Shown here: piece by piece, positions 1 through 64,000 of the stretch
How positions within the stretch are numbered: the stretch's first letter is position 1
How the letters are laid out: the number at the start of each line of letters is the position of its first letter
DNA from: Gemmatimonadota bacterium
GTDB taxonomy: Bacteria > Gemmatimonadota > Gemmatimonadetes > Palauibacterales > Palauibacteraceae
Direction of reading: 5' to 3'
Assembly: GCA_046758745.1 (NCBI GenBank)
Contig: JBHIAV010000007.1
Span: forward strand, 1-64,000
DNA: 64,000 nucleotides
Position numbers and translations under genes: made by a program
The notes under the pieces: model-generated
The model's database searches: none
What the model was told of the DNA's origin: nothing
What the model saw: the letters and a program-made list of their open reading frames with translations, nothing else

Positions 1-420
1 GATGCGACGCTCACCATCACGCGCGTCCCGGAGATCCACTACAACCGACTCGACCTGCGGACGGCGGAGCTCCAGGACGCCACCTGGGCGCTGAACCCGA
101 GCGCCCTCATCAAGTCCAGCGCGAAGCACTCGGCCATCGTGACCGGCGGCTGGATGTTCGTGAGCGGCGGCCTGTACAACGGCGCGCCCAACTCCGCCAC
201 CGAGCACGAGTTCGCCGCGATCAACTCGGACGCCACGGTGGCCAGCTTCGGCGGAGCGACCGGGTCGGAGACGATCGTCGGCGGAGCCGGAGGCGTGCCC
301 TTCTACCACCACGCGGCCGTCGGCTATGTGGACGCAGCTGGCGCGGCGCACGTGATGATCCTCGGCGGAAACGACGTGAACAATCCCTCGACGCCGGTGG
401 CGAACGTGTACTTCTACTAG
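1..420 (+). CDS. C-terminal part of a probable Kelch/beta-propeller-like protein (5'-truncated by window edge)
   Basis: Frame 1 is open from base 1 to TAG at 420; repeated H-x-A-hydrophobic...GG motifs (KHSAIVTGGWMFVSGG; HHAAVGY...MILGG) resemble Kelch blades. Confidence 0.5.
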   Translation, partial: DATLTITRVPEIHYNRLDLRTAELQDATWALNPSALIKSSAKHSAIVTGGWMFVSGGLYNGAPNSATEHEFAAINSDATVASFGGATGSETIVGGAGGVPFYHHAAVGYVDAAGAAHVMILGGNDVNNPSTPVANVYFY

Positions 421-698
421 CCTGTCGGGACGCCTAAGGTCAGTCCCAACGTCCGGGGCCGGTCGCATCGGTGAGAGTCAGAGTCATGCTCAGCCTGTAG
501 CGGGAACGCGACAAGGCCTGCCAACGCGTTCCTGGTGGCGCCCATAACTTATTTCTTGAGAGCCGGTTGCGGTGGCCATAGCGTCTGTGACCGGAACTTG
601 CGCGGTTGGCGGGGCGGCGCTTGTTCCACGCTGTCAAGGCAATATAGCGGTAAGTTACTTTTCAGCATTCAGTTGTACTGGGTCACTGGAGAAGCTCC

Positions 699-1889
699 AT
701 GAGACGCTCAGCCCTCCTGCTCGGGGCCACGCTTTTGGTACTGGGCTGCGAAGAAGGTTCTCCGCCGGTCGCTCCTGACGCCACAGGGGAGCTTGCACTG
801 ATCGGTCCGGCCGGGACTTCGGACGTCATTGTCCTGCTCGACCCGACGTTCGCTCCCGGAGGACACGGGGCCAACAAGGCCCGCGCCGCCGAAGTGGCAA
901 GGCAATTCGGTGTTACGCCCCGACACGCCTATGGGACGGCGGTCTTCGGTTTCGCTGGCTCCGTACCGGAGGGTCGGCTGAACGCGCTCCGCCGGGACCC
1001 GCGGGTGCTGCTTGTCGAGCGCGACGGAATCGCCTCGATTCCGATCCCCCGCAGGGCCGCACCGCCGTGGTGCCCGGACAACCCCGACCATCCCGGCTGC
1101 AGCCACGACGATAACGGGGGATCCGTTGGGCAGGTGACGCCCTGGGGCATTACGCGGGTCGGCGGGCCGTGGGACGGTACGGGTAAGACAGCCTGGATCA
1201 TCGACACCGGGATCGACTTGGACCATCCCGATCTAAGCGTGGATCGGTCTCGCAGTGCGAATTTCGTTACCAGGGGCAAGGACAGCCCGGATGACGGCAA
1301 CGGCCACGGCACGCATGTGGCGGGCACCATCGGTGCCATCGACAACGCGATAGACGTTGTAGGAGCGGCCGCCGGAGCAACGGTCGTCGCGGTTCGAGTG
1401 CTCGACAACTCGGGCTCGGGAAGCGTCTCAGGCGTGGTGGCTGGAGTGGACTACGTGGCGGCGAACGGGTCCGCTGGCGATGTGGCAAACATGAGCCTCG
1501 GCGCTTCCGGCCACTTCGAGAGTCTTCATCAGGCGGTCGAGAACGCCGCTGCCAAGGGAATCCGGTTCTCGATTGCCGCGGGCAACGCCGGCGACGACGC
1601 GGGAGGCTACGAGCCCGCGCATGTGGAGCATCCCAACGTCTACACCACCTCTGCGATTGGTAAGGACGACTGCCTAGCGTCCTGGTCGAACTGGGGGAAT
1701 CCGCCGGTGGACTACGCAGCCCCAGGCGTCGGGGTCCTCTCTACAAAAAGGGGCGGCGGTACGACCACAATGAGCGGCACCTCGATGGCGGCGCCACACA
1801 TGGGAGGGGTCTTGCTGGCGTCGATAGCCACCGATGGGGCCGCGTGCAACGATCCCGATGGAAGTCCAGACCTGATCGTTCACTTCTAG
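699..1889 (+). CDS. Subtilisin-family (S8) serine peptidase lipoprotein with I9-type propeptide
   Basis: Catalytic triad motifs IIDTGID, HGTHVAGT, SGTSMAAPH; oxyanion AAGN; lipobox LVLGC; GGAG SD upstream. Confidence 0.95.
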   Translation: MRRSALLLGATLLVLGCEEGSPPVAPDATGELALIGPAGTSDVIVLLDPTFAPGGHGANKARAAEVARQFGVTPRHAYGTAVFGFAGSVPEGRLNALRRDPRVLLVERDGIASIPIPRRAAPPWCPDNPDHPGCSHDDNGGSVGQVTPWGITRVGGPWDGTGKTAWIIDTGIDLDHPDLSVDRSRSANFVTRGKDSPDDGNGHGTHVAGTIGAIDNAIDVVGAAAGATVVAVRVLDNSGSGSVSGVVAGVDYVAANGSAGDVANMSLGASGHFESLHQAVENAAAKGIRFSIAAGNAGDDAGGYEPAHVEHPNVYTTSAIGKDDCLASWSNWGNPPVDYAAPGVGVLSTKRGGGTTTMSGTSMAAPHMGGVLLASIATDGAACNDPDGSPDLIVHF

Positions 1890-2007
1890 CGCCAGTACGT
1901 CGGTTCGGCCGGTAACGCTGATCCCTCGGGTTCCGGCCTGCTCCACCACTCCGTGGCCTCGCCTGCCTCGGTCCGGCGGGCCGAGAAGGTGGGGCGAAGC
2001 TGCCCGC

Positions 2008-2730
2008 ATGAAGCTCACCTTCCTCGGCACGCGCGGGGAGATCGAGGCGCGGACGCCTCGCCACCGCATGCACGCCTCGCTCGAGGTCGCGTATCGCCGG
2101 CGGCGGGTGATGCTCGACTGCGGGCTCGATTGGAAGGGTCGGGTGTGGGAGCTCGGCCCACACGCGATCCTGGTCACCCACGCGCACCCCGACCACGCCT
2201 TCGGACTCGAGGACGGAGCGCCCTGTCCGGTGTTCGCCACCCAGGCGGCGTGGGAGGGCATGGCCGCCTATCCGATCGAGGAGTGCCGCCTGCTGGCGCC
2301 GCGGGAACCGGTCCAAGTCGAGGGGATCACGTTCGAGGCCTTTCCCATTGAGCACTCGCTCCGCGCTCCTGCCGTCGGCTACCGGATCACCGCGGGCTCG
2401 GTCGCGATCTTCTACGCGCCCGACGTCGTGTACATCTACGATCGGGAGGCAGCCCTCTCCGGCGCTCGGCTGTACGTCGGCGACGGGTCCACCCTCACCC
2501 GCTCCTTCGTCCGCCGCCGCGGGGAGCGGCTGATCGGACACGCGCCGGTCCGGACCCAGCTCACGTGGTGCCGGAAGGAGGGGGTCCCTCGCGCCATCCT
2601 CACGCACTGCGGGTCGGAGATCGTGGGAGGAGATGAGCCGAGGCTTCGCGCGAAGCTGCGCGAGCTCGCCGCGGAGCGCGGGGTGGAGGCCGAGCTCGCT
2701 CACGACGGGATGGAGATCGTGCTCCGGTAG
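2008..2730 (+). CDS. MBL-fold metallo-hydrolase
   Basis: MKLTFLGT start, LDCG, THAHPDH metal motif, EHS, late ILTH. Confidence 0.9.
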   Translation: MKLTFLGTRGEIEARTPRHRMHASLEVAYRRRRVMLDCGLDWKGRVWELGPHAILVTHAHPDHAFGLEDGAPCPVFATQAAWEGMAAYPIEECRLLAPREPVQVEGITFEAFPIEHSLRAPAVGYRITAGSVAIFYAPDVVYIYDREAALSGARLYVGDGSTLTRSFVRRRGERLIGHAPVRTQLTWCRKEGVPRAILTHCGSEIVGGDEPRLRAKLRELAAERGVEAELAHDGMEIVLR

Positions 2731-2848
2731 GGCCTGGCCTCGCGTAGGCGGACTTTGTACGCGAGCTTTGGAGGACGCAACCTGATCCCCCAATGCTAGG
2801 TTTCTATGTATCGGCTTCTTTCCGCAGGCGACCCGCCCGGCGCGTCCC

Positions 2849-4462
2849 TCACCGCCTCGCGTCGCGCGGAATCCACCACTCCGTCACGAACTGAAGCGGG
2901 CTGCCGATCCCCGGCCGCACGTTCCTCAGACGAGGCCCGACGGCCAGCAGCCGGGGGGCGTAGGCGGTGTAGAGGATCGGGACGTCCTCGGCCAGGTGGC
3001 GCTGCAGCGCCCCGTAGAGCTCCTTCAGCTCCTCGCGCTCCATGGCAGCGTTCAGCCTGTCGAGCACCGAGTCCACCGCCGCGCTTACGTACGACGCGAT
3101 GTTCATCGGACTCGAGGAGGCATACGTGCCGGAGAGGTCCGGGTGGAGGATCCGCTCCGGGACGAAGGTGAGCGCCATCGCCTCCGGACGCGCGTCTGGA
3201 TCCTGCAGTCGACGCACATAGCTCGCCCACTCCATGAACTCGAGATCCGCCTGGATGCCGTGCCGCCGGAGCTGTCCCTGGACGGCCGTGAGCAGGTTCC
3301 TCAGAAGGGGTGGCGAGGTGATGGTGAAGCGAAGCTCCTCGCCCGCCGCGTTCAAGCGCGTCCCGCCGCCGTCGACCGGGCGCCAGCCCGCCGCCTCGAG
3401 GAGTGAGTCGGCGAGGGCGGGGTCCGCGTCCGGCTGGCCCGTCGCCGGCTCGAGCCACGGGCTGGATGGCGGCAGCTCCGTCCGCGCGGGCCTGGCCAGG
3501 GGAGAGATCACGGCGGCGAGCTCGTCCCGCACCAGCGACGCCGAGAGGGCTCGTCGAACAGCAGCTTCGCTAAAGAGAGGCGTGCGGGTGTCGAGCACGA
3601 TGACCTGAACCGCCGATGGCTCGAGCGGCAGGATTTCTATTCCCTCGACTGCCTGCAGCTCGTCCGCCACGGCGGAGCCGGTGACGCACGCGTCCGCCCC
3701 ACCTGTCCGCAGCTCGGCGATGCGTGTCACGTCTTCGGCGATGGGCCGGACGATGAGGCGGTCGAGGTATGCATCTCCCAGCTCTTCGGGGAACGCGGGA
3801 GCGCGCTCGAATGCCAGCGAGCCATCCGGATTGCGCGCCACGAGCCGGTAGGGGCCGCTTCCGATCGGTTCCCGATGGTAGGAGGCCCGGGTGAACTCCT
3901 CGGAGTCCAGCTCGCCCAGGAGATGGTGCGGAAGGATGGGAATGCCGACGAAGGGCTCCAGGCCGGCCGCGAACGGGGTGGAGAAGCGGATCTCGACCCT
4001 GACCGGATCCAGCGCCGTCGCCTCCAAGAGCGTCTCCAGGTCGGGTCCGCTCCACGCGCCGTAGTCCGGATTCGCCGCGGTGCGTAGCGTCCACGCCACG
4101 TCCTCCGCAGACACGGGGGCGCCGTCGTGCCACTCGACATCGGAGCGGATCTCGAGCGCCAGCCGCTGATGCGCCTCGTCCCAGCTCCACTCTTTCGCGA
4201 GGTAGGGCTCTATCTCTCCGTCCTCGCCGTACCGCACGAGCGGCGTGAAGAGGAGGGAAGCTAGGTCCGCGGAGAACTGGTCGGGGGAGAGGAAGGGGTT
4301 GAGGCTTTCGGGTTGACCCTCCAGGCAGACCACGGCGAGGCCGCCCGCGCGATCGTCCGGGTCGCCGCCGGCAGCGACTCGCGAAGAATCTGTCCCTCCG
4401 TCCCCGCAGCCCCAGGCCGTGGCGGCCATCAGCGCTGCGAATCGCGCCAGGAGGGGCGGCAT
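2849..4462 (-). CDS. ABC transporter substrate-binding lipoprotein, family 5 (Opp/Dpp-like)
   Basis: Lipobox AWGC; LNP, PYLAKEW, WHDGAPVSAEDVAWT, PIGSGPY motifs; start set at MPPLL (4462) rather than 4534. Confidence 0.9.
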   Translation of the reverse strand: MPPLLARFAALMAATAWGCGDGGTDSSRVAAGGDPDDRAGGLAVVCLEGQPESLNPFLSPDQFSADLASLLFTPLVRYGEDGEIEPYLAKEWSWDEAHQRLALEIRSDVEWHDGAPVSAEDVAWTLRTAANPDYGAWSGPDLETLLEATALDPVRVEIRFSTPFAAGLEPFVGIPILPHHLLGELDSEEFTRASYHREPIGSGPYRLVARNPDGSLAFERAPAFPEELGDAYLDRLIVRPIAEDVTRIAELRTGGADACVTGSAVADELQAVEGIEILPLEPSAVQVIVLDTRTPLFSEAAVRRALSASLVRDELAAVISPLARPARTELPPSSPWLEPATGQPDADPALADSLLEAAGWRPVDGGGTRLNAAGEELRFTITSPPLLRNLLTAVQGQLRRHGIQADLEFMEWASYVRRLQDPDARPEAMALTFVPERILHPDLSGTYASSSPMNIASYVSAAVDSVLDRLNAAMEREELKELYGALQRHLAEDVPILYTAYAPRLLAVGPRLRNVRPGIGSPLQFVTEWWIPRDARR

Positions 4463-4530
4463 TCCCGCTTCTCGCCTCCGCACCCCGGGGGACCTCCGAC
4501 AGGGTGCCGCCTGCATGACCGCCCTTCTCG

Positions 4531-7329
4531 TCACGTCACCGGCGCTGTCAGAAGACTCTCCGCGCGCCGGCGCATCGGCTCCGTTCCAAGTTCCTCGAAC
4601 ACCGCAAGTGCTTCTCGGATCGCTTCGCTGCTACGCGCCGCATCGCTCGCCGTCAGCAGCTCGCCCCGGAGGAGGCGGAAGCAGGCCCACTCGTATCGAT
4701 CGCGCGATCGAAGCGCCTCCTCGGCGCTTTCGACATGCCTCAGAGCTCCTTCCGCATCGCCTTCTGCCGCCGCGAGACGGGCGCCGAGGCGGTGGAACGC
4801 TTCGTGGCTCTCCGTCCACTCCCCGGCGTCCCCGAGGCCCTTCTCGGCGGACTCGAACGCTGCTCGCGCGGCGCCGAGGTCGCCCTCCTCCAACCGCCCG
4901 ATCCCGAGCCCGCAATCGGCGGTGACCGCATCCTCCGTGTATCCGACCTCGAGTGCCTTTTCCCTCAGAGCTCGCCAGTACTCCAGCGCTCTCTCTCGGT
5001 CCCCACGAGCCTCGGCCAGCTCGGCCAGGTTCAGCAGGACGTGCAACATGAACTTGGCGGAGTCCAGCCGACGGGTGATGCGGAGCGCTTCTTCCAGGTT
5101 CTCCTCCGCGCCCTCGAAGTCACCCATACGGCTCAGCAGTGTGCCCAGGTTGTTCTTCACGCTGTTCATGCTCACGGGATCGCCGATTTCCCGGAAAGTG
5201 GCGGCCGCGGCATTGAGCTCCTCGACGGCTTGCTCATACCGGCCCACCAGGACGTACCCGATCCCGAGAACGTTGTGGCACAAGCCCACGCGTTCCCGAT
5301 CGCCCAACTCCTCTGCGAGCTCGAGAGACGTGGTCAGGTGGTCGATTCCCTGGGCGGGGTCCTCGCCGAAAACAAGCAAGGATCCCAGATGGTAGCGGGC
5401 TTCCTTGATGAGTCGCTTGTCCTCAAGACGCTCTGCGATTTGCAGCGCCTTGAGCAGAGCCAGATGGGTGCCCTTCGCGGCCCGCACGGCCTCGGGCATG
5501 TTCCGGAAGGTGAAGAGGGCATGGCACACCTCGGTGTCAGCCCCAAGCTCGCTGGCCTCCCGGACTACCTGTTTTAGATCCCCGAGTAGCTCCCCCGCCG
5601 GCCTGTGGCCGTATTCCAGGTCCACGCCGATGATCTTGCGACGGAGAGAGACGGCTTGGGTCCTATCGCCTGCGTCTTCGGTGAGCCTGAGTGCCTCTCC
5701 GAAGTAGTTCAGCGCCTCCGGGAACTTGCCGATCAGTTGGTGCTGCGTTCCGAGACGGTCGAGGACCTTGACCCGCTTCTCATCGGTCTGGCTGTTTCGC
5801 AGCGCCAGGCGAAGCAGCTCCGACGCGTCCAGGTGCGCGTACATGTCGGAGGCGCGATCGGCCGCCAGAACCGCGCACTCGAAGGCCCGCTCCGGCTGAC
5901 GTCCTTCGTCGTAGTGGACGGCGAGCTTGTTGTCGACCTCGCTCGTCTCCGAGCCGTACAACTCGAGCAGCGTCTCGGCTATTTTCCGGTGCAGGAGGAT
6001 GCGTCGCTTGCCCTTCAGCTTGCCGTGCAGGATGTCCTGGACGAGCGAGTGGCCGAAGAGATAGACGCTGGAGACCTCGCCGCTGGGGAAGTCCCGCGTC
6101 TCGGTCAGACGGATCAGCTGGTGGACGCGCTCGATCGGCTTGAGGGATTCCTCGAGTTCGAGCTCGTCCATGTCCAGGAGTTTCGCGAGGATCACAGAGT
6201 GGAACTCGTCGCCTTCGGCGCTCGCGTACTCTAGGACGCGGTACACTTCCGGATCCAGGCGCTCGAGGCGCCGTTCGAGGGCAGCCTCCGCCGACCGGGG
6301 GATCTCGACCTCCTCCGGATGCTGGACCAGGTCCCATTCCCCTTCGCGCTCATGCGCGTATCCCTGGTCGACCAACCAGTCGACCAGCGTCCCGAAGAAG
6401 AGCGGATTGGATCCGGCGCGCCGCACAAGCCACTCTCGAAGCGGCGGAGAGGCCGGCGCGCCGAGCTTCTTCTCGAGCAGCTCGCCTAGGCTGTCCGGGT
6501 CCAGAGCTGTCAGCCGAAGCTCCTCCGCGACGCCGTACCGTTCGAGCTCCTGGCGTACCTTCTTGATCGGGTGGTCGGACGCGTCGACATCGACCGGCCG
6601 GTAGGTACCGAGGATCAGGACGCGGCTCTCCTCGATTCTTCGCCCCAGGTGGTGGAGCAGGGTGACGGAGGCCCGGTCGGCCCAGTGCAAGTCGTCGATG
6701 AAGAGGATGACGGGTTGCTCCGCCGCGGCGGTGTGCAGGAGCTCGGTGTACTGGAAGAAGAGGGCTTCTTCGCTCGCTGCCATCGGCGCGGACCTCGCCT
6801 CCTTGATGGTTCTTGCGGTGACGAGGCTCGCCTCGAGGACGTTCCCGACCACCGGGATCGCGCCGATCCAGTCCGGCGCCACCTCCTTCGCCACTTGCAT
6901 GAAGGTGGCCTTTCCTCCATCCCCCTCCTTCTTCTGATCCTTGATGGTCTTGGCCGTGGAGACACCGGCCTTCATGATGTCCCCGACCACCGGGACCAAG
7001 CCTAGCCAGGCCGGTGCGATCTCCTTGGCCATTTGCGCCAGCGTCGCCTTGCCGCCGGAACGGCCGCCCTCCCTCAGCAGCTCGCTGAATGCCTCGATGA
7101 ACGGCTGGTAGGGCTCGCCCGCCCCGAACTGCTCGGAGCAGATCGAGTCGACGATCTTGGGAGCGGGCGTCGCGGCCGTCGCCTCCTGGAGGAACTGCTC
7201 GATGAGAGTGCTCTTGCCCGCTCCGGCCTCGCCTGTGATGAAGACGACGCTGCCGCGACCCTCAACAGCCGCCGAGAAGCGGCCCTTGAGTCGCTGGAGC
7301 TCCTGAGCACGGCCGACGAACACGCTCAT
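4531..7329 (-). CDS. STAND-type (AAA_16-like) ATPase with C-terminal TPR repeats
   Basis: FVGR..EL, Walker A GEAGAGKS, Walker B ILFIDDLHWAD, GSNPLF, F-x-H-x-L motif, many TPR-like helices. Confidence 0.9.
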   Translation of the reverse strand: MSVFVGRAQELQRLKGRFSAAVEGRGSVVFITGEAGAGKSTLIEQFLQEATAATPAPKIVDSICSEQFGAGEPYQPFIEAFSELLREGGRSGGKATLAQMAKEIAPAWLGLVPVVGDIMKAGVSTAKTIKDQKKEGDGGKATFMQVAKEVAPDWIGAIPVVGNVLEASLVTARTIKEARSAPMAASEEALFFQYTELLHTAAAEQPVILFIDDLHWADRASVTLLHHLGRRIEESRVLILGTYRPVDVDASDHPIKKVRQELERYGVAEELRLTALDPDSLGELLEKKLGAPASPPLREWLVRRAGSNPLFFGTLVDWLVDQGYAHEREGEWDLVQHPEEVEIPRSAEAALERRLERLDPEVYRVLEYASAEGDEFHSVILAKLLDMDELELEESLKPIERVHQLIRLTETRDFPSGEVSSVYLFGHSLVQDILHGKLKGKRRILLHRKIAETLLELYGSETSEVDNKLAVHYDEGRQPERAFECAVLAADRASDMYAHLDASELLRLALRNSQTDEKRVKVLDRLGTQHQLIGKFPEALNYFGEALRLTEDAGDRTQAVSLRRKIIGVDLEYGHRPAGELLGDLKQVVREASELGADTEVCHALFTFRNMPEAVRAAKGTHLALLKALQIAERLEDKRLIKEARYHLGSLLVFGEDPAQGIDHLTTSLELAEELGDRERVGLCHNVLGIGYVLVGRYEQAVEELNAAAATFREIGDPVSMNSVKNNLGTLLSRMGDFEGAEENLEEALRITRRLDSAKFMLHVLLNLAELAEARGDRERALEYWRALREKALEVGYTEDAVTADCGLGIGRLEEGDLGAARAAFESAEKGLGDAGEWTESHEAFHRLGARLAAAEGDAEGALRHVESAEEALRSRDRYEWACFRLLRGELLTASDAARSSEAIREALAVFEELGTEPMRRRAESLLTAPVT

Positions 7330-7453
7330 GTCGGATCGAGGGGGAGAAGTCGGAACCTGGCGTGTGGAGCGGACGCTCCCAGATGAAGGATGAAAGATCA
7401 AGCCCCGGCGCGCAACTCGGCGGCCCGCCGGGGCTGATAAGTGGCTGCGGATC

Positions 7454-9064
7454 TCAGCGAGTGGACCAGCGACCGTCGTTCGTCGTCAGAGCGCACGAGT
7501 TCGGCACGCTCAGCTGTACGAAGGCCGATGTGATCTTGGGCTTCTTCCCATGGGCCTTCGCCGATTCCGGCCACCCGTCGCCAGCCGTGCTGAGCGCGAT
7601 CTGTACGGTCTCGTGCGGGAGTCCCGTCGCGGAGACCAGGACCTTCCAGACCGGCCTGCCGTCCTCGAACCCGTTCGGCTGCAACTTGGATGACAAGACC
7701 GCATTGAAGCCGGCCACGGCCGCGAGCGAGCCCGACCAGCGGCTCGGATCCGTGGTACACTCTCCGGCGCTGTCATCGGGAGGGCAAGAGTAGGGCATCT
7801 CCAGGTTGAGCGTGGTCGAGGCATTCCGGTTCCGCACCCGGAACGTGGCGTCGCCCTCGCTGCCGACATGGAACCACCAGGCCACGAAAGCCCACGGATC
7901 GGCCGTGAGCACGATGTCCTGCGGGTTGCTGGCGGTGGCCGCCAGGTGCGCCTGGTATCCGAACTTCACCTCAGGGTCCGAGGCCATGACGTCCGGCGGA
8001 TCTCCCCTGAGCTCGATCTTGTTCGGGTCACCGTCGTCGGGGGCCTCGAACTGCCCGTCCACGGCGCACATCGTGTACGTCGCCGAAACCGGGGGCGGGT
8101 CGCCCGCCGGCAAGCCGGCCAGCTCCAGGGTCCCCGTGAAGAACGCGCCGTTGCCGTCGGCCACCAGCTCCTGCTCGACGACGAAGGAGGGAAGAGTGCA
8201 GGCGTCGGCCGGCACGGTGAGGCCGTCCTTGTCCCCGATGATGAGCGGAACCGCCGCATTTCCCGGATTCGCCCCGATGAGGACGGCGACGTGCTGGTCG
8301 TCGTCGAGGCCCCCCGGTCTCCATCCCGGCACCTGGTTCAGGCTGCCGGCGGGAGCCCCATCGCACAGGGGAACGAGCAGGTAGCCATCGGGCGACAGGG
8401 TCATCCCCGTTGTGCTCGAGTTGCTGCCGGGGGCCCGGAAGAGCACGTCGAAGGCGGTGCCGAGCGGCGGGACGAGCGTGATGACGGCGTCCGGGTCCGG
8501 ACCGTTGCCATCGTTCCTGTCGAAGGTGATCGAGGGATGGTTCACGCATCCGTCGACGAGGAAGGGCCTCCATGCCGGAGCGGAGGTGAGCGCGTGATCG
8601 GCGTCCGGGTTCAGCCAGGTCACCACCGCGCCGCGGGGGCCCGGCTCCGTCAGTTCCAGCTCCACACCCCCCACCGGCGGGACGAACGGGGGCACGCCGC
8701 CGATCAGGGCCGGGTCGCTCTCCGTGTTGACGGGTCTCGCAACGATGCACCCGGCGGCAGGCGCCGCGATGTCGAGCACGGCGCTGCCATCCGAGGTCAC
8801 GTCGAAGATGTCGTTGTTGCCATCGGCGGCGGAGAGGAACGACACGACCCAGGTGCCGGCAACCGGACTCCCTCCGGGCGCGTCGAGGAGGTTGACCTGG
8901 ACGTTCACCATCCGGGTCGGCGGTCCTCCCCCGAACTGCGGTCCGGGCACGTCTTCGGTGGGTGGTTGAGTGGGGGGCGACTCGTGGCAGCCGGCCAGAC
9001 CGACGGCAGCGGCGACCATCAAGAGAAGCAGGGTCCGGACGGTGATAGGGGAGGGGCGGGACAT
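7454..9064 (-). CDS. Hypothetical secreted lipoprotein
   Basis: GGAGGTG SD before ATG 9064; signal peptide with lipobox LAGC; long ORF with GC3 bias; no family recognised. Confidence 0.75.
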   Translation of the reverse strand: MSRPSPITVRTLLLLMVAAAVGLAGCHESPPTQPPTEDVPGPQFGGGPPTRMVNVQVNLLDAPGGSPVAGTWVVSFLSAADGNNDIFDVTSDGSAVLDIAAPAAGCIVARPVNTESDPALIGGVPPFVPPVGGVELELTEPGPRGAVVTWLNPDADHALTSAPAWRPFLVDGCVNHPSITFDRNDGNGPDPDAVITLVPPLGTAFDVLFRAPGSNSSTTGMTLSPDGYLLVPLCDGAPAGSLNQVPGWRPGGLDDDQHVAVLIGANPGNAAVPLIIGDKDGLTVPADACTLPSFVVEQELVADGNGAFFTGTLELAGLPAGDPPPVSATYTMCAVDGQFEAPDDGDPNKIELRGDPPDVMASDPEVKFGYQAHLAATASNPQDIVLTADPWAFVAWWFHVGSEGDATFRVRNRNASTTLNLEMPYSCPPDDSAGECTTDPSRWSGSLAAVAGFNAVLSSKLQPNGFEDGRPVWKVLVSATGLPHETVQIALSTAGDGWPESAKAHGKKPKITSAFVQLSVPNSCALTTNDGRWSTR

Positions 9065-9305
9065 TGGACACCTCCGTCGCGGCGATGATGCTTCGAAGCC
9101 GAAGCGAGACGCGCGGGTGACCAGCTCGGGCGAAGTCCGCACCCGCAGTCGGGGTTGCCAACCCCTTGGCAGCTCTTAAAATATCGGGCGCTGCCCGCAG
9201 TGGTGTCAAGCAGTCCCTGATGCGGCCCGACGGACTCCGCGTCGCAGGTTCGCCTCCGCTACCCACGCCTCGCGCGGTGCGGCGGATCACCTAGATTGGC
9301 GTCTT

Positions 9306-10208
9306 GTGAATCTGAAACCGATCGCCCGGGCCTTCGCGCCCTCACTCCTCCTGGCCCTCGCTGCCGTCCTGTGGGCCTCGCCGCTTCGCGCCCAGCCGCG
9401 AGTCCCCGACCCGGTCGGCTACGTGAACGATTTCGCGAGCGTGATCGACCCGGCGGATGAGGAGGCGATCGGCCGCATCATCGACGAGGTGCGGGCGAAG
9501 TCGGGCGGCGAGATCGTCGTGGTGACGATGCCGAGCCTCGGCGGCCTCTCGCGGAACGAGCTCGCCCACCGGATCGGGAACGAGTGGGGGGTGGGGAAGA
9601 AGGGGGAGCCCGGCGATCCGGCGCGTCTCACCGGGACGCTGATCCTCGTGGTGCCGAAGGAGACGTCGGATGATGGACGCGGGCACGTAGAGATCGCCCT
9701 CGCCTTCGGAGCGAACACCTTCATCACGGCGACGGAAGCGGGTCGCATCCGCGACCGCTACATGGTCCCGGCCTTCCGGGAGCGGGACTACGGGCGGGGG
9801 ATCCTCCTCGGCGTGGCGGCGATCGCGGAAGACTACGCGGAGCGGTTCGGCTTCGAGCTCACGGGGGAGCTTCCGGCGGGCCTCGCCGGTCGCGAGGAGG
9901 GGGAGGGCGACGCGCCCTCTCCGGCGGCGTTCCTCATCATGCTCGCCCTCTTCCTCGTCGTCTTCGTCATCCTCATCGCGGTGGCGCGTCGCAGCGGGGG
10001 TGGGCCGCCCGGCGGTCGCGGCGGCGGAGTCGGGCCGGGTGGCTGGGGCAGGGGGCCGATCATCTTCCCGGTCCCGATGGGCGGCCGGCACCGCGGCGGC
10101 TGGGGCGGCTTCGGGGGTGGCCTCGGCGGTGGTGGCTTCGGAGGTGGGTTCGGGGGGTTCGGTGGTGGCGGGGGGTTCGGCGGCGGCGGTGCGGGAGGGA
10201 GCTGGTGA
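9306..10208 (+). CDS. TPM-domain (YgcG-like) membrane protein with Gly-rich tail
   Basis: VGYVNDFA, EIVVVT, WGVG, P-x-FR-x-x-DY motifs; TM helix; GGFGGFGGGGGFGGGGAGGSW end. Confidence 0.92.
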   Translation: MNLKPIARAFAPSLLLALAAVLWASPLRAQPRVPDPVGYVNDFASVIDPADEEAIGRIIDEVRAKSGGEIVVVTMPSLGGLSRNELAHRIGNEWGVGKKGEPGDPARLTGTLILVVPKETSDDGRGHVEIALAFGANTFITATEAGRIRDRYMVPAFRERDYGRGILLGVAAIAEDYAERFGFELTGELPAGLAGREEGEGDAPSPAAFLIMLALFLVVFVILIAVARRSGGGPPGGRGGGVGPGGWGRGPIIFPVPMGGRHRGGWGGFGGGLGGGGFGGGFGGFGGGGGFGGGGAGGSW

Positions 10209-10391
10209 ATGGTGGGCGCATGTGAGGCGGCGACTGCGCGGCGGCCTGGGGGGAGCTGGCAATGATGAGCACCTGTGACGCGGGGACTCCGCGGCGGCAG
10301 GGAGGGAGCCGCTGGTGAAAGGGATGCTGCAGCAGCGAGCCGGGGCGCTTGGCAGCGGCCCGGGAGAGCCGGTGAAGGAGGTCGAACATAC

Positions 10392-11114
10392 ATGACCGAT
10401 CCACTGGAGACCGCGAAGAAGTTCGCCGACGAGCTGGCGGTCGCTTTCGGTGATGAGCTCCGGAGCGTCCTCCTCTACGGCTCGGTCCCACGGGGTGAGG
10501 CGGTGCCGGGTGTGAGCGACATCAATGTCCTCGTTCTGGTCGAGCGGATCCGGCTCGCCGGTCTCGGGAACGTCTCGTCGCTGGCGCGCCGGTGGATCGA
10601 GGGTGGGAACACGGCGCCGCTCCTCCTCTCGTGGCACGACTGGGCGCACAGCGCGGATGCCTTCGCGGTCGAGATCGCGGACATGAAGCAGCACCACAAG
10701 GTCCTGCGCGGCGATGACCCCCTGGCCGAGCTCCAGGTCGTCCTGAGCACGTTGCGTCATCAGACGGAACACGAGCTGCGCGGCAAGATGGTGCAACTGC
10801 ACGAGGGTTTGATGCTCGCCGCCCCGAAGCCGGAGGAGCTGGGGCGCCTCCTCCTGACCGCGCTCCCCTCGTTCACCACCTACCTTCGCACGACGCTTCG
10901 CCTCGGAGGGCGCGCGGTACCCGACCGGACGGAGGAGATGATCCCGGCCGCCGCGTCGGTGGTGGGCGGCGAGCCGGACGCGTTCCTCCGCGCGTGGCGA
11001 GCGCGGATCACCGGAAAGGCGCCGGCCGTTCGTCTCGACGATCCGTTCGTGGCCGGCTACTACGGGCTGGTGGAGCGGACGGTCGAGTGGGTGGATGGTC
11101 TGATGGACCGATGA
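10392..11114 (+). CDS. Nucleotidyltransferase-domain protein (TPM/LemA-associated)
   Basis: AAGGAGGT SD; LYGS-x-x-RGE...SDIN Pol-beta-like motif. Confidence 0.85.
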   Translation: MTDPLETAKKFADELAVAFGDELRSVLLYGSVPRGEAVPGVSDINVLVLVERIRLAGLGNVSSLARRWIEGGNTAPLLLSWHDWAHSADAFAVEIADMKQHHKVLRGDDPLAELQVVLSTLRHQTEHELRGKMVQLHEGLMLAAPKPEELGRLLLTALPSFTTYLRTTLRLGGRAVPDRTEEMIPAAASVVGGEPDAFLRAWRARITGKAPAVRLDDPFVAGYYGLVERTVEWVDGLMDR

Positions 11115-11200
11115 GGAGCGGCGCATGGGAAAGCCGCGCGGCCACCCGGAAGGATGCGTCCGGCTGAGAGGCGACTGACGTCGTAGGGAAGAGGAGCGAC

Positions 11201-11264
11201 TCGGAGGCTCGCCATGATTCGGAGGCTCGCCATGAGGAAGGTGAGGAGGAAGGTGATGAGGAAA
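11201..11264 (+). repeat. Short intergenic tandem repeats: TCGGAGGCTCGCCATGA x2, then GAGGAAGGTGA(G/T) x2-3
   Basis: Read directly at 11201-11235 and 11234-11264. Confidence 0.7.
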
Positions 11265-11366
11265 CTGCGTCGGGCGGGACAGGGGGTGAGGACGCAATGG
11301 CCCGCCGCTACGGAGCGACGGGCAAGATCGCGGAGCATCGGCGCGCAAACGGTGCGCAGGGAGGCA

Positions 11367-11987
11367 ATGCGCCCGGGAGCGGAGCTCCTGCGAACGGTAG
11401 CGGGGCTCGCTCTTCTTCTCCCTTTCGCCGGCTGCGGCTACAACCGCATCCAGGCGCTCGACGAGCAGGTGGAGGAAGCGAAGGCGAACATCGAGGCGGA
11501 GCTCATCCGCCGGAACGACCTCATCCCGAACCTTGTCGCCACGGTGGACGAGGCTGCCTCCTTTGAGGAGCGTACCTTCACCCAGGTGGCGGAGGCCCGG
11601 GCGGGCCTCACCCGGGCGCGGGACCGGATGGCCGAGGCGGTGCAGGGCGAGGCGGACCCGCAGACGCTGAGCGCGGCGAACGCCGAGGTGGCCCGCAGTC
11701 TCCGACTCTTCCTCAACGTGTCGGTGGAGGCCTACCCCACGCTCACCGCGAACCAGAGCTTCCGGAGCCTACAGGACGAGCTCACGGAGACGGAGAACCG
11801 GCTCGCCTTCGCGCGACGCACGTACAACGAGACGGTACGCACCTACAACACCTTCATCCGCCAGTTCCCGCAGCTGATCACGGCGAAGGTCATCGGGGCG
11901 GGCCGGAAGGAGCCGTTCGAGGCACCGGAGGAGGCGCAGGAGGCGCCCCAGGTGGAGTTCGGGGAGCGTGGGGAGGGCGGAGGCTGA
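11367..11987 (+). CDS. lemA: LemA family protein
   Basis: GCGYN, RR-x-DLIPNLV-x-TV, VEAYP-x-L-x-AN-x-x-F-x-x-LQ-x-EL-x-x-TENR, YN...FP; GGAGG SD. Confidence 0.95.
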   Translation: MRPGAELLRTVAGLALLLPFAGCGYNRIQALDEQVEEAKANIEAELIRRNDLIPNLVATVDEAASFEERTFTQVAEARAGLTRARDRMAEAVQGEADPQTLSAANAEVARSLRLFLNVSVEAYPTLTANQSFRSLQDELTETENRLAFARRTYNETVRTYNTFIRQFPQLITAKVIGAGRKEPFEAPEEAQEAPQVEFGERGEGGG

Positions 11988-12117
11988 CCGGCGGATCCCG
12001 CCGCGGCTCTCCCGGCAGGGTTGTGCCCGGTCCGAGGCAGGGGACCGAGCCGGACGGGCCGAACGACCCGGCCGGGCCGGGGCGAGTCACGGGGCTGAGC
12101 CAGGCGGCCCGGGCGAG

Positions 12118-12171
12118 AAAAAGCCCCCGGGGCGCGTCGTGAGGGAGGTGCCCTCAGCGTGCCTCCGGGGG
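12118..12171 (-). terminator. Rho-independent terminator-like extended hairpin with U-tract
   Basis: CCCCCGG(G)GCGCG / CGTGCCTCCGGGGG stem, inner TGAGGG/CCCTCA stem, followed by TTTTT on the minus strand. Confidence 0.7.
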
Positions 12172-12225
12172 GTTGTCGACGTTGTCGACGTCGGCTGCTT
12201 GGTTGCTTCGGCTTCTCGAGCTGGT

Positions 12226-12288
12226 CTAGCCGACCAGTCGCACGAAGAGCATCTGTGGACGCCGAGTCCTCCATCTTCGAAACAGCAT
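12226..12288 (-). CDS. Candidate 20-aa small protein MLFRRWRTRRPQMLFVRLVG
   Basis: GGAGGAGG SD directly before ATG; ECF-like promoter upstream and terminator downstream; too short for the ORF track. Confidence 0.45.
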   Translation of the reverse strand: MLFRRWRTRRPQMLFVRLVG

Positions 12289-12383
12289 CTTCCCCTCCTC
12301 CCCACATCTGTTCACCACGGCTGGTTCTTCTGACCTCTCTCTTGAAGTCACCCGATGAGACACCCTGTCTCTCGAAAGGGTTG

Positions 12384-12410
12384 TACGGATCCCCGCGGCC
12401 GCCGGTTTCA
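12384..12410 (-). promoter_or_regulatory. ECF-sigma-type promoter TGAAAC-N17-CGTA
   Basis: Close to the B. subtilis SigW/SigM-type consensus; points at the 20-aa ORF. Confidence 0.5.
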
Positions 12411-12472
12411 GCCGAGGGGACTTTCGCGATCGGAGGCTTCCTGCGAACCGTGCCTCCCGCCCGCGCGGCCGC

Positions 12473-13303
12473 CTAGATCCACAGCGCCACGGCGAACGCC
12501 AGAATGGTCGCCGTCACCACACGGCGGATCCACCGGTGACCCTTGAGCACGGTGAGCCGCACGCCGAGGAGACCGCCGAGGAAGTTGCCGGCCGCCAGGG
12601 CGAAACCGGGCGCCCACTCCACCTTTCCGCTCGCCGCGAACAGGGCGAGGGCGAGGGGGGTAAAGGCCAGCACGACCAGCACCTTGAGCGCGTTGCCTCG
12701 CACGAAGTCTAGCCCCAGGAGGGCCGCGACGCCGAGGAGGAGGAACCCGACGCCGGCCTGCACGAAGCCTCCGTACATCCCGACGAGGAAGAGGGCGAGG
12801 ACGAAGGTGGACCGGCGAGGGGGGTGGAGGTCGTCGGTGTTGGCCCGAGAGGTCGACGGATATGGCCAGACCACCGCTTCGGCTGTCGCTTCCGTCCCCG
12901 CAAACGAGGTCGGCGGACCTGTGATGCTCCGCTTCCGCTTCGGTCCCCAGATCGACCACAGCACCGCGGCGACCATGATCGCCGCGAGGATGCGCTCGAA
13001 GGAGCGGTCCCCTGCCCGGACCGCGGCCCAGGCACCCACCGCGGCACCGGCGACGGCGGGCAGGGCCGCCCACGGTACCCACCTCCACTCCACCATGCGG
13101 TGGCGGTGAAAACCCCATACGGCCCCGATGTTCTGCACCAGGATGGCCACGCGGTTCGTTCCGTTGGCGACGGTGGCGGGGAGGCCCACGAAGATGAGGA
13201 CGGGCAGGGTCAGCATGGAGCCGCCGGCGGCCACCACGTTAAGCGTGCCGGCCACGCCCCCGGCGGCGAAGAGGATGAGGTACGACCAGGCGCCGGCCAT
13301 CAC
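12473..13303 (-). CDS. Sulfite exporter TauE/SafE family permease
   Basis: AG..N..AAGG..LTLP.L...GLP..VANGTN and GMYGGF.QAGVG motifs; multiple TM helices. Confidence 0.92.
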   Translation of the reverse strand: MMAGAWSYLILFAAGGVAGTLNVVAAGGSMLTLPVLIFVGLPATVANGTNRVAILVQNIGAVWGFHRHRMVEWRWVPWAALPAVAGAAVGAWAAVRAGDRSFERILAAIMVAAVLWSIWGPKRKRSITGPPTSFAGTEATAEAVVWPYPSTSRANTDDLHPPRRSTFVLALFLVGMYGGFVQAGVGFLLLGVAALLGLDFVRGNALKVLVVLAFTPLALALFAASGKVEWAPGFALAAGNFLGGLLGVRLTVLKGHRWIRRVVTATILAFAVALWI

Positions 13304-13453
13304 AACAACTTACTGCCTGTGCCCGGCCTACGCGTCGGCCCGGGTAGATACTCCGAACCCGAGGCCGCTGTACCGTCCCCGCACTCCTGTCATATGACCG
13401 CGTCGCCCGGCTCACCAAGAGATGAACGGGACAGGCGGGGATGGGAGGGCCCC

Positions 13454-13972
13454 TTGGAAGAGCGCTCGGAGGAGATGGTCGCCGAGTTGGAGCGACATCA
13501 CTCGGACAGCTTCGGGTGGGCCTTGAGTTGCTGCGATGGGGATGAGGCGGAGGCAGAGGACGTGCTGCAGACGGCGTACCTGAAGGTCCTCGAGGGGCGG
13601 GCTCGGTTCGACGGCCGCTCGAGCCTCGAGACGTGGATGTTCGCCGTCATTCGCCGAACGGCCGCCGAGAGAAGGCGAAAGAAGGCCGTGCGGCTGGCCG
13701 CCCTGCTTCGGTGGCGCGACCCCGGCTCGCCCGCGATGGGTGCCGATCCCGAGGGGCGCGGGCGCCGATCCGAACGGTCGGAGATCCTGCTCGCGGCCCT
13801 CGGGAAGCTCTCGCGGCGTCAGCGCGAGGTGCTGCACCTGGTCTTCTACCAGGATCTCACGATCGAGGAGGCATCGCGGGTCCTCGCGATCTCTCTCGGC
13901 ACGGCCAGGACGCACTATGAGCGCGGGAAGAAGAGGCTGAGAGAGCTGCTCGCCGAAACTTTGGAGCGCTGA
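13454..13972 (+). CDS. ECF RNA polymerase sigma factor
   Basis: Region 2 AEDVLQTAY...FDGRSS..TW; region 4 LSRRQREVL.LVFY..LTIEEA..L.ISLGT.RTH..RG; start uncertain (TTG 13454, ATG 13475 or ATG 13394). Confidence 0.92.
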   Translation: MEERSEEMVAELERHHSDSFGWALSCCDGDEAEAEDVLQTAYLKVLEGRARFDGRSSLETWMFAVIRRTAAERRRKKAVRLAALLRWRDPGSPAMGADPEGRGRRSERSEILLAALGKLSRRQREVLHLVFYQDLTIEEASRVLAISLGTARTHYERGKKRLRELLAETLER

Positions 13973-14397
13973 TGAATCGGGGAATCGAGCGCGACGTACG
14001 GGAGCTCTTCCGCGGCCTGCGGGAGGAGGATCGGACCCGTGCCCCCTCCTTCGATGCCGTTCTGACACGAGGTCGGCAGGCCGGAAGGCCCCGGTCGTCG
14101 CGCCCGTTGCGCCTTCGACTCGCGGCGGCGGGGGCCGTCATCGGCGCCCTGGTCGTAGGAACGTGGCTGGGCCAGCGGTCGCGGTCGATAAGCGCGGATG
14201 CTTTCGCAGGGTCCGTCATTGAACTCGGCGCCGTTCGGTGGACCGCACCGACGGACTTTCTGCTGAAGTTGCCGGGCTCGGAGCTGTTAAGGACGGTCCC
14301 AAGCACCGGCCGCCTCGAGCCGTGGACTCAAGAAGCGACCGGGGCGGAGCCGGCGTTCGATGCAGAATCGATCTCGGAAGGGAGGAGGCCGTCATGA
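13972..14397 (+). CDS. Single-pass membrane protein, probable anti-sigma factor
   Basis: TGATG overlap with the sigma gene; one TM helix; W-x-x-PTDFLL motif. Confidence 0.7.
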   Translation: MNRGIERDVRELFRGLREEDRTRAPSFDAVLTRGRQAGRPRSSRPLRLRLAAAGAVIGALVVGTWLGQRSRSISADAFAGSVIELGAVRWTAPTDFLLKLPGSELLRTVPSTGRLEPWTQEATGAEPAFDAESISEGRRPS

Positions 14398-14849
14398 GTT
14401 TTGGAGTGGTCGGAGCGAGCCGCCGATTCGTAGCGATCACCCTGATGCTGCTCGCCGGGGCCACGTGGCCGGCCGCCGCGGTCGCTCAGGAAGAACTTCC
14501 GGGGGAGGACTTCGGCCGGTACCTGTACCCGCCGGAGCTGGTGATGCGCTACCAGCGGGCGATAGGCCTGCACGAGGAGCAGCGGGCGACGATCTCCGAT
14601 GCCGTCACGGAGCTGCAGCGCCAGGTAGTGGAGCTACAGTGGAAGATGTCTGACGCGAAGCAGGATCTGGTGACTATGCTCCGCGAACCTTCGGTCGAGG
14701 AGGCGGAGGCTCTCCAGGGCGTCCAGCGCCTGTTGGATATCGAGACGGCGGTCAAGCGGCTCCATTTGGCGATGCTGATCCGGATCAAGAACACCCTCAC
14801 GCCGGACCAGCAGAGACAGCTGTTGGAGCTCCGCAGGAGCGGTCTGTAG
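14394..14849 (+). CDS. Periplasmic Spy/CpxP-like (LTxxQ) helical protein
   Basis: Signal peptide; IGLHEEQR and LTPDQQ motifs; ATGA overlap; GGAGG SD. Confidence 0.8.
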   Translation: MSFGVVGASRRFVAITLMLLAGATWPAAAVAQEELPGEDFGRYLYPPELVMRYQRAIGLHEEQRATISDAVTELQRQVVELQWKMSDAKQDLVTMLREPSVEEAEALQGVQRLLDIETAVKRLHLAMLIRIKNTLTPDQQRQLLELRRSGL

Positions 14850-14962
14850 GAGGCCCGGCGGAGGGGTGCTTCGCTTGTCGGTGGGGGGCGGGCACGATAA
14901 CGTCGGCCCGTTCTCGAGGCACGTACGGTCGACTCACCCGTCCCCTTCCTGGAGGATCTCCC

Positions 14963-15295
14963 ATGCCACCCACAGCTCAGGCGGCCGTCGTGGTGCTCTA
15001 CCACCAGCCCGAGGATCCGGCGGCGTTCGAGCGGTACTACGCGGACACCCACGTGCCGCTCGTGGAAAGGCACGCAGCCGAGATCGGCTTCACCCGAGCC
15101 GAGCTGGCGAAGTTCACCTCCTCCCTGGATGGCTCGGCGCCTCCCTACTATCGGATGGCGGAGCTCTGGTTCTCCTCGGAGGCCGATCTGAAGCGCGGGA
15201 TCGGCACCGCCGGGTTCCGGGCCGTGGCCGCAGACCTGGAGAACTTCGCTACCGGTGGGGTCACCGCCGGGATCACGGTCGAGACGAAACCGTAA
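14963..15295 (+). CDS. EthD family protein
   Basis: VLY..PEDPAAFE.YY..THVPL ...AELWF...ADL.NFA. Confidence 0.9.
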   Translation: MPPTAQAAVVVLYHQPEDPAAFERYYADTHVPLVERHAAEIGFTRAELAKFTSSLDGSAPPYYRMAELWFSSEADLKRGIGTAGFRAVAADLENFATGGVTAGITVETKP

Positions 15296-15415
15296 CCGTA
15301 AAGGAGCCGGCGTCGGACAGCGCGCGCCCGAAATAGCAGAATTCGGCCTGCGAGGGGCAGATCTACCTCTCCGGAGCCACATCCGCTTGTCGGTGCGGCG
15401 TGATATACTGATGGC

Positions 15416-18400
15416 ATGAGCCTCCGCATCGTCTGCTCGCGCCGCAATGCTGTCCTGTGGAGTGCCTGCGCGTCGCGATTTCTGGACGAGCTGACACACC
15501 GCACGGGGCCGAGAGGCTACCCCTCCTACCTGTGGATCGCGCACAGGAACCAGCGCGATTCTCTTCTCGAGCTGGCGGCGAATCGGCGGCTGAGCGGATG
15601 GCTGGCGCCGCCCTTCTCCTTCTTCTCGGAGCTGCGGGAGCTCTTCCGCATCGAAGCCCGGCCGGTCGGTATCCTGACTGGCCGGCTCCTCGTCGCGCGG
15701 CTCGCCGCCCGGCTCGCCCGGCAGCTCGGAATGGGAACGGCGACACGCGAGGGCGGCCCCGCTCGGGCGCATATGCTGGACGGCGTGTTCAGCGAGCTCC
15801 TGCCCGAGGGCGTAACGCCGGAGGAGCTTCGGCGAGTGCTCGATCGGCTGGAGGGAGACGACTTCGCGCGGAAGCGGAACGCATGGGTGGCCGATGCGTA
15901 CGCCGCGTTCCTTACGGAGCTCCGGGCGCGCGACCTGTACGATCCCCGGTCGATCCACGCCATGGTAGCAGCGCGCATCGAGGAAGGCTTCCTGGCGGAA
16001 GCGATCGGGGGTGCCGGCCGGCTGCACGTCTACGGCATCACGTCGCTGCGCGGCCGCCGTCGGCTGTTTCGCGCGCTGGCCGAGCAGACGGAGGTGAAGG
16101 TCAGCGTCTACCTGCCCGCCGAAGAGGAGCCCTCCGAATGGGAGGAGCTCGCGACGGAGGGGGTGGAGGAGATCGAGGCACCCGAGACGGGCGGCGACAT
16201 CAAGGTGCAGCCGACTCCCGACGCGGTTCGCGAGGCGACGTGGGTGGCCCGCCAGGTGAAGCGGCTCCTCGCCAAGGGGAAGGCGGAGCCTCACGAGATC
16301 GGGGTCGTCGCCCGCTCGGGGCGGCAGGACACCCGAAAGATGCACATGGCGCTCCGGGCGGCCGGGGTTCCGAGCACGGCGCGCATCCGTACGGTGCTCG
16401 CAGAGATCCCGAGCCTCAAGGCGCTTCTCGAGCTCCTGCGTGGGGAGGCCGAGGTGTGGAGCTACAGGGTCCTCCGGCAGGTGCTGGCGAGCCCGTATTT
16501 CGGCGCCGGGATCGACCTCCGCGCGATCGACCGCATCGCGGGAATGCGCCGTGTCGAGGGGCTCGAGGCGTGGGCCAAGGCGCTCCTGGACGCCGGGGCG
16601 CAGGTAGAGGCGCGAGGGCGAGAGAAGAAGCGCCACGGCCCCGACGGTGTGTCGGCGGACCGGCTCGAGGAGGACATTCCGAGGTTCGAGGCGTTTCGCG
16701 AGAGGGTCGCCGTGCTGGGCGGCGAGCGAGCGGAGCGCGCGTGGATCGACCTCACCCTTGAGGTGCTGGGCGGCAAGCGGTTCGGGTTCCGGCGCCGCCT
16801 CTGTCGGCCGGTCGCCGAGCGGTGGGACATCGTGCGGCTGGACCAGCGCGGAGTCCTTGTGGTGGAGGCCCTTCTCCGGGAGTGGCGGGATCTGGTGGAC
16901 TCCGAGGAGGCATTCGGTGCGGAGGAGTGGCACAACCGCCTCCGGCGACTGCTCGAAGCGAACGAGCTGGCGCTTTCCACGCCACTCCAGGAGGGCGTGC
17001 AGGTGCTCGAGGCTCACGAGGCCGCCCTCACCCCGTTCCGGCACGTCTTCCTGGTGCACGCGAACGACGGCGTCTTTCCGAGAATGGCCGCCGGCACGGG
17101 CGTCTTCTCCGACGCCGAGCGGGGCCGGCTGCGAGAGCTGGGGCTGCCGCTCGCCAACCGGGATGAGGCGATCCGTCGTGAGCGGACGTTGTGGCGCGCG
17201 GTGACGAACGGGGAGCGGGTCACCATCACCTACCGCACGACGGACGCGAACGGCATCCCGCGGCTTCCGTCCCTCATGGTGCCGTCGCACGAGCCTGAGA
17301 CCGAGCTCCCGCGGACCCTGGACATCGCCACCCTGGAGCGCGTGAGGGATGATCTGGAGCCGGTCAGCCCGGCGGAGCAGCGGAGGCGCGACGTGCAGCG
17401 CCTCGCGAAGCTCCGGCGGGGCGGGGAGACGTCGGTCTTCCTCACCCCCGACCCGGCGAGCCTTCGTCACGCCGTGCTGGGGGCCTTCGCGGAGGAGCTC
17501 CGGGCGGGCGGCCTCGACGAGCACGTGAGCTCGGAGCGGGAGCTCATCGTCAACGGGGCGGGGAAGGGCGGCCGGGTGGCGGCCGATCCCGCTTCCCTCT
17601 TCGCGCTCGACCGTCCGCTATCCGAACGCCCGACCGCGTGGAACGGCAAGCTCCGGGACCCGGTCGTCCTCTCGGAGCTCCGACGTCGATTCGGCGAGGA
17701 GCACGTGTGGTCGGCGAGCCGGCTTGAGATGTACGGGCGGCGGCCTTTCGACTTTCTCCTCGAGCACGTGCTGCAGCTCGGCGAGACCGAGGAAGCGGAG
17801 GAGGAGACGACTCCGCTCACTTTTGGGAGCGCGGCCCACGCGCTGCTCGAGCGCTTCTACCGGACGGTGCAGGGGGAGCTGCCGCAAGCTTTCGATGAAC
17901 GAGCCCGGGCGCTCTACCAGCGGGTGGCCGAGGAGGTCTTCGCCGAGTTCGAGGCCGACTGCGAGCGGTGGCTTGGTCTGCCCCCGCTGTGGGCCGTCAC
18001 CCGAGAGGAGGTGCGGGAGAAGGTGGCGGAGTATCTGGCGTGGGAGCTCGAGCACCTGGCGAAGGAGGACGCGCGCCCCCTGCTGGTCGAGTACGAGTTC
18101 GGAGGAGAAGGCGGTCCGGTGGAGCTCGAAGGGCTCGACGCGCGCGGTTGCCCCTCCCGCCTCCGCCTGCGGGGGCGCATGGACAGGGTGGACCGGTACG
18201 GGGAGGGGACGCGGGCGTGGCTGCGGGTCATCGATTACAAGAGCAGCCGCATTCCGAGCGCCGGCAGCTACGAGGACGGTGCCCTCCTGCAGACGGCCCT
18301 GTATATGAAGACGCTCCACACAGCGGGCCATGAGGCCGTGCGGAGCGGCGTCTACCGCCGGATCAAGAATCCTCAGAAGAGAGGGATCGGCGCCGAGCTT

Positions 18401-18586
18401 CGCGGGGCGGCAGTGGACAACGTGCTGAAGTACGCCCTGAGCATCCCGTGCCGCGTACGGGAGGGGCTGTTCGAGGCCGTCCAGGCACGGTCCACGAAGA
18501 TCGAGGATTGGCAGCCGGGCCGCGAGGTGACGCGCAACGAGGCGAGGATCACCACCGGCACGCGCTTCGACGCGGTGAGGGAGTGA
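15416..18586 (+). CDS. addB: AddB-like subunit: inactive helicase region plus C-terminal PD-(D/E)XK nuclease
   Basis: SASRLE, G...H..LE.F, RGRMDRVD, VIDYKS, LQ..LY; directly upstream of the AddA-like gene. Confidence 0.85.
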   Translation: MSLRIVCSRRNAVLWSACASRFLDELTHRTGPRGYPSYLWIAHRNQRDSLLELAANRRLSGWLAPPFSFFSELRELFRIEARPVGILTGRLLVARLAARLARQLGMGTATREGGPARAHMLDGVFSELLPEGVTPEELRRVLDRLEGDDFARKRNAWVADAYAAFLTELRARDLYDPRSIHAMVAARIEEGFLAEAIGGAGRLHVYGITSLRGRRRLFRALAEQTEVKVSVYLPAEEEPSEWEELATEGVEEIEAPETGGDIKVQPTPDAVREATWVARQVKRLLAKGKAEPHEIGVVARSGRQDTRKMHMALRAAGVPSTARIRTVLAEIPSLKALLELLRGEAEVWSYRVLRQVLASPYFGAGIDLRAIDRIAGMRRVEGLEAWAKALLDAGAQVEARGREKKRHGPDGVSADRLEEDIPRFEAFRERVAVLGGERAERAWIDLTLEVLGGKRFGFRRRLCRPVAERWDIVRLDQRGVLVVEALLREWRDLVDSEEAFGAEEWHNRLRRLLEANELALSTPLQEGVQVLEAHEAALTPFRHVFLVHANDGVFPRMAAGTGVFSDAERGRLRELGLPLANRDEAIRRERTLWRAVTNGERVTITYRTTDANGIPRLPSLMVPSHEPETELPRTLDIATLERVRDDLEPVSPAEQRRRDVQRLAKLRRGGETSVFLTPDPASLRHAVLGAFAEELRAGGLDEHVSSERELIVNGAGKGGRVAADPASLFALDRPLSERPTAWNGKLRDPVVLSELRRRFGEEHVWSASRLEMYGRRPFDFLLEHVLQLGETEEAEEETTPLTFGSAAHALLERFYRTVQGELPQAFDERARALYQRVAEEVFAEFEADCERWLGLPPLWAVTREEVREKVAEYLAWELEHLAKEDARPLLVEYEFGGEGGPVELEGLDARGCPSRLRLRGRMDRVDRYGEGTRAWLRVIDYKSSRIPSAGSYEDGALLQTALYMKTLHTAGHEAVRSGVYRRIKNPQKRGIGAELRGAAVDNVLKYALSIPCRVREGLFEAVQARSTKIEDWQPGREVTRNEARITTGTRFDAVRE

Positions 18587-18598
18587 GGTAACCGGGCC

Positions 18599-21500
18599 GT
18601 GCGAGAGATGCGGTGGACGGACGAGCAGGTCGAGGCGATCACGGCCCGCGGGGACGTCCTGCTCGCGGCGAGCGCGGGAACGGGCAAGACGACCACGGTC
18701 GTAGGCAAGGTCCTCTGGCTCCTTGGCCTCGACGTTGGCGTGCAGGCGGGTACCGGCGAGCCCCTTCCTCCCTGTCCCGACCCCTGCGCCGTCGAGGAGA
18801 TCGCGGCGATCACCTTCACGGAGAAGGCGGCGTACGACCTGAAGCGCAAGCTCCGCGCGGAGATCGGGCTTTCGGAGCGGGCGGAGGAGCTCCGGTGGCA
18901 GATCGATCGCGCCTCCGTCGGCACGATTCACGGCTTCTGCGGCGAGCTGCTCCGCGACCACGCCCTGCGACTCGGCATCGACCCGACCTTCCGGATCCTC
19001 GACGAGCGGGAGACCACCCTCCGACAGGACGAGATCATCCGGGACGTCGTCTTCAAAGCGCTCGAGGACCGCGAGCCGGGAGCGCTCGACCTCGTCAAGC
19101 GCTTCACCCTGCCGGGTCGGCGGCAGCGCGCGGGGACGATCGGGCATGTGCGCAGCGTCCTGCACGACATCCGATGGCGGCACAAGCGCTACGAGGGCTG
19201 GACCGCCGACCGAGCGGGCGGAGACGAGCGACCGCGAGAGCTGGCCGAGGAACGGCTGCGGGCGATCGCCGAGCGGGCCGGGGTTTGGGACGAGCTGCTT
19301 GCGAACGCCGAGCTCGACGAGCGCGCCGTGCGCGATGCCGCGGCGCTCTACCGTCTCGCCTTCGAGTCGCTCCGCCGGTGGCTCGCCTGGCTGGAAGAGG
19401 AGAACGTCCGCGACTTCGACAGCCTGATCCTCGACGCGCGCCGGCTCCTCACACGCGAAGCGACCCGTCCGGCGCTCGAGAGCATCCGGCGGTGGTACCG
19501 GATCCTCATCATCGATGAGTTCCAGGACACGGACGGCGCGCAGCGCGACATCGCGTTCGCGATCGCCGGCATCGCGGTGCGGGGCGGTACGGGTGAGCCG
19601 GGCCCGCGCAGGCGGGCCGGCGGCGCGCCGCAGCTCTTCCTGGTCGGCGACCCCAAGCAGAGCATCTATCGCTTCCGCGGCGCCGACATCTCGGTGTGGA
19701 ACGCGGTCCGCCGGGCCCTGTGCGGCGACGGCGAGCCGCTCCAGCTCACGCACAACTTCCGGAGCGAGCCGCAGGTCGTCGATTTCGTGAACCGCGTGTG
19801 CTCGAGGGCCATGAGCGAGCGCGCGGCGGCGATCGCCCCCGAGATGCCGGAGAGCCGGGTCGACTACCGAACGCTGGTGCCGGCGCGCCGTCCGAGCCGA
19901 GCGGCGGGCCTCGAGTGGCTGGCAGTGGACGGCGGGAGCAACCAGGCGGACCGGCGGGAGATCGAAGGAAAGCTCGTCGCCTCCCGGATCCTCCAGCTGG
20001 TGGGACGCGCCGCGGTCGTCGATCCGGAAACGAGACGGCCGCGCCCCTGCCGGCTGCGTGACATCGCGATCCTCGGGCGAACCCGCGACGCGCTCGCCGC
20101 CGTCGAGCGTGGCCTGCGCCGGTACGGCATCCGCACGTACAACACGGCGACGAGCGGGCTGGCCGACAGACAGGAGATCCTGGATCTGGTGACCGCCCTT
20201 CGGCTGATCGACAAACCGCACGATGATCTGCGTGCCTTCGCCTACCTGCGCTCCCCCTTCGTCGGCCTGCGCGACGAGATCCTCTCCCGCATCCGCCTCG
20301 ACCGCGCTACGGGCGGCGGCTCTTTCCTCCGGCAGGCGGAGCGCTTCGTCGAGGCGACGGCGGCGAGCGAGATCGAGTGGCCCGCCGCCCCGGAAAGCCC
20401 CCACGTCGCGCAGGTGGAGCTCGAGGCGCTGGAGGCCGGCCTCCGGGCCATCCTCGACGCGCACACGCTCGTCGACCGGGCGGACACGGCCGAGCTGCTC
20501 GAGGAGGTGCTGCAGCGCACCGGGTATCGGCTTCATCTTCTCCTGCGCGATGGGGCGGCCGAAGCCACGGCGAACATCGAGCGCTTCCTCGCGCTCCTCG
20601 AGGAGTACCGCCACCTCTCCCTCGGCAGCTTCCTCGTCCTGTGGGACCGGTGGGGCGAGCGCGACCTCGGGATCCCGCAGGCGCCGCTGTTCAGCCACGA
20701 CGACGACGTGGTGACCCTGAGCACGATCCACACGGCGAAGGGGCTCGAGTGGCCAGTCGTCTTCCTCATCGACGCCGGCGACGGGCCCGACATGGGAAGC
20801 CGGCTCACCGATACCTACTGGAGCGATCCGAAACTCGGACCGGTGTTCATGCCGAAGAAAGCCGAGCGCGGAGCGTGGTGCGCCAAGCTCTTCGAGCGGG
20901 CGCTACTGGAAGAGCATGCCGAGGAGGCGCGGCTCCTGTACGTGGCGACGACCCGTGCGCGCGACCGGTTCGTCGTCTCCGCTCCGACGGAGCGGCTCAA
21001 AGGGTATGCCGCGTGGCTCGGGCTCGGGCTGGAGGACGCCGTCGAAGTCGCGGAGGCGGGGTGGCTCGCCGATGCGGTGGGGCCCGAGGAGCCGACGGGC
21101 GAAGTCCCGGGAAGCGCAGGGAGTCAGTTCGAGCTGTTTCCCGGCGGCGTCGAGGGACCGGCCGCCACGGGCGAGACGCCGGCCGCTCCAGACGGGGTGT
21201 CGGCCACGGCGGAGGAGAAAGCCGGCGTCGTGGCGGGTCACATCGAGCGCGCAGTGCGGCCGATGGTGGTCCATCGCGAGCCGATCGCCATCCAGACCCT
21301 CCTCAGGCCATCGCCGGTCTCGCTCGCCTGGCTCGAGGGCGTCGAGCCCGCCGAGTGGCCGGAGCTCGTCAGGCCGGTTCCCACGCCTAGGCTCCGCTTC
21401 ATGACGTCCGCCACGGAGCTCATGATGCGCGAGCGGGATCCGGAGTCGTGGAAGCTCCGCTACCTGCACGGGGTGGAGCCCTGGTGGCGATTCGCCCCCG

Positions 21501-22147
21501 ATCCCGAGGCGGAGCGCACGCTCTCGGGGACGGTGCGAGGCGCGCTCATTCACGGCGTGCTTGAGCGGATCCAGGAGGCGGAAGAGCTCGCCCGCGTGCT
21601 GAACGAGACGATCGCCGGGATCGGGGCGCCAGACCTCGAGGAGCTCCTGGCGCCGGGCACGGAGTACCGGCGGGCGCTCGAGCGGGAGATCGAGCGGGTC
21701 GTGCAGAGCGAGACATGGGAGTGGTACGTGGAGGGGGAGCACTACCGTGAGCTCGCCTTTCTGCGCCTCCTGGGACCGCGGGAGTGGCGCCACGGGCGCT
21801 TCGACCTCTATCGCCCGTCCGGCGCCCGCTCGACGGGCCGGGAGATCGGCGTGGCGAGGGATGGTTCGGCGGCCGACGGAGAGGACTCCTGGATCATCGA
21901 CTTCAAGACGCACCAGATCGGGGAGGGGGAGGTGTGGTCGACCGCGAAGGAATACGAGGTCCAGGTGGCGGTGTACCGGGAGGCGGCGGAGGCGCTGACC
22001 GGCTCGGTGGCTCTCGCCGGTGTGGAAGCGGCCGGCGGAGCGGGAACAGCTTCGGGCGAACTCGGGGGGACGGCGTCCGATGTGTCCGGCCGAGTACGGG
22101 TCGTCCTCCACTTCACGCACCCGAACGTGGTCGTGGAACCGGGCTGA
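18599..22147 (+). CDS. addA: AddA-like UvrD/SF1 helicase with C-terminal RecB-type nuclease
   Basis: Q-motif, ASAGTGKT, ITFTEKAA, TIHGFC, IDEFQD, VGDPKQSIY.FRGAD, NFRS, TIHTAKGLEW, LYVA.TRAR, G.FDL...IIDFKT..Q..VY. Confidence 0.92.
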   Translation: MREMRWTDEQVEAITARGDVLLAASAGTGKTTTVVGKVLWLLGLDVGVQAGTGEPLPPCPDPCAVEEIAAITFTEKAAYDLKRKLRAEIGLSERAEELRWQIDRASVGTIHGFCGELLRDHALRLGIDPTFRILDERETTLRQDEIIRDVVFKALEDREPGALDLVKRFTLPGRRQRAGTIGHVRSVLHDIRWRHKRYEGWTADRAGGDERPRELAEERLRAIAERAGVWDELLANAELDERAVRDAAALYRLAFESLRRWLAWLEEENVRDFDSLILDARRLLTREATRPALESIRRWYRILIIDEFQDTDGAQRDIAFAIAGIAVRGGTGEPGPRRRAGGAPQLFLVGDPKQSIYRFRGADISVWNAVRRALCGDGEPLQLTHNFRSEPQVVDFVNRVCSRAMSERAAAIAPEMPESRVDYRTLVPARRPSRAAGLEWLAVDGGSNQADRREIEGKLVASRILQLVGRAAVVDPETRRPRPCRLRDIAILGRTRDALAAVERGLRRYGIRTYNTATSGLADRQEILDLVTALRLIDKPHDDLRAFAYLRSPFVGLRDEILSRIRLDRATGGGSFLRQAERFVEATAASEIEWPAAPESPHVAQVELEALEAGLRAILDAHTLVDRADTAELLEEVLQRTGYRLHLLLRDGAAEATANIERFLALLEEYRHLSLGSFLVLWDRWGERDLGIPQAPLFSHDDDVVTLSTIHTAKGLEWPVVFLIDAGDGPDMGSRLTDTYWSDPKLGPVFMPKKAERGAWCAKLFERALLEEHAEEARLLYVATTRARDRFVVSAPTERLKGYAAWLGLGLEDAVEVAEAGWLADAVGPEEPTGEVPGSAGSQFELFPGGVEGPAATGETPAAPDGVSATAEEKAGVVAGHIERAVRPMVVHREPIAIQTLLRPSPVSLAWLEGVEPAEWPELVRPVPTPRLRFMTSATELMMRERDPESWKLRYLHGVEPWWRFAPDPEAERTLSGTVRGALIHGVLERIQEAEELARVLNETIAGIGAPDLEELLAPGTEYRRALEREIERVVQSETWEWYVEGEHYRELAFLRLLGPREWRHGRFDLYRPSGARSTGREIGVARDGSAADGEDSWIIDFKTHQIGEGEVWSTAKEYEVQVAVYREAAEALTGSVALAGVEAAGGAGTASGELGGTASDVSGRVRVVLHFTHPNVVVEPG

Positions 22148-22306
22148 GCGGCGCGAGGCCGACCGCTCGTTCGGCGCTCGGGCCCGTGGCACGTACCCTG
22201 CGCAGAATGGGAAGGGGGCGGTGAGCATACGAAGGGGGCGGTAACTGGCCCTTCAGGCTTTACCGGTCGACGCCGGAGGGCTCGGCTCGAGCGGAAGCAG
22301 AGTGTG

Positions 22307-22336
22307 TTGACAAGCCCCGAGGTGGAGGGGTACAGA
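22307..22336 (+). promoter_or_regulatory. Sigma70-type promoter TTGACA-N18-TACAGA
   Basis: Perfect -35 box; no plausible CDS downstream on +, so it probably drives the structured RNA. Confidence 0.55.
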
Positions 22337-22341
22337 TAGCA

Positions 22342-22572
22342 CCGCGGGGATGTCTCCACGGAACGACAGGGCCGCACCGGGAATGACCTCCCGGCGATCG
22401 GGCAGTGGGTTCATGAGCGCCTTCCGAGCCCCGACCGTGGGCGGTGTGTCCCGACTTTCGTAGAGGATCAGACAGCGGGCGGGGCTAAGGCCCACGGGAC
22501 TCCGAAAGGACCCTGCAACCTTCATGTCCGGTTGCCTCGTGCCTAAGGCCCCGCTCGCCCCTTACGCTTTTC
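22342..22572 (+). ncRNA. Candidate ~220-nt two-domain structured RNA (unassigned)
   Basis: Domain 1 (22342-22478) is a long irregular hairpin. Domain 2 (22475-22558) is a branched fold with a TCC-GAAA-GGA tetraloop and a GCAACC/GGTTGC hairpin. Several G-U pairs work only on +. Pyrimidine tail follows. Confidence 0.65.
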
Positions 22573-22728
22573 TCCTCGCGCTCCTCCCGTGATCGGCCAC
22601 ACCTCTCGCGCTCGCCGGGCCACTGCCCCCGGGCGGCGCCACGGCACACGGGCGCACGGGCCGCATGAGGGGTGCTCGAAGCCTACGGCGGTCTCGGCCA
22701 GGGCGACGATACTCAAGGGATAAGAAGC

Positions 22729-22801
22729 GGGCGGACCAGCGGTTTCGTGTGGGGGCGCTTACGCACATCTCGGCCGGTCCGCCCTGATCCGCTTCGGGAT
22801 C
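22729..22801 (-). promoter_or_regulatory. Conserved structured 3' UTR, copy 1 (small GATCC hairpin plus 12-bp GC stem, terminator-like)
   Basis: GGGCGGACC 22729-37 pairs with GGTCCGCCC 22776-84 and extends via a G-U on the minus strand; near-identical to 23257-23329. Confidence 0.7.
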
Positions 22802-22816
22802 TCTATGTGTAATGGG

Positions 22817-23095
22817 CTAGAAGTCTACCCATATGTCGTTGTCAGCCGCGATGGTACGCAGCTTGGTGATAGGGGCGGCCGGGTCGTTCGACAGCTTCGC
22901 CACCCGCACCTCGCCACTGGCGGTGACCGAAATCAGCGGCGAATGGCCCACCGCGAGCGCATCCGGCGGCACCCTGAACAGGGTGCCTGTTTCGAGGGTC
23001 ACGTAGGAGCCTGGGCTTTCGATCTCGTTGAAGACCATCTCCGGTAGACGATTGGTGAGATGGTCGCGTGCGACCTTCCGGGCTTGAGTAACCAC
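22817..23095 (-). CDS. 92-aa protein of unknown function, paralog 1
   Basis: AAGGAG SD plus GTG; about 69/92 aa identical to 23344-23622 with mostly conservative changes. Confidence 0.9.
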   Translation of the reverse strand: MVTQARKVARDHLTNRLPEMVFNEIESPGSYVTLETGTLFRVPPDALAVGHSPLISVTASGEVRVAKLSNDPAAPITKLRTIAADNDIWVDF

Positions 23096-23099
23096 GACT

Positions 23100-23123
23100 T
23101 CAGCTCCTTGAACGACGGTTCAT
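23100..23123 (-). CDS. Leader micro-ORF MNRRSRS (copy 1)
   Basis: GAGGAAAAGGAC before ATG; contains the SD of the main gene; TGA 4 nt before GTG; same layout in copy 2. Confidence 0.55.
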   Translation of the reverse strand: MNRRSRS

Positions 23124-23171
23124 GTCCTTTTCCTCTCGAGATGTGCGGTTGCAGTCTCCCCACAACAACAC

Positions 23172-23197
23172 AACAACCGACCCTCCGGGCGGTTCCC
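23172..23197 (-). promoter_or_regulatory. ECF-type promoter GGAAC-N17-GTT (copy 1)
   Basis: GGGAACC and CGGTTGTT boxes are kept in both copies while the spacer has diverged. Confidence 0.6.
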
Positions 23198-23256
23198 GGT
23201 AGCTAACCGGCCGGTTTCTGCGAGGAGTGGGGACTACGCGTTTCTCGGGAAGAGGT

Positions 23257-23329
23257 GGGCGGACCGGCCGCAGGCTGGAGGGGCGCATGTGCACATCTCG
23301 GCCGGTCCGCCCTTGATCCGCTTCGGATC
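23257..23329 (-). promoter_or_regulatory. Conserved structured 3' UTR, copy 2
   Basis: Perfect 14-bp stem GGGCGGACCGGCCG 23257-70 / CGGCCGGTCCGCCC 23299-312; GATCCG/CGGATC hairpin 23315-29. Confidence 0.7.
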
Positions 23330-23343
23330 TCTATGGTGGTAGG

Positions 23344-23622
23344 CTAGAAGTCAACCAGGATGTCGTTGTCAGCCGCGATGGTGCGCAGCTTGGAGATCGG
23401 AGTGGCTGGACTGTCCGACAGCTTCGCTACCCGAACCTCCCCACTGGAGGTGATCGAGATCAACGGCGAGTGACCCGCTGCGAGCCCTTCCGGTGGAACC
23501 CTGAACAGGGTGCCTGATCCGAGGGCCACGTAGGATCCAGGGCTTTCAATCTCGTTGAAGACCATCTCCGGGAGACGATTCGACCGTCTTTGACCTGAGG
23601 CGGCGGGCGCTTGGGTAGCCAC
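23344..23622 (-). CDS. 92-aa protein of unknown function, paralog 2
   Basis: AAGGAG SD plus GTG; paralog of 22817-23095. Confidence 0.9.
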   Translation of the reverse strand: MATQAPAASGQRRSNRLPEMVFNEIESPGSYVALGSGTLFRVPPEGLAAGHSPLISITSSGEVRVAKLSDSPATPISKLRTIAADNDILVDF

Positions 23623-23626
23623 GATG

Positions 23627-23650
23627 TCAGCTCCTTGTGTGACGGTTCAT
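23627..23650 (-). CDS. Leader micro-ORF MNRHTRS (copy 2)
   Basis: Same SD, length and 4-nt spacing to GTG as copy 1. Confidence 0.55.
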   Translation of the reverse strand: MNRHTRS

Positions 23651-23699
23651 GTCCTTTTCCTCTCGTCGATGTGCACATGCAGCTTGCAGTTGCCGAAAG

Positions 23700-23726
23700 A
23701 ACAACCGCCACTTCCACCGGGTTCCC
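23700..23726 (-). promoter_or_regulatory. ECF-type promoter GGAAC-N18-GTT (copy 2)
   Basis: GGGAACC...CGGTTGTT at the equivalent position to copy 1. Confidence 0.6.
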
Positions 23727-24014
23727 AGCAGGCCTCTGGTGGCTTTCCTCAGTGGGAGCCGAACTCCTCGGCGTGGTCATCGATCGACGCGTCGACGGCC
23801 TGAAGGGCGTAATCTCGACATACGCGTGCACGAGCCGGGTCGGTCCGGCCCGACCTCGAGCCCGTGTCACGGCGCGGCCTCCAGCGATAGAAGGGCGGCG
23901 GAAAGGTCATGCCGAGAACCGCCGCAGGCTATCCTCGGGCAGGCGGTGAGGGAAGACGTTCGGTCGTGGCGGAGCGCACCCGACCGGTTGGCCGCTGCCG
24001 AGGTCTGGAGCCGC

Positions 24015-24476
24015 TTACGGCGTCATGCTGCTGTTCCAGATGTCCCGGTGGAGCTTCCAGCTCCCATCCACCTTCTTCCACACCACGATGTACTTGCCGT
24101 GATCGAGATGGGCGCCATCCGCCCCTGTGACCACATACGAGCCCCTCACCTCGATCGCCGTTTCGCCGAAGTCCTCCACCTCGCCCATCTTCAGCTCGGC
24201 CTGTGACCCTGACTCCACGGCACTCTGCCAGAACGCTTGGATCGCCTCACGGCCCTCGATGGGCTCGCTTCCCGGCGGCAGCAGCATCGCGTCGTCCGTG
24301 TACAGCGCCGCGATGCCGGCCCCGTCGCCCGCGTTCCACGCCGCTTCCCACGCCTCGGTCGCCTCCGCGATCGCCGCCCGCGTGTCGCTGGAGGCCTGGC
24401 CGAGGCTGACGGAAGGAAGCGCCAACAGGGACGCACACAGCATTGGTACCACGTTACGCATGGTTCTCAGCTCCAT
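24015..24476 (-). CDS. Secreted NTF2-like / DUF4440 protein
   Basis: Signal peptide; WN.GD...IAALYT.DA.LLPPG...I.GR.AI..FW; GKY.VVWKK..G.WK..RDIWNS. Confidence 0.88.
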   Translation of the reverse strand: MELRTMRNVVPMLCASLLALPSVSLGQASSDTRAAIAEATEAWEAAWNAGDGAGIAALYTDDAMLLPPGSEPIEGREAIQAFWQSAVESGSQAELKMGEVEDFGETAIEVRGSYVVTGADGAHLDHGKYIVVWKKVDGSWKLHRDIWNSSMTP

Positions 24477-24567
24477 CTTAAGGGGGGACGAGCGTGGTTA
24501 CATGCCGCTAGGAAGCTCGCGGTCATGCTCGAATACTGCGCCCTAGGCTACGGTAGACGGACTCGAA

Positions 24568-24972
24568 CTACAACGGTTGGCCCAGGGTCAGCGGTCCGTA
24601 GCCGTACGTCGTTACCATCCAATAGAGGATGAGCGCGGCGCCGGCCATCGAGAGGTTCTTCATGAACTGCGCCTGCTCGACCTGCTTCATCGCCGGATCG
24701 GCAACGGCCCAGAAGTTGTGCATTATGAAAGCCGTCGGGACGAGAAAAAGCACGAGCAGCCAGGTCCCGATTTCCATCCAGATGCCGAGCAGGACGCTAA
24801 GGCCGCCCGCCAGGATCATGAGGCCGGTCGCCATCACGGCAAGCTTCGAGGCAGGGACGCTCTTCGAGCCGGCGTACTGGGACATGGGACCGATCTGTGC
24901 GAAGTGACCGAGCCCGGACCCGATGAAGATCATGGCGAAGAGCATGCGGCCGATGACGTACAGCGTGTCCAT
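24568..24972 (-). CDS. DoxX family membrane protein
   Basis: GR.LF...FI.SG..H; H.FW; FMKN.SM.GAAL; GGAGG SD. Confidence 0.92.
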   Translation of the reverse strand: MDTLYVIGRMLFAMIFIGSGLGHFAQIGPMSQYAGSKSVPASKLAVMATGLMILAGGLSVLLGIWMEIGTWLLVLFLVPTAFIMHNFWAVADPAMKQVEQAQFMKNLSMAGAALILYWMVTTYGYGPLTLGQPL

Positions 24973-25210
24973 CTCTCCTCCCGGTCGGGTGGGCGGGTCG
25001 GGGCGAGGAGCGCCGCGCTGCGCGGGACGCCGGCGGCCAGTCCCATCTTAGGATGCGGCACCGCCCGTACGCCAGCGGTGGGGGGAGCGAAGGTGTGGGG
25101 GGCTCGGGACGAGGGGTCTGCGAGCTTATATAGTTCTGCTAGCATATCGCTCCCGCGGAGCCCGCATGAGCTGAACGGAGCGGCCGTCCTCACGACCGGA
25201 GGGGGAGGTA

Positions 25211-25399
25211 GTGGAAGGAGCCGAGCACCCCGCCATCGAGGACGAGCTGAAGGATTTCGTGAAAGGGCGGCTGGCGGCCTACAAACACCCCCGCCGGATC
25301 ACTTCCGTCGATGGGCTGTCGAAGACGGCCACGGGAAAGATCCGGCGGTTTCTTCTGCGAGCAGGCGGCCGGGATGCCTCGCGGGACGTGCGAGCTTGA
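25211..25399 (+). pseudogene. Remnant C-terminus of an AMP-binding (acyl/aryl-CoA ligase) enzyme
   Basis: ELKDFVKGRLAAYKHPR.I..VD.L.KTATGKI.RF.LR matches the adenylate-forming A10 region; rest of the gene is absent. Confidence 0.7.
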
Positions 25400-26124
25400 A
25401 TCCGATCCTGGCCGTCCTCCTCTACTCCTCCCTCGCGGCGGCCGTGGCGGCGGTCGGTGTGCTCCCCCTGGTCGGCCGTGAGAGCGTTCCGAGCCGGTGG
25501 GTCGGCTGGGCGAGCGCCCTAGCGGCCGGCATGATGCTGGGGGCCGCGTACATGCTGATGGCGGTCAAGGGCGCTCGCCCGATCCCCGAGGCCGCCGGAG
25601 CCGCGCTCGGGATCCTCTTCATCGCTTGGACGCACGCGGTTACGCGGACGAGCGATCTCGACCTTAGGCGGCTCTCCGAGCAGGAGCCCGCCTACGGCTA
25701 CCAGGTGGTGCTGATCGACACCTTGCACTCGGCCTCCGAGGGAGTGGCGATCGGACTCGCCGCGGTCGTCGACCTCTCGTTCGGCCTCGTCATGGCGTTC
25801 GCGATGGCCGTGCACAACATACCCGAGGCCACGATCCTCGGCGCGGTGCTCCGAGCCGGAGGCGTTCGCCTCGGTGAGGCGGCGGGGCTCGCGGTGGCCA
25901 CGAACCTGAGCCAGATCCTCCTCGCGGTCGCGACCTTCGCCGTCGTCTCGGCCGCCCCCGGGGTGCTCCCGTGGGGGATGGGGTTCGCGGCGGGAGCGCT
26001 CCTCAACCTGGTCATGGTTGAGCTCCTTCCGGAGAGTTACCGAGAAGCCGGGCACACGAGCATCGCTCTCGTCACGAGCGTGGCTCTGGGCTTGGTGGTG
26101 CTGCTCAATGGGATGATCGCGTGA
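25396..26124 (+). CDS. ZIP family metal transporter (first of a pair)
   Basis: AAG.MLGA, LHS..EGVAIG, HNIPE, GFAAGA motifs; TTG start chosen. Confidence 0.88.
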   Translation: MNPILAVLLYSSLAAAVAAVGVLPLVGRESVPSRWVGWASALAAGMMLGAAYMLMAVKGARPIPEAAGAALGILFIAWTHAVTRTSDLDLRRLSEQEPAYGYQVVLIDTLHSASEGVAIGLAAVVDLSFGLVMAFAMAVHNIPEATILGAVLRAGGVRLGEAAGLAVATNLSQILLAVATFAVVSAAPGVLPWGMGFAAGALLNLVMVELLPESYREAGHTSIALVTSVALGLVVLLNGMIA

Positions 26125-26143
26125 ACCGCACGGAGGGTTCTGA

Positions 26144-26872
26144 ATGTACCTGGCGCTGATCGTTCTCCTGTACGGACTCATCACGGCGCTCGCCACCGGT
26201 CTCGGGGCCGTGCCGTTCGTCTTCGTGAGATCGATCTCCCCGCGCGTCGTGGCGTTCGCCAACGCGGTGGCGGCCGGCCTCATGCTGGGCGCCTGCTTCG
26301 GTCTTCTGGCCGAGGGCACGGGCTACGGGGGATGGCAGACGATCGGCGGGGCGAACCTCGGCGTGGTGTTCATCCTGATCACGCAACGGTGGTTGGCACG
26401 TCACGACCTCCGTTTCGGGGCGATGGGCGGGAGGAGCGCCCGGCGTATGGTGTTGATGGTGCTCGTGATGACGGTGCATTCCTTCTCGGAGGGTGTGGCC
26501 ATTGGCGCTTCCTTCGGCGGCGGAATGGGGCTCGCCACCCTCATCACGGGGGCGATCGCCGTTCACAACATCCCCGAGGGTCTGGCGATCAGCGCCGTGC
26601 TCCGCCCGCGGGGAGCCGGGATCTTCGCCTGCGCCGGGTGGAGCGTCTTCTCCTCGCTTCCGCAGCCGCTCATGGCGGTGCCGGCGTTCCTCTTCGTGGA
26701 CGCCTTCGCGCCCGCCCTCCCGTACGGGATCGGCTTCGCCGCCGGTGCCATGATCTTCATGGTCTTCCTCGAGCTCCTGCCCGAGGCGTACGAGCAGGCG
26801 CCGAAGCCTGCGATCGGCCTGGTCACCTGCCTCACCCTGGTGGCGATGCTCCTCTTCCAGGAGTACCTGTAG
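26144..26872 (+). CDS. ZIP family metal transporter (second of a pair)
   Basis: TALATGLGA.P, VHSFSEGVAIG, AIAVHNIPEG, GFAAGAM, ELLPEA; GGAGG SD. Confidence 0.92.
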   Translation: MYLALIVLLYGLITALATGLGAVPFVFVRSISPRVVAFANAVAAGLMLGACFGLLAEGTGYGGWQTIGGANLGVVFILITQRWLARHDLRFGAMGGRSARRMVLMVLVMTVHSFSEGVAIGASFGGGMGLATLITGAIAVHNIPEGLAISAVLRPRGAGIFACAGWSVFSSLPQPLMAVPAFLFVDAFAPALPYGIGFAAGAMIFMVFLELLPEAYEQAPKPAIGLVTCLTLVAMLLFQEYL

Positions 26873-26950
26873 CGGCTCGCCGGGCGGCAGCAGCCTGAGC
26901 GAAGCGGCGCGGGAGGAGTGGGGGGGGGCCGCGCGGGACGCCGCCGACCC

Positions 26951-26983
26951 TCGGGTCAGGACCGGCCTGGGTCGTGACCCCGA
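26951..26983. terminator. Hairpin between convergent genes
   Basis: GGGTCA/TGACCC and GACC/GGTC stems; no clear U-tract. Confidence 0.4.
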
Positions 26984-26987
26984 CCGG

Positions 26988-27413
26988 CTAGAAGACCGAT
27001 ATGGTCGAGTGGTCCAGCACCGTTTTCACATCCAGCTCGAGATCGTCCCCGGGCTGGACGTGCACCTGATCTGAGAGGAAGGCGGCGGTCGAGCCCACCG
27101 GGTCCACGAGGAAGCGGAGCTCCGCGGCGGTCTGCTGGAAGATGGGCGGGAGGTTGAAGGCGGCCGTCGTCTTGGCCGAAACGGTCCCGAGGCGGACCAC
27201 GGTGCCTCCACGCACCGCGTACACGGTGACGTCCAGCACGTTGGCGTTCTCCACCACGATCCGCGTCGGCTCCGTCGCGGGCGCTTCCTCGCCTTCCGCG
27301 GCCGGCGGCTCGGGCCGCCCGGAAGCGCACCCGAGCGCCGTGACCCCTGCCAGTGCCAGCGCCGCCGGCCAAAGAAGGGCCAGTCGCTCGCGTCTCCGTC
27401 GACAACGCTCCAT
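26988..27413 (-). CDS. Small hypothetical lipoprotein downstream of SusD
   Basis: Lipobox ALGC; compact beta-rich domain VEN...DV.VYA......RLG.V; start uncertain. Confidence 0.75.
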   Translation of the reverse strand: MERCRRRRERLALLWPAALALAGVTALGCASGRPEPPAAEGEEAPATEPTRIVVENANVLDVTVYAVRGGTVVRLGTVSAKTTAAFNLPPIFQQTAAELRFLVDPVGSTAAFLSDQVHVQPGDDLELDVKTVLDHSTISVF

Positions 27414-27419
27414 CACGCG

Positions 27420-27549
27420 CATGTGGCCATCGGCATGCGCACCTTGCCATCCATCTGCGCACCTGGCCATTCCCCTGCCACCTGGCCATCTACCTGCCAC
27501 CCGGCGATCCACCTGCCCGCCTGTCCCTCCCCATGCCCGACTGGCCATT
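27420..27549. repeat. Degenerate ~19-20-bp tandem array (CACCTGGCCATCYMCCTGC-like, about 6-7 units)
   Basis: Consecutive units caccttgccatccatctgc, cacctggccattcccctgc, cacctggccatctacctgc, cacccggcgatccacctgc and further degenerate copies. Confidence 0.75.
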
Positions 27550-27629
27550 GAGAAACGACCCCCGGCCGCCGAGGAGTGAACCTGGAGGCCGGGGGTCGGA
27601 GTTCCGGCGAAGCCTCGGTCGTTGTGCTC

Positions 27630-29027
27630 CTACTGCCGAGCGTTGGTCTCGTCCACCGGGATCGGGAACTCCGAATGAATCGTGTGATTCGGCTGATCGA
27701 GCGGCAGCTGGTTGAGTCGCCCGTGCCGCCGCATGTCGATCCACCGGTGTCCGCCCTCGAAGAGCAGCGAGTACCGCTTGTTGTACAGGAGCTCGTCGAG
27801 GATGTTGGAGGCGTCGAGGTCGTTCCGCTCCGGCAGGCCGCCGGACGTGGTCCGGATGAAGTTGATGTCGTCGGCCGCATCGGAGATGTTGCCGAGTCCG
27901 ATGTTCGCCTCGGCCCGGAGCAGGATCAGCTCCTCGTTCCGGATGATCGGCACGGGCGACGTCGGTGACGGATACAGCGGATCGAAGCGGAGATCCGAGA
28001 AGACTCCCAGCAGCGTCCGCGGATCCGGCGCCGGTCCCACCTTTCGAAGGAAGCGCGCATCGGGATCGACGCCGTTCTCCTGGAGCTGCGCGTCGGCCCG
28101 GATCGAAATGTGGGCGAAGAGGTCCGGATCCACGAGCTGGCTGAGCGCGTCCCCGGAGCCCGTTCCGAAGACGTGGTACACGCCGAGATCGAGTGACGCT
28201 CCCTCATCCAGGAACGACTCGCCGAGCGCATCGAGCGCCCGGCTCGCCGCCGCCGCGTCGAACTCCATCCGGTAGACCTCCACCCTCCCGAGCAGCGCGC
28301 GGTTGAACAGGAGGAAGGTCGCCGGGGTGTCGAAGCCCGCGAAGCCGGAGCTGAGCGGGAACGGGAACACAGAGCCACCGGCCGCCAGGTTCCCTTTCGC
28401 CTCCTCGAGAAGCTCCACGATCCGCGCGAACACCTCCTGCTTGGTGACGAACGGGGCCGGGGGATCGCTCAGCGGACGATCCACGTCGATCGGGGCGCCG
28501 TTGTCGTTCCGCGCGTTGATGATGAGGAGAAAGTCGAGGGCCTGCATCGTCTTGGCGAACCCTCGCGTCGCTTCCTTCTCCTCGGGGGTCATCCCGTCCG
28601 GAGGCGCGTCCGGCAGGGCGTCCAGGGCGGCCAGCAGGATGTTGGCGTTGCGGATGTTCTGATACCGCTCTCGCCACAGGTTCCCGCCGAGGGCGCGGGC
28701 GCCGGGGTCGAGCTGCAGTCCATCCACGCCGAGCATCTGCGTGATGAAGCGCGTGTCGGCGCCGTCCAGGTTGTAGGACTCCCGGCCCAGGATTCCGAGC
28801 AGGGAGACGTACCCGTTGAACCTGGCGATGTTTTCCCGCGCCCCGATCAGAAGGCCTGTCGCCCCGGCGACGGCGCCGGAGCGCGTCGGCGACTCCTCCA
28901 GCTCCTCGGCGCTCGGGTTGTTGAAGTCGGGCGCCTCCAGAGCCTCGCACGCGTTCAGCCCGCCGATCGCCAGGACGGCGAAGAGGGCGGGGATCGATCG
29001 CCTGATGGCCATGTTTCGCATCCTCAT
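27630..29027 (-). CDS. RagB/SusD family outer-membrane lipoprotein
   Basis: Lipobox LNAC; PIIR.EELIL.RAEA; IN.IR; EGGHRW.D.RR.G; PIP..E. Confidence 0.93.
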   Translation of the reverse strand: MRMRNMAIRRSIPALFAVLAIGGLNACEALEAPDFNNPSAEELEESPTRSGAVAGATGLLIGARENIARFNGYVSLLGILGRESYNLDGADTRFITQMLGVDGLQLDPGARALGGNLWRERYQNIRNANILLAALDALPDAPPDGMTPEEKEATRGFAKTMQALDFLLIINARNDNGAPIDVDRPLSDPPAPFVTKQEVFARIVELLEEAKGNLAAGGSVFPFPLSSGFAGFDTPATFLLFNRALLGRVEVYRMEFDAAAASRALDALGESFLDEGASLDLGVYHVFGTGSGDALSQLVDPDLFAHISIRADAQLQENGVDPDARFLRKVGPAPDPRTLLGVFSDLRFDPLYPSPTSPVPIIRNEELILLRAEANIGLGNISDAADDINFIRTTSGGLPERNDLDASNILDELLYNKRYSLLFEGGHRWIDMRRHGRLNQLPLDQPNHTIHSEFPIPVDETNARQ

Positions 29028-29044
29028 CGCTCTCGTCCTCGCGG

Positions 29045-32005
29045 CTAGAATCCAAGATCGATCGAGAACCAGAAGCTCCGGCTCGGCGGGTACGGCGAGG
29101 TGTCGATGTTCCGTCCGATGGACTGGTTCCCGAAGTTGCTCACCTCCGGATCGAGGCCCGAGTAGCCGGTGAACACGAACAGATCTCGCGCGCTCAGGCT
29201 CAGGCGGACCCGCCGGAAGGACGACCACAGCTTCTTGACGACATCCGTGGGAAGCTCGTAGGCCAGGGTGGCCTCGCGCAGCTTGACGAACGTGCCCGAT
29301 TCGAGGAACGCCCTGGCGTCCGTACCGAACGCACCCAAACGCGCCGCTCCGTTTTCCAAAAAGTCTTCGGTGGTCTGGGCGAGATCCGAGATCAGCGTAT
29401 TCAGGTTGATGATATCGCCGCCCCGCCGCCAGTCGAAGAGCGTGTACAGGCTGAGTCCCTTGTAAGAAAATTCGTTCACGAAGGACATTTTGAAGTCCGG
29501 GTTCGTATCACCGATCTTCACGATGTCGCCGGACGGGATAATGCCTACGATCTGGGTGGCCGAGGCCCCCTCCTCGACCCGGAACTCTCCGAGCGAGGGG
29601 CCGAAGCCGCTGTTCGGATCCCCCGGCGCCGGGGAGAACTGCCTGACACCGATCGCCTCCTCTAGCTCGAGCACCTTGCTCCGGTCGAGGGAGAAGAGGG
29701 TCCTGGACACCCACTGGAAGTCCGAGGTCCGGAACGGGGTGAGCCCCAGCGCCAGCTCGACCCCTCGCACGCGCAGCTCACCGCCGTTGACGAATCGGGA
29801 CTCGAAGCCCGATGAGGGGGCCACCGTCTGCTGGAGGAGGAGGTCGGTGATGTTCTGCTGGTAGAAGGTGAACTCGAGGCTCGCGTTGCCGCCGACCAGC
29901 GTCGCGTCAAAGCCGGCTTCGATCTCGCGCGTCCGCTCCGGCTCGATGTTGGGATCGCCTACCCGCGGGTTCACCACAATGCCTGCTTCGCCCTCGATGT
30001 TCTGGGTGGCGTTCAGGCTGATGAACTTCTGTCCGAACAGAGGCTGGTTGCCCGACTCGCCGTACGCCACACGGAGCTTCAGGTCCTCGATGGCCCCCGA
30101 CAGCCCTGTGAAGCTGTAGGCGGCCGACCCCTTCGGGTACCAGAAGACCTCCTCGTCGTCCCCGTTCGCGCTGGACTGCTCCCCCCGAACCGCGCCGGTG
30201 AGGGTGAGCCGCTCGTCCAGGAGCTGCAGCTCCTCCTGAATGTAGAAGCCGAAGTCCTCCACCCGCTCCTTCCGCTGGCTCACCTCGATCTGGGTTCCCG
30301 ACGCGAGGTTCTCCTGACCCGCGGTGAGGTCGCGGCTCACGATCCGAGCGATGTTGAGCTCCCGCTCCTCGAACTGAACCCCCGCCGAGGTGGTGGCCCG
30401 GAAGGAGCCCGAGGAGGGGGTGTAGGAGTAGACCGCGTCTCCGCTCAGGTTCTGGTTGCGGTTGTCGCTGTCCGAGAGAAGTGATGTCCCCGGCAGCCCG
30501 TCATCCGGCTCGAAGAAGAGCTCGGGCGGGAAGAAGAGGTCGTTCTCCTGCCGGAACCAGTCTATCCCTCCCCGCGCGATCAGCCTCAGGCTGCTGTTCT
30601 CGGTCCTGACGGCCTCCCAGGAGAGGTCGGCCGAGCCGATGAAGCGCCACACCTCCTCCTCGTTCTTCATCAGCTCGAACGTCTGGAGGGGGTTGCTGCC
30701 GCCCGTGAACGGGTTGTCGGGAAACGTTCCGTCCGGCCTCTGCCTGAGGTCGAAGAAGCGCGGGATGAACGGCAGCGCGAAGAACGGCGTGATGAGGAAG
30801 TTGTCGTTGTTGAAGAGGCCACGCCGAGCCAGGGTGTGAACGATGTTGGAGCTCACGCCCAGCCGCCACCGCTCGCCGAGCTGCTGGTCGATATTGAGCC
30901 GGAGCGACTGCTTCTGGTACCCGGTGTTGTTGACGATGCCCTCGTCGTCCTTTACGAGAGCGGAGACGAAATAGCTCGTGTTCTCGCTACCGCCGCTCAC
31001 GCTGGCGATCGTCTCGAAGGAGAGCTTGTTGCGGTCGGAGAGCTCCTGCTCGTGGTCGAAAAACCGCCCCTGCCGGAACGGCTCGCGTGCCGCCTCTCCG
31101 AACACCGAAACCACCTCGTCCTCCGTGGCGCCCCGGAAGGTGCGATAGTTGAACTTCTCGCTCAGTTCGAAGAAACCGAAGCGCTGCGTGAGGTCGACCC
31201 GGGGCGGGCCGGGGCGCCCGCGCTTCGTGGTGATGATGACCACGCCGTTGCTCGCCTTCGATCCGTAGATCGCCGAGGCCGAGGCGCCCTTCAGGATCTC
31301 GATGCTCTCGATGTCGTTCGGATTGAGATCGGCGATACGGTTGACCTGGTCCTGCTGAAGGGGCGAAGGGTTCGACCCGCCGCTGGACTGGGTCACCACG
31401 TCCTGGTTGTTCACGATCGCCACGTTGCTGACGATCGTGCCATCCACCACGTAGAGCGGCTCGCTGGCGGCGTTGATCGAGGAGATGCCGCGCAAGTTCA
31501 CCTGGATGCCGCCGCCGGGGGCGCCGGAGTTTTTCTGGATGTCGGCGCCCGCGATCTTCCCCTGTACGGCCTGCTCGACCGAGGACGCGGGCACCCGCTC
31601 GAGCTCCGCGGCGCTCACCGTGGAGATCGCGTTGGCGACGCTGCGCCGCTCCAGCGCCGTGGCGCGCCCCGTCACCACCAGCTGCTCGAGCTGAAGGAGG
31701 TCGGTGCGGAGCTCCACCGTGACGCTGCTCTGGTCCGCCGCCACCGTCACTTCTCCCGCCCGGTATCCGATGCGCACCACGCGCAGCGTCACGCTACCGG
31801 CGGGTGCCCCCCTAAGCACGAAGGTGCCGTCCTCCGCCCCAAAGGCGCCGAGCTGGGTCCCGACGACGCTGACGCTCGCGTTCGCCACGGGCGCCTGCGT
31901 GTCCATGTCGATCACCCGTCCCGAGATCGTCCGCTGCTGCGCGATCCCGAGGCTCGCGGTGAGGAGAAGGAGTACGGTGGAGAGTAGGCCGGCTCTGGCA
32001 GTCAT
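29045..32005 (-). CDS. SusC/RagA family TonB-dependent outer-membrane transporter
   Basis: CarboxypepD-like N-domain, VVTG, plug PLYVVDG...DLNPNDIESIEILKGASASAIYGS.ASNGVVIITTK.G, C-terminal F. Confidence 0.96.
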   Translation of the reverse strand: MTARAGLLSTVLLLLTASLGIAQQRTISGRVIDMDTQAPVANASVSVVGTQLGAFGAEDGTFVLRGAPAGSVTLRVVRIGYRAGEVTVAADQSSVTVELRTDLLQLEQLVVTGRATALERRSVANAISTVSAAELERVPASSVEQAVQGKIAGADIQKNSGAPGGGIQVNLRGISSINAASEPLYVVDGTIVSNVAIVNNQDVVTQSSGGSNPSPLQQDQVNRIADLNPNDIESIEILKGASASAIYGSKASNGVVIITTKRGRPGPPRVDLTQRFGFFELSEKFNYRTFRGATEDEVVSVFGEAAREPFRQGRFFDHEQELSDRNKLSFETIASVSGGSENTSYFVSALVKDDEGIVNNTGYQKQSLRLNIDQQLGERWRLGVSSNIVHTLARRGLFNNDNFLITPFFALPFIPRFFDLRQRPDGTFPDNPFTGGSNPLQTFELMKNEEEVWRFIGSADLSWEAVRTENSSLRLIARGGIDWFRQENDLFFPPELFFEPDDGLPGTSLLSDSDNRNQNLSGDAVYSYTPSSGSFRATTSAGVQFEERELNIARIVSRDLTAGQENLASGTQIEVSQRKERVEDFGFYIQEELQLLDERLTLTGAVRGEQSSANGDDEEVFWYPKGSAAYSFTGLSGAIEDLKLRVAYGESGNQPLFGQKFISLNATQNIEGEAGIVVNPRVGDPNIEPERTREIEAGFDATLVGGNASLEFTFYQQNITDLLLQQTVAPSSGFESRFVNGGELRVRGVELALGLTPFRTSDFQWVSRTLFSLDRSKVLELEEAIGVRQFSPAPGDPNSGFGPSLGEFRVEEGASATQIVGIIPSGDIVKIGDTNPDFKMSFVNEFSYKGLSLYTLFDWRRGGDIINLNTLISDLAQTTEDFLENGAARLGAFGTDARAFLESGTFVKLREATLAYELPTDVVKKLWSSFRRVRLSLSARDLFVFTGYSGLDPEVSNFGNQSIGRNIDTSPYPPSRSFWFSIDLGF

Positions 32006-32046
32006 CGATGCCTCCCCGAAGTCGTGCGGTTGCGAAGAGCCCGACA

Positions 32047-32102
32047 CGGCGAACGAACCTACAGGTCGATGCGGCGAACGAATCTACAGGTCAATGCGGC
32101 GA
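32047..32102. repeat. 25-bp direct repeat x2 upstream of susC
   Basis: CGGCGAACGAA(C/T)CTACAGGTC(G/A)ATG at 32047-71 and 32072-96, plus partial CGGCGA. Confidence 0.85.
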
Positions 32103-32391
32103 CCGCCGGTCCCCCCACAGCGGCTCGCGGATCTCTTCCGGATGCAGGTATCCCGCACATGGAGCCTCTCGGGGGAGCAGACAGGCTAACAAGGACAGCC
32201 CGAGTTGACAAGGGCGGCGCGGCCGGACCGCAAACGGGCCTGCCCTGCGCCCCGGCCTTACCGCTCCGGTCGGGCGGCGGATCGAGCGCGGGGCCTTCCT
32301 ACGGCCCGAATCCTGCAACGCCTCCAAGGCTCCTCCATGCGCCGCCGACGGGTGGTGCGAGGCGGGCCTCATCGTCAGGAGCGCGAACAGC

Positions 32392-32937
32392 ATGACGGAC
32401 ATGGAGATGCCCGAGCCCGACGCCCCGGTGAACGCCTCCTGGGGCGCGCTCGATGGCGGCGACGCCTTCGTGCGTCGGGCCTCGGGCCCGGAGGGGGGAG
32501 GGGCGGACGAGCGGAGTTCGGTGCCGGGGAGCGCGCCCACGATCCTGAAGCGGGCGAAGCGCGGCGGGTCGGGTCTTCCGCCCAACCTGGCGGGAGCGCT
32601 CTCTTACGTCGCGGGCCCGTTCACCGGGGCCGTGTTCCTCATCATGGACGAGGAAGTCCCGTTCGTGCGCTTCCACGCCCTCCAGGCGATCACTCTCACC
32701 GTGGCGTGGGTCAGCGTGTGGATCGTCGTGTCGCTGTTCGCTTTCCTTGTCGATAGCATCCCCGTGGTCGGTCACCCCCTCGCCGTCTTTCTCCGCCTCC
32801 TCGTGGCCGGGGGAAGCGTCGGCCTTTGGCTCTACGCCATGCACGAGGCGCTTCGGAGCCGGGAGTGGGAGGTGCCGTTCGTCGGCCTGATCGTCCGGCG
32901 GCTGGAGGAGGCGGACTCGGCCGGGACGGACAGTTAG
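32392..32937 (+). CDS. DUF4870-like membrane protein
   Basis: GL.PN.AGALSY, FVRFHA.QAI, W.VP.VG; TTGACA at 32205 may be its -35. Confidence 0.8.
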   Translation: MTDMEMPEPDAPVNASWGALDGGDAFVRRASGPEGGGADERSSVPGSAPTILKRAKRGGSGLPPNLAGALSYVAGPFTGAVFLIMDEEVPFVRFHALQAITLTVAWVSVWIVVSLFAFLVDSIPVVGHPLAVFLRLLVAGGSVGLWLYAMHEALRSREWEVPFVGLIVRRLEEADSAGTDS

Positions 32938-33992
32938 AGGCTGTCGAACAGGCTCAGTTGCCCCGCGGGCGGAGGCCGTCGGAAGTGGGCGGTCGAGAGC
33001 GCGAGGCGCCCCGTGTTCAGCCCCACTCTCCGGCAGCCGATCTCGAACATTCGCTGGACCTGCCTGGCGAACGGACCCTCCCCGCGCATCCGAGCCCCGT
33101 AGCGAGCCTCGTAGAGCCTTCCGCCGCGAAGCTCGCGCAGCCGGTTCAGCACCTTCTCTTTCCGCGCGGGAAAGTGCTGCTGCAGCCAAGCTCCGAAAAG
33201 CGACTCCACACCGTACGGGAGTCGCAGCATGATGAAGCCCGCCCTCGTCGCCCCGGCGTCGGCGGCTGCGGCCAGGATCCGCGGCATCTCGTGGTCGGTC
33301 ATGCCCGGGATGACCGGGGCCACCATGACCCCGACCGGGATCCCGACCTCCGAGAGCTTGCGAATCGCCTCCAGCCGACGCTCGGGCACCGAGGTGCGCG
33401 GCTCCATGAAGCGCTGGAGCTCCGGATCCAAGGTGGTCAGCGAGAGTGAGACGCTCACCGCACGAAAAGGGAGGAACCGTTCGAGCAGGTCTAGATCACG
33501 GGTCACCAGGTGGTTCTTGGTGATGATCGCGACGGGATTGCGGGCCTCCGCCAGCACCTCCAGGCAACCGCGGGTGATGCGCAGACGTCGCTCGATCGGC
33601 TGGTACGGGTCGGTGACGCCGCTCAGCGCAAGCACCTGCGGCTTCCAGCGGGGCGAGGCGAGCTCCCTGCGGAGGAGAACGGGCGCGTTCTCCTTCACCA
33701 GGATCTTCGTCTCGAAGTCCAGGCCGGCCGAGAAGCCGAGATACTCGTGGTTGGGCCGGGCGTAACAGTAAGCACACCCGTGCTCGCATCCCCTATACGG
33801 GTTGATGCTGGCGTCGAAGCCGACGTCGGGGCTCTCGTTGTAGGTTATGAGCGAGCGAGAGTCGTCAGGGAGGAACCGGGTGCGTGGAAGGGGGTCGTCC
33901 TCCGTCCAACCGTCTCGCTCGATGGCGATGGCCGAGAACCGATTCGGCGGATTGTCAGAGACGCCGCGACCGCGCAGGGGAACGAGGCTCAT
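32934..33992 (-). CDS. PA0069/Rv2578c-family (spore photoproduct lyase-like) radical SAM protein
   Basis: SINPYRGCEHGCAYCYARP (CxxxCxxC); TDPYQP.E. Confidence 0.93.
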   Translation of the reverse strand: MSLVPLRGRGVSDNPPNRFSAIAIERDGWTEDDPLPRTRFLPDDSRSLITYNESPDVGFDASINPYRGCEHGCAYCYARPNHEYLGFSAGLDFETKILVKENAPVLLRRELASPRWKPQVLALSGVTDPYQPIERRLRITRGCLEVLAEARNPVAIITKNHLVTRDLDLLERFLPFRAVSVSLSLTTLDPELQRFMEPRTSVPERRLEAIRKLSEVGIPVGVMVAPVIPGMTDHEMPRILAAAADAGATRAGFIMLRLPYGVESLFGAWLQQHFPARKEKVLNRLRELRGGRLYEARYGARMRGEGPFARQVQRMFEIGCRRVGLNTGRLALSTAHFRRPPPAGQLSLFDSL

Positions 33993-34268
33993 ACGGGCAG
34001 TACCCGGGGCGGCCAGAGAAGTTTCGGTGTTTGTTCGGGACGCGGAGCGCCGTTCGCCCCTCTATCCTTTCCGGGCTGCAGGCGCTAAACTGGTCCCTGC
34101 GTTGGGAATCAACTCTCGACGTAGGGAATCAACGTCGGAGGATTGGGCGTCCGGTGTTCGTTACCACACGGGTCCGCCACGCATGCCTGGCCGGTCTCCC
34201 TATGATCCGGGGGGTCCTCTCATCTCATAGCTGATCGGCGCACGGGTTGTAAGCACGGAGGGTGATCG

Positions 34269-34439
34269 ATGGCGCTCTACGAATACCTCTGCGAGGACTG
34301 CAGCAAGACCTTCACGGTCCAGGAATCGATCGCGAAGCACGAGAAGGGACGGAGGAAGCGAGCCTGCCCGGAGTGCGGGGGACGCAAAACGCACCAGCTC
34401 TTCTCGAGCTTCTTCGCCAAGACCAGCTCCAAGAGCTGA
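34269..34439 (+). CDS. FmdB-family zinc-ribbon protein (56 aa)
   Basis: MALYEYLCEDC...F...CPECG; GGAGG SD; below the ORF-track cutoff. Confidence 0.9.
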   Translation: MALYEYLCEDCSKTFTVQESIAKHEKGRRKRACPECGGRKTHQLFSSFFAKTSSKS

Positions 34440-34505
34440 TCCAACCGCCGGGGGGGCGACCGGCGGCGCCCCTGGCGCGCAGCTGGTCGATGCCGGCGTC
34501 GCGGC

Positions 34506-37500
34506 TCAGCGCCTGGCCGCGTAGGCGCGAAGGGACGGAGGCACCCTCCGTCGGGCGAGCGCCCGCTCGGTCTCCGGGTCGGCGGGGGCCTTCCCCTCCA
34601 GGCTGCGCGTGACGTTTCCTTCCCGCACGTACAGGGGAACGCCGTCCCGGTAGCCTATGCGGTTGCGGGTCAGCGCCGGGATGCGCTCACCGGGTGTAAT
34701 GATCCCGGTGAGGTTGAGCGGGTCGGCCGCGCTGAGCACGAGCAAGCGGCCGGTCGGCTCGGCTCGGCGCACTGTGCGCAGCTTCCCAACAGCCTCGGGC
34801 AGGGCGAAGTGCTCGCCAGAGAATCCCCGCACGAACCGCCTGCCGCGCATCTCGCCCCTCGCCTCCAGCCGGCGGTACACGAGGACGAGCTCGCGCCAGC
34901 TCGGCGCGCGGGTCTCCCGGTCGAGGAGCCGGCGAAAGACGACTCCGTAGCGGCGGAGGAGGGCACGCGCGTGCGGCTCGGCGTCCAGGGGGCCCCGGAG
35001 GCCCTCTCCCGCGCGTGCGCGGTCGCTCGGGCCGTTCCCGGTTGCCTGCCGGGTGGCCTCCTCGCGGTCGGCGGTTGGGGCCTCCTCCGGCGGGTGGGCT
35101 GCCTTCTCCGCCGGGTGGGCTGCCTGCTCCACCGGGTCGACGGGTCGGAGCAGGGACCAGCGCCCCGCCGTGTCCACGCCGTACGCCGCGGTTCGGCGCC
35201 GCCGCCGAGTCCCCTCGGCCTCCCCGAGCAGAGGCTTTCGCTTCTCCGACGGGGTGAGGAGCGCCCGGAGGCCGGCGAAGCTGTCCGACGTCACGTACCC
35301 GAGGGCGACGAGCTCGCCGAGTGCCTGCTCCACCTGCGTCGGCAGGAGGGCGGATCCCGCCACGAGCTCCGCGAAGAAGGAGGCGCCACGCCGCCGGAGC
35401 CTCTCGAGGACGATTCGTGCGGGAGAGCTGAGCTTCTCATCCGCCGAGGCAGCCGTCGGGCTGAGCCACACCGCTCCATGTTCGCGCCGGAAGAGTCCAA
35501 TCGGGCTGGAGCGTAGCGGCCCTGTGGCGGCGAGTCCCGTGCCCTCGCCGGCCGGCGGCGTGAGCCGGCCCCATGCCATCCGGCCGCCGAGACAAAGCCG
35601 ATCGAGGAGCTCCGGCTCGTACTCCTCGCACCGCGCCGCGAGCACCTCCGTCTCCCACGCGGCGGCGGGGAGCTCCAGACCGTCCAGCTGCTCGATCACC
35701 GCGGCGAGCCCTTCGTCGCCCTTCACGCGGTGTTCCGGCTCGACGCACTGCCACTGGAAGAGAAAGCGCATGAAGTCGGCCGCGCTCACCGGTTCGATCT
35801 CCGCGCGCAGCCGGTTCAGGGTGTACCGGTGGATTCGGGAGAGAAGCCGCCGGTCGCACCACTCGAGGCCCCCGGCCGCCGGCGTGAAGGTGCCGCGCAG
35901 CACGACTCCCTCCGTCTCCAGCGCCAGAAGGACCTGCTCCGCCTCCACCTCGCTCACTCCGAGGGAGGCGCCGAGCACCGCCGCGGTGGTGGGGCCCACC
36001 ATCTCCAGACGGCTTCGCAAGAGTTCCCGGATGGCCTCATCCCGATTGGTCGGTTGGAGCGAGTGGCCCGGCGGTGGGGTCACCGCGGGTTCGAATTCCG
36101 CTTCCGGGAAGACGCTTCGGATCTCCGGGAGCCGCTCCGCAGCGACCCACAGGGGCCCGCTCCCGGCCGGCGACGGTAGGGCACCCGGGAGAGAAGCTGG
36201 CTGCGAGGACGGCTCGGCGCCGTCCGCCGCGTGGCCGCGCTGCCGTCGCTGCACCAGGGTCGCCCGACCGGCGGCCGTGAGCTCGTCCAGAAGGCCCGTC
36301 CATCCGAATCTCTCCCCTTCGGCTTGTAGCAGGAAGGCGCCGGTGAGGAGAGCATCGTGCAGCTCGTCCGGCGTCTCGGGGTCCGGCCATGCCTCCTCGC
36401 GCACCCGGTCGATGGCCTGCGGATCGAGCGCGCCCAGATCGACGGCCGAGGAGGGCTCCAGAGCCCGCCGGGCGTACACCGCCTGCGCGCGACGCTCCTC
36501 GAGCGGGGCGCCGTCGAGGAAGGCATAGGGCCGCGCGTTCAGGATCTCGTGTGAGAGCGGGGATGGCTCGGGGGTGTCGCGCGCCACGCAGCGCAGCTCC
36601 CCCGTCCAGATCGCTCGCAGGATCTCCCTCAGGCGTGGGAAGTCCATCGCCTCCTCGACGCAATCCTCGATCGTCTGCCGCACCAGCGGGTGGTCGGGGA
36701 TCTCCCTCGCGCCGACGATGTGCTCCAGGCACGCCGTGGCGTCCGGGAAGACCGCCGACAGCAGGTCCTCGGCCTCCATGCGCTGGATCTGCGGCGGCGT
36801 CTTTCTGCCCCGCCGCCACCGGGGCACCGCCAGCGAGACCGAGGCATTCCACCGCCACCTAGTCTGGAAGACGGGGGCATCGAACACGGCCTGCACGAGG
36901 AGATCCCGCACCGTGTCCGGGTGCAGGTAGCGGAAGACTTCCGCCAGGGGGAAGGAGTGCTGCGGGCCGAGCGAGAGGAGGATCCCTTCCTCCGTAGCCG
37001 CCGCCTGAAGCTCGAAGTTGAAGGACTGGCAGAAGCGCTTGCGCAGCGCCAGCCCCCACGCCCGGTTGATCCGGCTGCCGAACGGCGCGTGCAGGACGAG
37101 CTGCATCCCGCCCGACTCGTCGAAGAAGCGCTCGAGGACGAGGGTGCCGTGGGTGGGAAGCACGCCGAGAATTCGTTTCGACTCCGCGAAGTACGTGGCG
37201 ATCTGTGCCGCGGCCACGGGCGGGAGCCCGACCTCCCGGACGAGCCACTCGGTCGCTCGCTGCGCCGCAGAGGCCTGCCCAGCCGCCTCGGAATCCGGCT
37301 CCATCGCCTCGGGCGCGTCATCTCCCTTCAACCGCTCGTCCACCTCGCCCCTCAGCTCCGATACGGCGGCCGATAGCTCGCGACTCCGCCCAGGCGCCTC
37401 CCCGAGCCAGAACGGGATGCTGGGCGGGAGCCCCTGCGCATCGGCCACTCGAACCACCCCGGCCGACACCTGGAGAATGCGCCACGAGGCGTTGCCGAGC

Positions 37501-39152
37501 TGGAAGATGTCCCCAGCCATGCTCTCGCTGGCGAAGTCCTCGTTCAGCGTGCCCAGGAAGCTCCCTTCCGGCTCGAGGACGACCCGGTAGTCGGCGTTGT
37601 CGGGGATCGCTCCGCCGGAGGTGATCGCCACCAGACGTGCGCCCTTTCGCCCGCGGAGCCGCCCGTTCACCGCGTCGTGGTGGATGAGGGCCCCCCGGCG
37701 GCCGCGCCGGGTAGCGAAGCCTCGAGCCACCATGCGCACCACCTCGTCGAACTCTTCCCGCGTCAGCTTCCGGTACGGGTAGGCGCGGCGTACCAGGTTG
37801 AAGAGATCCTCCTCACGCCACGGCTCGCAGGCCGCCTCGGCGACGATCTGCTGCGCGAGCACGTCGAGCGGGCGCGGGAGGATGCGAAGCCGGTCCAGCT
37901 CCCCCGCGCGCACGGCCCGGAGGAGAGCGGCGCACTCGACCAGGTCGTCGCGCGTGAGCGGGAAGAGCCGTCCCTTCGGCGTTCCGCGTACGGTGTGCCC
38001 GGATCGCCCGATCCGCTGGAGGAACGCGGCGATCCGGTGCGGGGAGCCGATCTGGCACACGAGGTCCACGAACCCGATGTCGATCCCGAGCTCGAGCGAG
38101 GCGGTGGCCACGAGCGCCCTCAGCTCCCCTGCCTTGAGGCGCCGCTCCGCATCGAGCCGGGTCTCCTTCGACAGGCTGCCGTGGTGGGCCGTCACCGCCG
38201 CCTCACCGAGGCGCTCGCTCAGGCTGCGTGCCACCCGCTCGGCCAGCCGCCGCGTGTTGACGAATACGAGCGTCGTGCGGTGCGCCTCGATCAGCGTGAC
38301 AAGCCGCTCGAACGCCTCCTCCCACATCTCGCCCGACATCACCGCCTCCAGAGGCGAGCCGGGGAGCTCGAGCCCGAGGTCGAGCGCCCGGAGGTGTCCC
38401 GCGTTGACGATCTCGCATCGCGGTCGTCCCTCGGGGTCGAGCCCGCCCGCGCTGACGAGGAAGCGAGCCACCTCCTCGATGGGCTTCTGGGTGGCTGAGA
38501 GGCCGATGCGCTGGATCGCTCGCCCCGCCACGTGCTCCAGCCGCTCCAGCGTGAGGGAGAGGTGCGAGCCGCGCCTGGAGTCGAGCACGGCGTGGATCTC
38601 GTCCACGATCACCGCGCGGGCCGTGCGGAGAATCTCGCGGCTCCGCTCCGCCGTCAGCAGGAGGTAGAGCGACTCGGGCGTGGTCACCAGGATGTGCGGG
38701 GGCGTGCGGAGCATGGCCCGCCGCTCCGACTGCGTGGTGTCCCCGCTCCGGGTGGCGGCGGTGATCCGCACCGCCGGGAGCCCCATGCGCTCAGCCGTCT
38801 GCCGGATCTCGCGCCGGGGCTCGGCGAGGTTTCGGTGAATGTCAGCGCTGAGCGCCTTGAGCGGAGATACGTAGACGATCCGCGTCTCGTCGGGGAGCTC
38901 GCCGCCGTTCGCCAGCCCCTCCTCCAGAAGATCGTCGAGGGCGCTCAGGAAGGCGGCGAGCGTCTTTCCCGAGCCGGTAGGCGCCGAGATGAGGGTATGC
39001 CGGCCGGAGCGGATGGCGGCCCAGCCCCGGGTCTGAATCTCCATCGGCGCCTCGAAGCGGCCGCCGAACCAGGCACGCACGGCCCGGTGGAATCCGGCCG
39101 GTGCGTCGGGGGGCGAGGGGGGCTCGGCTGCATGGATCTTCGCGCGCGGCAT
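34506..39152 (-). CDS. lhr: Lhr-family DEAD/DEAH helicase, long form
   Basis: APTGSGKT, YVSPLKAL, TTPESL, DEIH, LSAT, HHGSL, ELGID, QRIGRSGH; C-terminal extension (LLRRYGV.FR, SAADP.NL). Confidence 0.93.
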   Translation of the reverse strand: MPRAKIHAAEPPSPPDAPAGFHRAVRAWFGGRFEAPMEIQTRGWAAIRSGRHTLISAPTGSGKTLAAFLSALDDLLEEGLANGGELPDETRIVYVSPLKALSADIHRNLAEPRREIRQTAERMGLPAVRITAATRSGDTTQSERRAMLRTPPHILVTTPESLYLLLTAERSREILRTARAVIVDEIHAVLDSRRGSHLSLTLERLEHVAGRAIQRIGLSATQKPIEEVARFLVSAGGLDPEGRPRCEIVNAGHLRALDLGLELPGSPLEAVMSGEMWEEAFERLVTLIEAHRTTLVFVNTRRLAERVARSLSERLGEAAVTAHHGSLSKETRLDAERRLKAGELRALVATASLELGIDIGFVDLVCQIGSPHRIAAFLQRIGRSGHTVRGTPKGRLFPLTRDDLVECAALLRAVRAGELDRLRILPRPLDVLAQQIVAEAACEPWREEDLFNLVRRAYPYRKLTREEFDEVVRMVARGFATRRGRRGALIHHDAVNGRLRGRKGARLVAITSGGAIPDNADYRVVLEPEGSFLGTLNEDFASESMAGDIFQLGNASWRILQVSAGVVRVADAQGLPPSIPFWLGEAPGRSRELSAAVSELRGEVDERLKGDDAPEAMEPDSEAAGQASAAQRATEWLVREVGLPPVAAAQIATYFAESKRILGVLPTHGTLVLERFFDESGGMQLVLHAPFGSRINRAWGLALRKRFCQSFNFELQAAATEEGILLSLGPQHSFPLAEVFRYLHPDTVRDLLVQAVFDAPVFQTRWRWNASVSLAVPRWRRGRKTPPQIQRMEAEDLLSAVFPDATACLEHIVGAREIPDHPLVRQTIEDCVEEAMDFPRLREILRAIWTGELRCVARDTPEPSPLSHEILNARPYAFLDGAPLEERRAQAVYARRALEPSSAVDLGALDPQAIDRVREEAWPDPETPDELHDALLTGAFLLQAEGERFGWTGLLDELTAAGRATLVQRRQRGHAADGAEPSSQPASLPGALPSPAGSGPLWVAAERLPEIRSVFPEAEFEPAVTPPPGHSLQPTNRDEAIRELLRSRLEMVGPTTAAVLGASLGVSEVEAEQVLLALETEGVVLRGTFTPAAGGLEWCDRRLLSRIHRYTLNRLRAEIEPVSAADFMRFLFQWQCVEPEHRVKGDEGLAAVIEQLDGLELPAAAWETEVLAARCEEYEPELLDRLCLGGRMAWGRLTPPAGEGTGLAATGPLRSSPIGLFRREHGAVWLSPTAASADEKLSSPARIVLERLRRRGASFFAELVAGSALLPTQVEQALGELVALGYVTSDSFAGLRALLTPSEKRKPLLGEAEGTRRRRRTAAYGVDTAGRWSLLRPVDPVEQAAHPAEKAAHPPEEAPTADREEATRQATGNGPSDRARAGEGLRGPLDAEPHARALLRRYGVVFRRLLDRETRAPSWRELVLVYRRLEARGEMRGRRFVRGFSGEHFALPEAVGKLRTVRRAEPTGRLLVLSAADPLNLTGIITPGERIPALTRNRIGYRDGVPLYVREGNVTRSLEGKAPADPETERALARRRVPPSLRAYAARR

Positions 39153-39522
39153 GTTTCCGAATATGGCGGCCCGGCCGGCGAAGTTCCATGTTCGCGCTTC
39201 GCCGGTTGCGGTGGCGTGCGGTGGCGGAACGAATGCGACCCGTGCCACGGGTCCCGGTGTGCATGCGGCCCATGTGTCCGGTGAGCTGCGGCAGCCCGTG
39301 CGGTCGGGAGACGCCGCCGCGGGTGTGGCAGGTGCGTCGATCCAGCCCGCCTGCTGCGGGGGCACGTGCGGGGGCACGTGCGGGCGGCGGCTCGGCCCGG
39401 CGCGGCCGGCCGATGGGGTGTTCGTTCGCGGCGGGCGTTGGGCGTCGACGGGAGATCAGCGTCGGGCGGTGCACGTCGGACCGACGATCGAAATCGGTAG
39501 AGAGCGACAGGACGAGGAGAGG

Positions 39523-41274
39523 ATGGCGATAAGACCGGGTCCGCGTGAGGCGCTCCGCTGGCGCGTGGGAGAAAAGGCTCCCTTGCTCCAGGCGAGGGGG
39601 AGCGGATGGCGCGCCTCGGGAGCGAGCGTGGCGGCGGCGAGCGTCCTCCTCGCGGGGCTCGCGGGGCCGCTCGCCGCCCAGCCGGCAGCGGCCGGCCGGC
39701 AGCCGGCGATCACCGAGCCTCCCGTGCGCTACGACACGGACCTCCTGGCACCCGAGTTTCACCGGGGCCGGCGAGCCGCATTGCTCGAGTCGCTGCCGGC
39801 GAACGCGGTGGCGGTGATTCTCAGCACCCCCCGCCGCAATCGCGAGAACGACGTGGACTTCGAATACCGCCAGGACAGCTACCTCTACTACCTGACCGGG
39901 ACCCACGAGCCGAGCTCCGTGCTCGTTCTCGCGCCGGGCGGGATCGAGGTGGACGACGAGCAGGTCACCGAGCTCCTCATGGTCCCTCCGCGAGACCCTG
40001 CGTCGGAGATGTGGACCGGCCGACTGTTCGGGGCAGATCGCGCCGAGGCGCGGCTCGGAGTCGAGAAGGCGGTGACGATCGAACGCTTCGAGGAGATCCT
40101 GGGTCCCCTCCTGGAGAGCCGGAGGCTCTATCACCTTCCTCTGCCGGACGGGCTCGCGTCGGGGTCGCAGCTCGACAGGCAGGTCGCCTTCCTGGTCGAG
40201 AAGGGGAAGGTGCTGCGCCTCCAGGGTCGCTTCGTTCGGTTCGCGCTCCCTCGAATGCTGAGCGTGAGCACGGACGAGGAGCTGCGGCGCACCCGGGCGC
40301 TGCTGCGCCGGCTGAGCGACCGCTTCGGTGCGGAGGCCCTCGGCGGCCCCGCCACGCGAGAGATCTTCGACGCCTTCCTGGCCGCCGGTTCGGCGAGCGA
40401 CTGGCGGGCGTGGAAGAAGGAGCACATCGAGGGTAGGTACGCCGATGGCAGCCTGCTTCGGTCGCGTCTCGACGCCCTGCGGGCCGTGAAGACCGACGAG
40501 GAGCTGGCCCTTCTCCGGCGGGCGATCGACATCACGGTCGAGGCGCACCGGGAGGCGATGCGCTCCATCGAGCCGGGGATGCACGAGTACGAGGTCGAGG
40601 CGCTGGTGGAGTACATCTTCCGCCGGAACGGGGCGGAGCACCCCGGCTTCCCGAGCATCATCGGAAGCGGCGAGAACTCGGTCATCCTGCATTACGAGAC
40701 GAACCGCCGCCGGATGGAGGCCGCGGACATGGTCGTGATCGACATCGGCGCCGAGTACCACGGCTACTCCGCCGATGTCACGCGGACCGTGCCGGTCGAC
40801 GGCGTCTTCTCACCCGAGCAGCGAAGTATCTACGAGCTGGTGCTGCGGGCTCAGGAGAAGGCGCTCGGCGCGGCGCGAGCAGGCCGCTCGTTCAACGCGC
40901 CGCACGCCGCTGCTCGCAAGGTCCTGCTCGAGGGGATGCGGGAGCTCGGTCTCGTCTCCAAGGAAGAGGAGCTCGGCCGCTTCTTCATGCACGGGACGAG
41001 CCACTACGTGGGCCTGTACGTGCACGATGTGGGATCCTACGGGAAGCTGGAGCCGGGCAACGTGATCACCGTCGAGCCCGGGATCTATATCGCCGCCGCC
41101 CCCGACATCGACCCGAAATGGTGGAACATCGGTGTGCGGATCGAGGACGACGTCCTGGTCACGGAGGGCGATCCGGTGGTGCTGTCGGCCAGCGCCCCCC
41201 GGACGGTGGCCGAGATAGAGGCGCTGATGCGCGAAAAGGGCCTCGGGAACGCGGCGGCCGGGAAGGTCGAGTAA
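39523..41274 (+). CDS. Xaa-Pro aminopeptidase (M24B)
   Basis: YRQDS...YLTG, LHY, DIGAE...Y.ADVTRT, HG.SH.VGL.VHD, TVEPGIY, GVRIEDD; start uncertain. Confidence 0.93.
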   Translation: MAIRPGPREALRWRVGEKAPLLQARGSGWRASGASVAAASVLLAGLAGPLAAQPAAAGRQPAITEPPVRYDTDLLAPEFHRGRRAALLESLPANAVAVILSTPRRNRENDVDFEYRQDSYLYYLTGTHEPSSVLVLAPGGIEVDDEQVTELLMVPPRDPASEMWTGRLFGADRAEARLGVEKAVTIERFEEILGPLLESRRLYHLPLPDGLASGSQLDRQVAFLVEKGKVLRLQGRFVRFALPRMLSVSTDEELRRTRALLRRLSDRFGAEALGGPATREIFDAFLAAGSASDWRAWKKEHIEGRYADGSLLRSRLDALRAVKTDEELALLRRAIDITVEAHREAMRSIEPGMHEYEVEALVEYIFRRNGAEHPGFPSIIGSGENSVILHYETNRRRMEAADMVVIDIGAEYHGYSADVTRTVPVDGVFSPEQRSIYELVLRAQEKALGAARAGRSFNAPHAAARKVLLEGMRELGLVSKEEELGRFFMHGTSHYVGLYVHDVGSYGKLEPGNVITVEPGIYIAAAPDIDPKWWNIGVRIEDDVLVTEGDPVVLSASAPRTVAEIEALMREKGLGNAAAGKVE

Positions 41275-41302
41275 CCCTGTCCGGGCCGTGGGACACTTCC
41301 GG

Positions 41303-42316
41303 CTACCGCCGGTGCCCGGTGGGAACACGGACGGTGAGGCCCGCCCAATCTCCGGCCGGCCCCGGGTACCTGGCGTCCCGGATCCGCACCTCCGGGCCCG
41401 GGCCGCCCGGCCGCACGACGAAGTGCGGGAAGCGGGCCCATCGGAGAAAGCCGCGACCCTCGCGTGTTCGGGCGGCACGGACCGCGGCGGGGGTGGTCGA
41501 ACCCTTTTCGACGCCCCGACCGGAGAGGGAGAAGCGCGGCTCGGGGAGCCAGCCGAATGACCCGATCTCGTAGCGATCGCCCACGTCGAGCACCACGTAT
41601 CGCTTCAAAGGGGTGAGCGGAAGCGGGGCGAGCATGACCCGTTCGGGCGTCGGCAGCTCCATGGCGGTCGCCTGGCGGGCCACGATTCCTCGCGCCGCCT
41701 GTCCGCTCGCCAGCATGGCGGCCGTGTAGCAGGCGGCCAGCACCAGGGCGATTCGAGCCGGGGCCTGTCCACGCCGCCGCGCGAGCGCCACGCCTCCTCC
41801 GAGAAGAAGCCACAGCCACGGATCGATGATGAACAGGGCGTCTCCGTAGAACCAGCGTTCGGAGAAGGGCATCAGGAAGCGGATGCCGTATACGTTCAGG
41901 AAGTCGAGCGCCGGGTGGGTGAGAACGCCGACGATCGCCAGGAGGAGGATGTGGCGCGGCACGACCGCGCGCCCTGCCTCCCGGCCCGTAGGCCGCGCAT
42001 CAGCGCTCCGCTGTGCCTCGTTCCGTGGTGCGGCCGTCGAGCGCGCCGGATGTCGCCCGCCTCTCCCGCGCACGCGGCGGTCCCAGGCGAGCAGTAGCAG
42101 CGTAAGGGCGACCGGAAGCGCCGCCATGGCCAGGACGCCATGCGTCCATCCGCGCCGAAACTCGAGCGCCGCGACGTTGCCGAACGCATAGGCGAGGACA
42201 TCGAGGTCGGGGAGGTTGGCGGCGAGGATAAGGGTGGTCATGCCGAGCGCCGTTCGGTGCTTGAGCCCGGCCTCTCCGAGGGCCGCTCCGACCAGCGTGT
42301 GGGAGATCGGATCCAT
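41303..42316 (-). CDS. Membrane-bound metal-dependent hydrolase (YdjM/DUF457-like)
   Basis: MD..SH.LVGA, ANLPDLD, RGWTH, TH..LD.LN.YG. Confidence 0.88.
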   Translation of the reverse strand: MDPISHTLVGAALGEAGLKHRTALGMTTLILAANLPDLDVLAYAFGNVAALEFRRGWTHGVLAMAALPVALTLLLLAWDRRVRGRGGRHPARSTAAPRNEAQRSADARPTGREAGRAVVPRHILLLAIVGVLTHPALDFLNVYGIRFLMPFSERWFYGDALFIIDPWLWLLLGGGVALARRRGQAPARIALVLAACYTAAMLASGQAARGIVARQATAMELPTPERVMLAPLPLTPLKRYVVLDVGDRYEIGSFGWLPEPRFSLSGRGVEKGSTTPAAVRAARTREGRGFLRWARFPHFVVRPGGPGPEVRIRDARYPGPAGDWAGLTVRVPTGHRR

Positions 42317-42440
42317 TCAGTCACACTAGGTCGCGATCGACGGCGGGTACAGGGGACAGTACCTTGCTGCGCGTCGTGTGGCGGCGTGTGTGTCGTGCCC
42401 GGCGGAGCCCGCTGAAACCGACGAGTCAGGAAAGGAAGCG

Positions 42441-43259
42441 ATGTCCTCCGACTCTCTCCCCGTGAGCCGCTCCGCCGCGGCTCTCGTTACCGGTGCGTCC
42501 TCTGGGATCGGTGAAGCGCTGGCCCGGCGCTTCGCGCGAGGTGGGTACGCCGTCGTCCTCACCGCGAGGAGCGAGGAGCGCCTGCGCGAGGTGGCGGGCG
42601 AGCTCGAGAAGAACTTCCGGGTGCCGACGCGGGTGATCGCCGGGGACCTCGCCGACCCGGAGGCTCCCCTGCAAATCTTCGAGGCGCTGCGCGAAGCCGA
42701 CTTCACCGTCGAAGCGCTCGTCAACAACGCCGCGTTCGGCACGTACGGCCTCTTCGTCGACACGGATCTGGAGGCGGAGCTCGCGATGGTGCAGGTGAAC
42801 GTCGCCTCCCTCACCCATCTATCGAAGCTCTTCGCCAGAGAGATGGTGGCCCGGGGAGGCGGGCGCATCCTGAACGTCGCCTCCACCGCCGCCTTCCAGC
42901 CGGGTCCCCTCATGGCGGTGTACTACGCGACCAAGGCCTACGTCCTCTCGTTCTCCGAAGCCCTCGGCGAGGAGCTCCGGGGCACCGGGGTGACGGTGAC
43001 CGCCCTGTGTCCCGGTCCGACCGCCACCGGCTTTCAGAAGCGGGCCGACATGGAGGGCTCGCGGCTCGTGGCCGGCACCTTCCTCAAGGTGATGGACCCG
43101 GCGGTGGTAGCGGAGATCGGCTACGAGGCGATGATGCGCGGCGAGCGCCTCGTGGTTCCCGGCCTGGCCAATCGGCTCCTCGCCGGGTCGGTGCGCTTCA
43201 CCCCGCGTCCTGCCGTCACCCGCCTCGTCCGCGCGCTCATGGAGCGCCATGGGCGGTGA
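42441..43259 (+). CDS. Short-chain dehydrogenase/reductase
   Basis: TGASSGIG, VNNA, NVAS, YYATK. Confidence 0.93.
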   Translation: MSSDSLPVSRSAAALVTGASSGIGEALARRFARGGYAVVLTARSEERLREVAGELEKNFRVPTRVIAGDLADPEAPLQIFEALREADFTVEALVNNAAFGTYGLFVDTDLEAELAMVQVNVASLTHLSKLFAREMVARGGGRILNVASTAAFQPGPLMAVYYATKAYVLSFSEALGEELRGTGVTVTALCPGPTATGFQKRADMEGSRLVAGTFLKVMDPAVVAEIGYEAMMRGERLVVPGLANRLLAGSVRFTPRPAVTRLVRALMERHGR

Positions 43260-43383
43260 AGGGAAGGTCGGGGGCGGGACGCCCGGCCTGTGCGGAACCT
43301 CCTCTCGCGCCCGCCACGTTCTTCAGTGGGTTCCCTGGAACGAACGACGATGGATCGGAGACCTCCTGGAGGAGGCCGGAAGG

Positions 43384-44253
43384 ATGCGGAGCGGCAGATC
43401 ACGACTGGCCCTCGTCTTGGGCGGCGGTGGCAGCAAGGGTGCCATGCAGGCCGGCCTGTACCGCGCCCTCTGCCAGCTCGGGATCCGACCCGATCTGATT
43501 GTGGGCGCCAGCGTTGGTGCGCTCAACGGGGCGGCGATCGCCGCCGGGGTCGGGCCCAAGACCCTGGCGCATGGATGGGAGTCCCTCTCGAGGCGGGACC
43601 TGCTGCGTTTCAATCGGAGAATTCTTTGGCGGCTGGGCGCCGTCAGGAGCATCTTCTCTTCCAACCGCTTCTACCGTTTCCTGGAAGGCCGCCTGCCGGT
43701 GCGGACCTTTTCGGAGCTGAAGATCCCTCTGATGGTCATCACCACCCGCCTCGCGACGGGAGAGGCCCGCGTGTGGGAGCGCGGTGATCTGCCGAAGGCG
43801 GTTCAGGCGAGCTGCTCGATCCCCGGAATCCTTCCACCGGTCAAGGACCACGAAGGGATCTGGCACGTCGACGGCGCACTCGCGGACAACCTGCCGGTCG
43901 AGACGGCTCGGGAGCGAGGCGCCACGCACATCATCGCCATGAACTGTCGCACCTGTGCCCGCTGCGCTCCGGAACCCGACTCGCTCTCCGACGTGATCGG
44001 ACTGGCTTTCGGCATCGCCATCGACTGCAAGCTGCGGGCGATGGAACAGCGGTACCGCGACGACCCGACGGTATTGCTCCTTCAGCCCGACATCGGTGAG
44101 AGGATCTACGCGCTCGATTTCTCGCACGGCCGGCGACTCGTCGAGGCGGGCTACGAATACTCCCTTCCTCGGATCCGGGCCTGGTGGGAGAGGACATTTC
44201 CGGCCGGCTCTCTTCTGCCCAGGGGTTCAACGGTGGAGGTCTCCTCCCGCTGA
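43384..44253 (+). CDS. Patatin-like phospholipase
   Basis: LGGGGSKG, GASVG nucleophile elbow, AS.SIPG, VDGA. Confidence 0.92.
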   Translation: MRSGRSRLALVLGGGGSKGAMQAGLYRALCQLGIRPDLIVGASVGALNGAAIAAGVGPKTLAHGWESLSRRDLLRFNRRILWRLGAVRSIFSSNRFYRFLEGRLPVRTFSELKIPLMVITTRLATGEARVWERGDLPKAVQASCSIPGILPPVKDHEGIWHVDGALADNLPVETARERGATHIIAMNCRTCARCAPEPDSLSDVIGLAFGIAIDCKLRAMEQRYRDDPTVLLLQPDIGERIYALDFSHGRRLVEAGYEYSLPRIRAWWERTFPAGSLLPRGSTVEVSSR

Positions 44254-44353
44254 ACGACAGGCGACGGAGAGCCTCGAGCTTCTTGAACTCGCCGGTGCTC
44301 AGCCGAAACTCGCCGCCGGGTGGCTGAGCCCGGTGGAGGTTGGAGTCAGGCGA

Positions 44354-44614
44354 TCAGCCTTCCGCCTTCTCCCGCAGCATCTCCAGCACCGGCGCCAGCT
44401 TCTCGAGGATCTCGCGCGCGTGCTCCGGTTCCAGGTCGGCGATCGGCCGGTCAAGCTTGCACAGGAAGCGCCCGTCTTGCTGAACGTAGATTCGAAGCTC
44501 GTCCAGGTGCAGCACGCGCCGGATCTTCTGCTCGATGGCCTCAGCCCCGCGTTGCTCGGAGGCGTCCGGCTGCGCGCCGGGGTCTTCCACGTCGCCGGTC
44601 TCCGTCACCGTCAT
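44354..44614 (-). CDS. Small hypothetical protein (86 aa)
   Basis: GGGGAG SD before ATG 44614; globular-looking composition; fills the intergenic gap. Confidence 0.6.
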   Translation of the reverse strand: MTVTETGDVEDPGAQPDASEQRGAEAIEQKIRRVLHLDELRIYVQQDGRFLCKLDRPIADLEPEHAREILEKLAPVLEMLREKAEG

Positions 44615-44709
44615 AGAGTTCTCCCCGAAGTAACCGCCATCGGCAAGGCTGAAGGGAAGGAGGGTTTCCGCCTCGCACCGCCGCAACTTGGTTTCAGGGT
44701 GTCGGGGAG

Positions 44710-45630
44710 TCAACGGAGGCGTGGCATCGGGCTGGCCTCGATGGCCGCTCGCACCGTGTTGGAGTGAATCGTGACGGTGTCCTCGCCGCGCCACGCGTAT
44801 CCACCGGCCAGTAGGATGGCAGCGGGAACCCACGCCTTCGCAAGCCGCGACAACACGGTCTCGTCACGCCTGCGCAACCCCTCGATGGTGAGTCCCAGAC
44901 CGCCCAGCTGGTCGCCGTGATACGGGTCCGCGCCGGCCAGGTAAAAAGCGAGGTCCGGTCGGTGCGCCTCGAGGATGGCCGGAAGGTGCTCCTCGAGCAG
45001 AGCGACATACTCCTCGTCGCCCGTGCCGTCGGCCAGCCCCAGGTCGAGGTCGCCCGGTGGTTTGTAGCCGGGATAGTTCCTTTCCTGATGCATCGAGAAG
45101 GTGAAGACGGTCGCGTCATCCGAGAAGATGGCGGCGGTGCCGTTCCCGTGGTGCACATCGAGGTCGATCACAACGGCCCTCTCGGTCTCCCCTCCGCGCT
45201 GGAGAGCCTGCACGGCGATCGCCACGTCGTTGGCCGGGCAGAACCCCTCGCCATGCTCGGGGAACGCGTGGTGAAAGCCTCCGCCGAGGTGGACGGCGAC
45301 CCCCCGCTCGAGGGCGAGCCGACCGGTGAGGATCGAACCACCGGCGCACAGCCACACGGCGTCGCGGAGCGCCGGCGAATAGGGGACCTCGAGAGTGAGG
45401 AGCTCCGCAGGGGTGAAGTCGCCCGTCTGGAGCTTTCGGACATAGTCCGCCGTATGGACGAGGCGGAGCTCGGCATCGGTGGCGCGCGGAGCGCGGATGA
45501 GGTCGGACTCCTCGATGGCACCCTCCGCGAGTAGTCGCTCGCGGACGAGGCGGTATTTGGCGGTCGGGAAGACGTGCGCTCCGATGTCGACCTCGTACGC
45601 CTCGTGGAAGACGATGGGGACGCGGCTCAT
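44710..45630 (-). CDS. Histone deacetylase family protein
   Basis: H.FP..KY, GGFHHA, GEGFC..ND, DLDVHHGNG, GADP..GD.LG, GGY. Confidence 0.95.
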   Translation of the reverse strand: MSRVPIVFHEAYEVDIGAHVFPTAKYRLVRERLLAEGAIEESDLIRAPRATDAELRLVHTADYVRKLQTGDFTPAELLTLEVPYSPALRDAVWLCAGGSILTGRLALERGVAVHLGGGFHHAFPEHGEGFCPANDVAIAVQALQRGGETERAVVIDLDVHHGNGTAAIFSDDATVFTFSMHQERNYPGYKPPGDLDLGLADGTGDEEYVALLEEHLPAILEAHRPDLAFYLAGADPYHGDQLGGLGLTIEGLRRRDETVLSRLAKAWVPAAILLAGGYAWRGEDTVTIHSNTVRAAIEASPMPRLR

Positions 45631-45753
45631 CCGTCCGCCATCCGCCGGCGACGCGCCTTCCGGTTCCGGCCGCTCTTCACCGGTGAGGCCGGGTCGACAC
45701 GGCGTCGGCGTGGCCGGTGTCCATCACGAATCCCGGTTCGGTCGTGTCCAACC

Positions 45754-46935
45754 TCAGTTCGTCTGCACCAGTCGGTACACGCTACCGTTTCCGGAGAGGA
45801 TATACAGCTCGCCCCTCGAGTCCTCGCCGAACGAGAGGACATTGCCGACGTCGCCGATCTCCCACTCCCGTAGCTCCGTGGCGCTCACCCCGGAAAGCCG
45901 GAAGCTGCGCAACCACCCGGCGCAGAAGTCGGAATAGAAGTAGCGCCCGACAACGCCGGGCATCGCCGAGCCGCGGTACACGAGCCCGCCGGTGACCGAG
46001 CAGCCCTGGCCGTGGTCGTACTCGAGAACCGGGAGGGTCAGTCCGGCCCGGTCGCACGAGCCGCCGCTGAAGCAGCTCGTTCCTTCCATGATGTTCCATC
46101 CGTAGTTGACGCCGGCTAGGCCGGCCGCCACCGCGTTCACCTCCTCCAGGCTCGACTGCCCGACATCGGCGATGTACAGGACGTCGGCGGCGCGGTCGAA
46201 CGCAAAGCGCCACGGGTTGCGGAGCCCGTACGCCCAGATCTCACCGCGCGCCGCGGGGTCGCCGGCGAACGGATTGTCGGGCGGAATCGCGTAGGGGAAT
46301 CCACCGTCCACGTCGATGCGGAGCAGGGATCCGAGCAGGGTGGAGCGGTCCTGTCCGTGGCCCAGCGGATCCCCGCCGCCGCCTCCGTCCCCGAGCCCGA
46401 TGTACAGCATTCCGTCCTCACCGAACGTCACCTGCCCGCCGTTGTGGTTGCTGAACGGCTGCGCGACCTGAAGGATCAGGGCTGCCGAGCCGGGATCGGC
46501 CACACTCGGATCCGCGGTGACGGAGTAGCGCTCGACTCGGGTGGCGCCGCTCCGGTCCGTGTAGTCGACGTAGAAGAAGCCGTTGGAGGCGTAGCTCGGG
46601 TGAAAGGCGACGCTGAACAGGCCCTGCTCTCCGCCGGCGCTTCCCACCCGGTCGCGGATGTCGAGGAACGGGACCGTGAGCAGCTGGTCCCCCTCGACGA
46701 TCCGGATCGTCCCGGGGAGCTCCACGACGAAGAGCCGCGGGTCGCCCGGCGGTGCGGTGAGATGGACGGGGCTGCCGAGCCCGCTCGCCACGACCGTGAC
46801 GCCGAGCTCGAGGGCGGGCCCGGCCAGGGGGACCGTTGGACCGCCGTCGTCTCTCCCGCACGCCCAGGCGAGCGCCACGAGGAGCGCGACGGCGAGGGGA
46901 CCCGAAGTCCCGAACAGTTTGAGACCGGTGTTCAC
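45754..46935 (-). CDS. PQQ-dependent sugar dehydrogenase (glucose/sorbosone type) lipoprotein
   Basis: Lipobox AWAC; EQGL.SVAFHP, NHNGG, GDGG, G.LLRIDV, YGLRNPWR. Confidence 0.92.
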   Translation of the reverse strand: MNTGLKLFGTSGPLAVALLVALAWACGRDDGGPTVPLAGPALELGVTVVASGLGSPVHLTAPPGDPRLFVVELPGTIRIVEGDQLLTVPFLDIRDRVGSAGGEQGLFSVAFHPSYASNGFFYVDYTDRSGATRVERYSVTADPSVADPGSAALILQVAQPFSNHNGGQVTFGEDGMLYIGLGDGGGGGDPLGHGQDRSTLLGSLLRIDVDGGFPYAIPPDNPFAGDPAARGEIWAYGLRNPWRFAFDRAADVLYIADVGQSSLEEVNAVAAGLAGVNYGWNIMEGTSCFSGGSCDRAGLTLPVLEYDHGQGCSVTGGLVYRGSAMPGVVGRYFYSDFCAGWLRSFRLSGVSATELREWEIGDVGNVLSFGEDSRGELYILSGNGSVYRLVQTN

Positions 46936-46989
46936 TTTCTTGCCGCTGTGCGCAAATATAGCTGAAGACGCCCGAACGGTTATTCCCGG

Positions 46990-48582
46990 ATGGTGAATGC
47001 GTTCCGGGTCGACGGAAAGGGGGTTCGCAATTCCCGGTCCGCCCGGGAACCGAACCGCCGCCGGCGCATCGGGCTCCTCGTCGGAGCGGCGGGCTTCGTG
47101 GCCCTGCTCTTCACCGCTTCGCCCGCCGGGCTCGACTCCACCGGCTGGCGAACGGCCGCCGTGGCCACGCTCATGGCGACCTGGTGGGTGACCGAGGCCA
47201 TCCCCATCCCGGCCACGGCGCTCGTGCCGCTCGCCCTCTTTCCCCTGCTCGGCATCGGGAGCATCGACGTGGCGGCCGCCCCGTACGCCCACCCGATCAT
47301 CTTTCTCTTCCTCGGGGGTTTCATCGTTGCCCTCGCCATGGAGCGGTGGGGACTCCCGCGTCGGATCGCCCTGAACACGCTCCGCCGGCTCGGGACACGG
47401 CCCGCTGCGCTGGTCGCCGGCATGATGGCGAGCAGTGCGCTGCTAAGCATGTGGGTGAGCAACACGGCCACGGCGATGATCATGCTCCCGATCGGCCTGG
47501 CGGTGGTTGAGCTGTACGGGAGCGCGAAGGCGGCGGCGGAAGCCGGAGGCGCGGCGGCGAGGGCAGCGGGTGGTGGGAACGCGGATCCGGCGAGTCTCGC
47601 GTCCGGTGCGCAGGAGAGCGGCCCGAACTTCGGGATCGGGGTCATGCTCGGCGTGGCGTACGGCTGCTCCATCGGCGGGCTGGGAACGCTGATCGGCACC
47701 CCGCCGAACGCCTTCCTCGCCGCCTTCCTGGAGGAGAGCTACGGCGTGGAGATCGGCTTCGCCGAGTGGATGCTCGTCGGGTTCCCCCTCGTCTTGGTCG
47801 GCCTCCCCCTCACCCACCTGCTGCTGACCCGAGTGGTCTTTCCCCTCCCTTCGCAGCCGATTCCGGCCGCGTCCGAGCTTATCGCCGGAGAGATCCGAAA
47901 GCTCGGCGGCATGACGCGGCCCGAGCGGCGGGTGGCGGTCGTGTTCGTCGCCACGGCGCTCCTGTGGATCGCCCGGCCCCTCATCGCGAGGCATCTGCCC
48001 GGCCTCTCGGATGCCGGGATCGCCATGCTCGCGGCGCTGGCCCTCTTTCTCGTGCCCGCCGGGGCGGCACGGGGAGGTGCCCTCATGACCTGGGTGGCGG
48101 CGCGCCGGCTGCCGTGGGGGATGCTGGTTCTCTTCGGGGGAGGCCTGAGCCTGGCCTCCGCTTTCGGACGGACCGGCCTCACAGATTGGATCGGCGCCGG
48201 CGTGAGCTCGCTGGCGGCCTGGCCGGTGGTGCTGGTGGTCCTGGCGTCGGCCGGCCTCGTCATCTTCCTCACCGAGCTCACCAGCAACACCGCGACGGCG
48301 GCGGCCTTCCTGCCGGTCCTCGGCGCGGTGGCGGTCGGCATGGGCGAGAGCCCCCTGCTCCTCGCCGTGCCGGCGGCCCTGGCGGCCAGCTGCGCGTTTA
48401 TGCTCCCGGTGGCCACGCCGCCGAACGCGATCGTGTACGGGAGCGGGCTCGTCACGATCCCGCACATGGCCCGGGCGGGTCTGCTGCTGAACCTTCTCTT
48501 CCTGCTGCTGGTCACCGCGGCGGCGCGGCTCCTCCTGCCGTTCGTGTTCGGGGTCGCCCTGGCCGCCGGGGGCGGGCCGTAG
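46990..48582 (+). CDS. SLC13/DASS sodium:anion symporter
   Basis: W.TEAIP, SMWVSNTAT, IGTPPN, TE.TSNTAT, FMLPVATPPNA. Confidence 0.94.
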   Translation: MVNAFRVDGKGVRNSRSAREPNRRRRIGLLVGAAGFVALLFTASPAGLDSTGWRTAAVATLMATWWVTEAIPIPATALVPLALFPLLGIGSIDVAAAPYAHPIIFLFLGGFIVALAMERWGLPRRIALNTLRRLGTRPAALVAGMMASSALLSMWVSNTATAMIMLPIGLAVVELYGSAKAAAEAGGAAARAAGGGNADPASLASGAQESGPNFGIGVMLGVAYGCSIGGLGTLIGTPPNAFLAAFLEESYGVEIGFAEWMLVGFPLVLVGLPLTHLLLTRVVFPLPSQPIPAASELIAGEIRKLGGMTRPERRVAVVFVATALLWIARPLIARHLPGLSDAGIAMLAALALFLVPAGAARGGALMTWVAARRLPWGMLVLFGGGLSLASAFGRTGLTDWIGAGVSSLAAWPVVLVVLASAGLVIFLTELTSNTATAAAFLPVLGAVAVGMGESPLLLAVPAALAASCAFMLPVATPPNAIVYGSGLVTIPHMARAGLLLNLLFLLLVTAAARLLLPFVFGVALAAGGGP

Positions 48583-48718
48583 ACCGGCGCGAGCGTCTCG
48601 GGCCAGGAGCTCTGCCGCCTGCTGTGGGAGGAGCGCGAGCAACCGCTGGCTGGAGGGCGATGTCCGGGCAGCGTCCCCACGGCCGAGGGATGGGGCCTTA
48701 CGTTGTCCTAGGGAACAG

Positions 48719-48749
48719 TTGATTGTATTCTAATTTGTTGTGGTATAAA
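48719..48749 (+). promoter_or_regulatory. AT-rich promoter with extended -10 (TG-n-TATAAA) for the rpmE-prfA-prmC operon
   Basis: AT island in GC-rich DNA; TGGTATAAA at 48741-49. Confidence 0.45.
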
Positions 48750-48818
48750 GCCGGGCCCACGATGCCGCCCGGACAGCGAGCGATCCTGACGCGATGGAAC
48801 CGAAGGCCGGAGCCTGAG

Positions 48819-49061
48819 ATGAAGGCCGGGATTCATCCCGAATACAAGCCGACGAGGATCACCTGCGCATGTGGGCGGGTGACCGAAACCTACGCCACGG
48901 TGGACGAGCTGCACGTGGAGATCTGCTCACACTGCCATCCCTTCTTCACCGGGCGCCAGAAGCTGGTCGACACGGCGGGCCGGGTGGAGCGCTTCCGGGC
49001 CAAGTACGCCGCCGCGGAGACCCTCGAAGAGTCCGAGGAGGCGGCCGCCGCCGGCGAGTAA
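48819..49061 (+). CDS. rpmE: 50S ribosomal protein L31 (zinc-binding type)
   Basis: [36 protein letters not shown]. Confidence 0.97.
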
Positions 49062-49107
49062 CGCGCTCCGACCTCCGGGTGTATCCTTCCTCCTTCGAAG
49101 CACTCCG

Positions 49108-50196
<1,089 letters not shown>

Positions 50197-50299
50197 GGCA
50201 GCCGACCGGATTTCCGAGAGGGCCCGCATGGGCCACACGCACGGCGGGCCCGATCCCGGCGGGGTCACCAGGCCCGGTGGCGGAGGCCGGACGGGCCGG

Positions 50300-51337
50300 A
50301 TGAGCGAGGCGGCGGGAGGGACCGCGGGCCGTGGGATCGCGCCGCCGCCCGCTCCGACGCGGCGGGAGGCCGTGCTGGGGCTCGCCGAGGAGCTGGGCTC
50401 GGCCGGCGTGGAGAGCGCGCGGCTGGAAGCCGAGCGCCTGGTGTGTCACGCGCTGGGAATCGATCGGGCCGAGCTGGCGCTCACGGGCGCAGAGCGACTG
50501 ACGCCCGAGGAGGCGGGACGGCTGGCGCGCGCCGTGGGCCGCAGGCTCTCCGGCGAGCCGCTGCAGCACATCGAGGGAACCGTGGCCTTCCGCCAGCTCG
50601 TCCTCGCGGCCGACCGACGCGCGCTCATCCCGCGCCCGGAGACCGAGCAGCTGGTCGATCTCGTGGCCGCGTGGGGGGCGAGGCGGAGCCGGCAGCGAGC
50701 CGGAGGCGGCGAGAGCGCGGTCCGCGTGGTGCGACGGCCCATGACGGATCCGGCAGGCGGTTTCAGGGAAGCGGACCCGTCGAGCGGACGGAGGAAGCGT
50801 GCGCTCGTGGGCTGTGCCCTCGACATCGGGACCGGCTCGGGCGCGATCGCGCTCTCGCTCGCCGTCGAGGGGATCGCCGCCCGGGTGGTGGCGACCGATG
50901 TCTCCGGCGAGGCGCTCGAGCAGGCGGCCGAGAACCGGGCCCGCCTGCCTCCCGAAGTGGCGGAGCGGGTAGAGCTGCGGAGATCGGCGGGGCCCGTGTG
51001 GGAGCCGGTGCGTCCCGGTGAGCGGTTCGACCTCATCGTCTCCAACCCGCCGTACGTGACGGACCGGGAGCTGGAAGAGCTTCCGCCCGACGTGGGAGAC
51101 CATGAGCCGCGGGAGGCGCTGGCCGGCGGGCCCGACGGCCTGGAGGTGCTCCGGGAAATCGTGGCCGAGGCGGCCCGGCACCTGAAGCCGGGCGGGGCGC
51201 TCTTCCTCGAGATCGGCCCCGCACAGGGAGAGGCTGTTCGGCGACTGCTCGAGGCGACCGGACGGTGGCGTCGGGTGGAGGTGGAACCCGACCTTACGGG
51301 ACGCGACCGGTTCGTCCGAGCGGAGCCTGCCTTCTGA
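50300..51337 (+). CDS. prmC: Release factor glutamine methyltransferase
   Basis: GEPLQHI, LIPRPETE, DIGTGSG, SNPPY; follows prfA; start 50300 or 50228. Confidence 0.95.
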   Translation: MSEAAGGTAGRGIAPPPAPTRREAVLGLAEELGSAGVESARLEAERLVCHALGIDRAELALTGAERLTPEEAGRLARAVGRRLSGEPLQHIEGTVAFRQLVLAADRRALIPRPETEQLVDLVAAWGARRSRQRAGGGESAVRVVRRPMTDPAGGFREADPSSGRRKRALVGCALDIGTGSGAIALSLAVEGIAARVVATDVSGEALEQAAENRARLPPEVAERVELRRSAGPVWEPVRPGERFDLIVSNPPYVTDRELEELPPDVGDHEPREALAGGPDGLEVLREIVAEAARHLKPGGALFLEIGPAQGEAVRRLLEATGRWRRVEVEPDLTGRDRFVRAEPAF

Positions 51338-51604
51338 GCCCGCATTCGGATGGCGTGAGAGATCGCCTGGTCCCCGCAGGCCGCCAGTAGGGAAGGGGCA
51401 GGGAGGGGTGGGGCGCTGCCGCGCCCGGGTCGTCCAGGCAGGCGGTTCGCGTTGGCTCCTGGCTCTCCCTATATTGATTGGTCGATTGTTCGAGTATGTT
51501 CAGAGGAGCCGCTCCCGGGGCTCCTTTTCGCATCTGGCGTTCGGTGATGCCCGGTGCAGCCCGGGTAGAGCGCGCCTCCGTCCCTCACGGCAAGGCGGAA
51601 CGGC

Positions 51605-51985
51605 ATGGTGATCGACCCGACGGATCGGGAGCGTATCTTCGAGAAGGCCAGCGAGGTCGGGCGGCTTCTCTCCCAGACCCCGGAGTACGCATACCTCAAG
51701 GCGGCGCACCGGGAGATCGGAAGCGACCGGGAAGCGACGGAGATGCTGAACCGCATGCGAGACCTGCAGGAGCGGATCCTCGGCGCCCTGGATCGAGGAG
51801 AGGAGCCGGCCAGGGAGCTGCGGGACGAGCTCGCCGACCTGAGCGAGAAGGTTCAGCGCAGCGTGCGGTACCAGTCACTGATCTCGGCCCAGGCGAACTT
51901 CGACAAGCTGATGGACAAGGTACACGAGGCGATCGGAAAGGGCATCAAGACCGGCGAGGAGAGCCGCATCATCCTCCCCACGTGA
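51605..51985 (+). CDS. YlbF/YmcA-like helical regulator
   Basis: I.EKA.E.GR.L..TPEY..LK.A pattern; all-helical 126 aa. Confidence 0.75.
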   Translation: MVIDPTDRERIFEKASEVGRLLSQTPEYAYLKAAHREIGSDREATEMLNRMRDLQERILGALDRGEEPARELRDELADLSEKVQRSVRYQSLISAQANFDKLMDKVHEAIGKGIKTGEESRIILPT

Positions 51986-51989
51986 CTCG

Positions 51990-52724
51990 GTGCCACCCTC
52001 CGAAGTGGACGATCCGCACTTGCTGAAGGCGATCCGACAGCTGCTCGAGCGCGGGCTTCGCACCGGCGTCGAGCCGGCGATCGCCGCCTTCACCGGGTGG
52101 CGGGTCCACCCCAACATCCTGAGCACGGTCGGCTTCCTCATCACGAGCGCCTCAGGGTACTTCTTTCATCAGCACCACGTACGCACCGCGGGAGCGCTGA
52201 TTCTTCTCGGAGGGGTGTTCGACCTGTTCGATGGAAGCGTCGCCCGGCGGACGGGCCTGGCGTCCCCTTTCGGAGCGTTTTACGACTCGACGCTCGACCG
52301 CTTGTCCGAGATCATCGTGTACGTCGGCCTGCTTTCGCTGTACAACGACTACCGGCTGGTGCTCGGCGACGTCGGAATGATCTACGCGGTCATGCTGGCC
52401 ATGGCGGGCTCGATCATGATCAGCTACACGCGGGCGCGCGCCGAGGCCCTCGCCATCGACTGCACGGTGGGTCTCATGCAGCGGGCGGAGCGGGTGATCC
52501 TCATCGGAACCGCGGCGCTCCTCTTCGGCGAGGAAGGGCAGGGGATCGTTCTCAAGGTGGTGATCGTGAGCCTCGCCATCCTCACCAACTTCACGGTCCT
52601 CCAGCGAATCTGGTGGGTGTATCGGCATACCCGCCCGGTTGGCGTCGCCGTGGGTGATGCAGTGCCGAAAGAGCCGGCGGGCGCACCGGCCGCTGAACTC
52701 GGACCCGCCGGTTCGAGCAGCTGA
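51990..52724 (+). CDS. CDP-alcohol phosphatidyltransferase (PIP-synthase-like)
   Basis: PN.LS..G; D.FDG..ARR.G..S.FGA.YDS.LDR..E; SY.RAR.E; G...R.ER. Confidence 0.92.
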   Translation: MPPSEVDDPHLLKAIRQLLERGLRTGVEPAIAAFTGWRVHPNILSTVGFLITSASGYFFHQHHVRTAGALILLGGVFDLFDGSVARRTGLASPFGAFYDSTLDRLSEIIVYVGLLSLYNDYRLVLGDVGMIYAVMLAMAGSIMISYTRARAEALAIDCTVGLMQRAERVILIGTAALLFGEEGQGIVLKVVIVSLAILTNFTVLQRIWWVYRHTRPVGVAVGDAVPKEPAGAPAAELGPAGSSS

Positions 52725-52761
52725 GCTACAGTGGTGATGGGCTGCAAAGAGGTATAGAGGC

Positions 52762-54096
52762 ATGTCAATCAGCCAGCGGGAAGGATGGAGGGGACGGGAG
52801 ATCCGGCCGGCCGAAGGCCGGCTGGGCGTGCTGGTCGTCGGACTCGGCGCGGTGTCGACGACGTTCATAGCGGGGGTGGAAGTGGTCCGTCGCGGGCTCA
52901 GCCAGCCGATCGGTTCGCTCACTCAGATGAACACGGTGAGGCTCGGGAGGCGGACGGAGGGCCGGACACCGCTCATAAAAGAGCTGGTGCCGCTCGCCGA
53001 CCTCGAAGATCTGGTCTTCGGCGCGTGGGATCCGATCCCCGATGACGCGCTGCGCTCGGCCCAGGTAGCGGGAGTGCTGCAGGCGCGCGATCTGGATCCG
53101 GTCGCCGACTTCCTCCGCGGCATCGCGCCGATGCCGGCCGTGTTCGACAAAGCTTATGTGAGGAAGCTGGACGGGGAGAACGTCAAGACGGGCGCCAACA
53201 AGATGGAGCTGGCCGACCAGCTCCGCTCGGACATCGGCCGGTTCAAGGCCGAGAGCGGGTGTGACCGTCTCGTCATGGTTTGGTGTGCCTCGACCGAGGT
53301 CTTCATGAGGCCGCATCCGGTCCACGAGACGGTCGAGTCGTTCGAGCGAGCCCTACGCGACAGCCACGAGGCGATCGCGCCGTCGATGATCTACGCCTAC
53401 GCCTCCCTGATGGAGGGCGTACCGTTCGCGAACGGGGCGCCCAACCTCACGGTCGATACGCCGGCCCTCACGGAGCTGGCGAAGAGAGAACGGGTGCCGA
53501 TCGCCGGCAAGGATTTCAAGACGGGGCAGACGCTGATGAAGACGATCGTCGCGCCCGGCCTCAAAGCCCGCATGCTGGGACTCCGGGGCTGGTTCTCGAC
53601 GAACATCCTGGGCAACAGGGACGGGGCGGTGCTCGACGATCCCGAGAGCTTCAAGACGAAGGAGGAGTCGAAGCTCGGCGTGCTGGAGTACATCCTTCAG
53701 CCCCACATCTACCCGGAGCTGTACCGGGACTTCTACCACAAGGTCCGCATCAACTACTATCCGCCGCGCGGAGATGACAAGGAGGGTTGGGACAACATCG
53801 ACATCTTCGGGTGGCTCGGCTACCCGATGCAGATCAAGGTGGACTTCCTGTGCAAGGACTCCATCCTCGCCGCGCCCATCGTGCTGGATCTCGCCCTCTT
53901 CCTGGACCTCGCTCAGCGCGCCGGGATGAGCGGGATCCAGGAATGGCTCTCCTTCTACTTCAAGAGCCCGCAGGTCTCGCCCGAGCTGTACCCGGAGCAC
54001 GACCTCTTTATCCAGCACTGGAAGCTGAAGAACACGCTCCGCTGGATGGCCGGGGAGGAGCAGATCACCCATCTGGGAGTCGAGTACTACGACTGA
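52762..54096 (+). CDS. ino1: myo-inositol-1-phosphate synthase
   Basis: GLGAVSTT, WC.STE, NGAP, GKDFKTGQT..K, N.LGN.DG, D.KE.WD, DS.LAAP..LD. Confidence 0.95.
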   Translation: MSISQREGWRGREIRPAEGRLGVLVVGLGAVSTTFIAGVEVVRRGLSQPIGSLTQMNTVRLGRRTEGRTPLIKELVPLADLEDLVFGAWDPIPDDALRSAQVAGVLQARDLDPVADFLRGIAPMPAVFDKAYVRKLDGENVKTGANKMELADQLRSDIGRFKAESGCDRLVMVWCASTEVFMRPHPVHETVESFERALRDSHEAIAPSMIYAYASLMEGVPFANGAPNLTVDTPALTELAKRERVPIAGKDFKTGQTLMKTIVAPGLKARMLGLRGWFSTNILGNRDGAVLDDPESFKTKEESKLGVLEYILQPHIYPELYRDFYHKVRINYYPPRGDDKEGWDNIDIFGWLGYPMQIKVDFLCKDSILAAPIVLDLALFLDLAQRAGMSGIQEWLSFYFKSPQVSPELYPEHDLFIQHWKLKNTLRWMAGEEQITHLGVEYYD

Positions 54097-54138
54097 CCAC
54101 CCTCGGCCTTTCTCTCCGGTCCATCAGACGACCCTACC

Positions 54139-54780
54139 GTGAGGGGTGACCGGCGCGGCCTCTTCCTCGTCTTCGAGGGGGTGGAGGGGGCTGGGAAGTC
54201 GACGCAGGTACAGAGGCTCGTGGCTCGACTCGAGGAGCGGAGGATCTCCTACCTCCTCGTGCGCGAGCCCGGCGGGACGCCGGCTGGAGAGCGGATCCGT
54301 CAGATCGTGCTGGATCCCGAGCTCTCGATGTGCGCGGAGACGGAGCTCCTCCTATACCTGGCGGCCCGCGCCCAGTTCGTCCGCCAGCTCGTGCAGCCGG
54401 CGCTCGAGCGCGGTGAGCTGGTGATCGCGGACCGATACGAACTCTCCACGTTCGCCTATCAGGGGGTCGGTCGGGGGCTCGGTGTGGAAAGGGCGCGAGA
54501 GCTCAACGCGTTCGCCACGGGCGGGCTGAAGCCTGACGCGATCATCCTCTTGACGGTCGAGCCTGAAGCCGGGCTCGCGCGGAAGAACTCCGAGATGGAT
54601 CGGCTGGAGCGGGAACGATCGGCCTTTCACCGCACGGTGGCCAAGGCGTACCGACAGCTCGCCGCGACGGAGCCGAGCGTCATCGTGATCGATAGTGGTG
54701 CTCCGACGGAGGAGGTGACCGACCGAATCTGGGTGGAGCTGTGCGAGCGTTGGCCGGAGCGCTTCGAGCCGGGCGGCTGA
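54139..54780 (+). CDS. tmk: Thymidylate kinase
   Basis: FEGVEGAGKSTQ, REPGGT, DRY..ST.AYQG.GRG, PD. Confidence 0.96.
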   Translation: MRGDRRGLFLVFEGVEGAGKSTQVQRLVARLEERRISYLLVREPGGTPAGERIRQIVLDPELSMCAETELLLYLAARAQFVRQLVQPALERGELVIADRYELSTFAYQGVGRGLGVERARELNAFATGGLKPDAIILLTVEPEAGLARKNSEMDRLERERSAFHRTVAKAYRQLAATEPSVIVIDSGAPTEEVTDRIWVELCERWPERFEPGG

Positions 54781-54886
54781 AACTTTTTCCCCGCTTGACA
54801 GTTAACAGGTAGGGCACGGTTCGGCGGCGGTGCGCTGGGCGGCGGATGATCGGCGGCTCGGCCGCCATCCAGGTAGCGGAGGATGG

Positions 54887-55204
54887 ATGAGATCGAGACG
54901 CGCGTGGGTACCGGCTCCGGTGGTAGGCGTCACCGCCCTGGCGAGCGGTGGTTGGCTTCTCCAGCGGGGCGGCTCGGTCTCCGACGGCGTCCTCTTTCAG
55001 GCGCAGCTTTTCCAGGCGGTCCACCGCTACGTGGCGGATCGCTGCATCGAGCGGATCGCCGAGGGGCTGTTCGGAAGCACTCCTAGAGCCGTGATTCCCG
55101 GATCCTCGGCCAGGACGCGAAGGCCGACTCCGCCGTAGCTGCGCGAGGAGCGCACGCTCCCCGCCCGCGGGGTGATCGACGTGGAGGCGCGGCGCTTGCA
55201 TGTG
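54887..55204 (+). pseudogene. Internally deleted remnant of a second S41 peptidase gene
   Basis: First ~55 aa align to the N-terminus of the neighbouring S41 (GGWLLQ vs GGWFLQ; LF.A.L...VHR.V..R..E.I), then jumps to RIAEGLFG resembling its C-terminal QIANAAFG. Confidence 0.7.
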
Positions 55205-55326
55205 ATGGGCCCGGCATCCGCAGTGCCCGCCTCGGGCCGGCTTTTGCGGTTTCGCGGGCCCAGCTACATTTGGCGGGTCGTAAGCGCATGAAACAGATAG
55301 ACGAACGACGCCAATTCGGAGGAAGG

Positions 55327-57015
55327 ATGCGTATTCCCCGCTCCCTGGTACCGGCGCTCGCCGTGGCGATCCTCGCTCTGGTTACGGGCGGCTGGTTCCT
55401 CCAGCAGGGCACCCGCGGCCAAGAGAGCGTCCTGTTCAAGGCCCGCCTGCTCGAAGAGGTCCACCGTCTGGTGTCGGAGCGTTACGTCGAGGAGATCGAC
55501 CCAGCCGAGCTGTACCAGATGGCGATCGACGGGATGTTGCGGGAGGTTGGCGATCCCTATTCCGTGTTTCTCACTCCGGAAGACTTCGCGGATCTGCAGC
55601 TCAGCACGACCGGCAACTACGGCGGGCTCGGCATCCGAATTCAGAAGAAGGGTTCGTGGATCACCGTGATGGGCGTCCTCCCGAACACCCCCGCCGAGCG
55701 GCGAGGTCTCCAGACCGGTGACCGGATCGTGGAGGTCGACGGGGAATCCGCCGAGGATTGGACAGAGGAACAGGCCGTCAACACGCTGCGCGGCGAGAAG
55801 GGGAGCTCCGTGACCATCAGCGTCGCGCGGGTCGGGGTGGATCGGCCGCTCACCTTCACGATCGAGCGCGACGCGATACACGTCAAGGCCATCGAGTCGT
55901 TCATGCTGGACGACCGGGTCGGCTATGTACGGCTGGGGGGCTTCAACAAGGAAGCGACGAAGGAACTGCGCTCGGCGATCGAAGACCTGCGGGAGAGCGG
56001 CGCGCAGGCTCTCCTCTTGGATCTCCGCTGGAACACCGGCGGCCTGCTCGACGAGGGGGTGGCGATCGCAGACCTCTTCCTCCCTCGTGGCGCCGAGGTG
56101 GTTTCCACCCGATCCCGGCTGGAGGATCAGAACTTCACCTTCCGGGCGGCGGGTCCCGATGCAGTGCCCAACCTGCCGCTCGCCGTACTGGTGAACGAGG
56201 GTAGCGCGAGCGCTTCGGAGATCCTGGCGGGCGCGCTCCAGGATTACGATCGGGCACTGGTCCTCGGCACCGCCACCTTCGGGAAAGGTTCCGTCCAATC
56301 GCTGTATTCGCTGCCGGGCGGCAACCACCTCAAGCTCACGACGGCTCGCTGGTACACGCCGAGCGGACGCTCCATCCACAAGGACAGGCGGGATGAGGAT
56401 GAGCTGCTCGCCGGGGGAGCCGGAATGGCGCTGTCGGCCGAGGGCACTCCGATCGAGACGGTCGTCGACACGGCGGGCCGGGAGGTGTTCCGCACGGTCG
56501 GCGGTCGCCCCGTATATGGAGGCGGCGGGATCACCCCCGATCTGATCGTGCTTCCCGATACGGCGACCCTGCGCGAGCGCGAGTTCGTCACCGAGATCGC
56601 GAAGGCGGAAGCGTCCTTCGTCGATGCGGCTTTTCAGTTCGGTGTGCGGTGGAAGGTGGAGCATCCGGATCTGGAAGAGGACTTCGAGGTGACTCCGGCG
56701 ATGCGGGACGCCTTCTACCGTGAGCTGGTGGAGAGGATCGGCGGTGGAATCGATCGGGCGCTGTACGATGACGCTCGTGGCCTCGTCGACCAACAGCTCG
56801 CAGTGCAGATTGCGAACGCCGCGTTCGGCGAGACGGCGCGCCTCAAGCGGAGACTACGCGAGGACCGGCAGGTCGAGGAGGCGTTGAGGCTGCTACGCGA
56901 GGCGGACTCTCCGGGCGGGCTCTTCACCCTCGCCGCCGCGCACAGAAAAGCCGCGGTGGAAGCCGCGAGCGCCGAGCTGGACGACGCACGCGCCGTGGCA
57001 CAGCCACCGCACTGA
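55327..57015 (+). CDS. ctpA: Carboxy-terminal processing protease (S41A) with PDZ domain
   Basis: DPYS, GGLGI, DLR.N.GG, SASASEI.AGALQD, TFGKGSVQ, GGGITPD. Confidence 0.95.
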   Translation: MRIPRSLVPALAVAILALVTGGWFLQQGTRGQESVLFKARLLEEVHRLVSERYVEEIDPAELYQMAIDGMLREVGDPYSVFLTPEDFADLQLSTTGNYGGLGIRIQKKGSWITVMGVLPNTPAERRGLQTGDRIVEVDGESAEDWTEEQAVNTLRGEKGSSVTISVARVGVDRPLTFTIERDAIHVKAIESFMLDDRVGYVRLGGFNKEATKELRSAIEDLRESGAQALLLDLRWNTGGLLDEGVAIADLFLPRGAEVVSTRSRLEDQNFTFRAAGPDAVPNLPLAVLVNEGSASASEILAGALQDYDRALVLGTATFGKGSVQSLYSLPGGNHLKLTTARWYTPSGRSIHKDRRDEDELLAGGAGMALSAEGTPIETVVDTAGREVFRTVGGRPVYGGGGITPDLIVLPDTATLREREFVTEIAKAEASFVDAAFQFGVRWKVEHPDLEEDFEVTPAMRDAFYRELVERIGGGIDRALYDDARGLVDQQLAVQIANAAFGETARLKRRLREDRQVEEALRLLREADSPGGLFTLAAAHRKAAVEAASAELDDARAVAQPPH

Positions 57016-57084
57016 GGGCGAGCGAGCGTTCGACGGGGTCCGGACGTCGCCCGATGGATCCGTCGCGGGCGCTGGAGGCTGTCG

Positions 57085-57123
57085 AAAAAGCGAGGCGCCC
57101 GGCCTGATCGGTTGGGCGCCTCG
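57085..57123 (-). terminator. Rho-independent terminator of hup
   Basis: CGAGGCGCCC/GGGCGCCTCG 10-bp stem followed by TTTTT on the minus strand. Confidence 0.8.
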
Positions 57124-57180
57124 GCATCTCTGGGAGCGGACGGCGAAGACGCGTACGCTCGCTCCTACGGCGGAGCGCGG

Positions 57181-57474
57181 CTACTCGCGGACGCGATCCT
57201 TGAGACCCTTCCCGGCGCGGAAAGATACTGACTTGCGCGCCTGGATCATGATCTCCTCACCGGTCTGCGGATTCCGGCCCTTGCGAGCCTTGGTGTTTCG
57301 GGTTCGGAACGTGCCGAAGCCCGTGATGGTGAAGTCACGGTCGGCGTCCAGCTCCGTGGCGATGATCCCCTCCCGGGGCTTGGTCGAGAAGATCGCCTCG
57401 ATCACGTCCATCGCCTTCGCCTTGGAGAGGTCGGTTTGCTTCGCGAGCTTCTCCGCGAATTCCTGTTTCGTCAC
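57181..57474 (-). CDS. hup: HU family DNA-binding protein
   Basis: TK.E....LA, I.GFGTF, ARKGRNPQTGE.I.I.A....F..GK.LKD.V; own AAGGAG SD before GTG. Confidence 0.95.
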   Translation of the reverse strand: MTKQEFAEKLAKQTDLSKAKAMDVIEAIFSTKPREGIIATELDADRDFTITGFGTFRTRNTKARKGRNPQTGEEIMIQARKSVSFRAGKGLKDRVRE

Positions 57475-57984
57475 GCTCCGCTCCTTTGGTGATGAGGGGA
57501 ACTCCTCCGCAGGACGCCCCATTATGTCGGCCGCATCCTCGCTTCGCAAGACAGCCGCGCCCTGTTCGTCTCCCCCCCGAGATGGCTCCTCGAGCAGTTG
57601 GCGAACCCGCTGCTCGATGAGGTCGCGGAGCGCCCGGAAGCGGTCGTCGGGGACGTCTTTCGCATCCGGGATCGCCCAGTCGAGCCGCCGGGCGGCCGGC
57701 ACGTGGGGGCACGCATCACCGCACCCCATGGTGATGACCACGTCGAACGAGAGACCCGCCATCTCCTCGAGGCCCTTCGAGCGGTGGGACCTCAGATCGA
57801 TGCCTCGCTCGCGCATCAGGCGGACGGCACGCGGGTCCACCTTCCCCGAAGGGTGAGAGCCTGCACTGTACGCCTCCACCCGGCCCCGGCCGAGCGCACG
57901 GGCGAAGCCCTCCGCCATCTGGGAACGACAGGAGTTCTCCACACACACGAAGAGCCACCGGGTCACGTCCGGGCCGATTGCCAT
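57475..57984 (-). CDS. arsC: LMW-PTP-fold arsenate reductase; ORF runs in frame into hup with no stop
   Basis: FVCVENSCRSQMAE P-loop, SAGS, TMGCGDACP, DW.IPD. Confidence 0.88.
57521..57549 (-). promoter_or_regulatory. Sigma70 promoter TTGCGA-N17-CATAAT for hup
   Basis: Near-consensus boxes, 17-bp spacer, about 47 nt upstream of the GTG. Confidence 0.7.
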
Positions 57985-58138
57985 GGCCGCGCAAGCTAGG
58001 CCTTCTTCCTCGCCCTGTCATTCGGCGCCAGCGGGGTTGACTTTCGGGGAGCGTGTCCAGAGTGTTCCGCGCCTCCGGCAGCTCGGCCCAGGCGCCGCCA
58101 TCGCGCCGGATCCGTTCCACATTCCGCGGGAGACGTGC

Positions 58139-59818
58139 ATGCCGACCCCGGTTGCCGGTGAGGGTCCCGAACGAGGAGCGCCGGCTCCTCAGGCCGAGCG
58201 CTGGGATCGGTTCGTGGCCGAGTTCGTGGAGGCATACCTCGAGGCCAACCCGACGGCGGCCGTTCACCTGGGGCGGCACGAGTTCGATGGTCGGCTCCCC
58301 GACTGGAGCCGAGCGGGACTGGAAGGCGAAGTCGCCCGGCTGCAGAGATCTCGCGAGAGGGCACTCGAGTTCCCGCCCGACGGGCTGGACGACCGGCGCG
58401 CCTTCGAGCGTGACTACCTGCTGGCCGTGGTCGACGGCGAGATCTTCTGGCTCGACGCGGTGGGCTGGCCGTTTCGCTCGCCGACCCATTACGCGTGGCC
58501 GCTCGATCCAACCGTCTATCTGATGCGGGAATACGCTCCCCTCGAGGAGCGCATGCTGGGGTTCATCGGGTGGGCGCGGGCGGTGCCGGAAGCGGCGCTC
58601 CGCATCAGGGAAAACCTGTCAGGCCCGATGCCCCGCACGTACGTGGAGATCGGCCGGACGTCCTTCGGCGGCCTGGCCTCGTACCTGGAGGGCGATGCCC
58701 CCCGCGCCTTCGGGGCCGTGTGCAACGAGGCGCTCCACCGACAGCTGCGCGAAGCAGTGGGTGGTGCGGTGCGGGCGCTCCGGGAATTGGACGAATGGTT
58801 CGCCTCGCGAGAGGCGGAGGCGGGTGAGGCGTACGCGCTCGGACCCGAGATGTTCGCCCGCATGCTGCAGGCGACGGAGCGCGTGAATGTTCCGCTGGAC
58901 GAGCTCGAGCGGGCCGGACGCGAGGAGCTGGAGCGGGAGCTGGCGGCGCTCCAGGAGGCATGCGCGGCCTACGCGCCCGGGATCCCGGCGGCCCGGTGCA
59001 TCTCCCGAATGCGAGCGAAGAAACCCGAGGGAGGACCGGTGGAAGGGGCGCGGCGGCAGCTCGGGACCCTGCGATCGTTCGTCCTCGAGCGAGATCTGGT
59101 GACGATCCCGGACGGGGGGGAGGCGAGGGTGGCGCAATCGCCGCCCCACATGCGATGGAACGCGGCCTACATCGACATCCCGGGTCCGTTCGAGCAGGGA
59201 GTGCCGGCCGTGTTCTACCTGGCGCCACCGGATCCCGCGTGGAGCGCTGCGGAACGCGACGCGTACCTGCCCGGAGAAGCCGACCTCCTCTTCGTGTCGG
59301 CGCACGAGGTGTGGCCGGGCCATTACCTGCATTTTCTCCACGCGAACCACTCCCTGAACGCCCTCGGTCGTGTCTTCGTCGGGTATGCCTTCTCCGAGGG
59401 GTGGGCGCACTATACCGAGGAGATGATGTGGGAGGCGGGTCTGGGTGGCGGAGACGCCGAGACCCGCATCGGACAGCTGATGAACAGTCTCCTTCGGACG
59501 GTTCGTCTGCTGGTGGCGATCGGGCTGCATACCGGGACGAAGACGGTACCGGAGGCGGAGCGCATGTTCCGCGAGGTGGCCTTCCAGGACGCGGCGAACG
59601 CGCGTCAGCAGGCGGCGCGCGGCACGTTTGATCCCGCCTACCTGAACTACACCCTCGGCAAGCTGCTCATACGGAGGATGCGGCAGGACTGGACCGCCCC
59701 ACGCGGCGGAAGAACCGCGTGGCGCGAGTTCCACGACCGGTTGCTCTCCTACGGCGGTCCGCCGCTCCCGCTCGTGCGGGCGGCCATGCTGGGTGATGGC
59801 GGGAGCTCGCTGCTGTAG
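58139..59818 (+). CDS. DUF885-family putative metallopeptidase
   Basis: P..A...G.H.FDG.LPD, HE.WPGH..H, EGWAHY.E, Y..GKL. Confidence 0.9.
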   Translation: MPTPVAGEGPERGAPAPQAERWDRFVAEFVEAYLEANPTAAVHLGRHEFDGRLPDWSRAGLEGEVARLQRSRERALEFPPDGLDDRRAFERDYLLAVVDGEIFWLDAVGWPFRSPTHYAWPLDPTVYLMREYAPLEERMLGFIGWARAVPEAALRIRENLSGPMPRTYVEIGRTSFGGLASYLEGDAPRAFGAVCNEALHRQLREAVGGAVRALRELDEWFASREAEAGEAYALGPEMFARMLQATERVNVPLDELERAGREELERELAALQEACAAYAPGIPAARCISRMRAKKPEGGPVEGARRQLGTLRSFVLERDLVTIPDGGEARVAQSPPHMRWNAAYIDIPGPFEQGVPAVFYLAPPDPAWSAAERDAYLPGEADLLFVSAHEVWPGHYLHFLHANHSLNALGRVFVGYAFSEGWAHYTEEMMWEAGLGGGDAETRIGQLMNSLLRTVRLLVAIGLHTGTKTVPEAERMFREVAFQDAANARQQAARGTFDPAYLNYTLGKLLIRRMRQDWTAPRGGRTAWREFHDRLLSYGGPPLPLVRAAMLGDGGSSLL

Positions 59819-59938
59819 GGGGGACCGCGGGGGAGGCCGCCGCGGCCGCGATGGTCGGCGTCGCGTTGACCCCGCGCGGCGTGGGCCCTTTCGTCCGGGG
59901 CCGGTGGGGAGGAGGACCGATCGCGATGGGAGGGGAAT

Positions 59939-60988
59939 CTGGCGGCGGCCAACGTAGTTCGCGTCACCCGCGGCACGCGGACGGAGTCCCTGCACGCCCT
60001 GCACGGTGTGGTGGTCGGTCTGAAAACGGGAGTCGAGGCCGGCTTCGGCGATCCGGAGCTCCCGGCCTTCTGGCGCTCTGCCATGAAGCCCTTTCAGGCC
60101 CTGCCGCTCGTGGCGGACGGAGCGGCACATGCGTTCGGTTTCGGCCCAGAGGATCTCGCCCTCGCCTGCGCCTCCCACGGCGGCACCGCGATGCATGTCG
60201 ACCGGGCCAGGGCGATGCTGGAGCGAATCGGCACCGATGTGCAAGCGCTCATCTGCGGGCCGCACGCGCCGTTCGATGGGGCATCCGCCGAGCGGATCCT
60301 CCGGGAGGGCGGGACCTTCACCCGGCTGCACAACAACTGCTCCGGAAAGCACACCGGCCTCCTCGCCTTGGCTCGCCACCACGGCTGGCCACTCCAGGGG
60401 TACGAGAGGATGGACCACCCCGTCCAGCTCCGCCTGCGTGGCGGCCTCTCGCCGTGGCTGGACACGGACCCGGATGAGCTGACCTGGTCGGTCGATGGGT
60501 GCGGAGTCCCGACACCGTACCTGCCGCTCCGAGCGATGGCCCGGGCGTATGCCCGTCTGGTGGCGGCGGCCCGCGAGGGAGAGCCGGCGCCACGCGCCGT
60601 TGTCGAGGCGATGACGTCCCACCCCGAGCTTACCTCCTCGGCGAGCCGCACACCGCTCGTCCTCATGCAGGCCACGCGGGGGCGGCTCCTGGCCAAGGAA
60701 GGGGCCGAGGGCGTCCTGTGTGTGGCCGCGCCGCGCGAGGGATGGGCACTGGCGCTGAAGATCGTGGACGGCCGCCGGCGAGCCGTTGGACCGGCCGCGG
60801 TAGAGATGCTGGTCGCGCTCGACCTCCTGGATGGGGAGGAACTGATCGGGCTGGAGGAGCAGCGTCACGTGCCGGTTCGGGACACCAGGGGTCAAACGGT
60901 CGGCGTGATCCTGGGAGAGGTAGAGCCGCACCTCGCGTCGGCCCCAGCCGGTGGGGTAAGGCCGATGGGGGGCCGTTCGGGGCGGTGA
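59939..60988 (+). CDS. L-asparaginase II (Rhizobium AnsA-type)
   Basis: TRG...ES.H, RSAMKPFQA, ACASH.G, NCSGKH, DGCG.P, AK.GAEG, KI.DG; start probably CTG 59939. Confidence 0.9.
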   Translation: MAAANVVRVTRGTRTESLHALHGVVVGLKTGVEAGFGDPELPAFWRSAMKPFQALPLVADGAAHAFGFGPEDLALACASHGGTAMHVDRARAMLERIGTDVQALICGPHAPFDGASAERILREGGTFTRLHNNCSGKHTGLLALARHHGWPLQGYERMDHPVQLRLRGGLSPWLDTDPDELTWSVDGCGVPTPYLPLRAMARAYARLVAAAREGEPAPRAVVEAMTSHPELTSSASRTPLVLMQATRGRLLAKEGAEGVLCVAAPREGWALALKIVDGRRRAVGPAAVEMLVALDLLDGEELIGLEEQRHVPVRDTRGQTVGVILGEVEPHLASAPAGGVRPMGGRSGR

Positions 60989-61644
60989 GCGCGACGCTCC
61001 CGCGGGATGTGGCGGCGCTGGTCGAGCTGTCGGCGGCGGTCGCGGCCCGGGACCCGGAGGCTCGGCGTGCCGCGATGGCGCGGGCCTCGGTCGAGGCGGA
61101 TCCGCGCGAGGCGGAGGAAGCGCTCCTCCAGCTCTACCTGTTCTTGGGCTTTCCGGCCGCCCTCAACGCGCTCCGGGAGTGGCGCACGGTGTCGGGGCGG
61201 TCCCCGCCCCGTGAAGTGGATGGGGCGGACCGGGGGCATGAGAGATGGGAGGAACAACGAGGCGAAGCGGTGTGCGCTCTGGTGTACGGAGCGAGCTACA
61301 AGCGGCTGCGAGGGAACGTGCGGCGGCTGCATCCGGCGCTCGACCGGTGGATGGTGACGGAGGGATACGGGAAGGTGCTCGGGCGCCCGGCGCTCGGCCT
61401 GGTTCGCAGGGAGCTGTGCATCGTCGGCATGCTGGCGGTCACGGGATGGGAGCCGCAGCTTCACTCGCACCTGCGCGGCGCGCTGAATGCGGGCGCGGGG
61501 CCGGACGAGGTCGGGGCAGCCCTCGAGATCGGGCTCGCGCATGCGCCGCGGAACGGCTGGCCGCAGCGGGCCAGAAAGTTGTGGCGACACGTGCGGGAGC
61601 GACACGCGCGAACGCCTCGGATCGACGGAGACGTACATTCATAA
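60985..61644 (+). CDS. Carboxymuconolactone decarboxylase/AhpD-like protein
   Basis: E.LLQ.YLF.GFP..LNA; YG.VLGRP.L....RELC; QL.SHL.GALNAGA; GTGA overlap. Confidence 0.85.
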   Translation: MSATLPRDVAALVELSAAVAARDPEARRAAMARASVEADPREAEEALLQLYLFLGFPAALNALREWRTVSGRSPPREVDGADRGHERWEEQRGEAVCALVYGASYKRLRGNVRRLHPALDRWMVTEGYGKVLGRPALGLVRRELCIVGMLAVTGWEPQLHSHLRGALNAGAGPDEVGAALEIGLAHAPRNGWPQRARKLWRHVRERHARTPRIDGDVHS

Positions 61645-61700
61645 TATACTGCGGTCATGGAAGGTTAAGTAAAGTCATCTCACAGACTACTTCAGACTCA

Positions 61701-62741
61701 ATGTTCATAGATCTCGCTAGGATTCGCGTGAAGGGGGGGGCCGGTGGTGCGGGGGCCGTGGCCTTCCGGCGCGAGAAGGGAGTACCCCGTGGCGGGCCGA
61801 GCGGCGGTGACGGCGGTCGGGGAGGGCACGTGATCCTGGTGGCCGACCCCCAGCTCGACACGCTCCTCGACTACAGCTATCGAGAGAACTACGAGGCGGG
61901 GCGGGCGGGCCACGGCGAAGGCTCCCGTCGTACGGGGGCGGACGGGGAGGATCTCGTGCTTCCCGTTCCGCTCGGCACGGTGGTGCGGGATGCCGAGACG
62001 GGCGAGAGGCTCGGCGAGCTGCTTGCCCGCGGCGACCGCGTGGTCGTGGCCCGGGGCGGGCGCGGCGGACGCGGCAACGCGGCGTTCGCCACGCCCACTC
62101 GACAGGCACCCCGCCGGTGGGAGCCGGGCGAATGGGGGGAAGAGCGCCGCATCGAGCTCGAGCTCAAGCTCATCGCCGACGTCGGCTTGGTCGGGGAGCC
62201 GAACGCCGGCAAGTCCACGCTGCTGGCGTCGCTGTCCGCGGCCCGGCCGAAGATCGCCGATTACCCGTTCACCACTCTGGAGCCCAACCTCGGCGTCGTG
62301 GCGCTTTCGGAGGGCAGGTCGTTCGTTCTCGCGGACATCCCGGGGATCATCGAGGGGGCGCACGAGGGCAGGGGGCTCGGCACCCAGTTCCTCCGGCACA
62401 TCGAGCGGACTCGCGTCCTGGCGCTTCTCGTACCCATGGACGCGCCGGATCCACAGGCCGCCTACGACATGCTGCGCAGCGAGCTCCTCGCCCACGACAC
62501 GGCGCTCGCCCGCATCCCGCACTGCGTTCTCCTCACCAAGTCGGACATCGTTGCCGCGCATCCGCGCCCGCCCGCGCTGGCGGCTCCGGATGCGTGGGGT
62601 TGCTTCACCGTCTCGGCGGTGACGGGGGAGGGTCTCGGGGAGCTGTGCGAGGCGCTGTGGAAGAAGGCTCGCGAGGAACGGACACGATCGGCTACCCCGC
62701 AGGCCGATCCGTTTCCCGAGCTCGAAGAGTGGAGGCCCTAG
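61701..62741 (+). CDS. obgE: GTPase ObgE
   Basis: MFID, FRREK.VP.GGP.GGDGG.GG, ELK.IADVGLVG.PNAGKS, YPFTT, DIPG, TKSD. Confidence 0.97.
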   Translation: MFIDLARIRVKGGAGGAGAVAFRREKGVPRGGPSGGDGGRGGHVILVADPQLDTLLDYSYRENYEAGRAGHGEGSRRTGADGEDLVLPVPLGTVVRDAETGERLGELLARGDRVVVARGGRGGRGNAAFATPTRQAPRRWEPGEWGEERRIELELKLIADVGLVGEPNAGKSTLLASLSAARPKIADYPFTTLEPNLGVVALSEGRSFVLADIPGIIEGAHEGRGLGTQFLRHIERTRVLALLVPMDAPDPQAAYDMLRSELLAHDTALARIPHCVLLTKSDIVAAHPRPPALAAPDAWGCFTVSAVTGEGLGELCEALWKKAREERTRSATPQADPFPELEEWRP

Positions 62742-62755
62742 CCGGGGCCGGGGCC

Positions 62756-63904
62756 GTGGAGTCGGCGTCGAGCGCCGGGGCGAGGGAGACGCGGGCCGCC
62801 CTCGCTCTGGCCGAGGCGCCGGGCTTCGGGCCGGCGATCCTGCGCGTCCTCATCGACCGCCTCGGCTCGGCGACCGCCGTCCTGGCTGCGCGGCCGTCGG
62901 AGCTGGCCGATGCGCCCGGGATGACGGAGGAGCGCGCTCTGTGTCTCTCCGCGCTGAGGCCGGTGCCGGAGGAGCATCTCCACCGGCTCGCCCGGCGTGG
63001 GATCCGGGTCGTGAGCTACGGGGCACCAGGGTATCCGGAGCGACTGGCCCACCTGCATCACCCTCCACCGGTGCTGTACCTGCTCGGCCCACTCGACGCG
63101 CCGGTCCGCCGCGCCGTGGCCGTGGTCGGCACGCGCCGCGCGACGGAGTACGGCCGCCGAACCGCGCGCGGCCTGGCCGCGGATCTCGCCGCCGCCGGCT
63201 GGACGGTGGTGAGCGGCCTGGCGCGGGGCATCGATGCCGCCGCGCACCGCGGCGCCCTCGAGGCGAGGGGCGCGACGGTCGGAGTCCTCGGAAGCGGGCT
63301 CGACCACGCCTTTCCCGCTTCGAGCCGACCGCTCTACGCTGCGCTTCGCCGCCGGGGGCTCCTGATCAGCGAGTTCGCGCCCGGGGTGGCGCCGGCGCGC
63401 GGTCTCTTTCCCCGGCGAAACCGCATCATCGCGGCCCTCGCCGACGCGGTCGTGGTGGTGCAGGCCGGGTCGCGCAGCGGGGCGCTGATCACGGTCGCGC
63501 ACGCGCTCGACCTGGGGCGCGAAGTGCTCGCGGTGCCGGGCCAGGTCGGTCACCCGGGCAGTGAAGGGGTGCACGCCCTCTTGCGGGACGGCGCCCACCT
63601 GGCGACCTGCGCGGCCGATGTGCTCACCGCCCTGGGCGAGGAGCCGCCGACACGGCTTGACGAAGGCGGGCCCGCCGCCGGGCATGCGGATCCGGACGAG
63701 GCCGCCCTGCTGATCGCGATGGCGCGAGGCATCGAGGCGGCCGACGACCTCGCCGCTGCGGCCAGGCTCGACATCGGCCGGGCGCTGGCCGCCCTGAGCC
63801 GCTTGGAGATCCGGGGTGCCGTGCGGGCGCTTCCCGGCGGCCGCTTTGCCTCTGAGGCGACACCGCTCCCGAGCGGTCCGGGCCCCGCATCGGCGAGGAA
63901 CTGA
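62756..63904 (+). CDS. dprA: DNA-processing protein DprA
   Basis: YP..L.....PP..LY, AVVGTR..T.YG, VSGLARGID..AH, FP.RNRII, SGALIT, GREV.AVPG; start uncertain. Confidence 0.95.
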   Translation: MESASSAGARETRAALALAEAPGFGPAILRVLIDRLGSATAVLAARPSELADAPGMTEERALCLSALRPVPEEHLHRLARRGIRVVSYGAPGYPERLAHLHHPPPVLYLLGPLDAPVRRAVAVVGTRRATEYGRRTARGLAADLAAAGWTVVSGLARGIDAAAHRGALEARGATVGVLGSGLDHAFPASSRPLYAALRRRGLLISEFAPGVAPARGLFPRRNRIIAALADAVVVVQAGSRSGALITVAHALDLGREVLAVPGQVGHPGSEGVHALLRDGAHLATCAADVLTALGEEPPTRLDEGGPAAGHADPDEAALLIAMARGIEAADDLAAAARLDIGRALAALSRLEIRGAVRALPGGRFASEATPLPSGPGPASARN

Positions 63905-64000
63905 TGGACGGCAGAGGGCCGGTGGTGCGGATCGACGCCGCGGAAGGAGCGAACCTGGCGGGCGCCCCGGAGCCGCTCAGCCTGTATGTGCACTTTCCCT
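63904..64000 (+). CDS. N-terminus of a HemW/HemN-like radical SAM protein (3'-truncated)
   Basis: TGATG overlap with dprA; translates ...PLSLYVHFP, like the LYxHxPFC start of HemN-family proteins. Confidence 0.65.
   Translation, partial: MDGRGPVVRIDAAEGANLAGAPEPLSLYVHFP

Follow-up and report, generated by a model that had tools for sequence, protein, structure and literature searches.

A probable RNA-controlled switch at two tandem genes of an unnamed protein family in a Gemmatimonadota bacterium

On the minus strand of the window (the whole 64,000-nt stretch of Gemmatimonadota DNA that was analysed), two related 92-aa genes lie in tandem, each behind a short leader, and a conserved element lies beyond the last of them. 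Are the two genes controlled together by an RNA encoded beside them, and would such an arrangement amount to a toxin–antitoxin system? From its sequence features the locus is probably a new RNA-controlled switch rather than an established toxin–antitoxin system. The reading that we favour, tentatively and with slightly less than even confidence, is that a convergent small RNA acts at the leader AUG to repress the translation of the two paralogues, possibly aided by pairing between the 5′ and 3′ ends of each mRNA.

Tandem units and their shared leader

A preliminary description of this DNA had proposed duplicated minus-strand cassettes, each made of a leader and a 92-aa ORF, and all parts of these cassettes were found. 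The two units, at about 22729–23197 (unit A) and 23257–23726 (unit B), share upstream boxes, a leader, a 92-aa ORF and a 14-bp terminator-like hairpin. MAFFT alignment of 22700–23260(−) with 23230–23790(−) gave a mean column identity of 85%, and a repeat search of the locus returned a spacing of 527 nt for repeat family D1. Gene A (22817–23095, minus strand) and its paralogue gene B (23344–23622, minus strand) both start with GTG and encode 92-aa proteins that are 75% identical and under purifying selection (core dN/dS 0.19, dS 0.49). The genes flanking the locus are housekeeping genes, and no mobile genes were found among those surrounding it.

The leaders lie at 23100–23137 (unit A) and 23627–23664 (unit B) and contain the upstream ORFs (uORFs) MNRRSRS* (23100–23123, minus strand) and MNRHTRS* (23627–23650, minus strand), respectively. 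Both uORFs have 7 codons, within a 24-nt block identical between the units (two matches with no mismatches; 0/100 shuffles), and the 24 leader bases are unchanged between A and B although the dS of the genes is 0.49. In unit A the AAGGAG Shine–Dalgarno of gene A falls inside the uORF, whose stop is 4 nt ahead of the GTG; the layout of unit B is the same. Each mRNA would therefore carry a Shine–Dalgarno and AUG that open the uORF across the main gene's own Shine–Dalgarno and, because the uORF spans that site and ends so close to the GTG, initiation at the leader AUG probably governs the main ORF, through a putative translational coupling. Contig record 12 of DNA sequencing run X4 matches 23644–23663 with no differences listed. 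The same leader is also implied in another lineage, in which the protein P0004 is an over-extended ORF with the residues ..EEKDMN.., identical to what the leader in the window gives when read in that frame. There the leader AUG is in frame with the main ORF and P0004 reads through the uORF, which is thus fused to the main ORF and not conserved as a separate ORF.

Upstream of the leaders, the boxes GGGAAC ... CGGTTGTT form candidate promoters of putative type at 23172–23197 (unit A) and 23700–23726 (unit B), both on the minus strand. The pattern GGGAAC-N-CGGTTGTT has only these two matches in the 64-kb window, and at least two matches arose in 0/100 shuffles. An ECF-type regulon was considered and rejected, a genome scan with GGGAAC...CGGTTG boxes having given no pattern.

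A conserved element beyond gene A

Beyond gene A lies an 84-nt element (22475–22558, with plus as the candidate strand), predicted to fold into a three-way junction and conserved in the metagenome contig L004. It is 92% identical to L004 221–306, where the flanks do not align, and the proteins of the two loci, at only about 63% identity, are less alike than the element; local alignment of the promoter regions outside the element detected no significant similarity between window and L004. A variant with 6 differences and 1 gap is present in contig record 8 of run X4. Searches with Rfam 15 gave 0 matches at E up to 1 in 20000–26000 and 0 at gathering score across the whole window. Comparison of two sequences revealed a compensatory change in 0/26 pairs of the element. 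As a separate observation, a 90-aa minus-strand ORF starting in the element loop was judged non-coding, since its frame is disrupted in L004 by an indel of 2 nt.

The hairpin P2 of the element, GCAACC-UUCAUGUCC-GGUUGC (22515–22535, plus strand), has a 6-bp stem and a 9-nt apical loop (22521–22529) that is predicted to be unpaired with a probability of 0.99–1.0. The preliminary description had claimed that a hairpin loop matches both leaders, and this was borne out: the 9-nt loop UUCAUGUCC is exactly complementary to GGACAUGAA at the leader start codons of A and B. The predicted loop–leader duplex has an energy of −14 kcal/mol, and the 9-nt complement is conserved in L004. Complements of at least 9 nt to the 5′ UTR arose in 50/300 shuffles of the 391-nt RNA, so the 9-nt match alone is not significant. 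The 9-mer GGACATGAA has 15 sites in the 3.08-Mb genome (both strands), 3 of them within the 1.2-kb locus. A second, partial anti-leader site, GGUUCAUG (22408–22415, plus strand), is exactly complementary over 8 nt to CAUGAACC, which both leaders contain (23117–23124 and 23644–23651). The predicted fold leaves this site partly paired, visual inspection of the short 5′ part of L004 showed no counterpart, and the match may be due to chance. The candidate RNA gene is about 560 to 1,100 nt from the leaders and does not overlap them in cis.

A plus-strand promoter driving a structured non-coding region had also been described. The whole 396-nt region folds no better than shuffles (z +0.51), and within it only the putative 84-nt RNA element stands out, by conservation. 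Of the promoter, a motif is present: TTGACA-N18-TACAGAT (22307–22337, plus strand), a pattern match that we regard as the candidate promoter of the convergent RNA, whereas a generic sigma-70 scan called no promoter in 22100–24100. TTGACA-N16-19-TACNNNT has a single match in the 64-kb window (one match in 2/100 shuffles), with TTGACA alone occurring 6 times on both strands together. L004 has TTGACA-N17/18-TACNNNT at 351–380 on the minus strand, upstream of the element (0/200 shuffles match). In each of the two loci the motif is on the strand that does not carry the genes, at differing distances from the element (about 160 nt in the window versus about 65 nt in L004).

The combination of leader, hairpin element and upstream TTGACA motif is thus found again in a second lineage (L004 with P0004), a comparison that rests on two or three closely related lineages and two known full copies of the element. 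A covariance model, R1, matched only the window and L004, finding no element in 150 related genomes or in 23–24 other family loci or sources. A genome search detected no second copy in the same genome, where a third paralogue (L003) has neither leader nor element, and the element pattern was absent from the genome contigs searched. When further clade members with DNA were sought, a metagenome scan gave only L004, and two genome-contig scans and a viral scan gave none. The element seems to be confined to the clade whose genes bear the leader. The regulatory logic of the preliminary description is thus supported in part: leader, element and TTGACA motif keep company in L004–P0004, and the element was not found at the other family loci searched, but the uORF is fused in P0004.

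These features suggest how control might work. A small RNA would probably be transcribed convergently from the TTGACA at 22307, and its three-way-junction loop would pair, on each of the two mRNAs, with GGACAUGAA at the leader AUG; such pairing would stop ribosome loading and so repress both paralogues at once. The element might instead act on the gene strand, as a read-through part of the 3′ UTR or as a separate RNA whose loop, there GGACAUGAA, mimics the leaders and competes with them for a shared factor, for example the 30S subunit or a protein that binds RNA. The consensus fold is more stable on that strand (−42.85 versus −34.6 kcal/mol on the opposite strand), the loop is fully unpaired there also, G–U evidence favours neither strand, and in both loci the element comes after the final gene of the array. 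We nevertheless consider action on the gene strand unlikely, as a terminator-like hairpin separates gene from element (followed by a U-rich tail in L004), promoter-like motifs were seen on the opposite strand in both loci and not on the gene strand, and no candidate binding factor is known.

The protein family and the mRNA ends

The proteins of genes A and B have a GRAVY of about 0, a pI of about 5.5–5.7 and Kyte–Doolittle maxima over a 19-residue window of 0.89 (A) and 0.72 (B), in agreement with the earlier view of a soluble product rather than a hydrophobic peptide. A homologue search established that the unnamed, approximately 91-aa family is real, comprising 332 clusters from many phyla. 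Its distribution is patchy across phyla, with members in 2/401 genomes of its own phylum, and its protein tree is poorly resolved (13/20 inner branches open). Profiles from Pfam, NCBIfam, PADLOC and PHROGs did not match the 92-aa protein, giving no toxin, defence or phage family; across 49 family members there were 4 Pfam matches, each in a single member (E 0.002–0.08). The PDB sequence search returned nothing significant (best E-value 0.008, to a de novo protein), the ESM Atlas model was poor (pLDDT 0.42), and feature and structure matches gave no lead. Plasmid and phage searches found no homologues, no informative fused or longer forms of the family were seen, and no paper was found for three accession numbers of family members.

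Many homologous loci adjoin dedicated regulators (sigma-54 activators, LysR and PAS-LuxR), a setting as compatible with a regulated effector as with a toxin. A sigma-54 motif was present at 10/45 other family loci versus 30/781 control segments. No −24/−12 GG-N10-GC motif was found upstream of gene A or B and no sigma-54 activator near them; 6 sigma-54 activator genes lie elsewhere in the same genome.

Could the locus be a type I-like toxin–antitoxin system, with a growth-inhibiting 92-aa protein, a convergent RNA antitoxin and an mRNA silenced by leader ORF and fold-back as in hok/mok/sok? Published accounts, in the parts that bear on this, list a leader ORF and a 5′–3′ long-distance interaction as type I features (PMC8594479), describe a cis-encoded convergent antitoxin that acts in trans at a ribosome binding site (PMC6393315) and include a soluble type I toxin, SymE (PMC1891008). 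Tandem copies, found here and in L019, L021 and L025, would fit, as would the patchy distribution of the family. Against this, toxicity of the 92-aa protein is only putative; the protein has no hydrophobic segment, belongs to no matched toxin, defence or phage family and has no plasmid or phage homologues among those searched; and its gene neighbours are housekeeping and not mobile. No comparable RNA was seen at 45/46 other loci, L004 being the exception (the model searched 23 and did not cover L040–L063), many loci adjoin regulators instead, and one RNA for two toxin copies would be unusual. We therefore hold a type I system to be quite unlikely.

The fold-back itself was judged by exact-match and local-helix tests in place of whole-UTR RNA duplex folding, which was uninformative because long spurious duplexes formed. 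Unit A ends in a terminator-like hairpin (22729–22784, minus strand; inverted repeats I8 and I10) whose loop carries the 3′ box CGAGAUGUGCG (22762–22772), and its 5′ box CGCACAUCUCG (23137–23147, minus strand; I10) is 100% complementary to that box over 11 nt. The 3′ hairpin of unit B (23257–23312, minus strand; 14-bp stem; I2 and I5) carries GAUGUGCACAUGC (23285–23297) in its loop, 100% complementary over 13 nt to the 5′ box GCAUGUGCACAUC (23668–23680, minus strand; I5). These complementary stretches occupy equivalent positions in the two units and have different flanking sequence. The hairpin stem persists in A, B and L004, its changes on the gene strand being compensatory or of the G–U kind; in L004 the terminator-like hairpin runs into a U-rich tail. 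Over 12 nt, the 3′ box of L004 is exactly complementary to a 5′ box that is seen in record 12 of run X4 and is also implied by P0004, and changes flanking the boxes between lineages preserve pairing. If the 5′ UTR box pairs with the box in the terminator-hairpin loop (11 bp in A, 13 bp in B), the mRNA could close on itself, with altered stability or translatability. Box pairing occurs within both the MFE and the centroid fold of the modelled A mRNA but is absent from the MFE of the modelled B mRNA, and the 5′–3′ complementarity alone is marginal, its observed score being reached by 11/200 (A) and 12/200 (B) shuffles.

As a family-wide trait, a 5′–3′ helix was rejected: only 5/49 units reached ≤4/200 shuffles (L025, L034, L031, L003 and L062), and in a second set, from which L055 and L061 were left out because their frames are broken, 21/22 units were unremarkable. 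Long ORF-enclosing 5′–3′ helices of unrelated sequence are present in L025 (z 12.9) and L034 (z 6.0), each with 0/200 shuffles.

The same boxes can be read as DNA, as two copies of one operator, near-palindromic around TGTGCACA, that a transcription regulator would bind so as to bracket each gene. A perfect palindrome, ATGTGCACAT, lies within both unit B boxes (repeat D13), the marginal shuffle support for RNA pairing suits this reading, and so does the apparent box covariation, which is expected under an operator model since an inverted copy is the same site on double-stranded DNA. However, the palindrome is broken in unit A, yet 11 nt of 5′–3′ complementarity persist; the 3′ box is always part of the terminator-hairpin loop, a position that is exposed in RNA; the pairing is found in the MFE of the A mRNA; and the helices of L025 and L034 are much longer. 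An operator pair is, in our view, distinctly improbable. Least probable is that the loop–leader match has no regulatory meaning, being a chance or duplication relic with the element an unrelated structured RNA or DNA site: the shuffle frequency of 9-nt complements, the absence of covariation in the element and its two known full copies would allow this, but across the genomes and loci searched a single further lineage has element, leader and TTGACA motif in combination, the genome contains few copies of the matched 9-mer, and the match falls exactly on the apical loop and the conserved leader AUG.

Significance and comparison with known systems

The favoured reading, repression by a convergent small RNA, would bring several things together if the RNA is real: a new class of structured small RNA without an Rfam match, a clean natural case, from an uncultured lineage that has received little study, in which a shared leader lets one RNA control two paralogous mRNAs, and a first handle on an unnamed, widespread but patchy protein family. 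We know of no characterized regulatory RNA in this phylum. That family members almost invariably come under a dedicated regulator suggests that their expression must be tightly limited. A bolder extension is that the approximately 91-aa family is a new, tightly gated growth-modulating effector for which each lineage has its own switch (sigma-54 two-component systems, LysR, PAS-LuxR or ORF-enclosing mRNA helices), the guard here being a new structured small RNA whose loop-to-leader kiss would silence both tandem copies together; we put this forward as a long shot, and if true it would mean a soluble-protein, type I-like toxin–antitoxin system or stress switch in this phylum. The locus is small and self-contained, and loop–leader pairing, uORF coupling and 5′–3′ pairing are separately testable by reporters.

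Several known systems share parts of this design. In tisB/istR-1, shoB/ohsC and zor/orz, the RNA is encoded beside its target and pairs with a short stretch of the 5′ UTR, but it is divergent and upstream of the target and the products are small hydrophobic peptides, whereas the candidate RNA here is convergent and downstream. In AapA1/IsoA1, a 5′–3′ interaction silences the full-length mRNA. SymE and RalR are exceptions to the small hydrophobic membrane peptides that are usual among type I toxins, a trait absent from the A and B proteins. SymE belongs to an AbrB/MazE-like fold; no Pfam family, SymE's included, matched here. In the excerpted account of SymE/SymR from E. coli, a small RNA acting at the translation start keeps SymE synthesis low (PMC1891008). 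As far as that account goes, a soluble, non-hydrophobic protein and a small RNA at the translation start (here proposed) are common to both. SymR differs in overlapping the symE 5′ end in cis.

In hok/mok/sok, Sok overlaps its target in cis and Hok is a membrane peptide; the candidate RNA gene described here lies at a distance from the leaders, and the product is soluble. Hok/mok/sok and Ldr/Rdl resemble this locus in having a short leader ORF ahead of the main ORF and coupled to it (here a presumed coupling), an RNA (here a candidate) aimed at the leader start region and complementary mRNA 5′ and 3′ ends. No Pfam match to Hok or Ldr was found. The hok/mok/sok-like logic of the preliminary description gains from the recurrence in the second lineage and loses in that the sister lineage, that of P0004, does not retain the leader as an ORF of its own. 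In extracts of one survey, a leader ORF and a 5′–3′ long-distance interaction are listed for both hok/mok/sok (plasmid R1) and Ldr/Rdl (PMC8594479).

The encoding of an RNA beside its target, which had been put forward as novel, has a precedent in SprA1AS and SprA2AS of Staphylococcus aureus, which, in the excerpted account, use a domain outside any overlap to act in trans on the ribosome binding site (PMC6393315). We found no sequence or family relation between these systems and this locus. As far as that account describes them, in SprA1/SprA1AS and SprA2/SprA2AS the RNA gene is convergent with its target and faces the target's 3′ end, an orientation to which the sole pointer here is TTGACA-N17/18-TACNNNT, and the domain that does not overlap the target pairs with the ribosome binding and start region and prevents ribosome loading, as the pairing predicted here would; both settings also have several related copies. 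The same account shows a 3′-end overlap for the SprA systems, as a difference, and gives their product as a small hydrophobic cytolytic peptide, in contrast to the soluble 92-aa protein encoded here. There, too, each toxin has an RNA of its own, whereas here one candidate RNA faces two tandem genes.

Tandem units and their protein family

The minus strand of the window carries two tandem units, A and B, spaced by about 527 nt and aligning with a mean column identity of 85%; the parts named in the preliminary description were correctly observed wherever they could be checked. Pattern search placed upstream boxes GGGAAC ... CGGTTGTT at 23172–23197 (A) and 23700–23726 (B) on the minus strand, the only two matches in the window, and two matches arose in 0 of 100 shuffles. 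Downstream, on the same strand, each unit has a 5′ box (A, 23137–23147; B, 23668–23680) complementary to a 3′ box of its own, and a 24-nt leader block, identical in A and B, which contains a Shine–Dalgarno-like GAGAGG, an AUG and a 7-codon uORF (products MNRRSRS* in A and MNRHTRS* in B). The Shine–Dalgarno AAGGAG of the main ORF sits within the uORF, the stop of which lies 4 nt ahead of the GTG start of the called 92-aa ORF (minus strand; A, 22817–23095; B, 23344–23622). A minus-strand 3′ hairpin with a 12–14-bp stem follows (22729–22784 in A; 23257–23312 in B), and its loop holds the box complementary to the 5′ box. On the gene strand, A, B and the metagenome contig L004 all keep a 14-bp terminator stem through compensatory and G-U changes, and the comparison of these sequences supports the terminator hairpin itself well.

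The proteins of A and B are 75% identical. Nei–Gojobori dN/dS between them was 0.28 overall and 0.19 over codons 17–92, with a dS of 0.49, so both are protein-coding and under purifying selection. A more distant third paralogue (55% identity) lies on another contig of the same genome (locus L003). With a GRAVY of about 0 and a maximum Kyte–Doolittle value of 0.89 over 19 residues, the protein is predicted to be soluble. The family had no match in Pfam, NCBIfam, PHROGs or PADLOC and none among PDB sequences, and full-text search with three member accession numbers (supplementary files outside its scope) returned no paper. A profile search of 1.84 billion representatives yielded 332 clusters at E ≤0.001 and 82 at 1e-10, nearly all about 91 aa long with a C-terminal ..VNF; no fused form was informative, and homologues were not found on plasmids or phages. 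Distribution is patchy: the family occurred in 0 of 60 near relatives and in 2 of 401 genomes of the phylum, the window's own included, and 46 loci were recovered from MAGs labelled Gemmatimonadetes, Acidobacteria, Eisenbacteria, Planctomycetota, Zixibacteria, Nitrospiria, Latescibacteria, Bacillota and others. Three of these loci (L030, L031 and L032; MAG labels Zixibacteria for two and Ignavibacteriaceae) encode nearly identical proteins, which suggests recent transfer between phyla, and share a 5′ box GCGAGTTTGG and a 3′ box immediately ahead of the terminator; in L031 the pairing is lengthened by changes on both sides.

A conserved RNA element and its complement in the leaders

Beyond gene A, an 84-nt stretch (22475–22558) recurs in L004. 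A homologue from the lineage of protein P0004, sharing about 63% identity with A, is represented on that contig by its 3′ end, and the stretch 3′ of its terminator hairpin is 92% identical to 22475–22558, with flanks that do not align; the element is therefore better conserved than the protein. Local alignment of the window and L004 outside the element gave no other significant similarity. The element had no match in Rfam, and neither it nor the protein family is described in any library searched (Rfam 15, Pfam, NCBIfam, PHROGs, PADLOC and PDB). It is single-copy in the window's genome; its covariance model, R1, matched 1 of 151 genomes (the window's own) and 2 of 26 sources (the window and L004), and its sequence pattern was not found in the searched collection of genome contigs.

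Traces of a related strain in the same habitat come from X4, a DNA sequencing run kept as contigs: on window 22480–22558, record 8, a short contig, has a variant of the element with a changed loop one base longer, and on 23453–23663 record 12 has a variant unit with zero differences listed in the leader (against 23644–23663). That unit keeps the window's leader but differs in its 5′ box and diverges in the N-terminal region. P0004 is an over-extended ORF call, and its upstream part reads ..EEKDMN.., exactly as the window leader does in that frame, implying that its lineage carries the same leader DNA. To judge from these sequences, the window and the P0004/L004 lineage each have both leader and element, as the X4 relative apparently does. 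Neither is present at L003, and both were missing from 23 other family loci searched (the R1 search excluded L040–L063). The only other 12-nt match in the genome to the leader core AAGGACATGAAC is on contig C37 at about 10829 (plus strand), roughly 4 kb from the third paralogue (C37:14730–14975); chance alone would give about 0.4 such matches in a genome this large.

Within the element, downstream of a plus-strand TTGACA motif, lies the hairpin GCAACC-UUCAUGUCC-GGUUGC (22515–22535, plus strand), the loop of which is the exact complement of GGACAUGAA in the leaders of A and B. Complements of at least 9 nt between a shuffled 391-nt RNA and a 120-nt 5′ UTR appeared in 50 of 300 shuffles, which counts against the match. 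In its favour, the 9-mer is the entire apical loop (predicted unpaired probability 0.99–1.0; duplex with the leader, −14 kcal/mol), its target is the leader AUG and the last bases ahead of it, within a block invariant between the paralogues despite a dS of 0.49, GGACATGAA has only 15 sites on both strands of the 3.08-Mb genome, three of them at this locus, and both the leader and the loop core CAUGUCC persist in the second lineage. An exact-match search also found a second partial site, GGUUCAUG (22408–22415), able to pair with CAUGAACC, which may be a chance match.

RNAalifold predicts a three-way junction on both strands (plus, −34.6; gene strand, −42.85 kcal/mol), the two available sequences contain no compensatory pairs, and the G-U pattern favours neither strand. 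Structure does not settle the strand, and the sole strand-specific evidence is a TTGACA-N17/18-TACNNNT motif that precedes the element in the window and in L004 (351–380, minus), each time on the strand that does not carry the genes. In the window this candidate promoter reads TTGACA-N18-TACAGAT (22307–22337, plus), the only match to that pattern; TTGACA alone occurs 6 times in the 128 kb of window strands, and a generic promoter scan made no call at 22307–22337. The N17/18 motif matched in 2 of 100 shuffles of the window and 0 of 200 of L004, figures that overstate its significance because the pattern was set after both loci had been seen. The terminator-like hairpin between the last gene and the element argues against simple co-transcription with the genes, and we consider a plus-strand, antisense-type transcript more likely than one from the gene strand. 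The candidate promoter begins 160 nt from the end of an AddB/AddA-like pair of large genes (15416–22147), which match UvrD-type helicase and PD-(D/E)XK nuclease families. Right after the stop of the AddA-like gene, and still 5′ of the TTGACA motif, stand two direct 19-nt repeats (22204–22242; 84% identical, 20 nt apart), each with the end GAAGGGGGCGGT. A short palindrome, TCGGCTCGAGC/GCTCGAGCGGA (22282–22295), precedes the TTGACA box by about 12 nt and might serve this promoter as an operator.

Possible pairing between the ends of the mRNAs

The two boxes of each unit are perfect complements over 11 nt in A (CGCACAUCUCG with CGAGAUGUGCG) and 13 nt in B (GCAUGUGCACAUC with GAUGUGCACAUGC). They share the core GCACAUC with GAUGUGC and differ in their extensions on both sides, with one position changed from C-G to U-A. 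The 3′ box of L004, GAUGUGCACACG, is perfectly complementary to the 5′ box that X4 record 12 shows and P0004 implies, and adds a further change from A-U to G-C, with the linkage of these pieces from different samples being inferred. In the modelled A mRNA the pairing appears in the MFE and centroid folds (z −2.27); in that of B it is absent. Local-helix scores were marginal, 11 (A) and 12 (B) of 200 dinucleotide shuffles reaching the observed value. The boxes could instead be two copies of a DNA operator, and since a DNA site does not change when it is inverted, such copies would give an identical pattern. RNA pairing is favoured, though only moderately, because the 3′ box falls in a hairpin loop and the palindrome is broken in A.

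As a family-wide trait the 5′–3′ helix was rejected: few of 49 units, counted after two loci with broken frames had been dropped, stand out from shuffles. Long ORF-enclosing helices reached by 0 of 200 shuffles were confined to L025 (z 12.9) and L034 (z 6.0); L031, L003 and L062 were matched by 3 or 4 of 200, and the remaining units were unremarkable. The helices of L025 (about 2384–2411 with 2756–2782) and L034 (about 2445–2471 with 2784–2808) are near-perfect, 25–27 bp long, enclose the whole ORF from its UTRs, and are unrelated in sequence to each other or to the window boxes; they could be RNase III-type processing stems or serve mRNA closure.

Regulation of the family and comparison with known systems

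Elsewhere, the small gene usually adjoins a dedicated transcription regulator. Of the first 22 loci, 9 have a gene for a sigma-54 enhancer-binding protein immediately 5′ of the small gene and in the same orientation (L018–L021, L023, L025, L026, L028 and L035; Pfam scan positive in four of four, the other five assigned by BLAST clustering), preceded in six of the nine by a histidine kinase. GG-N10-GC, a motif of the −24/−12 type, precedes the small gene in 10 of 45 loci versus 30 of 781 control segments. Other loci have a divergent LysR gene (L024, by Pfam; L022, by BLAST to that of L024) or PAS-LuxR genes (L049, L056 and L062); one regulator seems to have replaced another from lineage to lineage. 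Tandem pairs of paralogues are also present in L019 (2483–3267, with a repeated block upstream of each copy), L021 (2492 to about 3190) and L025 (2441 to about 3100). The window contains no such sigma-54 activator, histidine kinase, LysR or PAS-LuxR gene, and no sigma-54 motif upstream of A or B; control in this clade appears to have shifted to RNA. The window neighbours are the AddB/AddA-like helicase–nuclease pair, a DUF4440/SnoaL-like protein, DoxX, a ZIP transporter and a TonB-dependent receptor.

We propose that the 9-nt loop is exposed on a convergent small RNA, about 220 nt long or more, and that it would kiss the leader AUG region of both mRNAs and block initiation there. Because the uORF spans the main Shine–Dalgarno and ends 4 nt before the GTG, loss of its translation should lower that of the main ORF, to which it would be coupled; in the sister lineage, where the main ORF continues in frame from the leader AUG, the target of the RNA would be the start of the gene itself. 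Pairing of the 5′ and 3′ boxes may add stability or silence the full-length mRNA. We regard this RNA switch tentatively as the likeliest reading, at slightly less than even chances.

By analogy, the logic of the locus would be that of type I toxin–antitoxin loci, yet a toxin–antitoxin function is improbable. Membership in the type I, SprA-type or SymE families is not supported: no known family matched, the product is not a hydrophobic peptide, and the RNA element does not overlap the leader in cis. An RNA encoded beside its target had been put forward as new, a claim that gives way to a precedent: SprA1AS and SprA2AS, both convergent and encoded in cis, reach the ribosome binding site in trans with a domain that does not overlap the target (PMC6393315), the closest parallel to the geometry seen here. 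SymE resembles the 92-aa protein in being soluble, and shows that small-RNA control of the type I kind can extend to soluble proteins (PMC1891008). The mechanism would be a variant on an already known control logic.

Follow-up and report, generated by a model that had tools for sequence, protein, structure and literature searches.

Can a nine-nucleotide hairpin loop in a geneless spacer control two neighbouring genes by pairing with the start of their leader open reading frames, or is the match between loop and leaders fortuitous? The question arises from a 64,000-nt stretch of contig JBHIAV010000007.1 (assembly GCA_046758745.1, a Gemmatimonadota bacterium), referred to here as the window. Two tandem units on its minus strand, termed cassettes, recur with a period of 527 nt. 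Each consists of a 92-aa ORF, a terminator-like hairpin and a leader that contains a short upstream ORF (uORF). The following elements belong to the cassettes.

22817..23095, minus strand: gene of cassette 1, starting with GTG and encoding a 92-aa protein of an uncharacterised family of small proteins (ORF list, profile search)
23344..23622, minus strand: gene of cassette 2, encoding a 92-aa protein with 75% identity to that of cassette 1 (ORF list, comparison)
23114..23138, minus strand: cassette 1 leader block CGAGAGGAAAAGGACATGAACCGTC, 25 nt (cassette alignment)
23641..23665, minus strand: cassette 2 leader block, same sequence as in cassette 1 (cassette alignment)
23100..23123, minus strand: uORF 1, MNRRSRS, stop TGA (sequence, ORF list)
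23627..23650, minus strand: uORF 2, MNRHTRS, stop TGA (sequence, ORF list)
22729..22784, minus strand: cassette 1 terminator-like hairpin GGGCGGACC ... GGTCCGCCC with a pyrimidine-rich minus-strand tail (conserved between cassettes)
23257..23312, minus strand: cassette 2 terminator-like hairpin (sequence, cassette alignment)
23172..23196, minus strand: GGAAC-N17-GTT upstream of cassette 1 (word search)
23700..23725, minus strand: GGAAC-N18-GTT upstream of cassette 2 (word search; position aligned with that of cassette 1)

The 25-nt leader block holds the Shine-Dalgarno sequence of the uORF, GAGAGGA, together with the uORF ATG. Both seven-codon uORFs cross the main Shine-Dalgarno sequence, AAGGAG, and their stop stands 4 nt before the main GTG. 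The leaders have diverged outside three parts: the 25-nt block, the main Shine-Dalgarno region CAAGGAGCTGA and the start TCGTGG. This geometry, taken alone, makes it probable that ribosomes finishing the uORF go on to translate the main gene (termination-reinitiation coupling). A homologue from another source (P0004, 63% identical) carries an N-terminal extension ...VHIRSEEKDMNPEQGADNVATQ, which corresponds to REEKDMN when our leaders are read in that frame. Another organism thus seems to have retained GCACATC, GAGGAAAAGGACATGAAC and CAAGGAGC, though with a fused frame and without keeping the peptide after MN. In run X4, a contig of a related cassette retains positions 23644-23663, with flanks that differ. 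We take the leader word to be a functional, conserved translation-start element, and one that is probably older than the duplication.

The GGAAC-N17/18-GTT words upstream of the cassettes resemble promoters of ECF sigma factors and may be promoters of that type; the stricter word GGGAAC-N17/18-GTT has 41 copies in the genome, counting both strands. Contig 37 carries a third paralogue, more distant than these two (L003 1501-1776, minus strand). Its leader word, GAGAAGGACGTAGC, is without the ATG, and a TATATT-type -10 word takes the place of the GGAAC-type word upstream. In G043 a distant homologue stands as a single gene; its Shine-Dalgarno sequence is ordinary, a canonical terminator follows it, and the uORF word is missing.

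The encoded proteins offer few clues to function. Neither has a match in Pfam or NCBIfam, and a profile search places them in a family of 332 proteins at E <=0.001, with 82 at <=1e-10 and 4 at <=1e-30. The predicted fold is a small mixed beta/alpha globule (pLDDT 78.6). Structure searches gave no Foldseek match at E <=0.001, a best VIA Z of 2.7 and Atlas values all under 0.9. The two proteins have GRAVY values of -0.02 and -0.03 and maximum 19-residue Kyte-Doolittle means of 0.89 and 0.72. The family was found in none of 40 relatives and in one of 400 other genomes of the phylum. G+C content is 0.61 in the cassettes and 0.69 in the window, with a low-G+C stretch at 22700-23800. The absence from relatives and the low G+C make the cassettes look imported and suggest horizontal acquisition followed by tandem duplication. 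Searches elsewhere returned no family member from genome_contigs with near-relative patterns, none from viral_contigs, plasmids or phages, and from metagenome_contigs one partial locus that holds the 3' end of the gene alone, with no usable leader DNA. Elsewhere in the window, a 532-aa ORF (27630-29228, minus strand) has, by eye, the look of a SusD/RagB-type outer-membrane protein.

The hairpin lies beyond cassette 1, in a spacer whose elements are listed below. Its upstream neighbour is a UvrD/AddA-like helicase-nuclease gene, convergent with cassette 1.

22148..22700, no strand assigned: orphan spacer, 553 nt, from the stop of the helicase-nuclease gene to the cassette 1 terminator-like hairpin
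22475..22558, plus strand: 84-nt three-way structure (fold prediction), with hairpin 22515-22535 as one arm
22515..22535, plus strand: hairpin GCAACC/TTCATGTCC/GGTTGC, read from the sequence and folding in structure predictions
22408..22415, plus strand: GGTTCATG site, duplex -13.6 kcal/mol for a 12-nt window, opening 3.4-4.7 kcal/mol
22440..22451, plus strand: GGCGGTGTGTCC site, pairing with GGACAT..ACCGTC of both leaders (12 bp including 2 G.U, 2-nt bulge)

The spacer is host-like in composition (G+C 0.694), and several candidates for its content were rejected. The reading frame favoured by codon-position G+C is without a start codon. A 90-aa ORF at 22253-22525, which starts at the loop ATG, has poor codon-position G+C and finds only itself in the protein collection. 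A search by blastn and tblastx for a decayed third cassette turned up nothing beyond a 12-nt stretch at E 4.3 and the terminator that spacer and cassettes share. No tRNA or tmRNA was found in the spacer. The DNA 3' of the helicase gene carries other genes in 11 related genomes. In two related genera (G002 and G013, loci L067 and L070), ORF translations, by reading, show a putative ECF sigma factor and an anti-sigma gene 3' of the helicase-nuclease gene, in the place occupied here by the spacer and the cassettes.

The stem of the hairpin, GCAACC (22515-22520) with GGTTGC (22530-22535), has six base pairs, all Watson-Crick, and encloses the 9-nt loop TTCATGTCC (22521-22529). A stem of this palindromic type allows a hairpin on either strand; on the minus strand the loop is GGACATGAA. 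The predicted 84-nt structure around it is built on a 12-bp G+C-rich basal stem and has two short stems and two hairpins, 22515-22535 itself and a sister capped by a GAAA tetraloop. On the plus strand it folds at -46.8 kcal/mol (z -3.29), and one of 200 shuffles does as well; on the minus strand z is -1.39, and 16 of 200 shuffles are equally good. The asymmetry arises because of three G.U pairs on the plus strand and the GAAA tetraloop of the sister hairpin. The larger region of 271 nt around the hairpin folds no better than shuffles on either strand. The loop needs 0.0 kcal/mol to open and is more accessible than any other 9-mer of the region, where only 3% of 9-nt windows need <=0.5 kcal/mol. 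Rfam gives no match at the gathering threshold across the whole window. Below that threshold, the best matches in 22100-24000 have E 0.7 or worse and fall on the cassette 2 terminator hairpin, which is chance level. A consensus scan of 22100-24100 called no promoters and no terminators; it is weakly informative, since the cassettes' own were likewise uncalled, the cassette 1 terminator-like hairpin among them.

The complementarity described in the earlier note is confirmed. Read directly, the whole loop is the reverse complement of GGACATGAA in both leaders. On the plus strand the loop word itself recurs at 23119-23127 and 23646-23654, which puts GGACATGAA into the minus-strand mRNAs. The fit is exact, as stated there: complementarity is bounded by the ends of the loop and flanked by C.C and G.A mismatches. 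In both cassettes GGACATGAA includes the ATG of the seven-codon uORF, within the conserved 25-nt block. The second match, the 8-mer GGTTCATG at 22408-22415, also holds, and its complement, CATGAACC, overlaps the same ATG in both leaders. The hairpin stands 598 and 1125 nt from its two targets. As a regulator it would thus be neither opposite its target nor complementary to it over tens of nucleotides.

The predicted pairing energy is modest to weak. Against the -12.0 kcal/mol of the 9-bp duplex stand +3.2 kcal/mol (cassette 1) or +3.7 (cassette 2) for the target and nothing for the loop as costs of opening, which leaves a net value of about -8.5. A 9-nt loop on a 6-bp stem would be strained if it were fully paired. 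The strongest predicted duplex of the spacer belongs not to the loop but to the GGCGGTGTGTCC site, which addresses the same target at -15.4 to -18.1 kcal/mol; it is buried in the predicted structure and costs 7.1-9.4 kcal/mol to open. Against the 14-nt target, three sites reach <=-12 kcal/mol on the plus strand (22408, 22440 and 22519) and none does so on the minus strand.

How often such a match arises by chance depends on the comparison made. The earlier note put the chance at a few percent, and dinucleotide shuffles of the 553-nt spacer bear this out: in 99 of 5000 an antisense 9-mer to a word common to both leaders appears. When a match to either leader suffices, 1265 of 5000 shuffles yield one. 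Within the window GGACATGAA has four copies (10679 on the plus strand; 22521, 23119 and 23646 on the minus strand) where 0.25 are expected, and none of 100 shuffles reaches four; the 3.08-Mb genome holds 15. The two cassette copies count as one event because the cassettes are duplicates. The copy at 10679-10687 (+) lies within a long open frame, not at a gene start. By duplex energy the spacer is ordinary, with 46 of 150 shuffles matching its best duplex on both leaders. Among random segments of the genome, two of 300 carry three or more sites at <=-12 kcal/mol; once a first site is granted by the selection, 24 of 300 have two others.

The genome as a whole provides a base rate. Among 1911 hairpins with a 6-bp stem and a 9-nt loop, the loop word recurs within 1.5 kb in 190. 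Counted strand by strand, 14 of 3822 such hairpins have a whole loop complementary to a gene-start zone, or about 0.3 per 64 kb. For loops of 10, 8 and 7 nt the same count gives 5 of 3760, 59 of 3722 and 190 of 3682, respectively. The gene-start zone is defined here as -40 to +10, at most 1.5 kb from the hairpin, around 5122 crude starts (ORFs of at least 80 codons with G+C3 of at least 0.78). This crude gene caller missed both cassettes, so the loop of 22515-22535 is not among the 14 hits. Most of those chance hits have GC-rich loops. TTCATGTCC is AT-richer and the rarer word, and the chance of a gene-start match for the loop at 22521-22529 is perhaps roughly ten times below the average. This rarity keeps the case open, and the match is still not significant for a scan of many windows.

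In 40 relatives the hairpin has no homologue. A blastn search of the spacer against 40 relatives gave three short hits, all outside the hairpin. A covariance model of the 84-nt structure found only itself in 41 genomes. The leader 18-mer occurs at 53 loci in genome_contigs, none of which encodes a family member. In run X4 a variant contig of 88 nt (80 aligned, six differences, one gap, depth 3.3) carries T22521C and an extra A after 22520. Pairing would thereby drop to 8 bp, while the related cassette contig keeps the target word; the depth is low, and a common origin of the two contigs in one organism is uncertain. In G043, the terminator loop after the distant homologue (L010 1762-1795) has the 9-mer CCTTCATGT in common with hairpin 22515-22535. 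This sharing is probably a coincidence; the loop is on the gene's own strand and has no match to its start region.

Control of a gene through its leader ORF has well-studied precedents. On plasmid R1 the antisense RNA CopA contacts the mRNA leader through a hairpin loop and blocks the leader peptide tap, to which repA translation is coupled (PMC12361487). The present arrangement is similar in that a short leader ORF ends beside the main start codon, and its ATG lies in the sequence that the loop would cover. CopA differs in lying opposite its own target with full complementarity, whereas the hairpin here is ~600 and ~1100 nt off with 9 nt in common. The genes here are chromosomal and encode uncharacterised small proteins rather than a replication initiator. 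In the second system Sok blocks a leader ORF, mok, and hok depends on mok being translated at least as far as the hok Shine-Dalgarno sequence (PMC9841398). There, mok overlaps hok and Sok overlaps its target gene, whereas the uORF here ends short of the main start codon. Hok, a hydrophobic membrane toxin, has 52 aa; the proteins here have 92 aa and a GRAVY of about 0, and they lack the character of a type I toxin, that is, of a small hydrophobic membrane-active protein. Type I systems commonly occur in tandem copies and have long, structured leaders. The locus is a member of neither the CopA/tap nor the Sok/mok family. Another comparison is with the staphylococcal RNAIII and Rsa RNAs, whose exposed C-rich loops pair with ribosome-binding sites, sometimes through several redundant loops per RNA. 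The present case resembles them in its short, seed-like contact from an exposed loop to a translation start region. Such RNAs are transcribed and conserved across species; here only one of three or four complementary segments of the candidate RNA is exposed.

If the match had a function of this kind, it would be exercised by a small RNA of ~230 nt from the plus strand (roughly 22340-22580), with the 84-nt structure as its 3' domain and a loop that pairs with GGACAUGAA on both cassette mRNAs. Covering the uORF start would block uORF translation and, via coupling, that of the 92-aa proteins, and the 22408 and 22440 sites may extend or back up the contact. We consider such an RNA rather doubtful. 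The complementarity is exact, of loop size and directed at the conserved start region of both mRNAs; the loop opens at no cost and the target is mostly unpaired. The 84-nt structure and its GAAA tetraloop favour the plus strand, as do the three sites at <=-12 kcal/mol, a number rarely reached by random segments. Antisense 9-mers to words shared by the leaders are rare in shuffles, the spacer is without coding signal, and CopA-tap (PMC12361487) and Sok-mok (PMC9841398) supply precedents. Weighing against it, the contact amounts to 9 bp and about -8.5 kcal/mol net, and general RNA geometry makes full pairing of the loop strained. Consensus promoters and terminators are missing in the scanned region, where a TTGACA at 22307 is followed by a weak -10, and no Rfam family matches. 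About 14 such matches are expected per genome. The spacer has host-like composition next to imported-looking cassettes, the X4 variant alters the loop while the related contig keeps the target (at low depth, a single organism being uncertain), and the 22408 and 22440 sites are buried, at 3.4 to 9.4 kcal/mol to open. The known analogues are long, overlapping antisense RNAs rather than 9-nt trans contacts. A lineage-specific small RNA evolved by the host, a loop-only, trans-acting version of CopA/tap or Sok/mok that tames imported duplicated genes through one exposed loop with two or three weaker sites behind it, is in our judgement an equally tentative proposal.

Two further readings, both of which we hold to be improbable, dispense with pairing between RNAs. 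The relation may be one of the same strand: the minus strand of the spacer bears partial copies of the leader word (GGACATGAA at 22529-22521, CATGAACC at 22415-22408 and GGACAC..ACCGCC at 22451-22440), which would be remnants of earlier leader copies left by the tandem duplication or sites for a leader-binding factor acting on DNA or on read-through RNA. All copies lie on the cassette strand, downstream along the array, the third GGACATGAA standing 598 nt past the second where the period is 527 nt. The 11-mer GGACATGAACC, allowing <=2 mismatches, occurs twice on the spacer minus strand against ~0.06 expected (in the window, 18 copies against 12.96 by shuffles), and GCAACCG of the 5' hairpin arm also occurs in the cassette 1 leader. 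Yet similarity between spacer and cassettes by blastn and tblastx is limited to the 12-nt stretch and the shared terminator, the ORF from the loop ATG has poor codon-position G+C and no relatives, the structure is weaker on the minus strand and the spacer G+C is unlike that of the cassettes. CsrA-type control, through GGA motifs in leader and hairpin loops, would require a CsrA-family protein; PF02599 was not found in this 87.4%-complete genome, and control genomes responded. Alternatively, the 84-nt structure may halt transcription from both sides, or act as an insulator, where the helicase gene and the cassette array converge; the loop sequence would then be irrelevant. Its position between convergent transcription units, its strong G+C-rich 12-bp basal stem, and CCCTTACGCTTTTCTCC after the structure on the plus strand with TGTCTGATCC on the minus strand all fit this role. 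Like intrinsic terminators, it is a stable G+C-rich stem-loop in a convergent spacer; unlike them, it is branched and has no T-run directly after the stem, the T-rich run beginning 9 nt beyond the basal stem. Consensus scanning finds no terminator, the structure lies 330 nt beyond the helicase stop, and at 22729-22784 cassette 1 is already equipped with a terminator-like hairpin.

The explanation that we favour, with about even confidence, is that the locus holds two separate real things, the conserved leader and the 84-nt structure, and that the link between them is most likely fortuitous. GAGAGGA would drive translation of the seven-codon uORF across the main AAGGAG, and ribosomes finishing the uORF would translate the 92-aa gene. 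The 84-nt structure, specific to this genome, is probably a 3'-end or stabilising element of a plus-strand transcript, be it the 3' UTR of the helicase mRNA or an orphan small RNA, or else is functionless. The complementarity of loop and ATG would then be a chance match of a kind that arises about a dozen times in the genome. The host-like G+C of the spacer beside imported-looking cassettes suggests that the cassettes were set beside older DNA and that the two parts are independent, as does the third paralogue without the ATG, and the X4 variant contig suggests that the loop is not protected. Several observations run against coincidence: the loop word is rare, and its match spans precisely the loop, which no other 9-mer of the region exceeds in accessibility; the plus strand, from which an antisense RNA would have to come, folds better; three sites lie on the plus strand and none on the minus strand; and 553 nt is an unusual length for a spacer without a gene, and suggestive of an RNA gene. 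The coupling that this explanation places in the leader is, moreover, inferred from the arrangement of its signals. The regulatory interpretation of the loop match is neither supported nor excluded.

About 14 whole-loop matches to gene starts per 3-Mb high-G+C genome are a warning against reading such matches as regulation. The conserved uORF and overlapping Shine-Dalgarno leader before a family of 92-aa genes form a second useful result, which can be tested independently. If the antisense interpretation were true, it would extend leader-ORF-mediated antisense control beyond plasmids and toxin-antitoxin loci, through a minimal 9-nt loop contact. Its setting would be a little-studied, uncultured hydrothermal-vent lineage and a widespread small-protein family without a Pfam or NCBIfam model or a detectable structural relative.

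Follow-up and report, generated by a model that had tools for sequence, protein, structure and literature searches.

Complementary leader and hairpin-loop segments in two tandem small-gene cassettes of a Gemmatimonadota bacterium: a candidate pseudoknot-like closure of the message

Only few bacterial mRNAs are known to us whose regulation involves pairing of the 5' UTR with the 3' UTR of the same molecule, among them hok and other type I toxin messages, icaR, and hbs. For hok, the tac/fbi 5'-3' stem is described as working together with a leader ORF and an antisense RNA; the short upstream frame overlaps the initiation region of the main gene, and in hok/Sok the small RNA is complementary to the initiation region of the leader ORF (PMC9841398). 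In icaR of Staphylococcus aureus, the motif UCCCCUG of the 3' UTR pairs with the Shine-Dalgarno region, and a blocked initiation as well as the formation of an RNase III substrate are the outcomes proposed in that account (PMC3868564). [quoted passage not shown] The toxin message of the aapA1/IsoA1 system of Helicobacter pylori is described as being under the control of mRNA folding and of an antisense RNA (PMC5416894). A literature search at the level of titles and abstract openings returned no description of an interaction between a terminator loop and a leader.

The window, i.e. the whole stretch of 64,000 nucleotides analysed here, contains two tandem cassettes, both located on the minus strand and each consisting of one small gene of an unnamed family. 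The proteins of copy 2 and copy 1 are 75% identical (69/92 residues). The coding and leader features are as follows.

22817-23095, minus strand: ORF of copy 1, 92 aa, GTG start
23344-23622, minus strand: ORF of copy 2, 92 aa
23100-23123, minus strand: upstream mini-ORF of copy 1, MNRRSRS and stop, read from the sequence
23627-23650, minus strand: upstream mini-ORF of copy 2, MNRHTRS and stop, from the alignment of the copies
23118-23135, minus strand: leader block GAGGAAAAGGACATGAAC, identical in both copies
23170-23197, minus strand: putative ECF-type promoter-like motif GGGAAC-N17-GTT of copy 1, common to both copies
about 23697-23726, minus strand: equivalent of this motif in copy 2, from the sequence

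An upstream ORF of seven codons is present in both copies. In copy 1 it includes the main Shine-Dalgarno sequence AAGGAG, and its stop codon lies 4 nt before the GTG start. The frame of the upstream ORF is not conserved, because the upstream AUG of the protein relatives P0004 and P0156 is in frame with the main ORF. The leader block occurs at only two sites of the genome if up to 2 mismatches are allowed, and the N-terminal extensions of P0004 and P0156 (..SEEKDMN..) are compatible with its bases. Extension residues of the same two proteins (G-T...L-F) also fit the ECF-type motif, which may serve as promoter. The promoter of an ECF sigma gene at 13.3 kb was considered as a counterpart of this motif and was rejected, showing just a loose GAAC...CGTC resemblance.

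Downstream of the stop codon, each cassette carries a GC-rich hairpin.

22729-22784, minus strand: 3' hairpin of copy 1, stems 22729-40/22773-84, 12 bp including one G-U pair, 32-nt loop
23257-23312, minus strand: 3' hairpin of copy 2, stems 23257-70/23299-312, perfect stem of 14 bp, 28-nt loop

The hairpin of copy 1 (MFE -32.0 kcal/mol, z -2.46) is terminator-like with a pyrimidine/U-rich tail, and that of copy 2 is more stable (-39.4 kcal/mol, z -4.32). One stem pair is G-C in copy 2 and G-U in copy 1, which fits a minus-strand RNA. A terminator scan called no canonical terminator at the hairpins, the U-tracts of which are weak. Two other assignments were tried and rejected. When up to 1 mismatch is allowed, a 13-mer of the hairpin stem matches the genome at 53 sites, which is approximately the composition expectation and does not indicate a genome-wide repeat. 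Integron attC sites and REP elements were dismissed as well, since a separate conserved leader and promoter-like motif go with each cassette, and further copies of the hairpin do not occur.

The complementary segments, which flank each ORF as repeats 364-370 bp apart, are located as follows.

22762-22772, minus strand: 3' arm of copy 1, CGCACATCTCG, the first 11 nt of the loop, straight after the 5' strand of the stem
23137-23147, minus strand: 5' arm of copy 1, CGAGATGTGCG, ending 1 nt before the purine-rich Shine-Dalgarno block
22748-22754, minus strand: second 3' segment of copy 1, TGTGGGG, 7 nt, complementary to 23158-64
23158-23164, minus strand: second 5' segment of copy 1, CCCCACA, 7 nt
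23285-23297, minus strand: 3' arm of copy 2, GCATGTGCACATC, loop positions 2-14
23668-23680, minus strand: 5' arm of copy 2, GATGTGCACATGC, 13-nt match to the 3' arm

Since the cassettes lie on the minus strand, the arm with the higher coordinates is the 5'-UTR arm. The arms are 100% complementary over 11 nt in copy 1 and over 13 nt in copy 2, and these matches, together with the 7-nt match of copy 1, had already been given at the same positions in the first-pass annotation. A counterpart of the second 7-bp helix is absent from copy 2 in the two-copy alignment. The 3' arm had been placed in the loop of the terminal GC hairpin, and this holds for both copies, with loops of 28-32 nt in which the arm begins 0-1 nt past the 5' strand of the stem. 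The 5' arm had been placed directly upstream of a Shine-Dalgarno sequence. The GAGG block follows the end of the perfect duplex at a distance of 1 nt in copy 1 and of 5 nt in copy 2.

Runs of at least 11 nt (copy 1) or at least 13 nt (copy 2) did not occur in any of 200 shuffles of each 3' UTR, the maximum being 9. When 40,000 random placements of the same geometry were made in this genome, a run of at least 11 was found in 366 (0.9%) and one of at least 13 in 20 (0.05%). A lone pair of this kind in one gene is unremarkable genome-wide. This does not hold for the same pair at homologous sites of both copies and of a distant relative.

The blocks carrying the arms are conserved better than synonymous sites. 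Between the copies, the leader from the arm to the GTG codon is identical at 48 of 58 positions (83%) and the region from the stop codon to the end of the hairpin at 63 of 88 (72%), compared with 25 of 41 four-fold sites (61%) and with 24 of 60 and 14 of 29 positions of the outer flanks. With the 3' partner limited to the hairpin loop, the predicted energies of pairing within the copies are -37.2 and -30.2 kcal/mol, and those of pairing across the copies -25.4 and -20.1 kcal/mol, so that the arms are predicted to prefer their own copy by 10-17 kcal/mol. A nested fold of the whole message of copy 1 gave an arm-pair probability of about 0.999, the arm helix displacing part of the stem. For copy 2, this kind of fold favours the hairpin, with an arm-pair probability of 0.0 as computed by a nested method that cannot score a pseudoknot. 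The complementarity of the arms as well as their position, conservation and copy specificity were established in silico.

The arms had further been described as showing copy-specific compensatory changes, which proved to be an overstatement. Of the 16 pairs of the arm helix in the two-copy alignment, 11 are invariant, four are unpaired in one copy, and a single one is compensatory (C-G to U-A). The covariation score was reached by 230 of 500 shuffles in a test comprising two complete cassettes; covariation between the copies is weak and not statistically supported. The copies share a core of 7 bp (GCACATC/GATGTGC), from which they lengthen the helix in opposite directions. This 7-nt core is invariant in every sequence examined and therefore gives no information on pairing; it could instead be a protein-recognition motif. 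A near-palindrome of the GATGTGCACATC type surrounds the core in copy 2, in the metagenomic relative L004 and in a related contig from sequencing run X4.

Sequences from beyond the window lend stronger support to the pairing, above all the distant relative L004. The contig of L004 covers the 3' end of a cassette only. Its last 29 residues are identical to those of the proteins P0156 and P0157 (29/29), which both belong to the 90%-identity cluster of P0004; P0004 itself is 63% identical to copy 1, as is, approximately, its cluster. The GC hairpin is retained in L004 with stem changes from G-C to A-U and G-U, and GATGTGCAC is found within its 18-nt loop. Three lineages thereby keep the 3' arm on the 5' side of the loop. 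The mis-called N-terminal extensions of P0004 (..KRVHIRSEEKDMN..) and P0156 (..KRVHVQSEEKDMN..) are compatible at the codon level with a 5' arm that would match 15-16 nt of the L004 loop, where the link between L004 and P0156 consists of the 29 C-terminal residues on separate contigs and a protein does not give third codon positions. Compared with copy 2, this putative arm would change A-U to G-C and U-G to A-U, and P0156 would additionally contain a G-U wobble. In the contig from run X4, GTGCACATC precedes the same leader block (loose end at 23663). No arm pairing was found in three relatives of the other subfamily (the paralog on contig C37, G447/L082 and G063/L006), the longest runs being 6, 7 and 8. 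The arms are therefore clade-specific and dispensable to the protein family.

These observations are best accounted for by pairing of the 5' leader with the 3' hairpin in cis, and of the fold-back and closed-loop forms proposed earlier it is this general one that is supported by the conservation of the UTRs, the three lineages and the within-copy energies. Pairing of the 5' UTR with the terminator loop may produce a pseudoknot-like closure that controls translation or decay; in our judgement this reading has about an even chance of being correct. Each cassette would be transcribed into a minus-strand message of approximately 450 nt, with a promoter and two ends predicted from the sequence. We infer that both arms are part of this transcript, that they pair in vivo, and that the pairing has an effect. 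A leader segment of 11-13 nt would pair with the large loop of the 3' hairpin on its own message, in the 5' part of that loop, and it would end 1-5 nt upstream of the conserved purine-rich block with its Shine-Dalgarno-like sequence and AUG. Since the 3' arm begins 0-1 nt after the 5' strand of the stem, the arm duplex could stack on the stem. Such stacking would yield an H-type pseudoknot-like closure of 23-27 quasi-continuous bp joining both ends of the mRNA. The probable consequence would be a post-transcriptional control, as in the closed form a helix would contain the 5' end together with the RBS-proximal region. Initiation at the upstream AUG and at the main GTG coupled to it could be lowered in this way, 5'-end-dependent RNases could be kept from the 5' end, or a substrate of RNase III could arise. 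Circularisation of the RNA, which had been proposed earlier as well, found no support in the present data.

Alternatively, the two arms might be conserved separately, one as a leader or RBS element and the other as part of a terminator hairpin, and their complementarity might be a relic of an inverted duplication or a chance match, inherited by the copies and the relative. We regard this as unlikely. The 0.9% of placements with runs of at least 11 would correspond to about two dozen genes, given the size of this genome, and the two copies, being duplicates, count as one event. The scarcity of compensatory pairs (1/16, with four broken in one copy) speaks in the same direction, and over about 30 nt the copy 1 loop, read as its reverse complement, runs colinear with the leader, like an old inverted duplication. 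However, identity at four-fold sites has dropped to 61%, yet 11-13 perfect arm pairs are found in both copies, and the copies have extended the helix in differing directions, which does not resemble simple decay. Moreover, the 3' motif occupies the exact place in the loop of L004, the cluster of which is about 63% identical to copy 1, and the putative arm of P0004/P0156 fits loop bases specific to L004.

An action at the level of DNA, with the repeats serving as inverton-like recombinase sites that flip the ORF or as paired operators of a dimeric regulator recognising the near-palindrome GATGTGCACATC, is improbable. The distance of the repeats around the ORF and the invariance of the core sequence itself would suit it, and the arms of copy 2, L004 and X4 each fit 10-11 of 12 positions of a perfect palindrome. 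The possibility of an inversion between the repeats had been raised previously, but the contigs of four runs were colinear, without any strand-changing joint, and the sole joint listed was a 129-nt skip in one X4 contig. The data of these four DNA runs, three of which may be the source of the present DNA, were Logan contigs of a single study, and as contigs drop rare variants and hide minority forms, this result is weak evidence against inversion. Furthermore, a Pfam scan of 17 large ORFs located from 9 to 39 kb revealed no recombinase family. Nor is the palindrome enriched, TGTGCACA occurring 10 times in the genome versus approximately 26 times estimated from composition, and ATGTGCACAT is present three times, two of which are the arms. 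In copy 1 both arms have lost the palindrome at corresponding positions and kept their mutual complementarity, and a DNA site leaves no role for a 3' arm in the loop of a hairpin, the stem of which accepts G-U pairs solely in minus-strand RNA.

It is also quite unlikely that the 3' hairpin, either as a stable fragment or on a read-through transcript from copy 2 into copy 1, pairs in trans with the leaders of the sister cassette for cross-regulation or dosage control. The 7-nt core is common to the copies, cross pairs are predicted at -20 to -25 kcal/mol, the hairpin of copy 2 lies just about 110 nt upstream of the 5' arm of copy 1, and the loop of copy 2 is self-complementary (ATGTGCACAT). Against this stand the predicted 10-17 kcal/mol in favour of the own copy, the divergence of the copy 1 arms from copy 2, which weakens cross pairing, and the single-cassette 3' end of L004, which still has the loop motif. 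A control of termination, in which the emerging loop is bound by the 5' arm while the 3' half of the stem has yet to be transcribed, so that termination at the large-loop hairpin changes in efficiency and sets the read-through into the next cassette or the convergent sRNA-like element, is equally improbable, as the argument for it is purely geometric (loops of 28-32 nt, unusually large for intrinsic terminators, with weak U-tracts; an L004 loop of 18 nt, or about 12 nt with its G-U pairs formed, which in the predicted fold is too short for a 16-bp duplex while the stem stays closed, so that a full-length arm duplex would be sterically incompatible; the partial displacement of the copy 1 stem in the nested fold), while 15-21 free loop nucleotides would let stem and arm helix coexist in copies 1 and 2, and we know of no precedent for the capture of a nascent terminator loop.

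A new observation is that a conserved sRNA-like element adjoins the cassettes, a loop of which complements the leader around the upstream AUG.

22307-22337, plus strand: promoter-like sequence TTGACA-N18-TACAGAT of the sRNA-like element, read from the sequence
22475-22575, plus strand: sRNA-like core with a long closing stem, a GAAA-loop hairpin, a hairpin at 22515-22535 and a U-rich tail
22521-22529, plus strand: 9-nt hairpin loop TTCATGTCC, exact complement of GGACATGAA

The sequence GGACATGAA is present around the upstream AUG in the leaders of both cassettes, which gives a Watson-Crick run of 9 nt with both mRNAs; the sRNA-like hairpin loop would act on this stretch adjoining the arm. In comparison with L004, nearly all columns of the core are identical (an estimated 92%), including the loop stem GCAACC/GGTTGC, and the flanks are unalignable. 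Ahead of the homologous core, and with the same orientation, L004 carries TTGACA-N17-TACCAGT. Both strands of the element fold about equally well, and the plus strand is preferred solely because of this conserved promoter-like motif; a strict sigma-70 scan did not list the motif at 22307-22337. The core is a single copy in the genome, and among the other 400 genomes of the phylum besides G000 just five marginal matches of 19-34 nt were obtained. Rfam yielded no match at E ≤ 1 for arms, hairpins or the sRNA-like element on both strands of the region 20000-27000.

The 92-aa protein has no match in Pfam, NCBIfam, PHROGs or PADLOC, and no toxin or defence family was matched. A profile search of the PDB returned just marginal matches to repeat proteins, and all scores in the ESM Atlas were below 0.9, with a pLDDT of 0.42 for its own model. 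Large proteins with multi-stretch matches (P0058, P0130 and P0122) were rejected as unrelated repeat proteins. With a GRAVY of about 0 and maximum 19-residue Kyte-Doolittle values of 0.89 and 0.72 in the two copies, the protein is non-hydrophobic.

In total, 332 protein relatives were found at E ≤ 1e-3. Excluding G000, the family was detected in none of 60 related genomes and in one of 400 genomes of the phylum, two of 144 of the order and two of 400 of the class. The phylum, order and class matches are all either marginal or members of the other (..VNF) subfamily, and arms are absent from every one of them. Searches of genome contigs with a protein pattern (55 candidate stretches) and with the 18-nt leader (53 stretches, examined by tblastn) revealed no stretch encoding a relative, and a search of metagenome contigs gave one locus, of which the 3' end is covered. 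Viral contigs contained no match to the protein or to the pattern of the sRNA core; two matches to the leader pattern were unrelated and AT-rich and were discarded. Plasmids and phages gave no match by tblastn. In a synteny comparison aimed at an insertion, DUF4440, DoxX and ZIP were all absent within the loci downstream of addA in 11 relatives.

It is tempting to regard the 1.7-kb stretch 22300-23730 as a self-contained, patchily distributed RNA-controlled module that follows the logic of hok/Sok and guards a soluble protein of 92 aa, although we consider this wider interpretation rather doubtful. It would comprise three layers of RNA, namely a pseudoknot of leader and terminator loop, a coupled upstream frame and a dedicated sRNA pairing with the upstream AUG. 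If the protein is growth-inhibitory, the locus would represent a toxin-antitoxin system resembling type I, the toxin of which is not a membrane protein, in an uncultivated bacterium from hydrothermal vents. Together with the co-conserved sRNA-like neighbour it offers a compact, clonable test bed of about 1.8 kb for multilayer RNA control, and it may give a first functional handle on an unannotated protein family of more than 300 members.

The locus resembles hok/Sok in several features. Here, the sequence shows 5' and 3' arms that would form 11 and 13 bp, a seven-codon upstream ORF, which terminates 4 nt ahead of the GTG codon, includes the main Shine-Dalgarno sequence, and the loop of a neighbouring sRNA-like element is complementary to the upstream AUG. 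In contrast to the hydrophobic membrane toxin of about 50 aa, the protein encoded here is non-hydrophobic and has 92 aa. Instead of being cis-antisense, the sRNA-like gene is convergent at a distance of about 600 nt, and its match comprises only 9 (+4) nt; no overlapping cis-antisense gene was identified at the leader. A convergent neighbour with a leader-complementary loop resembles trans-encoded type I antitoxins, the RNA being putative in the present case. Unlike in hok, the 3' arm is located in a hairpin loop and not at the extreme 3' tail, and in the P0004 lineage the upstream and the main ORF share one frame. An alternative partner of the 5' arm, as in a ucb/dcb-like switch, was not found at this locus. 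The comparison with aapA1/IsoA1, described as a 30-aa toxin peptide with a cis-antisense RNA, serves as a lead only.

With icaR, as far as that system is described in its source, the cassettes share a cis pairing of 3' and 5' UTR within one bacterial mRNA, and the same outcomes would be possible. Because the duplex stops 1-5 nt short of the Shine-Dalgarno-like block and leaves the Shine-Dalgarno sequence uncovered, a direct occlusion as in icaR is not supported. A further difference is the 3' partner, which on sequence grounds lies here in the loop of a terminator-like hairpin. Hbs, in the part of the system described, is similar in the length of a 5'/3'-UTR helix on a short message for a small protein (11-13 bp here, and putatively up to 16 in L004/P0156), whereas gene and phylum are unrelated. 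If the pairing proposed here is real, it would extend the principle of 5'/3'-UTR pairing to a deep-branching uncultivated lineage and would contribute a distinct geometry, the 3' partner residing in the loop of a terminator-like hairpin and a pseudoknot closing the message.

The 92-amino-acid proteins encoded by the tandem cassettes, copy 1 and copy 2, have 69 of 92 residues in common, and the cassettes can be aligned for about 500 nt, starting at a shared upstream motif and ending with the 3' hairpin. Each cassette contains two complementary segments (arms), one in the leader and one in the loop of the 3' GC hairpin. The features are as follows.

22817-23095, minus strand: ORF of copy 1 (92 aa)
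23344-23622, minus strand: ORF of copy 2 (92 aa)
23137-47, minus strand: 5' arm of copy 1 (mRNA sense), 11 nt, perfect match to the 3' arm
23668-80, minus strand: 5' arm of copy 2 (mRNA sense), 13 nt, perfect match to the 3' arm
22762-72, minus strand: 3' arm of copy 1, in the hairpin loop
23285-97, minus strand: 3' arm of copy 2, in the hairpin loop
23100-23123 and 23627-23650, minus strand: 7-codon upstream ORFs, MNRRSRS* (copy 1) and MNRHTRS* (copy 2)
23170-23197 and ~23697-23726, minus strand: promoter-like GGGAAC-N17/18-GTT upstream of each cassette

The segments described in the first-pass annotation were found where it had located them, and all four are perfectly complementary; an additional 7-nt complementary pair occurs in copy 1 only. 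Its placement of the 3' arm in the GC hairpin loop also holds, as this arm begins 0-1 nt past the 5' strand of the stem and fills the 5' part of the loop (32-nt loop on a 12-bp stem in copy 1; 28-nt loop on a 14-bp stem in copy 2). The 5' arm had been placed directly upstream of the Shine-Dalgarno sequence of the upstream ORF; perfect pairing ends short of an 18-nt leader block, GAGGAAAAGGACATGAAC, by 1 nt in copy 1 and by 5 nt in copy 2. This block is identical in both copies and has no further genomic site at ≤2 mismatches. The Shine-Dalgarno sequence itself lies outside the arms. Between stop codon and large hairpin, a small hairpin GATCC..GGATC (22787-22802 and the copy 2 equivalent, ~23315-23329, minus strand) is conserved in both copies.

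None of 200 shuffles per copy equalled the observed arm run (longest shuffled run 9). The genome itself sets a stricter null: among 40,000 random placements with the same geometry, runs of at least 11 occurred in 366 (0.9%) and of at least 13 in 20 (0.05%), so that one gene with such an arm pair would be unremarkable. The arms had also been credited with copy-specific compensatory changes. They are indeed copy-matched, since the predicted pairing, with the 3' partner limited to the hairpin loop, is better within a copy (-37.2/-30.2 kcal/mol) than across copies (-25.4/-20.1 kcal/mol), but the compensation consists of one base pair. When a 16-pair arm helix and the 12-pair hairpin stem were written into the two-copy alignment and the pairs counted, 11 arm pairs were invariant, four were unpaired in one copy, and one differed in both bases (copy 1 C-G, copy 2 U-A). 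The covariation score was matched by 230 of 500 shuffles, and thus the two-sequence covariation lacks statistical support. Both copies share a 7-bp core (GCACATC/GATGTGC), which copy 1 lengthens by 4 bp (three toward the Shine-Dalgarno side), with three mismatches on the opposite side; copy 2 lengthens it by 6 bp on that opposite side, away from the Shine-Dalgarno sequence.

Four-fold degenerate sites, counted only in codons with identical residues, are identical between the copies at 25 of 41 positions (61%). The corresponding values are 48/58 (83%) from the 5' arm to the GTG start and 63/88 (72%) from the stop codon to the hairpin end; outside these blocks identity is 40-48%. Other lineages are more informative than this comparison. 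The family profile matches 332 proteins at E ≤ 1e-3 in a library of 1.84 billion representatives. Most are about 90 aa long; PG.Y, G.L.R[VI]P and SP motifs are conserved, and the C-terminus is ..NF or ..DF. The 92-aa protein matched no Pfam, NCBIfam, PHROGs or PADLOC model and, by sequence, no solved structure. Close relatives are very rare: a word-indexed protein search gave five clusters, including the two to which the window's proteins belong.

One metagenome contig, L004, carries the C-terminal 29 codons of a relative, with residues identical to those of proteins P0156 and P0157, which cluster at 90% identity with P0004 (63% identical to copy 1). Downstream follows the same GC hairpin, with a stem G-C to A-U change plus G-U pairs and an 18-nt loop, GGGATGTGCACACGCTTT; a different small hairpin lies between stop codon and large hairpin. 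The 5' side of this lineage is visible solely via P0004 and P0156, mis-called long ORFs whose N-terminal extensions translate the leader (..KRVHIRSEEKDMN.. and ..KRVHVQSEEKDMN..). SEEKDMN in these extensions fits the conserved leader block, and KRVH(I/V) fits AAGCGTGTGCAC(A/G)TC, which is reverse-complementary to 15-16 nt in the loop of L004. This putative arm, deduced from residues that leave third codon positions free and linked to L004 solely by the 29 C-terminal residues shared with P0156, would show A-U to G-C and U-G to A-U changes with respect to copy 2, and in P0156 a G-U wobble.

The genome assembly comprises 3.08 Mb (68% G+C, 87% complete), and the window DNA is present in four runs of a single hydrothermal-vent metagenome study. 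One of these runs, X4, contains a related strain or species, with contigs matching 22401-23958; its cassette differs at 5 of 62 letters in the aligned stretch. In X4, a loose end of a third relative beside the conserved leader block reads GTGCACATC, preceded by AAACGT. The arms are real, non-random in their context and conserved. Relatives of the ..VNF subfamily have ordinary small-loop terminators and showed no 5'/3' complementarity, the longest runs being 6 (third paralog of this genome), 7 (G447/L082) and 8 (the distant G063/L006); the arm feature is therefore confined to one clade of the family. The third paralog (contig C37:14730-15005 = L003 1498-1776, minus strand; 55-59% identical) is followed, just past its terminator, by the same 10 nt, GCCGAGATGT, with which the 3'-arm region of both copies begins, possibly a relic.

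In the RNA, the order is 5' arm, ORF, 5' strand of the stem, 3' arm, remaining loop and 3' strand of the stem, an arrangement that corresponds to an H-type pseudoknot. Judged from this geometry, arm helix and stem, 0-1 nt apart, could stack into 23-27 quasi-continuous bp, and the 15-21 leftover loop nucleotides of copies 1 and 2 would suffice to span the arm helix. Nested folding, whose scoring does not extend to pseudoknots, chose the arm helix in copy 1 (pair probabilities ~0.999) at the cost of part of the stem, and retained the 14-bp stem in copy 2 (arm-pair probability 0.0). Because the L004 loop is too short for the full putative duplex with the stem closed, pairing there would be partial or compete with the stem.

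The GGGAAC-N17/18-GTT motif resembles the consensus of ECF-sigma promoters, and the G-T...L-F residues of the P0004/P0156 extension fit it at the same spacing. If it is a promoter, the 5' arm would lie within about 15-25 nt of the 5' end. A gene for an ECF-type sigma factor (Sigma70_r2/r4) is located at ~13.4-14.85 kb together with one for a Metal_resist-domain protein; their own upstream region has only a loose GAAC...CGTC resemblance to the cassette motif. The upstream ORF includes AAGGAG, the Shine-Dalgarno sequence of the main ORF, and its stop lies 4 nt before the GTG start. In the P0004/P0156 lineage, the main ORF shares its frame with this upstream AUG, which there lies 27 instead of 28 nt before GTG; hence the bases are conserved and the peptide and reading frame are not.

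A cis interaction between 5'-UTR and terminator loop is the best available reading, held with roughly even confidence; its basis is a pair of complete cassettes, a single 3' fragment and deduction from codons. Closure of the message by the arms would most likely control initiation and/or decay. Such pairing is of a known kind in bacterial mRNAs; precedents are tac/fbi of hok (PMC9841398), icaR (PMC3868564) and the 14-bp helix of hbs (PMC5737220). Unusual here is the loop-presented geometry.

The invariant arm core would fit sequence-specific recognition no less than pairing. A DNA-level repeat fits less well: the 3' arm occupies the same hairpin-loop place in three lineages, and this placement, which suits the presentation of an RNA sequence and has no role in a DNA repeat, favours RNA. 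G-U pairs in the hairpin stem arise only on the minus-strand transcript, and in copy 1 the palindromic half of the motif has disappeared from both arms at matching positions, with complementarity retained. Regarding DNA inversion, no recombinase family was found among 17 large ORFs scanned (9-39 kb), and the contigs of the four runs, which hide minority forms, contained no strand-changing joint. A genome-wide operator palindrome is ruled out by the site counts (TGTGCACA, 10 sites versus an estimated ~26 expected from base composition; ATGTGCACAT, three sites, two of them the arms).

The cassettes are accompanied by a convergent neighbour.

22307-22580, plus strand (L004 ~205-390, reverse strand): conserved non-coding sRNA-like element, between the cassettes and the upstream addA-like gene

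Directly upstream of the module lies an AddAB/RecBCD-like pair of long genes (15416-22147, plus strand; UvrD-helicase and PD-(D/E)XK nuclease domains); genes downstream of addA vary among 11 relatives, so this neighbourhood is not conserved. The 90-nt core of the element (22475-22565), single-copy in this genome, is an estimated ~92% identical to sequence just downstream of the L004 cassette, with unalignable flanks, and X4 carries ~79 nt of a relative's core (6 differences and 1 insertion). No Rfam family matched, and the other 400 genomes of the phylum gave only marginal matches of 19-34 nt, in 5 genomes. A TTGACA-N17/18-TAC(A/C)AG(A)T motif faces the cassette at both loci; this promoter-like motif would fit a plus-strand sRNA, convergent to the cassettes and ~230 nt long in the window. 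In its predicted fold, the core forms a long closing stem that encloses one hairpin with a GAAA loop and a second, GCAACC[TTCATGTCC]GGTTGC. The 9-nt loop of the second hairpin is exactly complementary to GGACATGAA, which comprises the upstream AUG and the bases 5' of it in both leaders; of 300 shuffled cores, 6 attained a 9-nt run against the leader. CCTC after this stem could pair with the leader GAGG, and a window-specific second site, GGTTCATG, near 22408, complements CATGAACC. Both strands of the element fold about equally well; if minus-strand, it would be a leader mimic instead of an antisense RNA. The element probably belongs to the cassette system, and the locus merits cloning for its possible link to a dedicated sRNA.

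Unlike in hok/Sok, the protein is not a hydrophobic peptide, and toxicity is not implied. In architecture, the combination of arms, upstream ORF and sRNA-like element parallels hok/Sok point by point.
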